Source of the DNA: Mobula hypostoma | Taxonomy: Eukaryota | Length of the DNA stretch: 64,000 nucleotides | Reading direction: 5' to 3' | Assembly: GCF_963921235.1 (NCBI RefSeq) | Contig: NC_086107.1 | Span: 113,648,001 to 113,712,000, forward strand | In this document: one piece after another, positions 1 through 64,000 of the stretch | Numbering within the stretch: position 1 is the first letter of the stretch | Layout: the number at the start of each line of letters is the position of its first letter | Translations under genes and position numbers: made by a program | Notes under the pieces: model-generated | Seen by the model: only the letters and a program-made list of their open reading frames with translations | Database searches by the model: none | Told to the model about the DNA's origin: nothing

Positions 1-809
1 CACAACAAAATGGACGAACAACCAACATGCAAAAGACAACAAACTGTGAAAATACAAAAAAGAAAAATAAATAAATGCTATCGCGAATATGAGATGAAGA
101 GTCCTTGAAAGTGAGTCCAGAGCGTTGGCAGAAAGAACGACAGTCTACAAATCAGTGAATGCGAATGAATCAAGGATGGTTTAAGCAGACACTCTAATTG
201 TCTTTGTTCTTGCCGCGTGTTTGGGGATGGAGGCCGCCATTTTGTGAAGAAACTCTGTTCTCCAATTTGTGAGCTTGAATTTTTTTCTCTTGATTGATAT
301 TTTAAAGTAGGCGCAATGATGCTCCCAGTGATCTGCCGGACTAGAGATCGTTTCCAAATGAGAAGTTATTTGTGAAATGTTCTTTGTTTGGATATAACGT
401 ACAGGATTGCTGGGTTGGTGCTGGGCTGGAGTGATTCGAGCTCATTGCTGGTTGAGAACAAAGAGCCATAAATTATCGACAGTCACTTGCCGGGAGGAGG
501 GCAATAAATGGATGCTGGCTTGGAGCAGGGCCAGTAACAAGGTGGTAAAGGTCAGACACATGACCTGTTGCCAATGGCACTGGAATGCGATATTTGAATT
601 GATAAGGAATAGATGTAAAAGTGGATGCTTTGTGTGTGCTGGCAGTGGTAACTTCGAAGGGTAACCATCACAGATACAAGAACACATGGAGAGTCAATCA
701 GAACTATGAAAAATGCCTGGCCAGTGTAGACCCCTTTGCCCGGGTAATAACTTCGCTATTCTTTGACTAGTTCTCTGAGGAGAGCTAAGGCACCGGTGAC
801 CCCTGTTTC

Positions 810-1470
810 CATCCAGGAGGTCAGTGTGGACATGGTGGAGGATTACAAATACCCGGGGATATGAATTGACAATAAACTGGACTGGTCAAAGAACACTGAG
901 GCTGTCTACAAGAAGGGCCAGAGCCGTCTCTATTTCCTGAGGAGACTGAGGTCCTTTAACATCTGTCAGACGACGCTGAGGATGTTCTACAAGTCTGTGG
1001 TGGCCGGTACAATCATGTTTGCTGTTGTGTGCTGGGGCAGCAGGCTGAGGGTAGCAGACACCAACAGAATCAACAAACTCATTCGTAAGGCCAGTGATGT
1101 TGTGGGGATGAAACTGGACTCTCTCACGGTGGTGTCTGAAAAGAGGATGCTGTCCAAGTTGCATGCCATCTTGGTCAATGTCTCCCATCCACTACATAAT
1201 GTACTGGCTGGGCACAGGAGTACATTCAGCCAGAGATTCATTCCACCGAGATGCAGCACAGAGCGTCATAGGAAGTCATTCCTGCCTGTGGCCATCAAAC
1301 TTTACAACTCCTCCCTTGGAGGGTCAGACACCCTGAGCCAATAGGCTGGTCCTGGACTTATTTCCTGGCATAATTTACATATTACTATTTAATTATTTAT
1401 GGTGCAACTGTAACGAAAACCAATTTCCCCCGGGATCAATAAAGTATGACTCTAACTATGACTATGACTA
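810..1470 (+). mobile_element. Rex1/Babar-like LINE, 5'-truncated 3' end (ORF2 C-terminus, 3'UTR, ATGACT tail)
   Basis: ORF 982-1344 (MFYKSVVAGTIMFAVVCWG...RHRKSFLPVAIKLYN) matches the C-terminus typical of Rex1/Babar ORF2. It ends in AATAAA followed by (ATGACT)n. Near-identical copies at 8697-9258 and 54180-54805. Confidence 0.8.
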
Positions 1471-2074
1471 CTCAGGAGAGTCAGGGAAACTTAGAGGATA
1501 TGCACAAAAGGTATTTAATGTTTGAATTCACATCTTGTTAGTTTAAACAATAAAGGTACTTGTCAGTAAGTACAGATTCTCTCTCTCTGCCTCACTGACC
1601 ATTGATACAAGGGGTGATTCTTATAAAAATATGTTGTGGGAACAGTTCATTGCTGGGTTGAGTTGAGTAATCTCCTCTGGTTGAACATCCTGATGGTTGA
1701 GGAGTAGTAACTGTTCCTGAACCTGGTGGTGCGAGTCCTGAGACCCCTGTACCTTCTACCTGATGGCAGCAGCGAGAAGAGGGCATGGGCTGGGTGTGGG
1801 GGTCCTTGTTGGTGGATAGATGGATGGTATGAAGTGCAGGTTCAAGATCTTAACAAGGTAGAACTGTGAGGTCGGGAGGATGTCGACTAAGCGGTCTCCT
1901 TCCGTTCTGTAACCAGAGAAAAAGATTAAGATTAGATTTACTTGTCACATGTACATCAAAACCTTGAAACACACAGTCAAATGTGTTGCATTCGTCAACG
2001 ACCAACACAGTCCGAGTATCTGCTGGGGCCAGCTCACAGTGTCGCCATACAGCATGCCCACAACTCAGCAGCCC

Positions 2075-2225
2075 TACCCTATACATCTTTGGACTGTGGG
2101 GGAAAACTAGAGCAGCCGGAGGAGACCCGCACGGTCACGGGGAGAACGTACAAACTCCTTACAGACAGCACTGGGAATTGCCGTGCTAACATTCTACGCT
2201 AACCGCTAAGCTACCGTGCCACCCC
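2075..2225 (-). mobile_element. V-SINE (HE1-like) fragment
   Basis: Minus strand reads GGAGTTTGTACGTTCTCCCCGTGACCGTGCGGGTCTCCTCCGGCTGCTCTAGTTTTCCCCCACAGTCCAAAGA, resembling the V-domain. Related copies near 20400-20580, 36790-36990, 42085-42200, 53900-54110 and 58050-58230. Confidence 0.6.
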
Positions 2226-2349
2226 GCGTCATTCTGTGAACTTTCTGTGTGTAAATGACTGATAGATTTAATGAGTTTATCTCCATTTTAAATAGGAAGC
2301 AGTGTTTCTATATCCAAGGGCAGGTATAAGATCTGAGCAAATTGAATAG

Positions 2350-2686
2350 AAGGTACAAGAGCCTCAGGACTCGCACCACCAGGTTCTAGAACAGTTACTA
2401 CCCCTCAACCACCAGGCTCTTAAACAAAAGAGGATAATTACACTCATCTAACTCTGATGTTCCCACAATTGATAATCTCACTTTAAGGACTCTCTATCTT
2501 GTTATTTCACACTCTTGTTATTTATTGCTATTTATTTATATTTGCATTTGCGCAGTTTGTGGTTCAGTGATCCTGCTTACAGTTACTATTCTATAGATTT
2601 GCTGAGTATGCCTGCAGGAAAAAGAATTTCAGGATTGTGTGTGGTGACATGTATGTACTCTGATAATCGATTTTACTTTGACCTTT
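2350..2686 (+). mobile_element. Rex1-like LINE 3' end/3'UTR fragment
   Basis: Encodes RRYKSLRTRTTRF*NSYYPSTTRLLN, followed by the 3'UTR shared with 4830-5205. Confidence 0.55.
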
Positions 2687-3029
2687 GTATAGAGTGTCAT
2701 AGTTGAACTAAAGTGCACAAATATAATCAAATTTGTTTTTAGTTGTAACTCTTATCACACCCTACCTCATTAACATCTGGCGGCTGTTTTGGAACAGCTG
2801 ACCTCTTATTTATAGACTGTTTTGGTAAATTTTCTGAAAGGCTTAATGTTCCCATGAGACTGTGCAACTGAGCTCTCACGCACATCAAGCTGTCATACGA
2901 CGGCCTCAGTCCAATGTTGCCTTTTCAGGCCTTTTTTTTTACCAAAACAAGATATATTTCTTATCATCTGTCTATAGCAAAAATCTTTGGATTTTAGACA
3001 GGAAATGGCATCTTTCAGAGACATTTTCA

Positions 3030-3405
3030 CCCTCTCCCCCCCGTTCCTCTATTCCCCACTCTGTCCTCTTACCTCCTCTCACCTGCCTATCACCTTCCCC
3101 GGTGCCCCTCCTCCTTCCCTGTACCCCATGGTCCACTCTCCTCTCCTATCAGATTCCTTCCTCCCCTGACCTTGACCTTTCCACCCGCCTTGACCTATCA
3201 CCTTCCAGCTGGCCTCCTTCTCCACCCCCCCACCTTTTTATTCTGGCATCTTCCCCCTCCTTTTCCAGTCCCGAAGAAGGATCTCAGCCTGAAACATTGG
3301 CTACGTACTCATTTCCATAGATGCTACCGGACTTGCTGACATCCTCCTGCATTTTGTGTATGCTGCTCCGGATTTACAGTGTCTGCAGACTTCCTGATGT
3401 TTATC
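3030..3405 (+). mobile_element. Penelope-like pLTR fragment with degenerate hammerhead
   Basis: Pyrimidine-rich tract, then CAGTCCCGAAGAAGGATCTCAGCCTGAAACATTGGC and ...ATAGATGCT...GCATTTTGTG, homologous to pLTRs attached to GIY-YIG-coding sequence elsewhere in the window. Confidence 0.65.
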
Positions 3406-3419
3406 TTTTCAGAGGAGAT

Positions 3420-5207
3420 GTTTGTCATTCATCCCCTCAAAACTAATCAATAAGCTTCAAGACCTTAGCCTCAATAACTCCTTATGCAATTGGATCATTG
3501 ATTTTCGTAGTTGCAGACCCCAGTCAGTTCAGATTGGCAACATCTCCTCCACAATCTCCAGCAGCACTGGTGCACCACAGGCCTGTGTGCTTAGCCCACT
3601 GCTCTACTCACGTTACACTTATGACTGAGTGGCGAAGGACGGCTCCAATGCCATATTCAAGGTGGTGACAAATCAGCATATAGGAGGGAGATTGAAAATC
3701 TGGCTGAGTAGTGCCACAACAACAACCTCTCACTCAATGTCAGGAGGGGAGGAGAAGATGGCGGCACGACGCAGCGCGCGTGGCCGCTCCGAATTGATAT
3801 TGTATTTGTTAAATAGGGGCCGTGCACAATCCTGATTTGATGGAGACAGATGTGAAGAAGCACGGAGGAACACCTGGATTAACTTCTGAAATGCCCGCTT
3901 CGCTGCCGCTGCTACTGTGCAATCGAGAATCTCCTGAGGGGAAGGCCCCAAATCCTCGGCTTTGCCTATTGCCTGTTGCCGGGGCCGGGGTCGAAGCGCT
4001 CGGCAGAGATGGTGCTCGGTGCTCGGTGTCGGAGAGCCGGTCGGAGGCTCGAAGTTTTCGGATGGACTTGGAGTCGGACTGTGATCGGGTGCTTCCAGGG
4101 TGCTGCATCGGCAAGTTTGCGGCGCTGGAAGCTCATGGCAGGGAGAGTTTCTCCCTTCTACCATCTGTGTGAGGTGAAGGGACTTTGGAGAGACTTTGAG
4201 ACTTTTTTTTACCATGCCCATGGTCTGTTCTTCATCAAATTATGGTATTGCTTTGCACTGTTGTAACCATATGTTATAATTATGTGGTTTTTGTCAGTTT
4301 TTTTTAGTCTTGGTTTGTCTTATGTTTATCATTCTGGAGGAACAAATTGTATTATTTCTTAATGCATGCATTACTAAATGACAATAAAAGAGGACTTCAT
4401 GTCCTCATAATCTAATGTCAGCAAGACCAGGAAGCTGATTATTGACTTTAGGAGGAGGAAACTAGAGGTCCATGAGCCAGTCCTCTTTAGGGGGATCAGA
4501 GGTGGAGAGGCTCAGCAATTTTACTTCCTTAGGAGTTTACAAAGACTCTGCATGACACCCAGAGAAACTTCTATAGATGTTTGACAAACTTCTATAGATG
4601 TGTAATGGAGAGTATGTTGACTGGCTGCATCATAGCCTGGTATTGAAGCAGCAACACCCTTGGACAGAATATCTTACAAAATGTAGTGGGTATGGCCCAG
4701 TCTATCGCAGGTAAAGCCCTCCCAGCCGTTGAGCACATCTACATGAAACACTGCCGTAGGAAAGCAGCCTCCATCATCAGGGACCCCCACCACTAATGAC
4801 ACGCTCTCTTCTCACTCTGCCATCAGGAAGAAGGCACAGGAGTCTTCGATCCCACAGCACCAGCCTCAGGAACAGTTATTACCCCTCAACCATCAGGCTC
4901 TTGAACCAGTGGGGATGACTTGCCCCATCACTGAGCTGTTCCCACAACCAGCGGACTCACTTTCAAGGACTCTTCATCTCGTTCTTGATATTCATTGCTT
5001 ATTTATTTATCATTATTATTTCTTATTGTATTTGTACTATTTGTTGTCTTCTGCATATTGTTTGTCTGCCCTGTTGGTATGGCCTTTCATTGATTCTATT
5101 ATAGTTATGGGATTTATTGAGTATTCCCGGAAGGAAATGAACTTCAGGGTTGAAATATGGTGACATACAAGTACTTTGATAATAAAGTCATTTTGAACTT
5201 TGAACTT
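3420..5207 (+). mobile_element. Decayed Rex1/Babar-like LINE (RT C-terminal half, 3'UTR, TTTGAAC tail), interrupted at 3744-4413
   Basis: Translation [26 protein letters not shown]...[19 protein letters not shown] contains RT motifs. The reading resumes after the insert (NVSKTRKLIIDFRR). Tail TTTGAACTTTGAACTTT. Confidence 0.75.
3744..4413 (+). mobile_element. Non-autonomous ~670-bp retroposon with CpG-rich AAGATGGCGGC head
   Basis: Flanked by TSD AATGTCAG (3736-3743 / 4414-4421). Has a CAATAAA...CATAATCTAAT tail. A second full copy lies at 24818-25511. Confidence 0.75.
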
Positions 5208-5443
5208 TCCCCATTCCATCGTGGTTGATTTATTATCCTGTTCAACCCCATTCTCCTGCCTTCTCCCTGTAACCTTTGACACCCTGACTAATCAAGAAAC
5301 TATCTACCTCTTCTTTAAAAATACTCAATGATCTGACCTTCACAGCTGTCTGTGGCAATGAATTCTGTAGATTCACTACCCTCTGGTTAAAGAAATCCCT
5401 CATCATCTCCATTCTAAGTGGATGTCCGTCTGGTCCTAGAAAT

Positions 5444-5650
5444 AGCCAGCTGGTGTGATAGTGGCATCAGCACTGGACCTGGAGGCGAATGGTCCCAGGT
5501 TCGAATCCGGCCGGCTCCCGGCACGCTTTCGATCCACGCTGGGTCGAGCGCCGAACTAGCAACTCAGCCTCGTAAAAAACAGACCGAGTGCGAAAGAGAC
5601 GGCGAGGTTACCACCTGGTGCGTCACAAAGCGTGGAGGTGAATACCAATA
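5444..5650 (+). mobile_element. tRNA-derived SINE
   Basis: A-box-like TGGTGTGATAGTGG and B box GGTTCGAATCC. Same head as the copies at 52754-52980 and 55062-55324. Confidence 0.7.
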
Positions 5651-6189
5651 ACTATAGGAAACAATCTCTCCACATCAATTGTACCTCGGCCTTCCAATAG
5701 ATCTCCCCATAGGTTTCAGTGGGATCTCCCCATCTTGATTCCAATTTATAGTCACTGCTCTTCTCCTGTGAATCACCACATTTCTACTTTCACTTCTTAT
5801 TTTTGTGTCTATCTAAAAACTTTTTCAACACCACTGCTACCCCTGATAACCCACTACAGGTTACTACATGCTTCCAGCTACTCTATCTGTAAAAAACCTG
5901 TCTCTCACATCGCTTCTACACTCGCCTCCTTTCAAATGTAGAATCATGTCCTCTGGTGTTAGACATTTCCACCCCACCTCCCCGGAGAATGATTCTCACT
6001 GTCTACCTTATCTATGCCTCACAGATTTTTGAGAACCTCTCTCAGGTCTCCCCCCAGCCTCCAATGCTGTAGGGAAGAACAACATAAGTTTGTTCAGCCT
6101 TATAATTCATTTCCTCTTATCCTGGCTGCATCCCGGTAAAGCGTCCTTTCCACAGTCTCCATCTTTGACCTGTAATTGTGATTGTGACT

Positions 6190-6570
6190 CCCTCCGTTGG
6201 CCAGTGTCGACCCCGGATGTTGTGTCCCAGCCGTCTACGTGACACGCAAGCCCGGACAGTATGATATGGGGAGCAAGCTGTTGCCCATGCAGTAGGCTCC
6301 TCCTCTCCATGCAGCTGATGAATCCAAATCAATGGCACAGACTGATACAGTTTGGCACCAAGCGGTGTCGCAGGAGTTGCCAGTTAACATTGAACTCAAG
6401 GAGCCTTGGTCACTTCAGCTCCAGATTTTTCCATTGGGGTTTACTCCCAAAGCCTTCCCCATGAGTGGGTGTAGCCACAAGGCAGCGGAGGTTTGAGGTC
6501 AGAGTTTTCCTTCTCCTAGATGAGCTGCCAACCACAGGCCAGTCCAATCTGCCTGAAGCAACTGGTTGGT
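6190..6570 (-). mobile_element. RTE-5'UTR-like interspersed repeat
   Basis: Minus strand has GGCAGCTCATCTAGGAGAAGGAAAACTCTGACCTCAAACCTCCGCTGCC. Homologous to 21975-22215 (-) and 42570-42950 (+). Confidence 0.5.
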
Positions 6571-8696
6571 AACTGGGCAGGGATTTCTTCAAACAAGCCT
6601 CATTGAAATCCCCAACCATGACATGAAATCCCGGGATGGGCTGTTTCTAGTTTGGTGACAGCATCATGCAGTATCTCAAGCGCTTGATTATAGTCAGCCG
6701 ATGGTGAGATGTAACCTGCGGTTATGATCACAGATGGGAATTCCCTTGGTAAATAGAACAGATGGCATTTGATCGTTAGGTGTTAGTAAAGCTGACTCGA
6801 TGGACTGAATGGCCTAATTCTGCTCCTATGCCTTATAGTTCAATAGTTCCATTTATTATCAGAGAATATAGATAATATGCAACCTGAAATTCTTACCCTC
6901 CACAGACATCCTCGAAACAGAAGAAAACCCCCAAAGAATGAGTGACAGAAAAAAAACATAAGAACCCCAAAGCTCCCACCCCCTCCCATGCACAAGCAGC
7001 AGCAATCCCCCTCCCCACCACCCACCATGAAAATAACAGCAAAGCCCCCAAAGAGAGACCATGGCCTACCGTGCATCAAAAACCAGCTGGTCATTCCAAC
7101 TTTTCAACATCCAGCAGGCCCTCCCTCTGACTAACAAGGGACAAATATCAGTCGCTATTTCGATGTTACAGTCAGTCTGAAGTATTGCTTTTTACTTCGA
7201 GCCACCTGACTCAAGAACTGACAGTAAACTCGAGAGAGAGAAATCGATTGTTCACCCAGTGCAGAGCCCTTCTGACAGCCACTCTAGCTGTCTTTGATGT
7301 TCCGGCTCCCACTACACTTCGGCTCGTAACACCAGCAAGATCCGTGTCCACAGGGCCGCGCAGGGCCCCGAAGGCACCCGACTTCAACTCGAACCTGGAC
7401 ATACGCAAAAACCGCTGACTGGCTAAGATTTGCACAATGCGATGGGCTGAATGGCCAGTCCAGTGTTGCACCATTCCATGTTTGACGTTCAGTGTTATCC
7501 TGCTTTTGCAAACAACAACAGAGAGATCACATGGTTTGTCACAGACTAGATGGGCTGAAGGTCCTATTTCTGTGCTGTACTTTTTTATGATTTTAAGACA
7601 AATACTGCAACACCAGCAGAATTTATTTTAAACTATGAGCAGCCCCCTCAATAAACAAGCTCTTTGCTTCTCTCCTTATCGTCCTAAATTTGGAAAGTCA
7701 AATTAGCATACAGAAGTGTTTTTTCACTTATTTGCACAGTTGTTTAAGCTGTATGGCACTTGGCACTTTGCATTTGGGCCTCCGTCCAACCCAACAGTCC
7801 GTCAGCCCAAGGAGACAAACCTTCCTTTCTCAGAAATGCTGCTCCCTTGCCTCCGACATACTGAGAAATCAAGTTCAGATTTGAAATGATGACTTGTAAA
7901 ATTGATCTCATCTTGCTAGTGTGCTCCTCTCCTTCAAGTCTACCCAGAACCTTCGACTCGCTCTATAAGTTGTCGAACATGCCATGTACTATGAAGAAAA
8001 CTTCACAGAATTTCATAAGTATTCATAGTTTTAAAAATTTCCAACAATATTTCAGTAACTTCACGTTTTTTTCTAAATCTTCCCACAGCTTACTGAAATT
8101 TATACATCAGTAATATTCTATAGCTCATGAGGAAGAGAAACAGAGTTAATATCTCAGCCAGTAGACTTTGTATTCGATTTTGCTAAAGTTTGATCCAATT
8201 CAGAATCAAGTTTAATATCACCAGCATAAGTTCTAAAATGTTTTGTACGATGGCAGCCATATAGTTCAATACATAAGAACGTCTGGTGACAGCGTGGAGA
8301 GACAGCGGACAGCCAGGAAAGACTGCCACGGGGGGTGTCGGGATTGGCAGTCTGGGCACCAGCTCAGAAGAGCACCCACCTCTCGAAGCTTCTAGTTTAC
8401 ACGGAGAAACATACCCCTCGGGGTCCTCTGAGAGGGAGGGAGAATGATGGACCCAATCGGACGGATATAGTTAATTACAGGGAACGACTATGACCAAGAG
8501 CTAGGATAAGAGGCTCTGAGTGTCCAGTGTGTTGGTGTGGGAGAGCGTTTTCCAGCATTAAGGGTTTATGAGTCCACCAAGCAAAGTTGAGGTGCTATTC
8601 CATCCCAGTGGATGAAGATGAGATTACTTCACCAAGCACAGATGATGTGGTCTTCTCAACCACTGATTCACAAGCCACAGCGATTCGCTCTGGAGA

Positions 8697-9258
8697 GAGT
8701 CATAGTCATAGTCATACTTTATTGATCCCGGGGGAAACTGGTTTTTGTTACAGTTGCACCATAAATAATTAAATAGTAATAATAAAACCATAAATAGTGA
8801 AATAGTAATATGTAAATTATGCCAGTTGGAAGTAAGTCCAGGACCAGCCTATTGGCTCAGGGTGTCTGACCCTCCAAGGGAGGAGTTGTAAAGTTTGATG
8901 GCCACAGGCAGGAATGACTTCCTATGACGCTCTGTGTTGCATCTCGGTGGAATGAGTCTCTGGCTGAATGTACTCCTGTGCCCACCCAGTCCATTATGTA
9001 GTGAATGGGAGACATTGTCCAAGATGGCATGCAACTTAGACAGCATCCTCTTTTCAGACACCACCGTCAGAGAGTCCAGTTCCATCCCCACATCACTGGC
9101 CTTACGAATGAGTTTGTTGATTCTGTTGGTGTCTGCTACCCTCAGCCTGCTGCCCCAGCACACAACAGCAAACATGATAGCACTGGCCACCACAGACTCG
9201 TAGAACATCCTCAGCATCGTCTGGCAGATGTTAAAGGACCTCAGTCTCCTCAGGAAAT
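8697..9258 (-). mobile_element. Rex1/Babar-like LINE 3' end nested in the Hero-type element
   Basis: ORF 8849-9268(-) YFLRRLRSFNICQTMLRMFYESVVASAIMF... with an (ATGACT)n tail at ~8697-8716. Confidence 0.8.
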
Positions 9259-11227
9259 ACTCCATCACACTCCAGGTCAGACAAGAGATAACCCAGGTCA
9301 GGTTTCAGACCACAGTACCCAGGTAGATCCTTCGCATGATGGCGGTGGTGAGGAGGTAGAGAAGAAGAGGAAGGTCAAGTGGACAGCAATGGCAGATGAG
9401 AAGGCTTGGCGTGTGTTTGATGAGGATATCAGTATGATGTTGGAGAACACTCTCAGGGGAACGTCAAAGAGAAAGTTGGAAGTGATGGGTGATATGATTT
9501 ACGATGTTGGAAAGTACAGGTTTGGTTTGGTTGAGCTGAAGAAAGCAAAGCCTACACAGTAACCAAGCAGGCGCCAGAAGGAGATTAGTAGGTTGAGGAG
9601 AGATCGTTGAGACAGAGGTGGAAGGTAGCAGCTGAGGGTGACAAGCCAGGGCTTACTGATCTCTGAGAGCATTTTCGAATAAAGTTAACATCACTCCGTC
9701 GTGCAGAGTCACAACGTAAAAAGAGAAAGAAGAGAGAGAAGGCAAGAAAGTCGTTCTTTGAGAACCCTCATGGGTTCACAAAGAAACTGTTTGAACAAAG
9801 TAAGAGCGGGCAGCTTAACATCTCTCAACAAGAACTTGAGGATCACCTGGCAAGCACTTACTCTAACGAACAACGGGAGGCTCCTTTGCTTGACATTTCA
9901 GGGCTTGTGAAGCCTACCAAGCCAGGAGTGAAGTTCAATCTGTCAGAACCCAAACCGGCAGAAGTCGAACGGTTCATCAGAAAGGCAAGGTCAGGCTCAG
10001 TGCCAGGACCTAATGGAGTGCCGTATAACGCGTTCAGGAAGTGTGAACAGCTGAGGAAATACTTGTGGAGATTGTTGAAGGTGGTGTGGAGACAAGGTGT
10101 TGTTCCTTTGTCATGGAGTGAGGCTGAAGGAGTATACATCCCGAAGGAAGAGAATTCTTCTACATTGAATCAGTTCCGACCAATTTTACTCCTGAATGTA
10201 GAGGGGAAGATTATGTTTGGCATTCTGGCAGAAAGAATATCTTCATTTGTGATTGAGAATGGATTAGTAAATACATCTGTGCAGAAGGCAGGAGTACCAG
10301 GCTTCCCAGGATGCCTTGAACATTCTAGTATGATATGGCATACCATCCAGGAGTCAAAAAGGTTGAGAAGAAATCTGGCTGTAGTTTGGCTTGATCTGGC
10401 AAATGCGTGTGGTTCTGTTCCCCATGTCCTGATTGAGTTTGCGATGGAATTCCTATGGATTCCTGCTAAGGTGAGGAACTTTGTTACAACGATTTCCAGA
10501 TGACATTTTCCACTCAGCAGTTTACAACTAGGTGCAAGAGATTGGATGTTGGAATCCCAATGGGATGTGCAATTTCACCCATCCTTTTTGTGTTAGCCAT
10601 AGAGGTCATTGTGAGGGCTGCAGAATCAGTGGGACTAGGTGAGGAGTTACCACCAATACGAGCGTTCATGGATGACCTTACCCTTTTGGGTCCCAGCATG
10701 GAGGTAGTGGAAAATGTACTATCTAGACTCAAGAAGCTGATGGATTGGGGAAGAATGAAGTTCAAGATCAAGAAGTCAAGGAGCCTTGTTCTTAGGAGAG
10801 GAAAGCTGGTTGACTTTCACTTCACCCTTTGTGGAGAGGAGATTCCATCCATTCAGGACCAACCAGTTAAGAGCCTTGGGCGATGGTACACAGAGGAGCT
10901 GAGAGACACCAAGAGGGTTCAAGAGACAGGAGAACAGATCAGCAGAGGTCTGATGTCTGTTGACAAGTGTGGCTTGCCTGGCAAGTTGAAGTTGTGGTGC
11001 TTGCAGTATGGACTGATGCCACGGATAATGTGGCCACTAACTGTCTATGAAGTGACAATGTCCCATGTTGAGGCAATGGAATGGAAGATCAACAAGTATG
11101 TGAAGAAGTGGCTTGGAGTACCGAGCAGCCTCACCAATGTTGCAATCCACAGTAGCCAGACAAAGCTTACCATCCCAGTGCAATCCCTTGTTGAAGAGGT
11201 CAAGGTAGCCAAAGTAAGATCATTCTT

Positions 11228-11386
11228 TTCAGGCCGAGACCCTTCGACAGAGTCCTGACGAAGGGTCTCGGCCTGAAACGTCGACTGTACCTCTTCCTAG
11301 AGATGCAGCCTGACCTGCTGCGTTCACCAGCAACTTTGATGTGTGTTGCTTGAATTTCCAGCATCTTCAGAATTCCTGTTGTTTGT
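11228..11386 (+). mobile_element. Penelope-like pLTR mini-insertion (short inverted piece plus forward pLTR end)
   Basis: Perfect 14-bp TSD GTAAGATCATTCTT (11214-11227 / 11387-11400). Removing the insert and one TSD copy restores the host frame KVRSFLMLRDSKD. Confidence 0.85.
11251..11286 (+). ncRNA. Minimal type I hammerhead ribozyme (intact fold)
   Basis: AGUC-CUGACGA-AGG(GUCUCGG)CCU-GAAAC-GUC-GACU: stem I AGUC/GACU, CUGANGA and GAAA core boxes, 3-bp stem II, palindromic ACGU in place of stem III, predicted cleavage after GUC (C11282). Confidence 0.8.
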
Positions 11387-13049
11387 GTAAGATCATTCTT
11401 GATGCTTCGAGACTCAAAAGACCCTGTCATCAAGAACACCCAGCTGGATGTGAGATCAGGCAGGAAGTGGTCAGCCCGTGTAGCAGTTGATGAATCAGAG
11501 TCTAGATTGAAGCACAAGGAGATGGTTGGGGCTACCCAGCTAGGCCGCCAGGGACTTGGATGGACAACCCACTCGTGGTGGTCATCTTCTACAGGTAAGG
11601 AGCGCCGTGAGCTTGTGACACAAGAAGTACGAGAGGTAGAAGAGGAGAAGAGGTTAGCTAAAACAGCTGGCCTGGCCAAACAAGGGGCTTGGACCTGGTG
11701 GGAAAGTGTTGAACAACAACATCTATCTTGGAATGTTCTGTGGCAGATGGAACTGCTCCACATTTCTTTTCTATGCAGAGCAGCACACGATCTGCTCCCA
11801 ACACCTGCCAACCTCAGCACCTGGTATGAAGATAAGACGGACAGATGTGCTGCTTGTGGCGAGGAGGGAACACTTCAACATAACTTGAGTGCATGCAGAG
11901 TCAATCTTTCTAGCGGCATGTACATTTGGAGATATAACAATGTTCTCAAAGTTGTAACGGAAGCGGCTGAGCAGAGAGTACTGCAGCACAACTTATCTCA
12001 TGCCCCATGCTGCACAGAACATCGTATATCATTTGTGAAAGAAGGCTCCAAGTCAAGGGTGTACAGAACAGGCTCACGATCAAGCATACTTTCTTCAGCA
12101 AATGATTGGTGTGTCAAGGCCGACCTGGACGGGAAAAGCAGTTTCCTGGAGCAAATAGTTTTCACCACATTGCGTCCAGATATAATCGTATGGTCTGACA
12201 CCAGTAGAGAAGTGGTTATTGGTGAACTCACAGTCCCCTGGGAAGACAACATCGATGAAACCCATGAGCGCAAGTTAACCAAGTATGCAGAGTTGAGATC
12301 AGAGTGCAGAGACAGAGGGTGGAAGGTCTCATGCTATCCATTCGAAGTAGGCTGCCGTGGGTTTATTGCGTCACTCTCCAGAAGTGGCTGCGTGACCTTG
12401 GCTTCACTAGAAGAGAGATCAAGTCAACCAGCAGGGCTGTAGCTGAGGCAGCAGAGACAGGATCAGCATGGGTGTGGACCAAGTATGTCCAGAGGGGCAG
12501 ATAGTCAGACAGTGTATACATGTCATGCAAACCCTTCAGTAGTTGCATAGACACCTGAAGAACAGACTATCTGTTGGAGGGAAGTGACCAACAACTCTGA
12601 TAGAGGCAGATGCCAAGTTTTTAAGCTCACCAGTGGGAGGTGGTGCTTTAGCACTGCTGGCCCACCACCTTGAGGGAGTCTTGATCATAAGCGGCCGACT
12701 CTCCTGAAGACAGGTGACAGATCAACTGATGATCTCACTGGTGATAGCACAGGACAGTCAACATCTTAGTCCACATGTATTTTTTAACTCTAATAAACAC
12801 TGTGAATTGTAGTAATAAATAAATAAATAAATAAATTATATATATATATATAAATGTATATGCATACGTAAAATTAAAAAAGTAGTGAGGTAGTGTTCAT
12901 GGGTTCAATGTCCATTCAGACGAGGATGAAGCTGTTCCTGAATCGTTGAGTGTCACTGAGTGTGTTCTAACAGTTAGCTAAAGTTTTTAGGAGAATTTAG
13001 AGTTCTGAACATTCACACCCTTAGACCCCTCAAAGTTTCCTCGCGATAT

Positions 13050-13500
13050 GATGGGGTTGCTAAGAAGGCATATGCTATGTTTACCTTCCTCAGGTGGTTG
13101 ATTGGGTGCATGAGCCGTGAGGTAATGTTTCTGCTGTATAAAACCTGGTTCGACCGCAGTTGGAATATTGTGCTCAGTTCTGGTCACATCATTGTAGAAG
13201 GATTTACCAGCATGCTGCCTGGATTAGAGATCATGTCCCGTTCCTTCCTCCCATAGTACACATATACACAGTCTCCCAGCCGCAAGGCAGGCCACCTTCG
13301 GCTTCCAGTGGACTTGGACTCGCAGATATTAGGCTTTTTTCTTTGGAATAAAAGAAGTTGAAAAATGAATTGATAGAGGTGTACAAGATAATAAGAGGTA
13401 TTGATCGCATGGACAGCCAGAGACTTTTTCCCAGGGTGGAAACGGCTAATATGAGGGCATAATTTTAAGGTGATTGGAGGAAAGTACGGTGGTGGGGAGA
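13050..13500 (+). mobile_element. Old CR1 LINE ORF2 C-terminal fragment with an internal insertion
   Basis: Encodes LYK.LVRPQLEYCAQFWSHHCR...LIEVYKIIRGIDRMDSQRLFPR. Confidence 0.6.
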
Positions 13501-14899
13501 CTGATGCTTGTTGTGTATTTAATATTTCAGTTAGATTTGAGCAATATTGTAAATGTATTGCTTGATCAAGAGTACTTTGTTGTTTGCATAATGCGTTGTG
13601 AATTATATGTAGAAGTACATGAATGGCATACGTCATCATGTCACCACATCTTATGTTTGCACCTCACTTAAAAGTAGAGAATGAAACGAGAGTACACATT
13701 TATCCCAGTCTTCCCATGTTTTTCTCTCAATTAATTTCTGGAGTTACAAAATATAATAGTGGTGACAAGGTATTTTTAAAATGAACCTGAGATGAATACC
13801 TACCTGTTGAAGTGCAGTGAGACGTTTGAGTTTAAAAAATCAGTGCAGCACATGTCTCTTCATAAGGGAGAGAGAGAGAGAGAGAGAGAGGACAATTGAG
13901 CTAAAAGAAAGGCAGAAAATGGGTGAAATTCATAGGTTTATTATCAGTGATAATAATAATAAAGAAAAAAAAGAAGCAGAAATGGCTGGCTATATCAGAA
14001 AAATAGATGCACTCAATTGCACAAGACAACTGGATATTGTGTACTGAGCCAATTGAACAGTATTGTAAAGCAAATGGAATAACCAATGAGAATTAAGTGC
14101 CAGTTTTGTTGAGTGCTATAAGTAGAAGAGCATATAGTTTGCTTAGAAGCTTAATTGCTCCAATCAAACCAGCGAAATAAGTTTTGCTGATATTGTGAAA
14201 GTAATGCAGGAACATTTATAACAGAAACATTTATTGATTGCAGAATGCTTCGGGTTTGATAAGTGGAATCAAAAGGAAGGAGAGTCCTTTTGTCCTTTTA
14301 AATGTTATGTCGCTGAATTGAAGAGATTTTCTGAGCACTGTCAGTTCAGTGATGGGCTTTATTACGCACTGAAAGATCACTTAGTTTGTGGAATCTTACA
14401 AGAAAACATTCAAAAATAGCTCCTAAACTGAAGCACAATCACATTTAAAAGAGCAGTTGAAATTGCTGTATCAATGGAAACAGCAGATTGACACAATTGA
14501 GTTGCAGTCAGGAATGAAAGTGAGCATGAACAGAATTGCAATTTCTAAGACTGGGTACACATAAGCTGAATCAAGGCGGTAGGGCATTGGCCCAAGAACA
14601 TGTCGAACCAGCAGGGCACAGGTCTGAGGGCAGGGAATCATCTGAGGTTTGGATGCCTGGCCTTGTGTCTGTAGACTCACTTTCACAAACTTCAGTTCTG
14701 AATGCTATTTGTTGTATAAAGTATAATAACTTTGATAATAAGTATACTTTGAACTTTGAACTTTAAACAGAAACCAGCCTGGCTGAACAAATTGTGCTAC
14801 CATTGTGGTAGGGATTTACATACACCAGACCAATGCAGGTTTAAAGGTGAAATTTGTAGAAAATGCAACAAAGTAGGACACTTACAAAGAGCATGTTGG

Positions 14900-15129
14900 G
14901 CAACACACATCAAACTTGCTGGTGAACGCAGCAGGATAGGCAGTATCTCTAGGAAGAGGTACAGTCGACGTTTCCAGCCGAGACCTTTCGTCTCTTCTCT
15001 CTCGAAGGGTCTCGGCCCGAAACATCGACTGTACCTCTTCCTAGAGATGCTGCCTGGCCTGCTGCGTTCACCAGCAACTTCGATGTGTGTTGCTTGAATT
15101 TCCAGCATCTGCAGAATTCCTCATGTTTA
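14900..15129. mobile_element. Penelope-like pLTR pair in inverted (palindromic) arrangement
   Basis: 14900-14990 is the reverse complement of ~15003-15093. TSD CATGTTGGGCAA / CATGTCGGGCAA (14892-14903 / 15130-15141). Confidence 0.8.
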
Positions 15130-15144
15130 CATGTCGGGCAAACC

Positions 15145-15367
15145 TTTTCTCTGCCACAGGTAACAGTTGAGGCCAGTTCATTGGCTATATTTAAGAGGGA
15201 GTTAGATATGGCCCTTGTGGCTAAAGGGATCAGGGGGTATGGAGGGAAGGCAGGTACAGGATTCTGAGTTGGATGATCAGCCATGATCATACTGAACGGC
15301 GGTGCAGGCTCGAAGGGCCGAATGGCCTACTCCTGCATCTATTTTCTATGTTTCTATGTTTCTATGT
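15145..15367 (+). mobile_element. CR1 LINE 3' end
   Basis: Encodes SLPQVTVEASSLAIFKRELDMAL, followed by the CR1 3'UTR GGGCCGAATGGCCTACTCCTGC and a (TTTCTATG)n tail. Near-identical to 34684-34968. Confidence 0.8.
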
Positions 15368-16299
15368 AAACAAAAACAAATGGATTGCACAGGGAAGAGA
15401 AAAGGATGAAAAGTCAAGTGGCAGTTTCAAAAAGAGCACTAACCTGTGTGCCGTTGAAATATCTGAGAGCGATACAGGACTGCGTAGCCTTGAGATTTAA
15501 AATTTGAAAACTAACAATAGACAAGCAATATGAATTACTCCAGCAGTAAACAGGAAATTAGTTAAAATGGAATTGGACACTAAGGCAGCTATCTCAGACA
15601 TTCCACAAAATGAGTTTGAATGATATTTCAAAGGTATTAAATCAAAGCCTGTGGATATCAATTAAGAACTCATAGTGGAGAAAAAATAACTCCTGTGGGA
15701 ATGAGCCTTGTAAGAGTGAAATGCAACAACCAAGAAGCCACATTGGGCTTGCACATGTGATAAAAAGAGGAAGGGCAGCATTGTGGGGTTATGAGTGGCA
15801 GAGACAATACAATCTGATTAGAGGTTCATCCACCATTTGCATTCCAACATCCCCTGTAAAAAAAAATCAACGGAAAGTGAGTTAAGAAAGATACTGGATG
15901 ATGCCACAGCAGTGTTCAAGGACTGCATTGGAAAACTCAAACATATCAAGGGTAAATCAGCGTTAAATGAAAATGCCACACCCAAGTTTTACAAAGCCCA
16001 CTCGGTTCCTTACACCACCTGTAACTTCCCATTGAAATTGGAGGCAATTCGGTGTGGCGGAGCCGAGGCAAAATCTATGACAAAATCTCAAAACATTGTT
16101 AAAAAGGGGGTGGGGGGGGCTAAGCAGGTGCTACATCTTGCCCGAGGGTGACCTCCAGGCTAGAGGAGGGAAGGAGCACCTTACACCTCCTTTGGTGGAG
16201 ACGTACCTCCACCCTGCCACCCAATATATACAGTGTACTATATGGTACAGCTACCATATAGACATCACAGCATCGTAAATTTTAAATTGTCCTGTTCAG

Positions 16300-17330
16300 G
16301 CCTAAAGATGAAAATCCACATATAAAGGAAGTCTGAGAAATTGTGGAAAAACAAAAAGAAACAAGTAATAATATAAACAAATAAATGATACTGTGAGCAT
16401 GAGATAAAGACTCCTTGAAAGTGTGTCCATCGGTTGTGGAATCAGTTCAGATTTGAGGTTACTCACGCCGGTTCGGGAGCCTGAAGAGAGCACGGCCTGG
16501 GTCACGGGGGTCCTCAACGGTAGATGCTGCTTTCCTGTGGCCGTGCTCCGTGGGGAGACATGCTCAGTGCTGGAGCGAACTTTGTCTCTGCTGGACTGGG
16601 CCACCCACGCTTCTTTTTGTTGGCTCCTCTGTTCTTGGCCGTTGGTGTTTTCATACCAGGCCATGATGCAAACAGTCAGGATACTGTCCACTGTGCATCT
16701 ATAGAAGTTGTCAGATTTTTAGATGATGTGCCAAATCTGTGCAAACTTCCAAGAAACTAGAAGCACTGTAGTTCTTTCTTTGAAATGACAGTTATATTTT
16801 GGTCCCAGGATAGATCCCCTGGTATGACAATGCCCAAGAATTTAAAGTTACTGACCCTCTCCACTCCCCATCCCCTAAGATGCCCAGTTTCGTCCACGTG
16901 TAGTTAATTAGCTCTTTGGCTTTGCCGATGTTGAGTGAGAGGCTGTTGTTGAGGATCCACTCAACCAATCTCCCACCTACAGTACACGGCGATTTGTCAC
17001 CGCCTTTGATTCAGCCAACAACAGTGGTGTCGTCAGTGAGCTCAAATATGGCATTAGAGCTGTGCTTAGCCTCACAGCCACAAGGGTGAAGTGAGTAGAG
17101 CAGGGGGCTAAGCACACAGCCCTGTGGTGCGACCGTGCTGATGGAGGTTGTGGAGGAGATGTTGTGGCCAATCCGAACTGACTGGGGTCTGCAAGTGAGC
17201 AAATCCAGGATCCAGTTACACAAGGAGGTATCAAGGTCTAGATCTTAGAACTTCTTGATTAGTTTTGAGGGGATGATAGTGTTAAATGCTGAGCTGTAGT
17301 CAATGAAGAGCATACTGATGCATGCATCTT
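16300..17330 (-). mobile_element. Decayed Rex1/Babar-like LINE
   Basis: ORFs 17011-17223(-) [18 protein letters not shown]...[25 protein letters not shown] and 16302-16691(-) SILTVCIMAWY. Confidence 0.7.
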
Positions 17331-17799
17331 AGAGCAACATTGTAAAATGCATACGTCATTCACCTTACTCTGTTGGGTGGCAGCAACACTGACGAATACG
17401 GGCATATCCCAACAATTCCTTGCCCAACAGAGGTAAGCAACTTTGGCAGGGATTAAGATGCAACCATAAAGGTATTTGAGAACCAGTTTATTTTTCCCAC
17501 TGTATTCATGTGCAGCTAGACAAATACAGAAGGAAGGCTGCAGATTCTGGAAGTAAGGAGCAACATGCACAAATTGCCAGGGGAACTCAAGGTTCAAGAT
17601 TCAGATTTATTTGTCACATGTCCAGTGACATATACAGTGAAAAGAGGCATTCATGCACAACTAGCATAGCCGAGGATGCACTGGGGCCAGCGTGCAAGTG
17701 TCACCACACATTCTGGTGCCAACATAACATGCCCACAGTGGTCAGCAGAACAACATGGTGCACAATAAAAGCAACCGAACCACGGGGAATCGAGCTCTG

Positions 17800-18495
17800 A
17801 AAGAAGATGGCACCAATGATCGACACAACCAAGAGTGACATCCTCCAGAAGGTTCACAAAATTACTTCTTTCATTTCTTTTATGTCTTCTTTTTCTTTCA
17901 AATGTGGTTCTGCTGCTGTTGGGGTCTGTGGTCTACATTTTGGTGGTACGTTTTTGTGTCGATTGATCGATCTGGTGCTTTCCTGTCTCTGAGGGCGTTC
18001 GGTGAGGATTCAAGCGAAGCGCGTGGCCTCGAGTCCAAGGAGCATGGACAGAAGACATGATCGACTCCATTTCTCTCTGTTTAAAGTGTCGAGTAAGATT
18101 GAAATCATCGAGGCGACAGTGGAAGGCAAGCAGGTGGTCAACGCCATCTGCGAGCCTCTGCCGCCGGAGGAAGGTGTCTGCGTGTGGTGGTCTCTCACTC
18201 CCTCCCTCTTGCTCACTGTCACCAGAGGAAGGTCCCTGTGTTCTATGGTTTCTCTTTCTCTCTCTCTTTTGTGGTTTGGTCTTTTAAATTCTGTGTTTCT
18301 CGCTCATTTTTTCCCTTGATGTTGCATAATTTGTTTTTTTGCGAGTGGGGAAAGAGTGGGTGGGGTGATATTTTTCTTTGAACAGGTTCCATGGTTTCTC
18401 TTTGTATTATAGCTGCCTGTGGGAAGATGAATCCCAGGGTCGTATACTGCATACGTACTTTGATAATAAATATACTTCGAATCTTTGAACTTTGA
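17800..18495 (+). mobile_element. Non-coding retroposon with AAGATGG head and TTTGAAC-type tail
   Basis: Starts AAGAAGATGGCACC and ends GATAATAAA...TCTTTGAACTTTG, like the Rex1-like 3'UTRs. The internal part is similar to ~51010-51130. Confidence 0.45.
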
Positions 18496-19834
18496 CCTGC
18501 AGATTTGTTCTAGTAGTTCATTTTCTAGCTCCACATCCCAGAATCTACAGTTTCTTGTGTCTCCATGAGGAGGAGCACCTTCTGTCAGAAAATAATCTAC
18601 CCTGAGAGAACTGTGGAGATGGAATTGTTGAAGAGCAGAGATCGATAGACATTTTAATTATGCGGGATGAAAACTGATCATATCCCTGCAAGAAATCCAG
18701 ACACTCTGAATCTACTAACTGCCAGGGTTTACAATGGTGTCAAAGGGGTCTGCCTGGACAGCCGTGTCATGCACCATTCAGCTAGCACACAGCAAAAAAA
18801 CTACAACAAATTCAGAGTGGACCAAATTTTAAGCATGCTTGTTATTTTACTTGCAAAGGAAGTTCTATCTCAAGATGAGTCAAGGTCTGGAAATAGCTTC
18901 AATCTGATAGCTCAAAGCAAACCACTTTCATATGTACATTTTACAGAGGACAATAAATAAGTTGCACAACATTCCTCCATTATCTTATTCTGACATTTGA
19001 TCTTTGATTTATCTTTAGAAGCTATGTCCTGTTTCCCTCTGTTGTCGAAACATCCCCACAGCCATAAAACTCATCTCCTCTCAAAAAACACACACCAGTT
19101 CCTATAAGCCTCCATCCAAACCAGCAGGGATTTCTTAGGTTCCATTTTGTCACATTATATTTTACAAAAATTTCAAATTCATAAAAGACTTCAGGGTTAC
19201 AGATATATTTCCACAGAAGGAAAGAAGTGCTTAAACAACTGGATGGTGGAGCTGGTCTGATGTTCCAACAGGTCTTTGCTTTTTTTCTCTTGAATTCGAT
19301 GTTCTCTGGCTGACGTTGACTGTCCTAAAATGTGTGGGTGCATGGCCAGACAGTAACTGAAATGTTCCCATGCACGTAGCCTTTGTTGCCCTGCAGCTGG
19401 AATTTTATTTTATATAATGTTTTATTAAAGTGATGTGTAGTTTTCAGGCCATGTAACAATTTCCTGCTCAGAGTAATGGTAAGCCCAAGCAGCCGTAAAA
19501 AAAATAAAGGGAACATCATCCATATTGTTCTTTGTCAGGCCACAAAGTGTGACCATGTTAGGAATCCAAAATTAATTGTCTCAGTTTTCAGAGCCAATGA
19601 TAAGTTGCCTTGGATGAACTAATGTATAAAGAGCAAAGAGAACCAGTTGACCCAGAACATCTCAGAAACTTGAACTTGAATATGTATTCTATTCCAGAAC
19701 ATCTCTAATGGGAATTATAGATTCCTTGACTTCATCTGGAATTCAGTCAAAGAATTTGTTAATCCTGGAGGATATATCTGGAATTAAATGCAAGAACATT
19801 TTTAAATTTCAACGTTTTTTTTCAAGATTTTGGA

Positions 19835-20270
19835 AGAACAAGCTGTAGAGAGTTGTAAACTCAGCCAGCTCCATCATTGGTATTAGCTCCCATAGTATCC
19901 AGGACATCTTCAAGGAGCAATGCCATAAAAAGACAGCATCCATCAATAAGGACCCCTATCACCCAGGTCATGACCTGTTCTCATCGCTACCATCAGGGAG
20001 GAGGTACAGGAGTCTGAAGGCACACACTCAGCGATTCAGGAACAGCTTCTTCCCCTCTGACATCCGATTTCTGAATGGACATCAAACTCATGGACACAGC
20101 CTCGTTAATTTTAATCTTTTTGCACTACTTATTTAATATCACTGTTTTATATATATTATATATACTTACTGTACTGTAATTCCATTTTTTCTCTGTTAAT
20201 ATTTATTGCATTGTACTGCTGCTGCAAAGACAACAAATTTCACAGCACGTTAAACCTGATTCAGATTTTG
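19835..20270 (+). mobile_element. Rex1-like LINE 3' end (CCTGATTCTGA-tail subfamily)
   Basis: Encodes RVVNSASSIIG..LPSGRRYRSLKAHTQRFRNSFFPS. Sister copies at 27030-27590(-), 47270-47650(+), 52630-53355(-) and 58635-59110(-). Confidence 0.7.
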
Positions 20271-21332
20271 ATTCCTGAAGTTAGTTAAAGAATGAAGAAA
20301 TTGGGAAAGGTCAGTCAAAAGCGGGGCCGAATATTTTTTTAATTTAGAGCTACAGCACATTTGTGCCCTCCTGGCCCAACAAACCGTATCACCCAATTAC
20401 ACCCACGTGACCAATTAACCTACTAGCTAGTACATCTTTGGACTGTGGGAGGAAACATGAGCACCTGGAGGAAACCCAGGCAGTCATGTGGAGAACATAC
20501 AAACTTCTTAAAGACAATGGTGGCAACTGAACCTGGGTCACTGGAGCTGTAATAGCATTACACCAGCCACTGTGATACCAGGCTGAGTGATGAGAAATTA
20601 CCATAGCTGTCTGTGATACTGGTCTTACAATAATTATAAGGAAGATCTTGGAGACCATATCTAGAATATTATCTCAATATGTTGACATTAATATTCTTGA
20701 TATTTATTTCTCATAATTTCTTTTCTTTCAATTTGTATTTGCAGTTTGTTGCCATTTGCATTTAGTTGCTTGTCTATCCTGTTGGGCGCGGTCTCTCATT
20801 AATTCTATTGTGTTTCTTTTATTTACTGTGAATGCCTTCCAAGAAAATGAATTTCAGGGTTGTATATGATGGCATATATATATATACTTTAAAAATAAAT
20901 TTACTTTGTACTTTGAAGTTTCATCCTCCAAAGACAGCTGTGTTTGTCTTAGAGGGAGCTCTTGACTGTATGGGAAGGTTTGTAAAGCAGGACTGAGTAA
21001 AACCAGCTCTGTGTGTGTTAGAGTAGAAACAAGATGGCGGATGGAAGAAGCCACTGGGCCAGGCATCAACTGTGGAGAAAAGTGGACAGTGAATATTCAA
21101 AGATCAATGTAAATTTATTATCAAAGTATATACAGCATATGTCACCATATACGACCCTGAGATTCATTTTGTTGCAAGGCATTCACATTAAATACAAGAA
21201 GCACAATAGAATTAATGAAAGACCAGACCCAACAGGATGAGCAAACAACCAGTGTGGAAAAGACAACAAACTGCGCAAATAGAAAAAAAATGAAGAATAA
21301 AAGGAAAAATACATAAATAAATGACTGAACAT

Positions 21333-21591
21333 ATAGACAGATAGACAGACAGATAAACAGATAGATAGACAGATAAACACAGACAGATAGACAGATAGAT
21401 GGATAAATAGATAGACAGATAAACAAATAGACAGATAGATAGATAGATAGATAGACAGATAAACACAGACAGATGGATAGATAGATAGACAGCTAGATAG
21501 ACAGACAGATAGACAGATAAGCAGATAGATAGATAGATAGACAGATGGACAGATGGGGAGATAGAAGGATAGACAGACAGGCAGAAAGATA
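21333..21591. repeat. Compound (GATA)n/(GACA)n microsatellite inside a LINE 3'UTR
   Basis: Seen directly in the sequence. It also explains the low-complexity ORF 21212-21796(-). Confidence 0.95.
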
Positions 21592-22402
21592 AGTAATAAA
21601 TATTGAGAACATGTGATGAAAAGTCCTTGAAAGTGAGTCTATAGGTTATGGGAAGAATTCCATGATGTTTTAGGTTGTGTCCAGATGAAGAAAGAAAGAT
21701 TGATAATTCCATTTTTTTTCTTGTAACCTTTGTGACACCCAGTTTAACTCTTGGCTGTGGCATGGGCAAGTGTTGTGTGGCTGGTGTGTTTACCAATTCG
21801 CAGTGCTGTTTTCATGGGTAAACGACAGATTCATTGTGAGCTATTTAAAATTTTCACAACTCTGTTTCCCCTGTACTGAGGCATATACCCCACCCACCCT
21901 GTTGGTTGGGCTTGAATATGAATACTGCATCCTAACAGTCTGCGTCTGACACACGAGCCAGTACACGAGCAGGCCAGTGCCACGTGGAGAGCACGCTGCA
22001 GCAGGTACCCCTTCTCCACACAGCAGCGCCGCAGGACCTGCCAGTCAACGTTGACCTCAACGTATGACTGTCTTAGGGCAGTTATTGATTTTCCCTTGGG
22101 ATTTGCTTCAGGGCCTTCCCCATGAGTGGGTATAGCCGCAAGGCAGTGCAGGTTTGAGATCAGAGTTTATCTCCTTGATGAGCTGCCAACCACGGCTGAC
22201 GAACCCTATCTGCCCAAATTCCCATGTAGGTGTGTGTGATAAAGCAATCAGGCCTGTTTGCCATACAGGTGCAAGAACCATTTCCCTGTGGAGCCAAGGT
22301 TCTTGACAAGGGACCCAAAATACTGGATAGTATAACTTTCCCTCAAGTTATTGCGGTTACTGATCATTTTTACCACTGTCTTCAGCGGTTACAATTTGTA
22401 TT

Positions 22403-22935
22403 TACACTCAGCGGCCACTTTATTAGATACCTCCTTTACCTGTTCGTGGTCTCCAGCCCGTCCACTTCGAGATTAACGTGTTGTGCATTCAGAGATGCTC
22501 TTCTGCACACCACTGTTGTAACGTGTGATTACTTGAGTTACTGTCGCCTTCCTGTCAGCTTGAATCAGTCTGGCCATTCTCCTCTGACGTCTCTCATTAA
22601 CAAGGCGTTTTCACCCACAGAACTTACGCTCACTGTATGCTTTTTTTTTTGTTTTCTGGACCATTTTCCACAAACTCTAGAGATTGCTGTGAGTGAAAAT
22701 AGTAGGAGATCAGCAATTTCTGAGATACTCAAACCACCCCTTCAGGCGACAACAATTCTTCCACAGCCAAACATACTAATATCACATTTCTTCCCCATTC
22801 CGATGTTTGGTCTGATTCCCAAATGAACTTTTTGACCATGTCCACATGCTTTTATGCATTGAGTTGCTGCACCTGATTGGCTGATTAGATATTTGCCTTA
22901 AAGCGCAAGTGTACAGGAAGTCCATAATACAGAGG
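22403..22935 (-). mobile_element. Tc1-derived non-autonomous DNA transposon
   Basis: TIR-like TACACTCAGCGGCCACTTTATTAG. The minus strand carries a Tc1 N-terminal HTH remnant. Homologous to 37340-37875 and 46215-46675. Confidence 0.7.
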
Positions 22936-22999
22936 TTGCTGAATGTGTTTTCCTCATAAAATGGACAATTTCACATTTTCCCTCATTATACTCCACTTA

Positions 23000-24106
23000 T
23001 TCAGAAAGTTAGAAGGCATGGGATCCAGGGAAGTTTGGCCAGGTGGATTCAGAATTGGCTTGCCTGCAGAAGGCAGAGGGTGGTGGTGGAGGGAGTACAT
23101 TCAGGTTGGAGGATTGTGACTAGTTGTGTCGCACAAGGATTGGTTCTGGGACCTCTACTTTTCGTGATTTTTATTAACGACCTGGATGTGGGGCTAGAAG
23201 GGTGGGTTGGCAAGTTTGCAAACGACACAAAGGTTGGTGGTGTTGTAGATGGTGTAGAGGATTGTCAAAGATTGCAGAGAGACATTGATAGGCTGCAGAA
23301 GTGGGCTGAGAAGTGGCAGATGGAGTTCAACCCGGAGAAGTGTGAGGTGGTACACTTTGGAAGGACAAACTCCAAGGCAGAGTACAAAGTAAATGGCAGG
23401 ATACTTGGTAGTGTGGAGGAGCAGAGGGATCTCGGGGTACATGTCCACAGATCCCTGAAAGTTGCCTCACAGGTGGATAGGGTAGTTAAGAAAGCTTATG
23501 GGGTGTTAGCTTTCATAAGTCGAGGGATAGAGTTTAAGAGTCACGATGTAATGATGCAGCTCTATAAAACTCTGGTTAGGCCACACTTGGAGTATTGTGT
23601 CCAGTTCTGGTCACCTCACTATAGGAAGGATGTGGAAGCATTGGAAAGGGTACAGAGGAGATTTACCAGGATGCTGCCTGGTTTAGAAAGTATGCATTAT
23701 GATCAGAGATTAAGGGAGCTAGGGCTTTACTCTTTGGAGAGAAGGAGGATGAGAGGAGACATGATAGAGGTGTACAAGATAATAAGAATAGATAGAGTGG
23801 ATAGCCAGTGCCTCTTCCCCAGGGCACCACTGCTCAATACAAGAGGACATGGCTTTAAGGTAAGGGGTGGGAAGTTCAAGGGGGATATTAGAGGAAGATT
23901 TTTTACTCAGAGAGTGGCTGGTGCGTGGAATGCACTGCCTGAGTCAGTGGTGGAGGCAGATACACTAGTGAAGTTTAAGAGACTACTAGACAGGTATATG
24001 CAGGAATCTAAGTTGGGGGCTTATATGGGAGGCAGGGTTTGAGGGTCGGCACAACATTGTGGGCCGAAGGGCCTGTACTGTGCTGTACTATTCTATGTTC
24101 TATGTT
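23000..24106 (+). mobile_element. CR1 LINE, young 5'-truncated copy (open ORF2 C-terminal 335 aa)
   Basis: ORF 23035-24042: WIQNWLACRRQRVVV..QGLVLGPLLFVIFINDLD..KFANDTK (catalytic ADD mutated)..LVRPHLEYCVQFWSP..TRGH..FFTQRV..WNALP. Ends in a (TTCTATG)n tail. Confidence 0.92.
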
Positions 24107-24392
24107 TGTCAGACCTTTACCCTCACACTGAACCTGTATATATCCCTCTTACTCTCCTATTCTTTTGTACATACGTAGTAAAAAGTCAAAATCTCTGCAA
24201 TACACCACTTATTGTATCTTGGCAGACATTAAAAAACAATTTGGTTACTTTCTGTGTCCTGTTTGCCAGTAAATCTTCTATCCAGGCCAGTATGTTATAT
24301 CTCATATCAACAACTGTCATTTTCCATTGTATGTGGCACCTTACCAAAACCCTTCTGGAGATCTGGGTATAAAATAATCCTGTTCATCCACT

Positions 24393-24817
24393 CAGCATCA
24401 TCATCATCACCATCAGGTGCCGTGCCCAGTTTGAGCTTTGACTGTCATGGCCCACACACTCCTGTTTCGGGTCAAGTGGATCAATTCACTGGTATTCATT
24501 TCCAGTTCTCTGGCTGCTGTCTCCATCATCATTTCTCTTTGTCTTCCTCTTCCCTTCAATCTTTCCCATAACTACCGCATATTCTTACTCCTCTTTCCTG
24601 ATCAGATGTCCCATGAAGTTACGTTGCCTTTTCATGATCTCATACATTGTTTCTCTTTTTGCATTTGCTCTGTTCATGACATCCTCATTAGATATTCATT
24701 TCGTCCACGATATTCTTTGCATCCTCCTCAAAAACCACATCTCTGCTGCTTCAATTCGTTTCTTCATGTTACTAGATATTGTCCAACATTCTGAGCCATA
24801 TAACATAACTGTCTTGA
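24393..24817 (-). mobile_element. RTE-clade LINE 3' end
   Basis: Minus strand encodes LYGSECWTISSNMKKRIEAAEMWFLRRMQRISWT...GKIEGK...RNRSVW and ends in a (TGA)n tail. Confidence 0.75.
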
Positions 24818-25511
24818 AGGCAGGAGGAGAAGATGGTGGCTCAGTGCAGCTCGCAGCAGCCACTCCGGTGGTGATTTGTCTCTGTTATCTGTCAAGTAGG
24901 GTGCCGTGCACAATCCTGATTTGATAGAGACGGACGTGAGAGCACGGAGGAACATCTGGTGAAACTTCTGAAATGCCTGCTTCGCTGCTGCTGCTGTGTG
25001 GTCCAGAATCTCTGGAGGGGAAGGCCCCAAGTCCTCGGCTTTGCCTGTGGCTCGGCGGCTGGGCCGGGGTCGAAGTGCTCGGCAGAGGATGGAGCTCGGT
25101 GCTTGGTTTCGAAGGGCTGGTCAGAGGCTCAAAGTTTTTGGACGGACTCAGAGTCTGCTGCGGTCGGGTGCTTCCAACGGTGCTGCATCGGCAAGTTGGC
25201 GGCGCTTGGAGGTTCATGGCGGGGAGAGTTCCTCCCTTCTGCCGTCTGCGTGAGGTGATGGGGCTATCGGGACTTTGAGACTTTCTTTTACCGTGCCCAT
25301 GGTCTGCTCTTTATCAAATTACGATATTGCTTTGCACAGTTGTAACTATATGTTACAATTATGTGGTTTTGTCAGTTTTAGTCTTGGTTTGTCCTGTGTT
25401 CTCTTGTGATATCATTCTGGAGGAACGTTGTATCATTTTTAATGCATGCATTTCTAAATGACAATAAATGAGGACTGAGTGTCCTCATAATTTAATCTAA
25501 TTCAATCTAAT
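24818..25511 (+). mobile_element. Non-autonomous ~690-bp retroposon (same family as 3744-4413)
   Basis: TSD TGTCTTGA (24810-24817 / 25512-25519), head GGAGAAGATGGTGGC, (AATCT)n-like tail. Confidence 0.75.
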
Positions 25512-25732
25512 TGTCTTGACGCTGTTGTTGTGTGATACATTTTGTGGTTTTCTTAACAAATAGATTCAAGGAAACCTAGTATCTATCAACAGTGGTTTGC
25601 TATTTCTTTAAGGACTAACAATAACTTGGTCACGCATAGGCTGCCTTTCACAAAATCATTTTGATATGTCTAATTATCTGTAATTTTAATGCTTTGGCCT
25701 AGTTTCTAACACTTTCCCTTTGGCAAATATTA

Positions 25733-25815
25733 TGAGGCAATGCTTCACCTGTGAATCTGTTGGGGTTGTCCACTGTATCTGGTGCTCCCAATGTGATCTC
25801 CTCTACATTGGGGAA
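25733..25815 (+). pseudogene. Penelope-like GIY-YIG endonuclease fragment
   Basis: Translates RQCFTCESVGVVHCIWCSQCDLLYIG, homologous to 31672-31748. Confidence 0.6.
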
Positions 25816-25934
25816 AGGCCACGTAGACTTCACTTTATGTTTCGATGTACATGTGATAAATAAGAAGTAATTTTTTAAATCCAGAAGTCACCAATAGCAA
25901 AATCAGAGCCCTTAACTACAGAGGCTTAGTAAAT

Positions 25935-26240
25935 AACATGCACAATATGATGGAGGAATTCAGCAGGTCAGGCATCATCCATGAAAATGAATGAACAGTG
26001 GATGTTTCAGGCTGAGACCCTTCATCAGGACTGGAAAGGAAGGGAAAAGATGCCAGAATAAGAATAAGAAGATTGGCAGAGAGGAAGGAGGACAAATTAG
26101 AATGTGATAGTGAAACCAGGTGGGTGGGAAAGGTAAAGGGCTGGAGAAGAAGGAATCTGACATGAGGGGAGAGAGGACCATGGGAGAAAGAGAAGGAAGA
26201 GGGGCACCTGGAGGAGGTGAGAGGCAAGTGAGGAGAAGAG
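25935..26240 (-). mobile_element. Penelope-like pLTR with hammerhead (25997-26032)
   Basis: Minus strand AGTCCTGATGAAGGGTCTCAGCCTGAAACATCCACT: core boxes intact, with one stem I mismatch. Confidence 0.7.
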
Positions 26241-26242
26241 GT

Positions 26243-26653
26243 GAGAATTTGTGGTTGGACTTGAAAAGGGCTGTTCACTCACAATCCCCATGCAATCTGA
26301 CAGAGCTTGAGCAGGTTTGTAAAAAAGAATGGGGGAAAATTGCAGTGTCCAGATATGCAAAGCTGATACAGACTTATCCACACAGACTTGAGGCTGTAAT
26401 TGCTACCAAAGTTGCACCTACTAAATACTGACTTGAAGGAGGTGACTAATTATAAAATCCATTATTTTGTGTTTACTAATTGTAATACATTTAGAAGAAT
26501 TTATAGAAATTTGTTTTCAGTTTGACAGGAAAGAGTATTTTCTGTTGATCAGTGTCAAAAAAAAAGCCAAATTAACTCCACTGTGATTCAGTGTTGTAAG
26601 ACAATAAAACATGAAAACTTCTAAGGGGGCATGAATACTTTTTATAGGCACTG
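26243..26653 (+). mobile_element. Tc1 transposon right end (transposase C-terminus and TIR)
   Basis: Encodes ENLWLDLKRAV..PCNLTELEQVCKKEWGKI..KLIQTYPHRLEAVIATKVAPTKY*. Ends ...GAATACTTTTTATAGGCACTG. Confidence 0.8.
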
Positions 26654-27789
26654 TCAATGTACTTTAAATCTTTGGATCTTTTCCACCCACAGATGCTGCT
26701 CAATCTGCAGAGTTCCTCTACCAGATTCTTTGTTGCCCCGTATTCCAGCATCTGTATTTTCTTTGAGTCACAGTACAGCCACAGCCAGGCCTTTCAGCCC
26801 ATCCAGTCTGTGCTAACTATTACTATGCCTAGTCCCAGCAACCCTTTACCATAGAATCATCGGAGTACTTGTGCCTCCTTTGTATTTCTCTGTTTTTGTT
26901 TCCCTTGAATTTTTGAATAAATGAGTTAATCTTTTTTTAATCTAATGGAGACTTCTCCAAATATGGGCAGTTTTAGAAAATTAAGACCAGTCCATCAGCT
27001 ATCACACTGGCCATATGATACAACACAGAACATCAGAATCAGGTTGGATATCACTGGCATATGTTGTGTAATTTGTCTTTGCAGCAGCAGTACAATGCCA
27101 TACATAATAATAGAGAAAAAAATAAGCAGAGTGAAAAATAGAATTTTAAAAAAGTAGTGAGGTAGTGTTCATGGGTTCATTGTCCATCCAGAAATAGGAT
27201 GGCAGAGGGGAAGAAGCTGTTCCTGAATTGTTGAGTGTGGCTGCAGGCTCCTGTACCTCCTCCCTGATGGTAGCAGTGAGAACAGGGCATGACCTGGGTG
27301 ATGGGGGTCCCTTATGACGGATGCCGCACTGTTCCTTGAAGACGTGCTGGATATTACAGAGCCTAGTGCCCATGATGGAGCTGACTGAGTTTACAACTCT
27401 CTGCAGCTTATTTCGATCCTGTGCAGTTGACTCCCCAACCCATATCAGATGGTGATGCAACCAGTCTCCATGGTACATCTGTAGAAACTTTCCAGTGTGT
27501 TTGGAGACATAGCAAATCTTCTCAAACTCCTAATGAAATATACTCGCTGTCGTGCCTTCTTGGTAGCTGCATCGATATGTTGGGCCCAGGATAGAACATA
27601 AATCATACAACATAGAACATAAAGCCATAGACCATATCAGAAACTGAATTAGGCCATTCAGCCCATTGAGTCTGCTCTACCATTCTATCATGGCTGATTT
27701 ATTATCCCTCTCAACTCCATTCCCCTCCCTTCACCCCCACTAATCTTTGATACCCTTACTAATCAAGAACCTATCAACCTCAACTTTGA

Positions 27790-28835
27790 ATAGGAGGCAG
27801 CGAGTGGGAATAAAAGGATCCTTTTCTGGTTGGCTCCCAGTGACTAGTTGTGTTCCGCAGGGGTCAGTGCTGGGACCACTTCTTTTTATGCTGTATATCA
27901 ATGATTTAAATGATCAAATAGATGGCTTTGTTACTAAGTTTGTAGATGATACGAAGATTGGTGGAGGGGCAGGTAGTGTTGAGGGAACAGGTAGGATGCA
28001 GAAGGATTTAGACAGATTAGGAGAATTGGCAAGAAAGTGGCAAATGAAATACAATGTTGGAAAATGCATGGTCATGCTCTTTGGTAGAAGAAATAAATGT
28101 GCAGGCTATTTTCTAAACAGGGAGAAAATCCAGGAATCTGAGATGTAAAGGGACTTGGGAGTCCTTGTGCAGAACATCCTGAAGTTGAGTCCGGTGTGCA
28201 TTCATTTCAAGAGGTCTAGAATACAAGAGCAAGGATGCGATGCTGAGGCTTTATAAGGCACTGGTGAGGCCTCACCTCGAGTATTGTGAACAGTTTTGAG
28301 CCCCTCATCTAAGAAAAGATGTGCTAGCTTTGGAGAGGGTCCAGAGGAGGTTCACAAGGATGATTCCAGGAATGAAAGGGTTATCATACAAGGAACGTTT
28401 GATGGCTTTGGGTCTGTACTCACTGGAATTTAGAAGGATGGGGAGGGATCTCATTGAAACCTTTCAAATGTTGAAAGGCCTAGACAGAGTAGATGTGGAA
28501 AGGATGTTTCCCATGGTGGGAGAGTCTAGGACAAGAGGGCACAGCCTCAGGATAGAGGGGCCCCATTTCAAAACAGAGATGCAAAGAAATTTCTTTAGCC
28601 AAAGGGTGGTGAATTTGTGGAATTTGTTACCACATGCAGCTGTGGAGGCCATGTTGCTGGGTGTACTTAAGGCAGAGGTTGATAGGTTCTTGATTGGACA
28701 TGGCATCACAGGGAGAAGGCCGAGAACTGGGGTTGAGAGGATAAATAAAAGGGACCAGCCATGATTGAATGGCAGAGCAGACTCGATGGGCCTGATGGCC
28801 TAATTCTTCTTCCCTGTCTTATGGTCTTATGGTCT
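27790..28835 (+). mobile_element. CR1 LINE, 5'-truncated, inserted in an opposite-strand CR1 (27600-27785 and 28835-29150)
   Basis: ORFs 27747-28148 (VPQGSVLGPLLFMLYINDL..KFVDDTK) and 28321-28764. Tail (TCTTATGG)n. Confidence 0.85.
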
Positions 28836-29463
28836 AAATATACCCAATGACTTGGCCACCACTGCCACTGAATTCCAGATTTGCCAACCTCTGGTTAAAA
28901 TAAATTCCCCTTAACTCTGTTCTAAAGGGATGTTCCTCCATTCTGAGGCTGTACCCTCTGGCCCTAGACTTCCTCACTATAGTAAATGTCTTCTCTAGGT
29001 CCACTCTATCTAGGCCTTTCCATATTCGATAGGTTTCAATAAGGTTCCCCCCCCCCACCTTCTAAGCTCCAGCAAGTACAGCCCCAGAGCCATCAAACAC
29101 TCCTCATATGTTAATCCTTCCATTCCTAGAATAATTCTTGTGAATCTTTATTCCCTTTCCAACTGGAAGATACAAAAGCTTGAGAAAAAAGCCACCATGA
29201 CAGCTGTTAGAAGACTTTTGAATGGACCTCTTATAACACAGAACATTACAGTACAAACTCTTCAGCCCAGAATGTTGTACTGACCTTTTAACCTATTCCA
29301 AGATCCATCTAACCCTTCTCTCCTACATAGCCCTCCATTTTTCTATCATCATGTACTATTCTCAGAGCTTCTTAAATCTCCCAATTGTACCTGCCTCTAC
29401 TTCCACCTATGGCATCCCCTTCCGACATCCCCCTTATACTTTCCTCCAATCTCCTTAAAATTA

Positions 29464-29905
29464 TAAACACAAGAGATTCTGCAGATGCTGGAAACCCAAA
29501 GCAATGCACAGAAAATTCTGGAGCAACTCAGCAGGTCATGCATAGATAGTCAACATTTTGTGTGAGGCCCTTCTTCAGGACTGAGAAGGAAAGGGAAAGA
29601 TGCCAGAATAAAAAGGATGTGGGGGGAGAGAAAAGGTGCTAGCTATGATAGGTGAAGCCAGGTGGGTGGGAAAGGTCAAGAGCTGGAGAGGTGGAGGAAG
29701 GGGAGGAGAGTGAGCCATAGCAGAAAGGGAAGGAGGAAGGCACCCAGGGGAAGGTGACAGGGGAGGTGAGAAGTAAAAGGTCAGAGTGAGGAATAGAGAA
29801 ATTTGTTTACCAAAAGGAGAAACCAATATTCATACTATCAGCTTGGAAGGCATTGCTCCTCCACCCTGAAGGTGGCCTCATCTTGGCACGAGGAGGCCGT
29901 GGGCT
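29464..29905 (-). mobile_element. Penelope-like element 3' end (endonuclease C-terminus remnant plus pLTR, degenerate hammerhead 29548-29583)
   Basis: Minus strand encodes HGLLVP.DEATFRVEEQ.. then the pLTR. Homologous to 60540-61470. Confidence 0.65.
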
Positions 29906-30502
29906 GACTCTTCTCAACTGCCTAATACTTCCCCCAGGTCGCAACATGTTGAAGTTTTGAAAGAATGTGAAAGAACAAGATCATCCAGGCCACGCTCTCC
30001 ATTAGGAAGGAGGTATAGGAGCCTTAGGGCTCATACCAGCAGGTCCAGGGAAGTTATTACCCTGTAACCATCCGGGTCCTGAACCGGTGTGGATAACTTC
30101 ACTCACCTCAACACTGAACTGATTCCACTACTGACAGACTCACTTTCAAGGACTCTACAACTCATGTTCTCAGCATTATTTATTAAACATTATAATTTGT
30201 TTGTATTTGTACTGTTTGCCTTTTTCACATTGGTTGCATTACATTTTATTTTTGCGTGTTTTTTTTATTCTATTGTATTTCTTTGCTCTACTGTGAAAGC
30301 TCGCAAGAAATTGAATCCAGGGCAGGGCGAGACATTTCAGCCTCTTGGACATGGTCTGCCAATCAATATGATTAGAGTCATAGAATCATAGAACAGTACA
30401 GCATAGAAACAGGCCTTTGGCCCATCTAGTCCATGCCAACCCATTTCCTGCCCAGTCCACTGCAGTAGGCCATAGCCCTCCAAGCCCCTCTCATCCATGC
30501 AC

Positions 30503-31200
30503 CATAAGACATAGGAGCAGAATTAGATTATTTGGCCCATTGGGCCTGTTCTATTTCATCATGTCTGATCCTATTTTCCTCTCAGCCCCAATCTCCTGCC
30601 TTCTCCCCGTATCCCTTCATGCCCTGACCAATCAGGAATCTATCAACCTTACACATACATGAAGACTCGGCCTCCACAGCTGCTTGTGGCAAAGAATTCC
30701 ACAGATTCACCACTCTCTGGCTGAAGAAATTCCTTCTCATCTCCGGTCTAAAATGACGCCCATCTAATCTGAATCTGTGTCTTCTGGTCTTAGACTTTCC
30801 CACCATAGGAAACATCCTCTCCACATCCACTCTATCAAGATCTTTCACCATTCGATAAGTTTCAATGAGGTCACCCCTCATTCTTCTGAATTCTATTGAA
30901 CACTTAGAGCCATCAGATGCTTTTCATATGACAAGCCATTCAATCTGGAATTATTCTCATGAGCCTCCTTTGAACCCTCTCCAGTTTCAGCACATCCTTT
31001 CTAAGATAAGGAGCCTAAAACTGTTCACAATACTCCAGGAGAGGCCTCACCAGTGCTTTATAAACTTTCAACATTACATCCTTGCCTTTATGTTCTAGTC
31101 CTCTTGAAATGAATGCTAACTATGCATTTGCCTGCCTCACCATAGATTCAACCTGCAAATTAATCTTCAGGGAATCCTGCAGAAGGACTCCCAAGTCCCT
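30503..31200 (-). mobile_element. CR1 LINE 3' fragment
   Basis: ORF 30582-30881(-) MRGDLIETYRMVKDLDRVDVERMFP...RNFFSQRVVNLWNSLP. Confidence 0.8.
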
Positions 31201-31202
31201 TA

Positions 31203-31270
31203 CACTTCCTCCCTGACCACCATTCAAGGCCCCAGACAGTCCTTCCAGGTGAGGCGACACTTCACCTGTA
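31203..31270 (+). pseudogene. Penelope-like endonuclease-linker fragment
   Basis: Translates TSSLTTIQGPRQSFQVRRHFTC, which overlaps the RHFTC start of the GIY-YIG fragment at 31672. Confidence 0.55.
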
Positions 31271-31299
31271 AATCGATAGGAACATTGCGAATTGCTTTA

Positions 31300-32760
31300 G
31301 CTGCAAGAGAAAGTTGAGGCATTGGTGAGCTTTCTTGACTGTGACAGAAGTGTGGTTGGACTGGGGGACAGGCTACTGGCGAAGTTCACATATACCCACC
31401 TGAATCTCTGAGCCCTCTCAACAGCAGCATTGAGGTAGACAGAAGCATGTGTACTTCTCCCACTTCTGAAGTCAACGACCAGCTCTTGTGTTTTATTGAC
31501 CTCCAGGGAAAGGTTGTTGTCATGACAACATGTGACCAGGCTCTCCATCTCCTCCAACACACATAAAAAATACTGGTGAACGCAGCAGGCCAGGTAGCAC
31601 CTATAGGAAGAGGTACAGCTGACGTTTCGGGCCGAGACCTTTCGTCAGGACTAACTGAAAGAAGAGATAAAGCGACACTTCACCTGTGAGTTGGCTGGGG
31701 TGATATACTGCGTCCGGTTCTCCCAATGTGGCCTTCTATATATTGGAGGAACAACACCTTATATTCCACCTGGGTAGCCTCTAACCTGATGGCATGAACA
31801 TTGACTCCTCTAACTTCCATTAATGCCCCTCCTCCCCCTTGTACCCCATCCGTTATTTATTTATTTATTTATTATTGTTGTTAGGTTTTTTTTCTCTCTC
31901 TCTCCTTTTTCTCCCTCTGTCACTCTCACTATACCCCTTGCCCATCCTCTGGGCTTCCCCCCTCCCCCTTTTCCTTCTCCCTGGGCCTCCCATCCCATGA
32001 TCCTCTCATATCCCTTTTGCCAATCACCTGTCCAGCTCTTGGCTCCATCCCTCCCCCTCCCGTCTTCTCCTATCATTTCGGATCTCCCCCTCCCCCTTCC
32101 ACTTTCAAATCTCTTACTAGCTCTTCCTTCAGTTAGTCCTGACGAAGGGTCTCGGCCCAAAACGTCAAGTGTACCTCTTCCTAGAGATGTTCCCTGGCCT
32201 GCTGCGTTCACCAGCATTTTTTGTGTGTGTTGCTTGAAATTCCAGCATCTGCAGATTTCCTCCTGTTTGTGCTCTCTATCTCCTTCCTGTACTGACTCAC
32301 TGTAATTTGAGATACCACCCACTACAGTGATATCATTTACAAACTCGTAGATGGAGTTGGAGCGGGATCTGGACGCACAACCTTGAGTGTACAGGGAGTA
32401 GAGGAGGGAGCTGAGGACTCAATCCTTGTGGAGGACCAGTGTTTAGAATAATTGTGGCGGACGTGTTTCTGTCTGTTTTTAGCGATTGCGGACTGTTGGT
32501 CAGGAAGTCCAGGGTCCAGTTGCAGAGGGAGACGTTAACTCCCGGGGTCTGGAGTTTGCTGATGAGTTTGTTTGGAATAACAGTATTGAAGGTGGAGCTG
32601 TAGTCAATAAGCAAGTCTGATGTAGATGTCTTGACTGCCCAGACCCTCCAGAGATGAGTGCAGGGCCAGGGAAAATGTGTCCACAGCAGACCGGTATCGG
32701 TGGTAGGCAAATTGCATTGGGCTGAGGTCGTCTGGAAAGTTGGAGATCATGCGTGCATTC
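31300..32760 (-). mobile_element. Decayed Rex1/Babar-like LINE RT region, split by the Penelope-like insertion at 31554-32270
   Basis: ORFs 32333-32710(-) LIDYSSTFNTVIPNKLISKL..LCNWTLDFLTN..TGPPQG and 31297-31560(-) CHDNNLSLEVNKTQELVVDFR. Confidence 0.7.
31554..32270 (+). mobile_element. Penelope-like element: inverted partial pLTR, internally deleted GIY-YIG endonuclease, forward pLTR
   Basis: TSD GCTCTCCATCTCCT / GCTCTCTATCTCCT (31540-31553 / 32271-32284). 31672-31820 encodes RHFTCELAGVIYCVRFSQCGLLYIG / EQHLIFHLGSL*PDGMNIDSSNF. Hammerheads at 31617-31652(-) and 32135-32170(+), both mutated. Confidence 0.85.
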
Positions 32761-32976
32761 TGCATTGTTACTGATTTACTTTGTTCTTGTCATGAGGCCT
32801 GCAGCCTCTGCGGCTTCCAGGATTTGTGAACACCTGTATTTACTAATCATTATCTTAACTAGGGTCATTAAGCCCTTGTAATTTCAGTTTAATCCGGTCA
32901 AATTAATTGCAACTGGCGCCGGTTTCCTGCATTATTTGAGTATTTATAGGATTAGTGCAGTCATTGTGTTAGAGAG

Positions 32977-33092
32977 CAACACACATCAAAGTTGCTGGTG
33001 AATGCAGCAGGCCAGGCAGCATCTATAGGAAGAGGCGCAGTCGACGTTTCAGGCCGAGACCCTTCGTCAGGACTAACTGAAGGAAGAAGGAA
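32977..33092 (-). mobile_element. Penelope-like pLTR mini-insertion
   Basis: TSD TTAGAGAG (32969-32976 / 33093-33100). Confidence 0.75.
33039..33074 (-). ncRNA. Minimal type I hammerhead ribozyme (intact fold)
   Basis: Minus strand AGTCCTGACGAAGGGTCTCGGCCTGAAACGTCGACT, identical to 11251-11286. Confidence 0.8.
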
Positions 33093-33179
33093 TTAGAGAG
33101 AATGGTTTGTTGTGTGGTGTTACTCATTGTCCCCGAGGCTCTGTTGGTATTCCCCTTGTTTGAATTTGAATTTCTATTT

Positions 33180-34225
33180 ATTTATTTTAATCTTACATCT
33201 GTCCTACAATGTATGAGAGTAAAAATCTTTGTGTTATAACTCTGTCACAATGTACAGACAGGTGAATTTTTGTAGTAAGACCTGTTGGTCCTGGCTTTAA
33301 TGCTGCGGTACCGTTTGCCAGATGGAAGCAGCTGAGACAGTTTATGGTTGGGGTGACTGGTGTCCCCGATAATCTTCCAGACCTTCTTTCTGCACCTGCT
33401 GCTACAAATGTCCTCAATGAAGGGAAGTTCACATCCACGGATGAATGGTGCCCCTGTAGAAGGTCTTGAGGTCTGGGGGCAGGGGTGGTCATGCTGAACT
33501 TCTTCAGTTGTCTGAGGTGGAAGAGACGCTGTTGTGTTTTTTTTTGCCGCACTGCTGGTGGGTACAATCCAGGTGAGATCTTCAGTGATGTGTATACTGA
33601 GGAACCTGAAACTATTCACCCTTTCAACTGCAGACCCATTGATGTTGATCGGGGCGAGCCTGTCTCCGTTCCTCCTGTAATCCATGATCAGCTGTTTTGT
33701 TTTTTGGATATTGAGGGAGAGGTTGTTATTTTGGCATCACTGTGTCAGAGTGTCAACCTCTCCTCTGTAGGCTGTCTCGTCATGGCTGGAAATAAGGCTG
33801 ATCAAAGTTGTGCCATCTGTGAATTTGATCAGCAGATTGGAGCTGTGTGAGGCAGCACAGTCATGGGTGTAAAGGGAGAAGAGGAGGGGACTCAGGACAC
33901 AACCCTGGGGGCACCTGTGAGGAGCAGAGGTGGGGGAGCCCATCCTCGCCACCTGAAGGTAATCTGATGGGAAGTCTTGGATCCAGCTGCATGACGCGGG
34001 GTGCAGGCTGAGGTCTCTGAGCTTCCTGTCGAGTCTGGAATTGTAATGTTGAATGCTGAACTGTAGTCCAGGAAAGCGTTCCAACGTAAGCATCCCTCTT
34101 CTCCAGGTGAGTGAGGACGGTGTGTAGTGCTGTGGCTATGGCGTCATCGGTAGGCGAATTGTTGGGGATCCAGTGTGGGGGATAGCATGCTGCAGATGTA
34201 GTCTTTAACCAGCCTCTTAAAGCAT
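33180..34225 (-). mobile_element. Rex1/Babar-like LINE, RT C-terminal half
   Basis: ORFs 33737-34093(-) [33 protein letters not shown] and 33245-33685(-) DYRRNG..VERVNSFRFLSIHITEDLTW..LLPSGKRYRS. Confidence 0.8.
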
Positions 34226-34683
34226 AGGCTTATAATTGAGTTAAGTGCGACAGGTCGCCAATCGTTCAGGCATGCTGCCTTGGTTTCTGTGTCTTCATTC
34301 TTCTGCTCCCGGGATCAAATCATTGTCAGCACTTCCCACGACAGGGAAAGCGGGCTGTTCCCACACCCTTGGTTCCAGCCCGTCCTCCGAGAGCACACTG
34401 ACAGTTCTACTTCAAAGCACAGAGTGATAATCTTATCTGCATGAGCAGCATGCAAGGCAAGCTTTTCACTGTGTCTCAGTACCTGCAATCCAATTCCAAT
34501 TCCAGTGGCTTTGCCTCCACGTTCCCCTATGGCGATGAAGTCCAGCAATTCTCCACCCTCTGTGGTCAATCTGTGAACTCAGCTAAGCTAATAACTACCT
34601 CATAGCGCAAGAACCTGTCAACTTGTAAAACTTATAAATTGTTATAACAATTTCTAATTTTGCTCATGCAAAAACAAACAGTT

Positions 34684-34968
34684 CGAGGATAAAGGGGAAG
34701 CCTTTTAGGACCGAGATGAGGAAAAACTTCTTCACACAGAGAGTGGTGAATCTGTGGAATTCTCTGCCACAGGAAACAGTTAAGGCCAGTTCATTGGCTA
34801 TATTTAAGAGGGAGTTAGATATGGCCCTTGTGGCTACGGGGATCAGGGGGTATGGAGGGAAGGCTGGTACAGGGTTCTGAGTTGGATGATCAGCCATGAT
34901 CATACTGAATGGCGGTGCAGGCTCGAAGGGCCGAATGGCCTACTCCTGCACCTATTTTCTACGTTTCT
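34684..34968 (+). mobile_element. CR1 LINE 3' end
   Basis: Encodes RIKGKPFRTEMRKNFFTQRVVNLWNSLP, followed by the CR1 3'UTR. Confidence 0.8.
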
Positions 34969-35134
34969 AAGAAATGAAGATTGATTCAGGCAATAATTGT
35001 GACCCTGAAGTAGTGGATATGACCCAGTCTGTCACAGGAAAAGCTCGCCCCACCATTGAGCACTATCACAAGAAGGTTTTTGTTTGTGAGAGAGTGTCTG
35101 AACTGAGGCGACCTCAGACGAAGATTCACTCTCT

Positions 35135-36225
35135 ATAGGCATGCAGTGGAGCGCATCCTGACTGATTGCATCACGGCCTGGTATGGAAATGCAAAGGAAC
35201 AGAAGACTCTGCAGGAAGGGGTGGATACAATCCAGCCCATCACGGGTAAAGCTCTCCTCACCACTGAGAACATCCACACGGCGCATTGTCATAGGAAAGC
35301 AGCATCCATCGGCAAGGACCCCTCTATCCCGTCCATGCTCTTTTCTCACTGCTGCCATTGGGAAGCAGGTCCGGGAGCCTCAGGGCTCAGACAACCAGGC
35401 TCAGGAGTAATTATTACCCCGAACCATCAGACTCCTGAATTAGCATGGATAACTTCACTCACCCCAACTCTGAACTGATTCCACAACCTAAGTAAAGTAA
35501 AGGCATCCGTTCGTCTTGTGAGACCATGGATCTGCACCTGGAAAGTCTTCACTCTCCAGGGCGCAGGCCTGGGCAAGGTTGTATGGAAGACCAGCAGTTG
35601 CCCATGCTGCAAGTCTCCCCTCTCCATGCCACTGATGTTGTCCAAGGGAAGCATTAGGGCCCATACAGCTTGGCACCGGTGTCGTCACAGAGCACTGTGT
35701 GATTAAGTGCCTTGCTCAAGGACACAACATGTTGCCTTGGCTGGGGCTCGAACTCACGACCTTCAGGTTGGTAGTCCAATGCCTTAACCACTTGGCCACG
35801 TGCCCACACAACCTATAAACTCACTTTCAAGGACTCTACAACTCGTCTTTGCGATATTATTTATTTATTGTTTTGTATTTGCACTATTTGACTTTTTTAC
35901 CTGTTGGTAGTTTGCCAGACACAAACGAGAGCAAGTCTGTTGGTGCTGGATTTCCAGAGTAACACAGACAAAACACTAGAGGAACTCAGCAGGTCAGGCA
36001 GCATCGCTGGAAATGAATAAAATGTCAACGTTTTGGACCGAGACTGTTCTTCAGGACTGAGAAGGAAGGGGGAAGATGCCAGAATAGCTCGTTTGTTTGT
36101 GTGTAGTTTTTCATTGATTCTATTGTGTTTCATTGTTTGGCTGTGAATGCCTGCAAGAAAATGCATCTTGGGGTAGTACATGGTGCCATATATGTATATA
36201 CTTTGATAATAACTTTGAACTTTGA
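35135..36225 (+). mobile_element. Rex1-like LINE 3' end and 3'UTR, hosting a SINE and a Penelope-like pLTR fragment (~35930-36087)
   Basis: ORF 35146-35478 ERILTDCITAWYGNA..HCHRKAASI. Tail TTTGAACTTTGA at ~36215. Confidence 0.65.
35491..35806 (-). mobile_element. tRNA-derived SINE, full length
   Basis: Minus strand A box TGGCCAAGTGG, B box GAGTTCGAGCC, then TGTGTCCTTGAGCAAGGCACTT. (TTTAC)n tail and TSD CACAACCTA (35482-35490 / 35807-35815). Confidence 0.8.
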
Positions 36226-37339
36226 TTCTGGCGACAATTGCGAGTTTAGGGGTCGCGTCACATGACTGACTGCCCTTCAGATGGAAACGATGTGCCTGTG
36301 AATTTCAGAAGCCATTCTGCAGAATGCCTTGGGTTCCTTGTGTCTCACGCACACCAGTCTGAGATTACATCTCACTGGACACTGTATACATTTGTCGTTC
36401 ATTTGTTTTCCCTCTTGTGCCCTTCCCTAGACCTCCTCTCCATTCCTTTCAATCCCTCTGCATCTCGAGACTTGCTTGTAACTATGCCAGCTAGGAGCAG
36501 CGTGAGAAAAGTTTATCAAGAGGCGAGCAGAACAAGAGGGTCACCCAGCAAAACAACAGGAGATTGTTTCATACTTATATAAAAAAAACAACTTCTTCCC
36601 CACAACCATTAGATTTCTGAACTTTATAACCCTTCCTGTTTATCAGAATCAGGTTTAATATCACTGACCTATGTCATGAAATTTGTTGTTCTGTGGTAAC
36701 AGTAGGTTTTATTTATTTTATATTTAACGATACTGTGAGGAATAGGCCCTTCTGGTGCTCTGAGCCACAGTAACGCCACAAGCTCTGACTAATCCTAACC
36801 TAATCACAGGACAATTTACAATGCCATTTAACAGCTCTGGACTGTGGGAGGAAACTGGAACATCCAGGGAAAACTTATGCATTACTCAGGAAAAACGTAC
36901 AGGGACTCCTCACAGAATGGCGCCGGAATTGAACTCTGAACTCTGGAGCACCCTAGCTGTAATAGCGTCATGGTAACCACTACATCACCCGAGACGGCCA
37001 ACACCATTGCAATAGATAATAATCAAAATTACAGTAAGTATATATGTGTGCATACGTATGTAAGTACTGAGAAAAGAGAAGTAGTGTTGATGCATTCATT
37101 ATTGTTGTCACACATCCTGAGTTGCAATAAAAAACTTTTGTTTACGAACCACCCAGGCAGATCATTTCAAACATAAGTACATTACAGCAGCAAAATGTCC
37201 ATAGATCCCTCTAAGTTGCCACATTCTCCCCGTGGCCACCTGGGTTTCCTCCAGCAGTCCAAAGGCATACTAGTTGGTAAGTTAATTGGTCATTGTAACT
37301 TGTCCTGTAGCATTGGGACATAAATTGAGAGATAAACTC

Positions 37340-37875
37340 AGGACATACCTAATAAAGTGGCAACTGAGTACATTCATGGTTTTCTGCTGCTGTAGCCCAT
37401 CAATGCCAGGTTCAACGTGTTGTGTGTTCAGCGATACTCTTCTGCACACCACTGTTGTAACAGTGGTTATATGAGTTACTTTCGCCTTCCCGTCAACTTG
37501 AACCAGTCTGGCCATTGTCCTTTGACCTCTCTCATTAACGAGGCATTTTCACCCACAGACCTGCCACTCACTGAGTGATTTGTTTTTGTTTCTCGCACTA
37601 TTCTCTGTAAACGTTAGAGACTGTTGTGTGTGAAAATCCCAGGAGATCAGCAGTTCCTGAGATACTCAAACCACCCCATCTGGCACCAACAATCATTCCA
37701 CGGTCAAAATCATTTAGATCACACTTCTTCCCCATTCTGATGTTTGGCCTGAACAACAACTGAACCTCTTGACCACATCTACATGCTTTTATGCATTGCG
37801 TTGCCACCACATGATTGGCTGATTAGATAGTGGCATTAACGAGCAGCTGTACCTAATAAAGTGGCCACTGAGTGT
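37340..37875 (-). mobile_element. Tc1-derived non-autonomous transposon with transposase HTH remnant
   Basis: ORF 37598-37810(-) MGKKCDLNDFDRGMIVGARWGGLSISGTADLLGFSHTTVSNVYRE. Terminal motif CCTAATAAAGTGGCCACTGAGTGT. Confidence 0.8.
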
Positions 37876-38135
37876 GTGTTACATTAATATTGAATGACAC
37901 TATACTTCAGAAATAATGCACATGTTAACTGGTGCGTTTACCATATCTGATTAAAGACTCAGTTCTGTCCAGTAGAAACAGTAAATTGGTATATTAGTTT
38001 ACTGGTGTCACATGTACACCAGTCAACTGAGAAACACTGTTTTGCAAATCATCCACACAGATCATTTCATCACACCAGCGCTTCATGGTACTACAAGAGA
38101 AAAATAAGCAGAATGCAGAATAAAGACCATAAGAT

Positions 38136-38499
38136 TACTCACTGCCTGTTACATCGCTGGCGTTTAGGGCAGCAATGAAGGTCCTCCATCTCTGGCGATG
38201 TTCCATGCTTCCTTCATCGTGTCAGTCATTTCCTCTCAGTTTTCACTACTGTCAGTCATGCAAGTCCCGGGTGGAGACTCAGGAATACCGTCACACTCAG
38301 ATGTAGGAGGATTCTTCATTGCTGTTTTTGTAACAATTTTGTTTTACCAGTCAGGGGTGTTATTCTTGAACTGAACTTCTCTTGGTCTGGCCTCTACCCT
38401 TTGACCTGCTGGCATGGGTGACCCCACCAAGAACCCTTACTCCAGCCAACATTGCTTCCTAGGTCTTTGAGGAAGACAAGGTTGTGGTCTTCTTGGAGG
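38136..38499 (-). mobile_element. RTE-derived non-autonomous ~400-bp element (internally deleted copy)
   Basis: TSD AAGACCATAAGAT (38123-38135 / 38500-38512). 5' end CCTCCAAGAAGACCACAACCTTGTC and a GTAA-type tail. Confidence 0.75.
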
Positions 38500-38599
38500 A
38501 AGACCATAAGATATAGGAGAAGAATTAGGCCCTTTGGCGCTATGCCTCTGCTCCACCATTTCATCATGGCCGATCTATTTCTCTCTCATGCCCATATCT

Positions 38600-39248
38600 C
38601 TTACCAGGTGGGGAAGGCCCAACAGAGGTTCTACTTCCTAAGGAAGCTAAAGCACGCTCTCCTCCCTCATCACCTGCTGATCAACTTCTATCGGACAACT
38701 ATAGAGAGCCTCCTGACATATTGCTGTGCAGTGTGGTTTGCCAGCTGCACAGAACAGAACAGGAAGGACTTGCAGCAGGTGGTGAGGGTAGCAGAGCGGG
38801 TTATTGGTACAACATTACCCTCCCTCAGAGACATTTATACTGGCAGACTTCAAAAGAAGGCTACTTGTATTTCAAAGGATCCCACTCATCCTGGACATCA
38901 CCTGTTTTCCCCTCTACCTTCTGGGAAGAGATACAGAGCATTAAGAACAAAAACAAAGAGACTCCTTAACAGCTTCTACCCACAAGCAGTGAAATGTATA
39001 ACACCCCCTTCCCTTCTCCTGCCCCCCTCCTAAGACGGCGGCAGCTAAATGCATCACACTTCCAGGAATGACAGGTGTGCAATAGTCCTACCCCCCCCAC
39101 CCATATATTATTAATTTTGGACTGCACTCCTGATGTTTTAGAGTTTATTTTATGTATATATTCTTTGTCATGCTGCAAAACGTTGAGATGCTAAACCGTG
39201 TTTCATTGCTCCACAACAATGACAATAAAGATATTCTATTCTATTCTA
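38600..39248 (+). mobile_element. Rex1/Babar-like LINE 3' end with (ATTCT)n tail, inside a minus-strand CR1 tail
   Basis: ORF 38452-39033 KAQQRFYFLRKLKHA..NFYRTTIESLLTYCCAVWF..HPGHHLFSPLPSGKRYR..NSFYPQAV. Confidence 0.8.
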
Positions 39249-39794
39249 TCTCCTGCCTTCTCCCCATATCCCTTCATGCCCTGACTAATCAAAAATCTAT
39301 CAACCTCTTCCTGACATATACCCAATGACTTGGCCTCCATACCCAACTGTGGCAATGGATTTCACAGATTCACAACCATCTGGCTGCAGAAATTCCTCCT
39401 TATCTCCGTTCTAAATGGATGTGCCTCTATTCCTCTCTATCCCTCTATATACTAAAGAGTTACAGTTACAAAGAAAGAGCAGCGCAGACGATAAGGTGCA
39501 AGGCCATGATGAAGTAGACTGTGAGGTCAAGACTCCATCCGATTGTACTAGGCTCCATTCAATAGTCTTATAACAGTGAGACTGAACTTGACTCTGAGCC
39601 TGGCCCACAAGCTTTCAGGCTTTTGTATCTTGTGCCTGATGATGGTGGGGAAAGGAGAGAATGTCCGGAGTGGAAGGGCCATCACGGCAGTGTGATGGCT
39701 AGCGTGATGCTTTTCAGTGCCACCACGACCTGGGTTCAATTCCCACCACTCTCTGTAAGGAGTTAGTACTTTTCTCCCCATGACCACTTGGTTT

Positions 39795-40398
39795 TGGAAG
39801 AATGGGCAAAGAAGCGGCAAATGAAGTACAATGTTGGAAAGTGTATGGTTCTGCACTTTGGCAGAAGAAATAAACGGGCAGACTATTATTTAAATGGGGA
39901 AAGAATTCAAAGTTCTGAGATGCAAAGGGACTTGGGAGTCCTCGTGCAGGATACCCTTAAGGTTAACTTCCAGGTTGAGTCGGTGGTGAAGAAGGTGAAT
40001 GCAATGTTGGCATTCATTTCTAGAGGAATAGAGTATAGGAGCAGGGATGTGATGTGGAGTCTCTATAAGGCGCTGGTGAGACCTCACTTGGAGTACTGTG
40101 GGCAGTTTTGGTCTCCCTATTTAAGAAAGGATGTGCTGACGTTGGAGAGGTTACAGAGAAGATTCACTAGAATGATTCCGGGAATGAGAGGGTTAACATA
40201 TGAAGAACGTTTGTCCGTTCTTGGACTGTATTCCTTGGAGTTTAGAAGAATGAGGGGAGACCTCATAGAAACATTTCGAATGTTGAAAGGCATGGACAGA
40301 GTGGATGTGGCAAAGTCGTTTCCCATGATGGGGGAGTCTAGTACGAGAGGACATGACTTAAGGATTGAAGGGCGCCCATTCAGAACAGAGATGTGAAG
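39795..40398 (+). mobile_element. CR1 LINE ORF2 fragment
   Basis: ORF 39788-40396 EWAKKRQMKYNVGKC..RDLGV..LYKALVRPHLEYCGQFWSP..TRGH. Same subfamily as 60647-61011(-). Confidence 0.85.
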
Positions 40399-41554
40399 AT
40401 GTGGGGGGGGTTGATGCTTGTGTTGCCGTTCTTTTTCTTGTGCAGGGGCTGGGTTTTCTGCTTCTCTTTGAACTGACTTCCATGGCTTTCTTTGTTTTGT
40501 GGCTAACTGGAGATGAAGAACTTCAGAGTTGTATACTTCGATAAGAGTACCAACAATTGTATACTGGCTCTATTGTAGGAGAAAATAGCTAACACTGTTA
40601 AAGCTCAGACAATTTCCCTCTCTCAGTTATATGTTCAGTTTCATTTTTTTGTGTGGGGCATTTCACATCGCAGTCCCTCGCTCTGTGAAGACAGTGTGAA
40701 TGTTTTTTTACCACCCCCAAACTCCGTTTCCAAACATCAAAGTTCTGCTTGTCCAGGCTTTGTCAGCAGTCCCTTCTCACACTTGTTCATGTCCAGGAAT
40801 TTTAGTTGCTGTTGCCAGTGTGAATCATCCCAAAATTACCAAACATTAAAAAGCATTACGTCAATACATTATTTATAACAGTATATTTTCAAAATTTTGT
40901 CATTCAGCACTTTTGTATCAGGAAGTTCGTTGAAACGAGTCCAAGAATCTACACAGGTCAGTTTCTCGTTGATGGGTGGAAAGCTTTGTAGAAGTTCTTT
41001 GTACTCTATTGATATCTCTGTCTCTCCCCCCCCTCTTCCCCCTCCCTCTCTCCCTCTCTCCCTCTCTCCCTCTCCCCCCACCCGCACCCCCCCCCCCAGC
41101 TCTCTCCCTGTCTTGGAGAAGCAATGCAAAAGATTGTAACATCAGAATAGCCAAGTTCTGGTCTGCCCTTTCACTGTTGCAGGAGTGACCTCTCTCTCCC
41201 TCACTAGAGAGAGAGCCTACCGGAGATTCAGACCATGCTGGGTTATGCGCTGTGGTTTTGTTGGACTCTGGATCGAGGGCTTTTTGGTGCTTCTGCTTAT
41301 ACGAGTGGGGGTGGGGGAGGGAGGGCAGGTTTCAGGGCTTCGATGTTCTATTGCTCAATCTATGGGGTTTCTCGTCTCAGGATGTCTGTGAAGAGTACGA
41401 GTTTCAGGTTGTTTACTGTATAGATTCTCTGATACTAAGTTAACTTAAATGAAATGAAATAAGAAACGTTGATCTGGGATGCAGTTAATGGTCTGCTGGA
41501 GGGAAATGGATTAAATGTGACAAATTTACATGGTTTGATTCAATTTCTGTTTAA

Positions 41555-42530
41555 CCAACTTGGCGGAGTTTTTTTGATGAGGTAACGTTGAATGGAAGAG
41601 GAATACATGAAGGACTTGCAGAAGGCTTTTGATAAACTTGCACACAGCAGGCTTTTGAGCAAAGGGGGAAGATTGACAGCGTGTATAAGAAGCTGGCTAA
41701 TCAGCAGGCCACTGGGCTCTGTGGTGAGCAGTTCCTTCTCTGACTGTGGGAAAGTGAGTTGTCAAACTGCCCAGAGATCACTGAGGGGTATGGTCTACAC
41801 TTGTGGGGTGCAAGCCTCCACGTCTAAATTTGTGGAAGTTGGAAGACTTGGCAGTACTGGGAATTGCGAGGAGGCAGAGAAAACCAGACTGCTAGAATAG
41901 GCAGACAAAGTGAGAAGGCAAAGAATAAAAGATTATAGATTTCCTTTATTCATCACACAGAGAGAAATGCCTCATTTGTGTCAAGTGAAATCAGTGAGGG
42001 TCGTGCTGGGGGCAGCCCGCAAGTGTTACCACACTTCCGGCTCCAACAGAGCACGTCCACAACTCACTAACCCTCACCTGTCCATCTTTGGACTGTGGGA
42101 GGACACCGGAGCATCAGGAGGTCAGGGAGGGAATGTACAGATGGTGGCAGGAACTGAACGCTGTTGGCGCTGTAAAGCGCCACGCTAACTACAATGTGAC
42201 AGTGCTAAGGAAACTTGAGGTGATGCAACTAAGCAACAATATAAAATAAAGGGTAATGTTTTTAAAAGGGTGCAGAAGCTGACAGCCACAAAGGTGTGGT
42301 TACACAGAGTACTGAAAGTGCCAGAGTAGCTGAGAATTTCACTAATAAGGCGTACACAATTTTGTGCGTACAGGTATAGTGAGGTAGAGCATTAAATCAG
42401 AGAATAATGCTGAATATGAATAAAACGTGGGTATGGCCTCATCCAGAGTATTGTGTTCAATGCTAGCTTCCTCATTACAGAAGGGATGTGGAGATATAGA
42501 GAGGGTTCAGTGGAGATTCACCAGGACGTG
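41555..42530 (+). mobile_element. Highly decayed CR1 RT region with nested repeats
   Basis: Encodes DLQKAFDKLAHSRLLSK...IRSWL and, further on, IERVQWRFTR. Confidence 0.55.
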
Positions 42531-42569
42531 GGTCGGGATACTTACAAGGGGTCTTTTCGAGAGATTCCT

Positions 42570-43090
42570 TAAGGTTATCATAGCCGGGGCTGATGGTGGG
42601 GTTCAGCTCCCACTATTTAATGCTCCCAATAGCGTGTGCCTCAACTAGTCTCTAACAACCAAGTTCAGTTTCTGGCCTTCACGTGTGGCTCAGCTCCTAA
42701 GTCCAGCAGAACTTTTTCTACTGACAGGAGAAAGAACAAAGGTGGATTATTGGCGCCTTAAAACCAGTCGCTTTCGGCAGATAGGGCTCGTCAGCTGTGG
42801 TTGGCAGCTCATCTAGGAGAAGGAGATCTCTGATCTCAAACCTCCGCTGCTTTGTGGCCATACCCACTCACGGGGAAGACTTCAGGAGTAAACCCAGAGG
42901 GCAAATCTGCAGCTGGACTCCCTAAGGCAGTCCTGTGTTGCGTTCAACTGTTGCGTGAATCTCCTGGATTCATCATCTGTGTGAAGGGCAGAGGCTTGTT
43001 CTCCATATCGTCCTGTCCTGGCTCGCGGATCACAGCTGGGACAAACATCCATGATGGACCCCAACCAACAGAGGACGTCATTTGGAGTTT
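42570..43090 (+). mobile_element. RTE-5'UTR-like interspersed repeat
   Basis: Contains GGCAGCTCATCTAGGAGAAGGAGATCTCTGATCTCAAACCTCCGCTGC. Homologous to 6190-6570(-) and 21975-22215(-). Confidence 0.55.
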
Positions 43091-44383
43091 TCTTTGGAGA
43101 AGAGAAGATTGAGGGGAGATCCAATAGAAGTATATAAAACAATTAGGCATCTAAGTAGTGAGCACCATAAGACCATGAAATATAGGAGCAGATCAGGCCA
43201 TTCGGCCCATTGAGTCTGCTCCACTATTCAATCATGCCTGATCTTTTTTTCAACCCCATTCTCCTGCCTTCATGGGACCCTGGAAGCCTGTCCCTATTGG
43301 TGGAGGGATTGGGGTCACAGGCAGAGAATTAAGAATGATATGGGAGAAAAAATACTTCCCCAGAAATGTGTGATTGGAATTTGCAATCCACAGCCCACAG
43401 ATATGTTGGAAATATTTTCAACCCTAGCCTTCAAGAGGGATTTGGATAACTATATGGTGGAAAATGATTTGTAAGGCTACAATGACAACGCCATGGTGTA
43501 GGGGTCATAATTAGCCGTGGTAGGGGGCTGGCCTGGAGAGGGTGGGCCAAATGCTTCTACGTGGCGATGTGTTATGGAGATGATGGGCTGCGTTCCTGCA
43601 CTTTCCAGAAGCAGATTTATGATTACAGGTACAGTGAGATGCATTGTTTTTAACAGCCAGCACACTCAAGGGTGTGCTGGGCAGGCAGCCCACAAATGCT
43701 GCCACACATCCTGGTGCCAACATAGATTGCCCACCATGTTCACACAACAACAAGACGAAACAAGCACCTGTCCCGTCCCTCCTACCCTCCACCCAACATA
43801 GCACAAAGCTGCCGGCTTATGATGGCACCATGGAAGAGGGGTGACAACTTACTGGTGGTTCCCAAAGCAAGGAATACAACTGCATACTGTATTAGTAACA
43901 CTGTTTCTGTACAACATTATGGCAAACAATCATCGTGAGCAATGACGAGACACGCAGAGACCAGACCGGGTCAAGCATATGGATGCAAGGCGGAGTTGGA
44001 GAAAGGTCGGAGCGTGTTTGAGGAGGAGACGGAGCAAGGTGGAGGCATATTCAAGATGGAGTAGGAGCACTGCTGAGGCATGTTCAGGACTTGAGTTGGG
44101 CGTACGAAGCAGAGATAAAGCTGGAGCGGAGGGAACCGGGGGGGGGGGCGGGCATTGGGTAAGGGCCAGAATGTGGAAGCGGGGCTTGGGTTCAGAGCGT
44201 ATCGAAGCGATAGGGTCCAGGTCTCAGAGTGAGGGGGTGACCCAATGTTTGGATGATTTAAACACCAGGCCAGATGGATTGAAAAGGCCGGGTGTCGGGA
44301 TCGGGGTGAGGGTCAATGAGAGCAGATTTTATTCTATATCTCAAATTCTTTGGAAGAGGTATGTTAATTCTGTGAGGGCAAAG

Positions 44384-44672
44384 TTGTTAGGCCGGCACAA
44401 GCAGGCTCCTCCCTGTTTCCATTCAGCTAATAGGAATCACCTGCCACTCGCTTCCAACTCATCACCTGCAGCCTATTTAAACCAGCTCTCAGCCACAGGC
44501 CTTGTTCACTCATTGAACCAGCCAGCCTCAACCAGTTGGTCCCAGCCTTCAGTTGCCTTGATGCATCAAGTATCTGTTTTGGTTTGTGGCCCCCTCATAG
44601 CTTGTTATTTTGCAGTTTATTAGTAAAATATCATGCACTGTTGAATTGTCTCTGCTGCTCTGCTTTTGAGCT
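44384..44672 (+). mobile_element. Possible Gypsy-type solo LTR fragment
   Basis: TGTTAGG start, CACCTG boxes, TATTTAAA, AGTAAA, then TCTGCTTTTG. Layout only; no TSD found. Confidence 0.35.
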
Positions 44673-44894
44673 AAAGTTTGATGATCTGGACAGCTGCAAT
44701 GTGACTGTATTCCTTCACTGGGGTTTTGAGTGTGCCATTGGGCTACTGTGTTTTGCAGATTGGCCTCAAAGGAACAATGTTTTGTTTAGCTGTATACACG
44801 TATATGGTTGCATAGTGATAAACTTGAACTAGACTGAACAGAAGCTTGATGAGGCCCTTCTAATAAGGCTGGTGACTCCTTCACAAGGCTGTGG

Positions 44895-45329
44895 TATGCC
44901 TAGTCAGAGGACAGAGTCTCTGAATAGAGGGATGTCCACTTAGAACAGAAATGAGGAGAAATTTCTCTAGCCAGTGTGCCGTGGATCTATGGAATGTGTT
45001 GCCACAGACAGCTGTGGAGGCCAATTCATTGAATGTATCTAAAGTGGAGATTGCAAGGTTCATGATTAGTCAGCGTGTCAAAGGTTACGGGGAGAAGGTA
45101 GGAGAATGCGATTCAGAAGGATAATAAATCGGCCATGATGGAATGGCAGAGCAGACTCAATGATGGGATGCACTGCCTGAGTCAGTGGTGCAGGCAGATA
45201 CATTCGTGAAGTTTAAGAGACTACTAGACAGGTATATGGAGGGATTTAAGATGGGAGGCAGGGTTTGAGGGTCGGCACAACATTGTGGGCCGAAGGGCCT
45301 GTACTGTGCTGTACTATTCTATGTTCTAT
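44895..45329 (+). mobile_element. Two adjacent CR1 3' ends
   Basis: 45165-45329 is near-identical to 23930-24100. 44895-45160 belongs to another CR1 subfamily. Confidence 0.75.
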
Positions 45330-46214
45330 GGACGAATGCCCTGCATGTCTTCTGGAGTAATGGACTTAAGATGACAGTGTAACAGTAAGTAATCCTCTTT
45401 GTCATTTTTCTTGTGATGGCAAGACCCTGTTGGACATTGTTAGTGTGAAATGCTGCAAGACCGATTCCCTGATTGATTGGTGGATGGCGGAGGGCGCGTG
45501 GCCTGGGTCGTGGCAAGGCCTAGGCCTCAGGCTGTGCTGTCACCTGTTTACAGCCGATCAGGAGAGAGCCGCCAGAGTCACTGTGCTCCACCGGAGGCAG
45601 TGTGGCACAGCACCCGAGCTGGAGTCAGTGCGGCCCTCCACTGTTCGCGCAACAGAAGACAAGCTGTATTGTGTTTTTAATTGCAGACTGCTGCAACGTT
45701 CATGGACACAGGGTCTTGGATTACAATATTCTTTGTGTGACTGTATTCTACTGATATCGTGTATGTGCTTACATTCCTATATGTGCTCGTGCTGTCTATG
45801 ACTATCAGTACTGTGTTTAGCACCTTGGCACTGGAATAACGCTGTTTCATTTCACTGTATTCATGTATGGTCGAATGACAATTAAGCTTGAACTTCAACT
45901 CGAGGGCACAGTTCTTCCAGTTTCTGTTGAAAGTTAGAATCTGAGATCAGAGAGTTTTCATTCTCTCTCTCTCTTCCAGTGGCTATATTATTCGGTATCA
46001 GATGTCGACAAGGAAGGTACTAGTGAGGGGAATGTGTGTGCTGTGGTGGACTGTCAGTGAGTTCGAAGGAGAATGGGTACAGTTCCAGCAGTTGTCACAC
46101 ACATTTCAGAAAGAGAAGGAAGACTGGAGACTCCTTGCTAGTGGTACTCGGGTTGTTGAGACAGTCAGTGAACCAGAACCTGGCTGACTCCCACTCCTTC
46201 TACACCAGGGTCTG

Positions 46215-46675
46215 GAATATGCTCGCTCATGCAAATATCTAATCAGCCAATCATGTGGGAGCAGCTCAGTGCATAAGAGCACGCAGACGTGGTCAAGAGG
46301 TTCACTTGTTGTTCGGAATGCTTGTTGGTGCTAGATGGGGTGGTTTGAGTATCTCAGAAACTGCTGATCTCCTGGGGTTTTCATGCACAAGAGTCTCTGG
46401 AGTTTACAGAGAATGGTATGAAAAACAGAAAAAACATCCAGTGTACAGCAGTTTTGTGGGTGAAAACGTCTTGTTAATGAGAGAGGTCAGAGGAGAATGG
46501 CCAGACTGGTTCAAGCTGACAGGAATGCGACAGTAACTCACATAACCATCCATTACAACAGTGGTGTGCAGAAGAGCATCTCTGAATGCACAACACCTCA
46601 AAATTTGAAACGGATGGGCTACAGCATACACTCAGTGGCTGCTTGAGATACCTAATAAAGCGGCTACTGTGTGTA
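46215..46675 (+). mobile_element. Tc1-derived non-autonomous transposon
   Basis: ORF 46255-46536 GMLVGARWGGLSISETADLLGFSCTRVSGVYREW. End CCTAATAAAGCGGCTACTGTGTGTA. Confidence 0.75.
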
Positions 46676-48675
46676 ATCTTTCGTCTCCTATCTTTGTCTT
46701 TGTTTAAACCCTATATAAGCTGTCTGACTTCTCCCCATTGTGATGAATGGCAATAGACTTAAATTGTTAACTCTCTTTCCTTCAAGGTAGCCTTTATTTC
46801 CAGAACCATTCTCCACCACATTTCCTTACATTCCCCCAAACCGAAGAAAAATAATCAGTAAATTGGCTGCTCATTGTCACAAGTACTGAAGCCCAGCGGC
46901 TATCCTGGGCCCAGCGTATTGGCTTATTACTGGCTCTTATTGTCACAAGTACTGGCGATCTATCCTGGGCCCAACATATCGATGCAGTTACAAAGGAGGC
47001 AAGACTGCGGGTATATTTCATTCGGAGTTTGAGGAGATTTGGTATGTCACCAAAGACGCTCTCAAATTTCCACAGATGTTGAGATTAGAGCCTTGGTAAA
47101 CTGTTGAATCAGAAGACAAGATACATCATCTAACAACTAGATACCACTTAAAAGTAGATCATTTGTAGTTCCCAGTTTTGGGTATGAACACAAGGCTTTG
47201 GCTGCAGTGCACAGCCAGTAGGCCCTGGTGTATTTAGACACTGAGCGTCAAATAACTTGCAAATTTTTAAAGATATACCATAGAGAGCATTTGAACTGGC
47301 TGCATCACTGTCTGGTGTGGGGTAGGGGAAGGCACCGCACAGGATCGAAATAAGCTGCAGACAGTTGTGAACTCAGTCAGCTCCATCATGGGCACTAGCC
47401 TCTGTAGTATCCAGGACACCTTCAAAAGGAGATGCCTCAAAAAGGTGGCATCCATCATTAAGGCCCCCCATCACCCAGGACATGCCCTGTCCTCGTTGTT
47501 ACCATCAGGAAGGAGGTGCAGAAGCCTGAAGACACACACTCAATGATTCAGGAACAGCTTCTTCCCCTCTGCCATCTGATTTCTGAATGGACATTGAACC
47601 CATGAACACTACCTCACTGCTTTTTTTAACTTAACTATTTAATATATTCAAAGATTCAAAGTACATTTATTATCGAAGTATACAACCCCGAACTTCACCT
47701 TCCCCACAGACAGTCACGAAACAAAGAAGAAGCTAATTCAGCGCTGATAGAGTGAAAAACATTGGTTTGCACACCACCCATACAGATCATTATTAGCCCA
47801 GGGGGAAAAATCACAGCATTAGAATCAGGTTTGTTATCACCAACATGTATCGTGTTTTGCAGCAGTATGTTGCAAAACATAAAAAATACTATCAGCTACA
47901 ATTAGAAATATTAACAAATAGTGCTAAAAGGGGGGAGAATAGTGAGGTAATGTTCATGAATTGATGGACTGTTCTGAATATTCTGATAGAGGGAAGGGGG
48001 GGAGGCTGAAGTTTCCCAGTTACAAGGAAAGCTCTCTGCAGGTACTCAGTGAGGAGAAAGGTCATAATGAGGTGGATTGTGAAGTCAGAGTCCATTTTAT
48101 CTTACTAAGGGACAGTTCAGCAGCAGGCTAGATTCTGTCCTTGAATCTGATTGTATGTGCTTTCAGGCTTTTGTATCTTCTTGCCAAGGGGAGAAGTGGA
48201 CGGAGTCTTTGATTATGTTGGCTGCGCTAGCGAGATGCGTGGGCAGAGAAGTGAGAGTAGGCCATCTGACTCATCACTACTCTAAAGATTAAAGATCTTT
48301 ACCTCAATGCCTCTTTCCTGCACTATCTCCATATGCCTTTCCTTCTCGTAATCTCTACAAGTCTCTGCCTTGAACATACAGCAGCTGGACCTCCACAGCC
48401 TCTTAGGGAGAGAGTTCCACGTGTCCTCCAAAGTTTAAAGTCCAAAGTAAAGTTATTATCAAAGTGCATATATGCCACCATATACCACCCATTTTCTTGT
48501 GGGCATACTCAACAAATCTATAGACTAGTAACTATAACATAATCAATGAAAGACCGCCCAACTTGGGAGTTCAGCCAGAGTGTAGAAGACAACAAACTGT
48601 GCAAGTACAAAGAGAAGAAACAATAATAGCAATAAATATTGAGAACATGAGATCAAGAGTCATTGAAAGTGAATC

Positions 48676-49673
48676 CATTGGTTGTGGGAATGTTTCAATG
48701 ATGGGGTGCTGAGGTCATTGGTTGTGGGAACGTTTCAATGATGGGGTGCTGAGGTCATTGGCTGTGGGAATGTTTCAATGACGGGGTGCTGAGGTCATTG
48801 GCTGTGGGAATGTTTCAACGACGGGGTGCTGAGGTCATTGGCTGTGGGAACGTTTCAATGATGGGGTGCTGAGGTCATTGGCTGTGGGAATGTTTCAATG
48901 ACGGGGTGCTGAGGTCATTGGCTGTGGGAATGTTTCAACGACGGGGTGCTGAGGTCATTGGCTGTGGGAATGTTTCAACGACGGGGTGCTGAGGTCATTG
49001 GCTGTGGGAATGTTTCAACGACGGGGTGCTGAGGTCATTGGCTGTGGGAATGTTTCAACGACGGGGTGCTGAGGTCATTGGCTGTGGGAACGTTTCAATG
49101 ATGGGGTGCTGAGGTCATTGGCTGTGGGAACGTTTCAATGATGGGGTGCTGAGGTCATTGGCTGTGGGAATGTTTCAACGATGGGGTGCTGAGGTCATTG
49201 GCTGTGGGAACGTTTCAATGATGGGGTGCTGAGGTCATTGGCTGTGGGAATGTTTCAACGATGGGGTGCTGAGGTCATTGGCTGTGGGAACGTTTCAATG
49301 ATGGGGTGCTGAGGTCATTGGCTGTGGGAACGTTTCAATGATGGGGTGCTGAGGTCATTGGCTGTGGGAATGTTTCAACGATGGGGTGCTGAGGTCATTG
49401 GCTGTGGGAACGTTTCAATGATGGGGTGCTGAGGTCATTGGCTGTGGGAACGTTTCAATGATGGGGTGCTGAGGTCATTGGCTGTGGGAATGTTTCAATG
49501 ACGGGGTGCTGAGGTCATTGGCTGTGGGAATGTTTCAATGATGGGGTGCTGAGGTCATTGGCTGTGGGAACGTTTCAATGACGGGGTGCTGAGGTCATTG
49601 GCTGTGGGAATGTTTCAACGACGGGGTGCTGAGGTCATTGGCTGTGGGAACGTTTCAATGATGGGGTGCTGAG
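48676..49673. repeat. Minisatellite, 40-bp unit x ~25
   Basis: Unit CATTGGCTGTGGGAA(T/C)GTTTCAA(T/C)GA(T/C)GGGGTGCTGAGGT in head-to-tail tandem with no spacers. Confidence 0.97.
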
Positions 49674-49971
49674 TGAAGAAATTTCTCCCTGCCTGTCTTG
49701 AGCCCTTGACCTTCAGACTCAGTGGCAGCTGCCCGATCACCACTGATTCATGAGACCATGAGACTGGGTCAGGGATAATCCACGTCCAAATTATTTCAAT
49801 ATTTCAGCCCTACCTGGCATGACTGACCTCTCATTTTGAGACTGTGGCCTTTGTTCCTTGACTCTGGAGTCAGGAGAAAGATCAACTCTGCATCTACCCT
49901 GTCAACTCCCAGCAGAATTTTGGCTTTTCAATGAGATCTCTCTTTTCTCCAAGCACAGGATTAATCTCATG

Positions 49972-50528
49972 CAATGAAAAGATCTTTTGCACGCACCCAT
50001 CTGTGTGCTCTTGCAGCTATTTTAACATCTTATTCACTGTAATGTCTTGTTTGCAGGTGTTTAAATGACTTGCATATCCTCCTTCACCCTGGTCTGTGAC
50101 TGGCCAACCATATCTTCACAGAATGGTTGCAATGGTTGCTAAAATATTTTGTGACAGGTTTTGTATTCCCACTAGGTGCGGCAGGTGAAGGGTGTCTGGT
50201 TGTAGCTAATTTGTAATGAGTAGGGTGCACAAGGATTTTGTGCTGTGCAATTTTTTGCTCAGTGACAACAATATGTGTGTACTGACTATTTTCTTCAATA
50301 AAATCATTATAAATAAGCCAGTTCCAAAATCCGCAGACAAATCATCGCAAATTCCACCTTCCACATCAGAAATCAGGAAAGGAAATATGATTGTGTACAA
50401 TTATGAAATATACTTAACATCCCAATGAGGTAGAGGGAGACAAACTTTTGTGCGCAGTTTAAATTCCTTCGTGCGCTAGCAGCAAAAGAAGTGTGCGCGC
50501 ACAGGAGCACAACTTGGAGGGAACATTG
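49972..50528. mobile_element. Possible hAT-type DNA transposon remnant
   Basis: Right end GTGCGCGCACAGGAGCACAACTTGGAGGGAACATTG resembles CAATGTTCCCTC-type TIRs with GCGCAC subterminal motifs. The left end is poorly defined. Confidence 0.3.
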
Positions 50529-50762
50529 TTTGTAGATTATTTCAGAGACAAAAGGCATTCTGCTGATACTGGAAATCTGGAACAGCATGCACAAGACGCT
50601 GAGGGAACTCAGCCGGTCGAGCAGGGAAATGGAAAGTCAACATCTCGGGCTGTCCTCAGGACTGGGAAGGAAATGGGCAGAAACCAGATTAGAAGGTTGG
50701 GGATTGAGAGGGAGGGGGGAAGATCACAGGTTGACAAGGTGGAAAGAGGGAATAATGTGATA

Positions 50763-50955
50763 CCTCCAAGAGGACCACAATCTTGTCGTGGTTTGGAGGC
50801 TTGCCTTCCTCAGTGACCCGGAGGGTTATGTTGGCCAGAGTCGGAGCTTTACACTTAGACTCTAGGTAGACTCACACTTGCCAAACAGGTCACAGGGCCG
50901 AGGCCAGACTAAGAGTGACCGACTGACCCTCCAGTTTCTGGGGTTCTGACACACT
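50763..50955 (+). mobile_element. RTE-derived non-autonomous element, 5' part
   Basis: Starts CCTCCAAGAGGACCACAATCTTGTCGTGGTTTGGAGGCTTGC, the same head as 59697, 63702(-) and 38499(-). Confidence 0.65.
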
Positions 50956-51444
50956 GACCTCTGATAGCACTATGCTAACCACTATACTACTGTGGCAGTT
51001 AGAGGGCTCCTGACATCAAAGAAGGTTGGAGACGAGCCCATGATCAACTCCATTTGTCACCGATCCCACTGAGGATTGAAATCAATGAGGTCGCGAGCAG
51101 AAGGCGAGCAGGTGTTCAGTGCCATCGGCCTCCCTGTGACTGATACCTCCCTCTCTCGCTCCTTTTCTCTCTTACCCCTCCACCCTCCACCCTCCCCCTC
51201 CCCCTCCACCCTCTCCCTTTCTCTCTAACCCCCCCTTCCCCCTTCCCCCTTCCTTTCTAACCCCTCCCCTCCTCTCCCTCTCCCTCGTTACTCCCCGAGG
51301 AAAGTTTGATTTGTCTCTCTCTCTCCCCCCCTATCACTTGTTGCTGGAGGACAATGCCAGAGGTTTGGGTCCTGAGCAAGGCGTTGTTGATGCGGTTTGT
51401 GGATTGGACTCTGTAGTTCACGTTATGATGTGCTTCTGGTTCCT

Positions 51445-51480
51445 GGTCCTGACGAAGGGTCTCGGCCTGAAACGTCGACT
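51445..51480 (+). ncRNA. Minimal type I hammerhead ribozyme (intact fold) heading a Penelope-like pLTR fragment (51445-51580)
   Basis: GGTCCTGACGAAGGGTCTCGGCCTGAAACGTCGACT: stem I GGUC/GACU, predicted cleavage after C51476. Confidence 0.78.
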
Positions 51481-52753
51481 CTACCTCTGCCTAGAGATGC
51501 TGCCTGGCCTTCTGCATTCACCAGCAACTTTGATATGTGTTGCTTGAATTTCCAGCATCTGCTGATTTCCTTGTGTTTGCCTTTGTTTTTGTTGCTGCTT
51601 GGTGCAATTTTGATCGGAGCGGGACCGGCTCTGCGGTAACACAATCCTGGACCGAACTGAGCTGAGCTGGAACTGAACATTCCTGGACCGTTGAGCTGGC
51701 ACTGGCGAAGGTCCGGAGGGGGGTTCATGAGAATGATTCCCGTACTTAAAGGGTTGTTTGCTGACTCCGGGCCTGTATTGCCGGAGTTCAGCAGAATGAG
51801 GAGGAGACCTCCCTGAAACCTACCAAATGTTAAACGCCTTATTAAAGAATATAAAGTGGTCATGCAGAGGATGTCTCAGATCAGAGCACAGCCTCATTTA
51901 GAAGGACATCACTTTCGAACAGAAATGATGGGGCATTTCTTCAGCGAGAGGATAGTGGAATTCATTGCTACAGACGGCTGAGGAGGCCAAGTCTTTGGAA
52001 ATATTTAAAACAGGCTGAGAGGGAAAATAAGTCAACCATGATGGAATGGTGGAGCACTCTCAGTGGGCCAAATAGTTTAAGTCTTCTCCTTCATCTTATG
52101 ATTCTGTGGTCGCTTTTATACCTGGAAGTCACTGTGACTGATGGGCCCGCTGACAAGTCTCCAGGAGGATGAGGTTCTGAGTTTCCTGGGGAGGAAACAG
52201 CATTGTACAGGGAGCGGTCTGATAACCTCGACCAGTACAGACAGTTCCTGGCGTGTCAGCCTTTTTACAGTAAAAAAAAATACTCAGCAGACCAACTGAA
52301 CAGAACAGAAGCCAGTGAATGTTTCCTGAGTGACTCATTGCTGAACTGTCACAGCTGTTGTCAAGAACAATCTGCCTGTAATGTAAGCAGAGTGTCAACA
52401 TAGCTCGGCCCCAATGTTGAGCTCTGCTCTGCAGCTGAGCTTTAGAACGGGGGGCTGGCATCTCAGTGAAACCTGCTGAATATTGAAAGACCTAAACGGA
52501 GTGGACCTAGAGAGCATGTTACCTTTAGTGGGGGAGTCTAGGACCAGCCTCAGAAGAGAAGCACATTCCTTTAAAACAGAGATGAGGAGGAATTTCTTTA
52601 GCCAGACGGTGGTGAATCTGTGGAATTCAGGAATCAGAATCAGCTTTAATACCACCGGCATATGTCGTAGAATTTGTTAACTTTGCGGCAGCAGTACAAT
52701 GCAATATATTTAATAAGGAAGAAAAAATGTGAATTACTGTAAGTATATAGTTA

Positions 52754-52980
52754 GGCCGGCTGGTGGCGTAGTGGCATCAGCGCTGGACTTCGGAGCGAAG
52801 GCTCCAGAGTTCGAATCCAGCCGGCTCCCGTGCACACTTTCCATCCATGCTGGGTTGAGCATCGAGCTAGCAACTCAACCTCATTAAAAATAAGAAAGCA
52901 TGCTAAAAAAACACCATCATGACGGTGTCCCAGTGACTCCACTCAGAGTTAAGGGCTGAAGAAGAAGAAGAAGAGGGGTA
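52754..52980 (+). mobile_element. tRNA-derived SINE, full length
   Basis: A box TGGCGTAGTGG, B box GAGTTCGAATCC, (GAA)n tail, TSD TATATAGTTA (52744-52753 / 52981-52990). Confidence 0.8.
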
Positions 52981-54179
52981 TATATAGTTACATTAAATAA
53001 GTGATGCAAAAATAGAAAAAAGAGTTCAATGTCCATTCAGAAATCAGATGGCAGAGGGGAAGGAGCTGTTCCTGAATCACAGAGTGTGTGTCTTCAGGCC
53101 CCTGTACCTCTTCCGTGATGGTAGCAACGAGAACAAGGCAAGTTCTGGGTGCTGAGAGTCCTTAACGATGGTTGTCACTTTTTTGAGGCATCGTTCCTGG
53201 AAGATGTCCTGGATACTATAGAGGCTGGAGCCCAGGATGGAGCTGACTAAGTTTACAACTCTCTGCAGCTTGCTTCAATCCTGTGCCATAGCCCCCCACC
53301 GCCCCATACCTGATGATGATGCAGCCAGTTAGAATGCTCTCCACGGTACACCTGTCGAAGAGTCTTTGGTCACAGATGCCACAGACGTTGATAGATTCTT
53401 GATTAGCAAGGAAATCAAAGGCTAAGGGGAGAAGGCAGGAGGATAGGGTTGAGAGGAATAATAAATCAGACAGGATGGAATGGCGGTACAGACTCGATGG
53501 GCTGAATGGACTAAATCTTTTCCTATACCTTCTGAACATTATGGTCGAAGTTCCACAATGGGAAATACTACTTTCCTACAACCTTCAGGTTCTTGATCCT
53601 ACACAACTGGACCCCTACCTCCATAACTGAACTCTACCGACGGCCCCGTACACCTACCATAGACTTCTCTCTGATCACTTCTTTGCTTTCACACTGACGT
53701 CTTGTCTGGTACAATCATTTTGCTCGTCACTGCCTTGTGTAATTTATAATCTGTGTCTTATCTGCACAAACGTACTGTGATCCTGCTTCAAACAAGTTGC
53801 TCACCGTACCTGGGCACGTGACAATCAACTCGGACTTGACTTTGACTGCCCCTCCTCAGGTAGAGAATAGAGCGAAGAAATTTCCCCTGCATCTCTGCCA
53901 CGGTAGCGTAGCTGGTGGCGTGACGCTATTGCAGCGCAGGGGCTCGGAGTCGGAGCTCGGTCCCGGTGAATCCCTATGCCTCCCCCATGGAATATGTGGA
54001 GTTCCTCTGGACGCTCCAGTTCCCTCCCGCAGTCCAAAGGCGTACCAGTTCGTAGCTTAATTGGTTGTTGTAAATAGTGTTAAATTGGGGTTGTTGGGAT
54101 GCTGCTCAAAGGCCCATCTCGAAAGATAAATAAACAGCCTGATCCTCTCATTCTCAAACTGTGACCCCTTTCCCTAGAC

Positions 54180-54805
54180 CATAGTCATAGTCATACTTTA
54201 TTGATCTCGGGGGAAATTGGTTTTCATTACAGTTGCACCATAAATAATAAATGGTAATAAAACCATAAATAGTTAAATAGTAATATGTAAATTATGCCAG
54301 TAAATTATGAAATAAGTCCAGGACCAGCCTATTGGCTCAGGGTGTCTGACCCTCCAAGGGAGGAGTTGTAAAGTTTGATGGCCACAGGCAGGAATGACTT
54401 CCTATGACGCTCTGTGCTGCATCTCGGTGGAATGAGTCTCTGGCTGAATGTACTCCTGTGCCCACCCTGTACATTATGTAGTGGATGGGAGACATTGTCC
54501 AAGATGGCATGCAACTTGGACAGCATCCTCTTTTCAGACACCACCGTCAGAGAGTCCAGTTCCATCCCCACAACATCACTGGCCTTACGAATGAGTTTGT
54601 TGATTCTGTTGGTGTCTGCTACCCTCAGCCTGCTGCCCCAGCACACAACAGCAAACATGATCGCACTGGCCACCACAGACTCATAGAACATCCTCAGCAT
54701 CGTCCGGCAGATGTTAAAGGACCTCAGTCTCCTCAGGAAGAAGGCTCTGACCCTTCTTGTAGACAGCCTCAGTGTTCTTTGACCAGTCCAGTTTATTGTC
54801 AATTT
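54180..54805 (-). mobile_element. Rex1/Babar-like LINE 3' end
   Basis: ORF 54329-54838(-) FFLRRLRSFNICRTMLRMFYESVVASAIMF... with an (ATGACT)n tail. Confidence 0.8.
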
Positions 54806-55061
54806 ACTGACCACACTCAAGGGAAGCCAGCATATCAAGTGCTTATACCGGCTTCATCAAGATCTCTAACACCCACCACGCCTTGAACACCTACCTACAG
54901 GAAAGGTGTCAATAAGATTGAAAGAGTACAGAGAAAACTTCCAAGGACTTTGCCAGGACCCAAGTTACAGGGAAAGGTTGAATTGGTTTGGACTTTATTC
55001 CCTGAAGCATAGAAGATTGAGGGGAGATTTGATAGAGGTATACAAAATTATGAGGGGTATA

Positions 55062-55324
55062 TGAAAGGTATGTCACATCCAGAATTTTCTGGTTAGCAGG
55101 CAATTTCCTTCCACGCTGCTCTGATGTATTGGGAAATCATGCTCAAGGCAAGTTACAGCAGTAGTTTTCCATTGCCTTCTGCCAGGTGAGTTGTTTTTTT
55201 TAAAAAGAGATCACCAGCTCTTAACCCTGCACCGATGGAGAGCGTGCAAGGGTGCTGGCTGGAATCGAACTCGGGACCCCTCGCCCGAAGTCCAGCACTG
55301 ATGCCACTACACCACCAGCCGGCC
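55062..55324 (-). mobile_element. tRNA-derived SINE inserted in a CR1 fragment (54880-55570)
   Basis: Minus strand GGCCGGCTGGTGGTGTAGTGG...GAGTTCGATTCC. TSD ATGAGGGG(G)TATA (55050-55061 / 55325-55337). Confidence 0.75.
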
Positions 55325-56499
55325 ATGAGGGGGTATAGGTAGGGTAAATGCAGGCAGGCTTTTTTCCACTGAGGGTGAGTGGGAGGTCATGGGTTAAGGA
55401 TGGAAGGTGAAATGTTGAAGGGGACCATGAAGTGGAATTAGGTCAGTCAGAGGGTCATTATGGAGGGTTGTGGTCCCAGTGCAGGTCAATAGGATTGGGC
55501 AGATCAGCAGTTTAACACAGGCTAGATGGGCTGAATGCCCCGTTTCAGTGCTGGAGTGCATTATGACTCTAAAACCCAGTGAGTCAACTCCACCTGGCCT
55601 GGCTCATCTCCAAAAACCAGTTCAGAAATTTCACTTTCTTTGCAAGGCAAGTAACTTACTCATCAAGTAAGTCCTCCTGAGTATCAGATTCAGCTTTAAT
55701 ATCACGGGCATATGTTGTGAATTCTCTTGTTATGAAGCAGCAGCCATTGCAATAGACAATAATAAAATCTGTAAATTACGGTCAGCAGTGTGTGCATATA
55801 TATATATATATATATATACATATCCTATACTTATTGTAATTTGCAGATTTTATTGACTTGCACTATTACATAATTTAACTTTATATACAAAAACTTTAAA
55901 AAGTTAAGTAGGTAGTGCAGGTCAATGGGTCAAGACAGATTAATAGTTTGGTATAGACTAGATGGGCCGAAGGACCTGGTTCTGTGCCATAGTGTTCTAT
56001 GACTCTAAGAATCTAGAAAATAAATTCACGTCCTGGTTTGGTGGTAGAGGCAAACACATTTGAGGCTTTTAAGAGACGTCTAGATAGGCACATGAATGTG
56101 AGGAAGATGGAGGGATATGGGCATTATGGAGGTAGGAGGGATAAGTTCTGGGGTTTTTAAATTTACTTTTTAGCTGGTCAGCATAGCATTGAGGGCCGAA
56201 GGGCTTGTTCCTGTGTGGTACTGTTCTATGTTCAATGTAAGACTCATCTTCTCAATCTCTCCTTATACAGCAAATCATTGTTCCTGGAAGAGCTTTGAGG
56301 ACTCTGATCTTTTTTTGTACTGAAAGCCATATAAGGAGTGGGAAAACAAAAGCCCGTTTCAGATGCTAGTCTTTATCTAGCACAGCGTTTCAACACGGAG
56401 GCTTATCTCTCAGCCACCCAACTGAAATGTCTCCCCAGCAGATGATGTGAAGTTATAAACCGAGGACATCATGGACACTGGGGGCAGGGCACAGGGAAG

Positions 56500-57320
56500 C
56501 TCGCAAAGCCAGCAGCAGGATCTGAACCAGCTGGAAAAATGGGAGGTGGAATGCGAAGCAGACAAGAGCGAGGTTTTGCACTTTGACAGGACAAACACAG
56601 AGAACAGTAGGACACTGGGGGATGTGGTGGGACAGAGGGATCTGCGAATACAGATCCATAATTCCATGAAAGCAGTGTCACAGATACACAGGCTCATGAA
56701 GAGAGACTTGGGCACTTTGGCCTTAATGAGTCAGAGTATTGGGTACAGGGATTGAGACGTTGAGTTGACAGTTTGTCAGATGTTCATGAGGCCAAATTGG
56801 AGAACGTGTGCAGTTCTGGGCACCTACCTAAAGTAACAATACCAATAAGATTGAAAAGCACAGAGAAGATCTACAAGGATGCTACCGGGACTTGAGGACC
56901 TGAGATATAGGAAAGGGTTAAATAGGTTAGGATTACTTTCCCTTGAGTGCAGGAGAACGAGGGCAGATTTGATAGGAGTATACAAAATATAGATAGCGTA
57001 AGGCTTTTTCCACTGAAGCTGGGTGAGATTACAACTAGAAGCCATGGGCTAAGGGTGAAAGGTGAAATAGATAAGGAGAACATGAGAGTGGAGCTCCCTC
57101 ACACTGGACAGTGGTGCGAGTGACGAACGAGCTGACGGCAGAAGTGGTGGCTGTGGGTTCGATTGCAACACTTAAGAGAAGTCTAGATAAGTAATTGGAT
57201 GGGTGGGGTGCGGACGGCTATGCTCCAAGTGTGGGTTGGTGGAACTCATCAGAACAATAGTGTGGAGTAGATGGGCTGAAGGGCCTGCTTCTGTAATGTA
57301 GTGCTCCGTGACTCTGTGAC
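56500..57320 (+). mobile_element. Decayed CR1 LINE 3' region
   Basis: Encodes QQDLNQLEKWEVECEADKSEVLHFDRTN..QRDLRIQIHNSMKAVSQ, followed by the CR1 3'UTR ATGGGCTGAAGGGCCTG. Confidence 0.7.
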
Positions 57321-57411
57321 TCCAAACTGAAAGCTGCTCAGAAGGACTGTGCATAGACTTGCTGCAAACTCTCTCAGAGGAACAAAGTACCAACTCGCAC
57401 TGTAAACAACT

Positions 57412-57511
57412 CCTGCCCCAGTGGCAATGGACACAATCCCACTGTAGACCCCTGCCCAGGGACAATGGACACAATCCCACTTTAGACCCCTGCCCAGGGA
57501 CAATGGACACA
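57412..57511. repeat. Short tandem repeat, 38-bp unit x ~2.6
   Basis: CAATGGACAC recurs at 57425, 57463 and 57501. Confidence 0.85.
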
Positions 57512-59162
57512 GTTTCACTGTACATCTCACAAGTCCTGGTTATGCGACCACTGACGCCAGGCAGACAATCTCTGAAAGAGAATTGATAATAGCTGGGGTC
57601 GCCTGTCTTGTAAAGACGCTGCCCAGAAGAAGACAATGGCAAACCACTCTGAGCCCTATCAGAGGGTCTTGACCCGAAACGTCGACTGTACTCTTTTCCA
57701 TAGGTGCTGCCCGGCCTGCTGAGTTCCTCCAGCATTTTTTGTGTGTGTTGCTTGGATTTCCAGCATCTGCAGATTTTCTCTGTAGAAACATTTGCCAAGA
57801 ACAATCACGTTCATGGAAGGACCATGATTGTCCACGTCATATGACACAGCGCATAATGATGATGTCATACGACAAGCCACATACTGATGATGATGCTTAC
57901 TGTAATTTATAGTTTTTGTTATCGGGTATTTCAGTGTACTGCTGCTACATAACAACAAATTTCAGGGCATGTGCCGGTGATATTAAACCTGATTCTGATT
58001 GTTAGCGAGATGCCATGTTGAGACTAACAGCAAGCTGTGTGGCCCAATTGCATCCTATGTGACCAATTAACGCACTAACCTGTGCTTGTTTGTAATGTGT
58101 GAGGAAACTGGAGCACCCGGAGGAACGTCACGCCCTCTCCGGGTAAACGTACAAACCCCTTACAGTCAGTGGCGGAATTGAAACCGGGTCGCCGGGGCAG
58201 TAATGGCTGTACGTGAGCCGCGAAGCTACTGGGCGGTGGTTGTGGTCCATTGTGGGCCACATCACAGGAACCAGCCTCCCCACCGTGGATTCTGCCCGTA
58301 CTTCTCGTTGTCTCAGTAAAGAGGACAGTACAGTCAAAGACGCCCTCCCCCCCCCCATCACACCAGACATTCTCTCCTCTTACCCTCTCACACTCCACCT
58401 GGCTCAAAGATAGCTTCTGCCCTGCTGTAGAAAATGCTCCCGAGTATGGCAAATTAGTCTCTTGATCTCATAATCTACCTCGTTGTGATCTTGCACTTCA
58501 CTGTTCCCCTGTACTGCACTTTCCCTGTAGCGTTACACTCTATTCTGCATTGATACTGTTTTACCCTGTTCTCTCTCAGTGTGCTGTGTGATGATCTGAC
58601 CCGTGCGAACAGTTTGCAAGACCAGCTTTTCACCGGATCAGAATCAGGTTTACGTTGTGAAATTTGTTGTTATGAGGCACCAGTACATTACAAAACATAT
58701 TAATAAAAACTGTCAGTAACAGTGAGATGCATATACGTATAAACATTAAAAAGTTAAATTAAATAATTAGCGCAAAAAAAGTAGTGAGGTAGTGTCCAAA
58801 GAGTTAATGTCCGTTTGGGAACCTGATGGCGGAGGGGAAGAAGCTGTTCCTGAATCGCTGAGTGTGGGCCTTCCTCCTCTTCCTCCTCTGACGGTAGCAA
58901 TGAGAAGAGGGCGTGTCCTGGATGACAGGGTCCTTAGCGATGGACGCTGCCTTTCTGAGGCATCGCTCCTCGAAGATGTCCTGGATGCTGCGGAGGCTGG
59001 TGCCCATGGTGGAGCTGACAGAGTTTATAAATTTCTGCAGCTTATTTCGATCCTGTGTGGTGCCCCTCACACCAACAGCGATGCAGCCAGTTAGAATGCT
59101 CTCCACAGTACTTGTATCTCCAGACATGTGAGAATAATAAACCAATTCCAATAACAAAGCTG

Positions 59163-59395
59163 GGCCTCCTGTCCCATGATCCTCTCATATCCCCTTTACC
59201 AATCACCTGTCCAGCTCTTGGCTCCATCCCTCCCCCTCCTGTCTTCTCCCCCTCCCCCTCCCACTTTCAAATCTCTTACTAGCTCTTCCTTCAGTTAGTC
59301 CTGACGAAGGGTCTCGGCCCGAAACGTCGACTGTACCTCTTCCCAGAGATGCTGCCTGGCCTGTTGCATTCACCAGCAACTTTGATGTGTGTTGC
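59163..59395 (+). mobile_element. Penelope-like pLTR insertion
   Basis: TSD TCCAATAACAA(A/T)GCTG (59147-59162 / 59396-59411). Confidence 0.8.
59297..59332 (+). ncRNA. Minimal type I hammerhead ribozyme (intact fold)
   Basis: AGTCCTGACGAAGGGTCTCGGCCCGAAACGTCGACT: stem II GGG/CCC, predicted cleavage after C59328. Confidence 0.8.
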
Positions 59396-59696
59396 TCCAA
59401 TAACAATGCTGCCAGATTTAGGGAATTTCATGGGGATGGTCCTGCTGGCTCCACCTTGGTCCAGAGGAACTTTGTTTCATTTGGTGGTGTACAAGTGTAT
59501 AGCTGACTGACAACAAACTAGAACTGGAACGTACTCCTTGATTCGAAACTCTACAGGAAGTCAGTCATCAACGCACTAATACAACTGGAACATGAGTAAG
59601 TGACTCAGCCCTTCGTATCTGCTCCACCATCCAGTTTCAGAATCAGAATCAGGTTTATTATCACTGAAATTTGTTGTTCATAACAGTCTAGTGCAA

Positions 59697-60105
59697 TCTC
59701 CAGGGGACCACAACCCTTTCGTTTGGTTTGGAGGCTTGCATGTCTCATTGTCCCACAGAGCGATGTTGGTTGGAGTCGGGGCTTTACGCTTTGGCTCTTG
59801 GTGGGGTCACCGATGCCAAACAGGTCAAAGGGTAGAGGCCAGAATAATAATGGTCCACCAGTCCTCCAGGTTCAAAGATTGGGCTCAGGGCTAACTGATG
59901 GGACAAACAAAACTGTTACAGAATAAGCAATGAAGAGTTCTTCTACATCTGAGTGTGATGGTATTCCTGAGTCTCCACCCGGGACTTTCTGACTGACGGT
60001 AGTGAAAACCGAGGAAGCTACTGACACGATGAAGGAAGCCCTGAACACTGCCAGAGACAGAGGACCTTCATTGCTGCCCTAAATGTCAGTGGTGTAACGG
60101 GTAAT
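59697..60105 (+). mobile_element. RTE-derived non-autonomous ~410-bp element
   Basis: RTE-5'UTR-like head joined to an RTE-like 3' end (GCCAGAGACAGAGGACCTTCATTGCTGCCCTA...GTAACGGGTAA). Colinear with 63291-63702(-). Confidence 0.7.
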
Positions 60106-60539
60106 GGAGATAGGGAGTCCAGTGCAAGGCAAAAACAAGCTGAAAAATACTATTAATTGCTCATCTGACCCTGATGTCAGCTTCTGGTAACCCTTCTCCC
60201 CTCACTTGCTAAGGCCTTACCTATACTCAAAGATCACCCACGGCCCTGTGAAGAGGAGAATTCCAATGACACAAATCATCTCACCTCTGTCTAAAGTGGG
60301 CAATCCCTGATATTGGAACAGCACCACTGGTTCACGGTTCTCCCAGCACAGGAAACGTCCTCTTCACATCCGCCTTGCCGAGGCCCTGAGGCCCTCACAC
60401 ATTTCAGTCGTTCCGTCTCTATCTGAATGATCACCTCTATTCGGAATATGCATATTACAGGAATTTTCTGTGGGTGCGTAGGCACAACTTGCAACAAAAA
60501 ACAACAAATATTCCCCCCACCTCCACACTATTCATCACA

Positions 60540-61470
60540 AGCAGGACTTCCTGTTGGCCAAGCATTTTAATTTCAGTTCCCATTCCCGTTCCAACGTATC
60601 GATCCATGGCCTCCTTTTGTGCCACGATGAGGCCACCCTCAGGGTGACCATAAGACAAAGAAGCAGAAGTCGGCCATTCGGCCCATCGAGTCTGCTCTGC
60701 CATTTTATCATGAGCTGATCCATTCTCCCATTTAGTCCCACTCCCCGGACTTCTCACCATAACCTTTGATGCCCTGGCTACTCAGATACCCATCAATCTC
60801 TGCCTTAAATACACCCAATGACTTGGCCTCCACTGCTGCCCGTGGCAACAAATTCCATAGATTCACCACCCTCTGACTAAAAAAATTTCTTCGCGTTTCT
60901 GTTCTGAATGGGCGCCCTTCAATCCTTAAATCATGCCCTCTTGTACTAGACTCCCCCATCATGGGAAACAACTTTGCCACATCCACTCTGTCCATGCCTT
61001 TTAACATTAAACAGGGTGGAGGAGCGACACCTTATATTCTGTTTGGGTAGCCTCCAGCCTGATGGCATGAACATCGATTTCTCCTTCTGGTGAACGAATT
61101 TCACTCCCCCTTCCTCTGTTCCTCACTCTGACGTTTCTCTTCTTCTTACCCGCCTATCACCTCCCCCTGGCTCCCCTCCTCCTTCCCTTTCTCCTATGGT
61201 CCCCTCTCCTCTCCTTTTAGATCCTATCTTCTTCAGTCCGTGACCTTTCCCACCCACCTGGCCACACCTATCACCTTTTAGCTAGCCTCCTTCCCCTCCT
61301 CCCACCTTTGTATTTTGACATCTTCCCCCTTCCTTCTCAGTCCCGGTAAAGAGCCTCGGCCTGAAATGTCGACCGTTCACTCTTTTCCATAGATGCTGCC
61401 TGGCCTGCTGAGTTCCTCCAGCATTTTCTGTGTGTTGCTTTGGATTTCCAACATCTGCACATTTTCTCAA
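60540..61470 (+). mobile_element. Penelope-like element 3' end (GIY-YIG C-terminus plus pLTR), split by a CR1
   Basis: Encodes DFLLAKHFNFSSHSRSNVSIHGLLLCHDEATLRV | EERHLIFCLGSLQPDGMNIDFS, then a pLTR with a degenerate hammerhead at 61338-61374. Confidence 0.8.
60647..61011 (-). mobile_element. CR1 LINE 3' end
   Basis: ORF 60732-61007(-). TSD CAGGGTG (60640-60646 / 61012-61018). Confidence 0.85.
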
Positions 61471-61858
61471 ATTAACATTCAACAATTATAAAGAAGGAAG
61501 AAATATATAAAAATAAAAGTTAAAAGTACAGATATGGAATAAAATGTGCATAAATACATAAAAAAACCAGCAGGTATTTACAGTGTAAACAGCTTTATGA
61601 ACGGTGGTCTGAAGTATTTACAGTGCAGTGACTGAGGTGACCGATAGAGGGCGGTGTGGAGGGCTAACCAGATTGGTTGACAACATTACCTGTGTGGGTG
61701 AAGACACTTTTAAGATGGTATGAAGTTTTTGCTTTAACACCCCTCTAGCCTGCTCCAGGCTACGAGCTGCATGACATTTTGCTCAACTGTGTGATGAACT
61801 GAGGCTGAAGCTGTGGACCCAGTCTGGCTGCTCCGGGCTTCGGTCAACAGACGCGAAC

Positions 61859-62680
61859 GAAGTTAATTTCCTAATGACATAGAAGAGACCATTCTGCCCA
61901 TTGAACCTATGCTACCCCCACTACTTTCTACTGTAATTCATTCACCCCATGTCAGCTGACTTTGCATCGCCTGTGTTCTGAACGTTGGCGCTTGCTGTTT
62001 GTTCGCGCAGTTTGTGTTTTTATTTTCCCTCTCTGCACATTGGCTGTTTGTTGGTCTTTTTTGCGTGGGTTTTTGTTCTGTGGCTGCCCTGTAAGGAGAC
62101 GCATCTCAAGGTTGTATAATTTATACATACTCTGATAATAAATTGAAGTCTGAACTAGTGCTTTCCAGAAGGGAATTTCTGAAAAATCCACTTTGCTGGG
62201 AGGATAATGTCTGCAGTGAGTTGTCCTGCCTGTCTCACTGCTGCTAGATTGAACAGTGGGTATGACGTGGGATTTGGAGAAAGTAACCACTTTCTGGTTG
62301 CAAACTCACCCGTCAGCCCTCACCTTCACTCGCTCCCAAAATCTGCAGATCTGGCAACAAAGACCAGCTCCAGAACCAAGGACTGTACATGCCCCAGCCT
62401 GTGAAGAGGAGCCCATTTAACAGCTTAATCTAACCAACTGGTTCGACCAGTTCTAAATCACACAAAACGCTGGAGGAACGCGAGGCCGCATCTATGAAGG
62501 GAAATAAAGAGTCAATGTTTCGGGCCAAGAGCCTTTGCCAGGGCTGGTTTTTAATCAGTTGCACACGGGCAATGCAAAGTCAGCTGACATGGAGTGAATG
62601 AATTACAGTAGAAAGTAGTGGGGGTAGCATAGGTTCAATGGGCAGAATGGTCTCTTCTATGTCATTAGGAAATTAACTTC
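61859..62680. repeat. Inverted repeat, ~119-bp arms (61859-61977 / 62563-62680), ~585-bp spacer
   Basis: GAAGTTAATTTCCTAATGACATAG...CAGCTGACTTTGCAT is the reverse complement of ATGCAAAGTCAGCTG...CATTAGGAAATTAACTTC, with one mismatch in the core 109 bp. Confidence 0.92.
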
Positions 62681-62924
62681 TATTTCAAAAATATTCCTAT
62701 CTTATAAAATTATGCACAGGAAATGCAATCGGTACACATCTTCCACTGCGAAGAGTGCAGAAAAGATTGCTTTGGATTTCCGGCATCTGCAGAATCTCTT
62801 GTTTTTATGGTTTGCAACTCCTCTGCAAAGTCTCTTCGAGGGATAGCTACCCTGAAGAAGTTTAAATCTTCTCTTCAATTGGAGTTCAGTGAGACCCTCC
62901 CCGTCTGTGATCTCTGCTGCCCTC

Positions 62925-63145
62925 TGACTCTTCGACCTTGAGACCTGGCTTCACCTATCACCTTCCAGCTTGCCTCTTTCCTCTCTTCCCACCTTTCTTT
63001 TATTCTGGCATCTTTCCCCCTTCCTTCTCAGGCTTGATGAAGGATCTCGGCCCAAAGCGTTGACTGTGGACTCTTTTCCATAGATGCTGCCTGACCTGCT
63101 GAGTTCCTCCAGCATTTTGTGTGTGTTGCTCTGGATTTCCAGCGT
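62925..63145 (+). mobile_element. Penelope-like pLTR with degenerate hammerhead
   Basis: CAGGCTTGATGAAGGATCTCGGCCCAAAGCGTTGACTG followed by CATAGATGCTGCCTGACCTGCTGAGTTCCTCCAGC. Confidence 0.65.
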
Positions 63146-63290
63146 CTCACGTATAGAACTTTATTCCTTGGAGTGCATGGAGGGGCATAGATAGGGTTAA
63201 TGCACCTAGATTTTTCTCTCCAGGGTTGAGGAATCAAGAATCAGAGGGCACAGGTTGAAGGTGAGAGGGGAAAGGTTTAATAGGAACCTG

Positions 63291-63702
63291 ACTTACTTAC
63301 TGCCTGTTATGCAGCTGATGTTGAGGGCAACAATGAAGGTTGTCCATCTCTGACAGTGTTCAGGGCTTCCTTCATCGTGTCAGTAGCTTCCTCTCAGTTT
63401 TCACTACTGTCAGTCATGCGAATCCCAGGTGGAGACTTAGGAATGCTGTCCAGATGTAGAAGGATTCTTCGCTGTAACCGTTTTATTTTACATGCCAGGG
63501 TTGTTAGCCCTGAGCTGAACCCCTGAACCCAGAGGACTGGCAGACCACTCTTAGTCTGGCCTCTACCCTTTGACCTGTTTGCTGTGGGTGACCCCACCAA
63601 GAGCCAAAGCATAAAGCCCTGCCTCCAGCCAACATAGCTCTGTGGGTCTTTCAGGCACTTGGGCCTCCAAACCCTAGGACAAGGTCGTGTCCCTCTTGGA
63701 GG
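63291..63702 (-). mobile_element. RTE-derived non-autonomous ~410-bp element, full length
   Basis: TSD AATAGGAACCTG (63279-63290 / 63703-63714). 5' end CCTCCAAGAGGG and a (GTAA)n tail. Confidence 0.8.
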
Positions 63703-64000
63703 AATAGGAACCTGGGGGAAAATGTGTCGGCAAGAGCAAGCCCACTACAGTCTGTAGTTGAACATAATTCAGCCTATCTTCCACTGAGCGAACACTGGAG
63801 ACCAGCACCGACGCCAGCACGGATGCTGCGCAACACCATCTCAGGTAGCCTCTCTCCTGCGCGGCTGCAAACTGCTGACCCCGTGGCCTGAGGCCTAGTT
63901 CTTGCTCCAGCCGAGGCCACGCAGCTTCCCTGCCATCAGCTCCCCCAATAAACCAGTGAAATGGACTTGCTGCATTCCACAACACCGCGGTCCTGCGATC

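Follow-up and report, generated by a model that had tools for sequence, protein, structure and literature searches.

Minimal hammerhead ribozymes of metazoan Penelope-like elements (PLEs) were described in 2014 by Cervera and De la Peña, who report thousands of them per vertebrate genome and place them in Neptune elements of fishes and of a coral (PMC4209133). In the same report, single Schistosoma motifs showed no cleavage and dimers were cleaved weakly, and a review says likewise for PLE hammerheads (PMC6765202). In the anole element PAc, the hammerhead was cleaved only with the element's protein, catalytic mutations left insertion in vitro unaffected, reverse transcription began at two internal sites bounding a tail, and the cut site was neither the start nor the end of any RNA-seq read (PMC11167929). 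Insertions of PLEs have been described as having an inverted 5' pLTR, 5' truncation, a tail on one end and a target-site duplication (TSD), and a linker of the Cx4CxxC type marks Neptune and Nematis; the function of PLE hammerheads was called unclear in the same 2021 paper (10.1101/2021.04.23.441226). The PLE groups reported from vertebrates are Neptune and Poseidon.

Here we analyse a window of 64,000 nucleotides (the whole stretch of DNA shown in part above) from Mobula hypostoma, in which an earlier note had flagged a dispersed hammerhead-like motif. Our results suggest, with a probability of about 0.85, that the motif is the pLTR minimal hammerhead of a GIY-YIG PLE, likely of Neptune type, which would cut only as a dimer in the tandem RNA of its own element, and that the solo copies are likely inert.

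Copies of the motif in the window

The 36-base motif is a minimal type I hammerhead, in which stem I (4-5 bp) is followed by the CUGANGA box, an unpaired A, a stem II of 4 bp, the GAAA box, CG, UC and the second strand of stem I. The exact 36-mer occurs at 11251-11286(+), 33039-33074(-) and 59297-59332(+). The copy at 51445-51480(+), previously counted as a fourth intact one, has G instead of A at base 1, which gives a G.U pair, and is otherwise identical. Seven matches with at most three mismatches were found, against 0.00 expected from 100 shuffles. A Hamming scan, BLAST and a profile search of the 64 kb gave 17 pLTR copies with at least part of the motif, about one per 3.8 kb, and one inverted 23-nt core piece (Table 1). 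Four faint older pLTR fragments without the hammerhead core were also found. All 12 mutated or partial copies listed in the earlier note were located, within ~10 nt of their proposed positions, and its total of ~16 copies has to be raised slightly, the additions being 50635-50663(-) and 11228-11250(-). The very high copy number supposed for the family is backed by the 47,122 contig pieces of one public sequencing run that match a 631-nt stretch. Exact-pattern scans of metagenome and viral contigs gave no matches, and no related loci were found among the viral contigs.

A loose CUGANGA..GAAA pattern matched nine times against 6.4 expected, which is the chance level. The search with Rfam covariance models that had been proposed as a check gave no hammerhead match in the window at E<=1. 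The case for the ribozyme thus rests on the anatomy of the insertions and on their relatives.

Table 1. Features of the flagged insertion and of the other pLTR copies in the window
Feature	Positions	Strand	Details
Left target-site duplication, flagged unit	11214-11227	+	14 nt, exact
Flagged unit as a whole	11228-11386
Inverted 5' piece	11228-11250	-	motif positions 5-27, one mismatch
Minimal type I hammerhead, flagged copy	11251-11286	+	stem I 4 bp, stem II 4 bp, G10.1.U11.1, cut predicted after C11282
pLTR body 3' of the hammerhead	11287-11350	+	to the shorter of two 3' ends
Optional ~35-nt tail	11351-11386	+	longer 3' end
Right target-site duplication, flagged unit	11387-11400	+
Subfamily B copy, older	3039-3402	+	motif 3267-3302 degenerate
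Head-to-head insertion	14900-15130		inverted tailless pLTR from motif position 7, 10-nt filler, sense tailed pLTR from position 9; CUGA box missing in both pLTRs; TSD ~12 nt, 1 mismatch
Subfamily B copy	25935-26246	-	motif 25997-26032: boxes intact, palindrome lost
Subfamily B copy, decayed endonuclease end (by eye)	29463-29910	-	motif 29548-29582 degenerate
Inverted tailless pLTR	31555-31669	-	hammerhead 31617-31652: boxes intact, G10.1 changed, innermost stem I pair broken
GIY-YIG endonuclease C-terminus remnant, internally deleted	31664-31823	+	73% and 77% identity to P0003, E 3e-17
3' pLTR with tail	32135-32270	+	hammerhead mutated: G12 to A, stem I broken
Unit of the three preceding features as a whole	31555-32270		bounded by 14-nt TSD, 1 mismatch
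Solo tailless pLTR	32977-33092	-	motif 33039-33074 intact, G10.1.U11.1; begins 18 nt before motif; 8-nt TSD
Subfamily B copy	35920-36086	-	motif 36023-36058 degenerate
Subfamily B copy, absent from the earlier note	50545-50701	-	motif 50635-50663, stem II deleted
Solo pLTR with tail	51445-51580	+	motif 51445-51480 passes descriptor, G10.1.U11.1; homology from motif position 2; no TSD found
Copy, B-like in its downstream part	57663-57783	+	from motif position 12, no CUGA box; U-A replaces U.G in stem II
Tailless pLTR with part of 3' UTR	59163-59395	+	motif 59297-59332, sole window copy with full core plus G10.1-C11.1; 16-nt TSD, 1 mismatch
Subfamily B copy	60500-61475	+	motif 61339-61374 degenerate; endonuclease remnants 60500-60646 and 61013-61090, separated by another repeat
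Subfamily B copy	62453-62545	-	motif 62510-62545 degenerate
Subfamily B copy	62921-63147	+	motif 63030-63065 degenerate

Fold of the motif

The minimum-free-energy fold has a 4-bp stem II (GGGU/GCCY, loop CUCG) after an unpaired A, in a register that is kept in the relatives. For these reasons we rejected the 3-bp stem II (AGG/CCU or GGG/CCC) that had been proposed. The U at position 11.1, for which an A-U pair was the alternative, most likely arose from C by CpG decay. The type I topology with CUGANGA and GAAA boxes was borne out, since four of the 17 window copies pass the full hammerhead descriptor and none did so in 50 shuffles; the predicted cut after C11282 was also placed correctly.

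Bases A15.1-C-G-U16.1 form the palindrome ACGU without a loop, so that stem III is possible only between two motifs. Cleavage of dimers has reportedly been observed by Lunse et al. In agreement with the earlier proposal of a palindrome in place of a stable stem III, ACGU is present in 10 of the 17 window copies and in 27 of 28 matches in relatives, for which the descriptor demanded a palindrome. Its duplex is predicted to be worth only -1.7 kcal/mol. The isolated monomer is predicted to prefer pairing between the CUGA box and the palindrome (P 0.78-0.99), and the 36-mer is no more stable than its shuffled versions (z -0.4 to -1.0). When placed in a context of 206 nt, stem I has a predicted probability of at most 0.013 in all five copies folded. 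All these predictions leave out tertiary contacts and protein.

Anatomy of the insertions

The copies have two alternative 3' ends, ~100 and ~135 nt from the motif start, which differ by an optional tail of ~35 nt, and many public contigs continue into unrelated flanks at the position equivalent to the tail. Two units have an inverted tailless 5' partner and a tail at the other end, and a third has a short inverted piece. TSDs of 8-16 nt bound five of the 14 units tested, each scoring above all 60 random pairs, and none was found in another five of the 14; candidates of 6-7 nt in four older copies were within chance and were dropped. The 5' ends of the copies form a nested series that extends into the endonuclease ORF.

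The flagged unit interrupts the reading frame of a non-LTR reverse transcriptase (RT). Its inverted piece and sense copy are predicted to form a long hairpin (-43.8 kcal/mol, z -7.5) that sequesters the core. The host of this insertion is a broken non-LTR retroelement at 9005-12442(+), with Pfam matches to RVT_1 in 10470-11258 and, weakly, to zf-RVT in 11354-12442; its two frames are offset as expected from a 173-nt insertion including the TSD. A transcript of the head-to-head pair at 14900-15130 is predicted to form a hairpin of ~100 bp (-165.7 kcal/mol), which could possibly be a dsRNA substrate. Directly before this pair, at 14780-14900(+), lies a zinc-knuckle-like stretch (CxxCx4Hx4C), presumably the gag remnant of an LTR retroelement.

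A non-LTR retrozyme, or a self-standing SINE-like unit, amplifying via circular RNA without full-length PLE RNA might also produce short units whose ends are fairly similar. Such retrozymes have been reported in the one chondrichthyan sampled, and two contig joints in one public run amount to a head-to-tail repeat of the ~37-nt motif. These joints (run X20, compared with 32135-32166) lead from the end of the motif back to its start, come from another organism, and may represent a natural mini-dimer or an assembly artefact. We nevertheless hold this origin to be highly improbable, because none of the 18 tandem-repeat rows of the window overlaps a motif, the nested 5' ends run into the endonuclease ORF, and inverted partners and tails are hallmarks of PLEs. 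The window contains no direct pLTR tandem.

Two further features near the ends were considered. A stem-loop at the two 3' ends appears in single-copy folds, but the consensus of nine copies has no covarying helix, and the idea was rejected. In every window copy that has upstream sequence, the beginning of stem I overlaps a pyrimidine tract with a terminal AG, and a similar tract and AG are reported at the end of the intron of D. virilis Penelope (PMC4209133). A role as splice acceptor was discarded, as none of the 15 joints shown of 70 was of the GT..AG type and the AG is missing in relatives.

The carrier element

The attribution of the motif to Penelope-like pLTRs is supported: the longer copies are preceded, in the orientation of the motif, by remnants of a GIY-YIG endonuclease, and the insertions have the inverted partners, tail and TSDs described above. 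A phmmer search with the remnant at 31655 gave six matches, namely two stingray proteins, a GIY-YIG fragment and three low-complexity or unrelated ones; a word-based protein search with a 40-aa remnant gave nothing. Searching the window by tblastn with those proteins identified endonuclease matches of 50-80% identity at 31664-31820, 60500-60646, 61013-61090, 31198-31287 and 25732-25830, and found neither an RT part nor a full-length element. The matches at 25732-25830 and 31198-31287 (both +) are isolated fragments without an adjoining sense pLTR, the former separated by ~100 nt from the 3' terminus of the copy on the minus strand at 25935. As judged by eye, loose ends of public contigs run into the endonuclease segment that is deleted from the window copy.

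The stingray protein has 327 relatives at E<=1e-10, from rays, sharks, gar, corals and echinoderms, with RT and GIY-YIG domains. They show a DKG motif, the YIDD motif of the RT, a Cx4CxxC linker and the GIY-YIG domain. In the closest relatives, P0003 and P0016, a CX2-5CxxC linker lies between the RT and the endonuclease, and a PLE-type RT is part of the same ORF; the window remnants begin downstream of the linker. Because the linker is present, and because Neptune and Poseidon are the vertebrate groups, the element probably belongs to the Neptune clade. In P0025, a relative from the zebra shark, the read-through C-terminus resembles by eye a translation of the motif downstream of the endonuclease, which suggests that the motif may be common to elasmobranchs.

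Pfam searches of 40 of the 102 ORFs of at least 100 aa found LINE-type domains only, with no PLE domain or host gene, a result that does not imply an intergenic location. The window also contains a tandem repeat of 40 bp (48676-49673, 25 copies, 96% matches) that apparently grew from within a dispersed repeat, and a young repeat family at 934-1364, 8828-9259 and 54309-54739 whose members are 96-97% identical. Frames of this family match Pfam ALKBH8_N and are probably the end of a LINE ORF.

Conservation between subfamilies and in distant relatives

That two pLTR subfamilies share the motif was confirmed by comparing the majority letters of a young subfamily A (8 copies) and an old subfamily B (9 copies). 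Only 2 of the 36 motif columns differ, whereas the downstream part has 19 differing columns in 66 (p=0.005) and the upstream part 25 in 39 (p=6e-8). The motif is thus better preserved than these flanks, the reverse of what the earlier note had named as grounds for abandoning the ribozyme. The downstream sequence, which had been taken as the main difference between the subfamilies, diverges less than the upstream sequence. The tail (6 of 36 columns) does not differ significantly from the motif (p=0.26).

We then compared the best 80 of 512 related loci, which have 34-51% protein identity; many of them stop short of the pLTR, and several nearly duplicate one another. The hammerhead descriptor gave 28 matches in 24 of these 80 loci, 24 of them on the strand of the ORF, and none in 20 shuffles. 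Twenty matches lie on the sense strand within ~220 nt after the protein match, and three are inverted 5' pLTRs. One relative (L006) has two motifs in direct orientation, 3,066 nt apart, around a frame of 989 codons, that is, the order pLTR-ORF-pLTR. A hammerhead of a different type, with an ATATAT palindrome and four extra bases, was observed on a metagenome contig (L061:1014, minus strand), antisense to a Neptune-type ORF.

An unpaired base between A9 and 10.1 is found in all 28 matches in relatives and in all four passing window copies. We aligned these four copies with 16 relatives, four of the 20 rows being one family. The pair G10.1-C11.1 is present in 17 of 20 rows, and the three rows with G.U are window copies. 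Stems I and II show two-sided changes in 53 cells, against 19.4 when shuffled and at most 10 when slid, and the core is invariant. The descriptor demands the core and at least three pairs per stem, so these covariation and pairing figures are partly built in; the fixed position of the motif and the empty shuffles are not. That 24 of the 80 distantly related loci share this core, its stems covarying, indicates that active elements kept it.

Active elements may have kept the motif mainly as a folded, protein-bound landmark, where reverse transcription stops, strands are switched or transcripts start, with cleavage being incidental. Seven of nine 5' ends or inversion junctions of subfamily A lie at -18 to +9 of the motif (+1, +2, +5, +7, +9, -17 and -18), the other two at about -134 and -465. 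None is at the cut site (+33), where the profile would have found such a young copy, and all copies that have the core and a downstream part span this site. The lack of effect of catalytic mutations on insertion of the anole element in vitro (PMC11167929) points in the same direction, as do the Naiad PLEs, reported to multiply without hammerheads (10.1101/2021.04.23.441226). Yet, the clustering of 5' ends comes from a small sample without a proper null, and any 5' truncation favours short copies. The four second-pLTR junctions in relatives, 46-489 nt before the CUGA box, do not cluster. Furthermore, the aligned relatives keep every base of the catalytic core and have a permitted base at position 17, which fits selection for the chemistry, although the descriptor preselected these loci. 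On balance, we regard the landmark as an unlikely main reason for the conservation of the motif. A more specific version of the idea, which we put forward tentatively and consider doubtful, is that the hammerhead fold sets where short insertions begin: the RT would read through the uncut ribozyme, stop or flip at its 5' edge, and thereby spawn SINE-like units of 100-150 bp in rays. If true, this would give PLE hammerheads a testable role that does not involve cleavage.

Decay of the copies and cleavage

The window copies are heavily mutated: both boxes and the NUH site are kept in six of the 17. Ten positions out of 36 fall in CpG; there, 40/155 cells are changed (34 as C>T or G>A), compared with 27/377 at the other positions (p=3e-8); part of the variation at N7 reflects lineage rather than decay. 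Both variable sites listed in the earlier note are CpG cytosines. Outside CpG, the core of subfamily A is unchanged in all 66 cells, whereas its flank has 32 changes in 496 (p=0.024), and in subfamily B the difference is not significant (6 of 72 in the core, 83 of 531 in the flank, p=0.11). The deficit in subfamily A could reflect some constraint on the copies, but it is equally well explained by the use of the motif to find the copies and by differences between the source lineages. The solo copies of the window are likely inert leftovers.

The earlier note had drawn a different consequence from the abundance of the motif, namely that the dispersed copies are potential self-cleaving sites and could cut any pre-mRNA crossing the region; the partner for pairing might be a second copy on one transcript or, in trans, the abundant RNA of the element. 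The copy number is indeed very high, four copies pass the descriptor, and pLTR pieces occur in contigs of runs that are guessed, and only guessed, to be RNA. Yet, the remaining 13 copies fail the descriptor, the copies are solo, three of the four that pass have G.U at the conserved 10.1-11.1 pair, and the flagged one lies in its predicted hairpin. The nearest unsequestered passing copies on the same strand (51445 and 59297) are 7.85 kb apart, and there is no intact tandem pair. Pairing between copies would depend on the weak ACGU duplex and compete with the preferred pairing of the CUGA box with the palindrome in the monomer. The published single motifs are inactive and their dimers weak (PMC4209133), and the anole element needs its protein and has no RNA-seq reads beginning or ending at the site (PMC11167929), so that cutting of pre-mRNA lacks support and seems to us very unlikely. 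Were solo copies to cut host RNA, the effect on gene expression in rays would be large, but the evidence points the opposite way.

We thus favour cleavage restricted to the element's own RNA. By analogy with PAc and Schistosoma, it would be dimer-dependent and probably protein-dependent. In a full element with the order pLTR-ORF-pLTR, as in L006, the two motifs would pair via ACGU, complete stem III and cleave after GUC, probably aided by the RT-endonuclease protein. Synthesis of cDNA would begin at either of two points lying 65-100 nt further downstream, which would account for the optional tail, and would pass through an uncut or re-ligated site. By halting or changing strand prematurely, as it often would, it would leave short 5'-truncated and inverted pLTRs, which would subsequently accumulate neutral mutations.

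Comparison with known systems

We found no description of Penelope hammerheads in elasmobranchs or stingrays in the literature searched, whose scope left out most subscription journals, Repbase and Dfam, and the two of three supplements of PMC4209133 that were searched have no shark, skate or ray entry. Since the kind has been known since 2014, the identification of the motif is correct without being surprising. The interest of the family lies in its size: a single PLE hammerhead is represented naturally by a very large number of copies in a cartilaginous fish, so that insertion ends, decay and strand bias in introns can be tallied to ask what PLE ribozymes do.

Canonical Rfam type I hammerheads share with the motif the CUGANGA and GAAA boxes, the NUH site and stems I and II, but have an intramolecular stem III that is absent here, where no Rfam match was obtained. 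The non-LTR retrozymes (bioRxiv 10.64898/2026.07.22.740005) are similar in having a type I hammerhead, derived from PLEs, in chondrichthyans; they are described as tandem repeats with a hammerhead per unit, whereas the window copies are dispersed, solo or inverted. PAc of Anolis carolinensis (PMC11167929) shares the pLTR hammerhead, the two 3' ends bounding a tail of 30-40 nt, and copies that span the uncut site. It belongs to the Poseidon clade, whereas the family described here is probably of Neptune type. The PAc ORF is reported to start inside the hammerhead, and reverse transcription of PAc to begin in a stem-loop rich in AC; in the window copies, the sequence close to the 3' ends is GU-rich on the sense strand, and no consensus stem-loop is supported.

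The closest match is with the minimal hammerheads of metazoan PLEs as reported in PMC4209133. The shared traits include the type I topology, a helix I of 4-5 bp, the unpaired base before stem II, the G10.1-C11.1 pair, a palindrome at 15.2-16.2 without loop 3, the location in pLTRs, and a predominance of solo truncated copies with some opposite-strand pairs 100-700 bp apart. Stem II is shorter here (4 bp) than the 7-8 bp of the Schistosoma families in that report. Overall, the motif is of a known kind, the minimal hammerhead of endonuclease-bearing PLEs; the family that carries it in this cartilaginous fish is highly amplified and probably of Neptune type.
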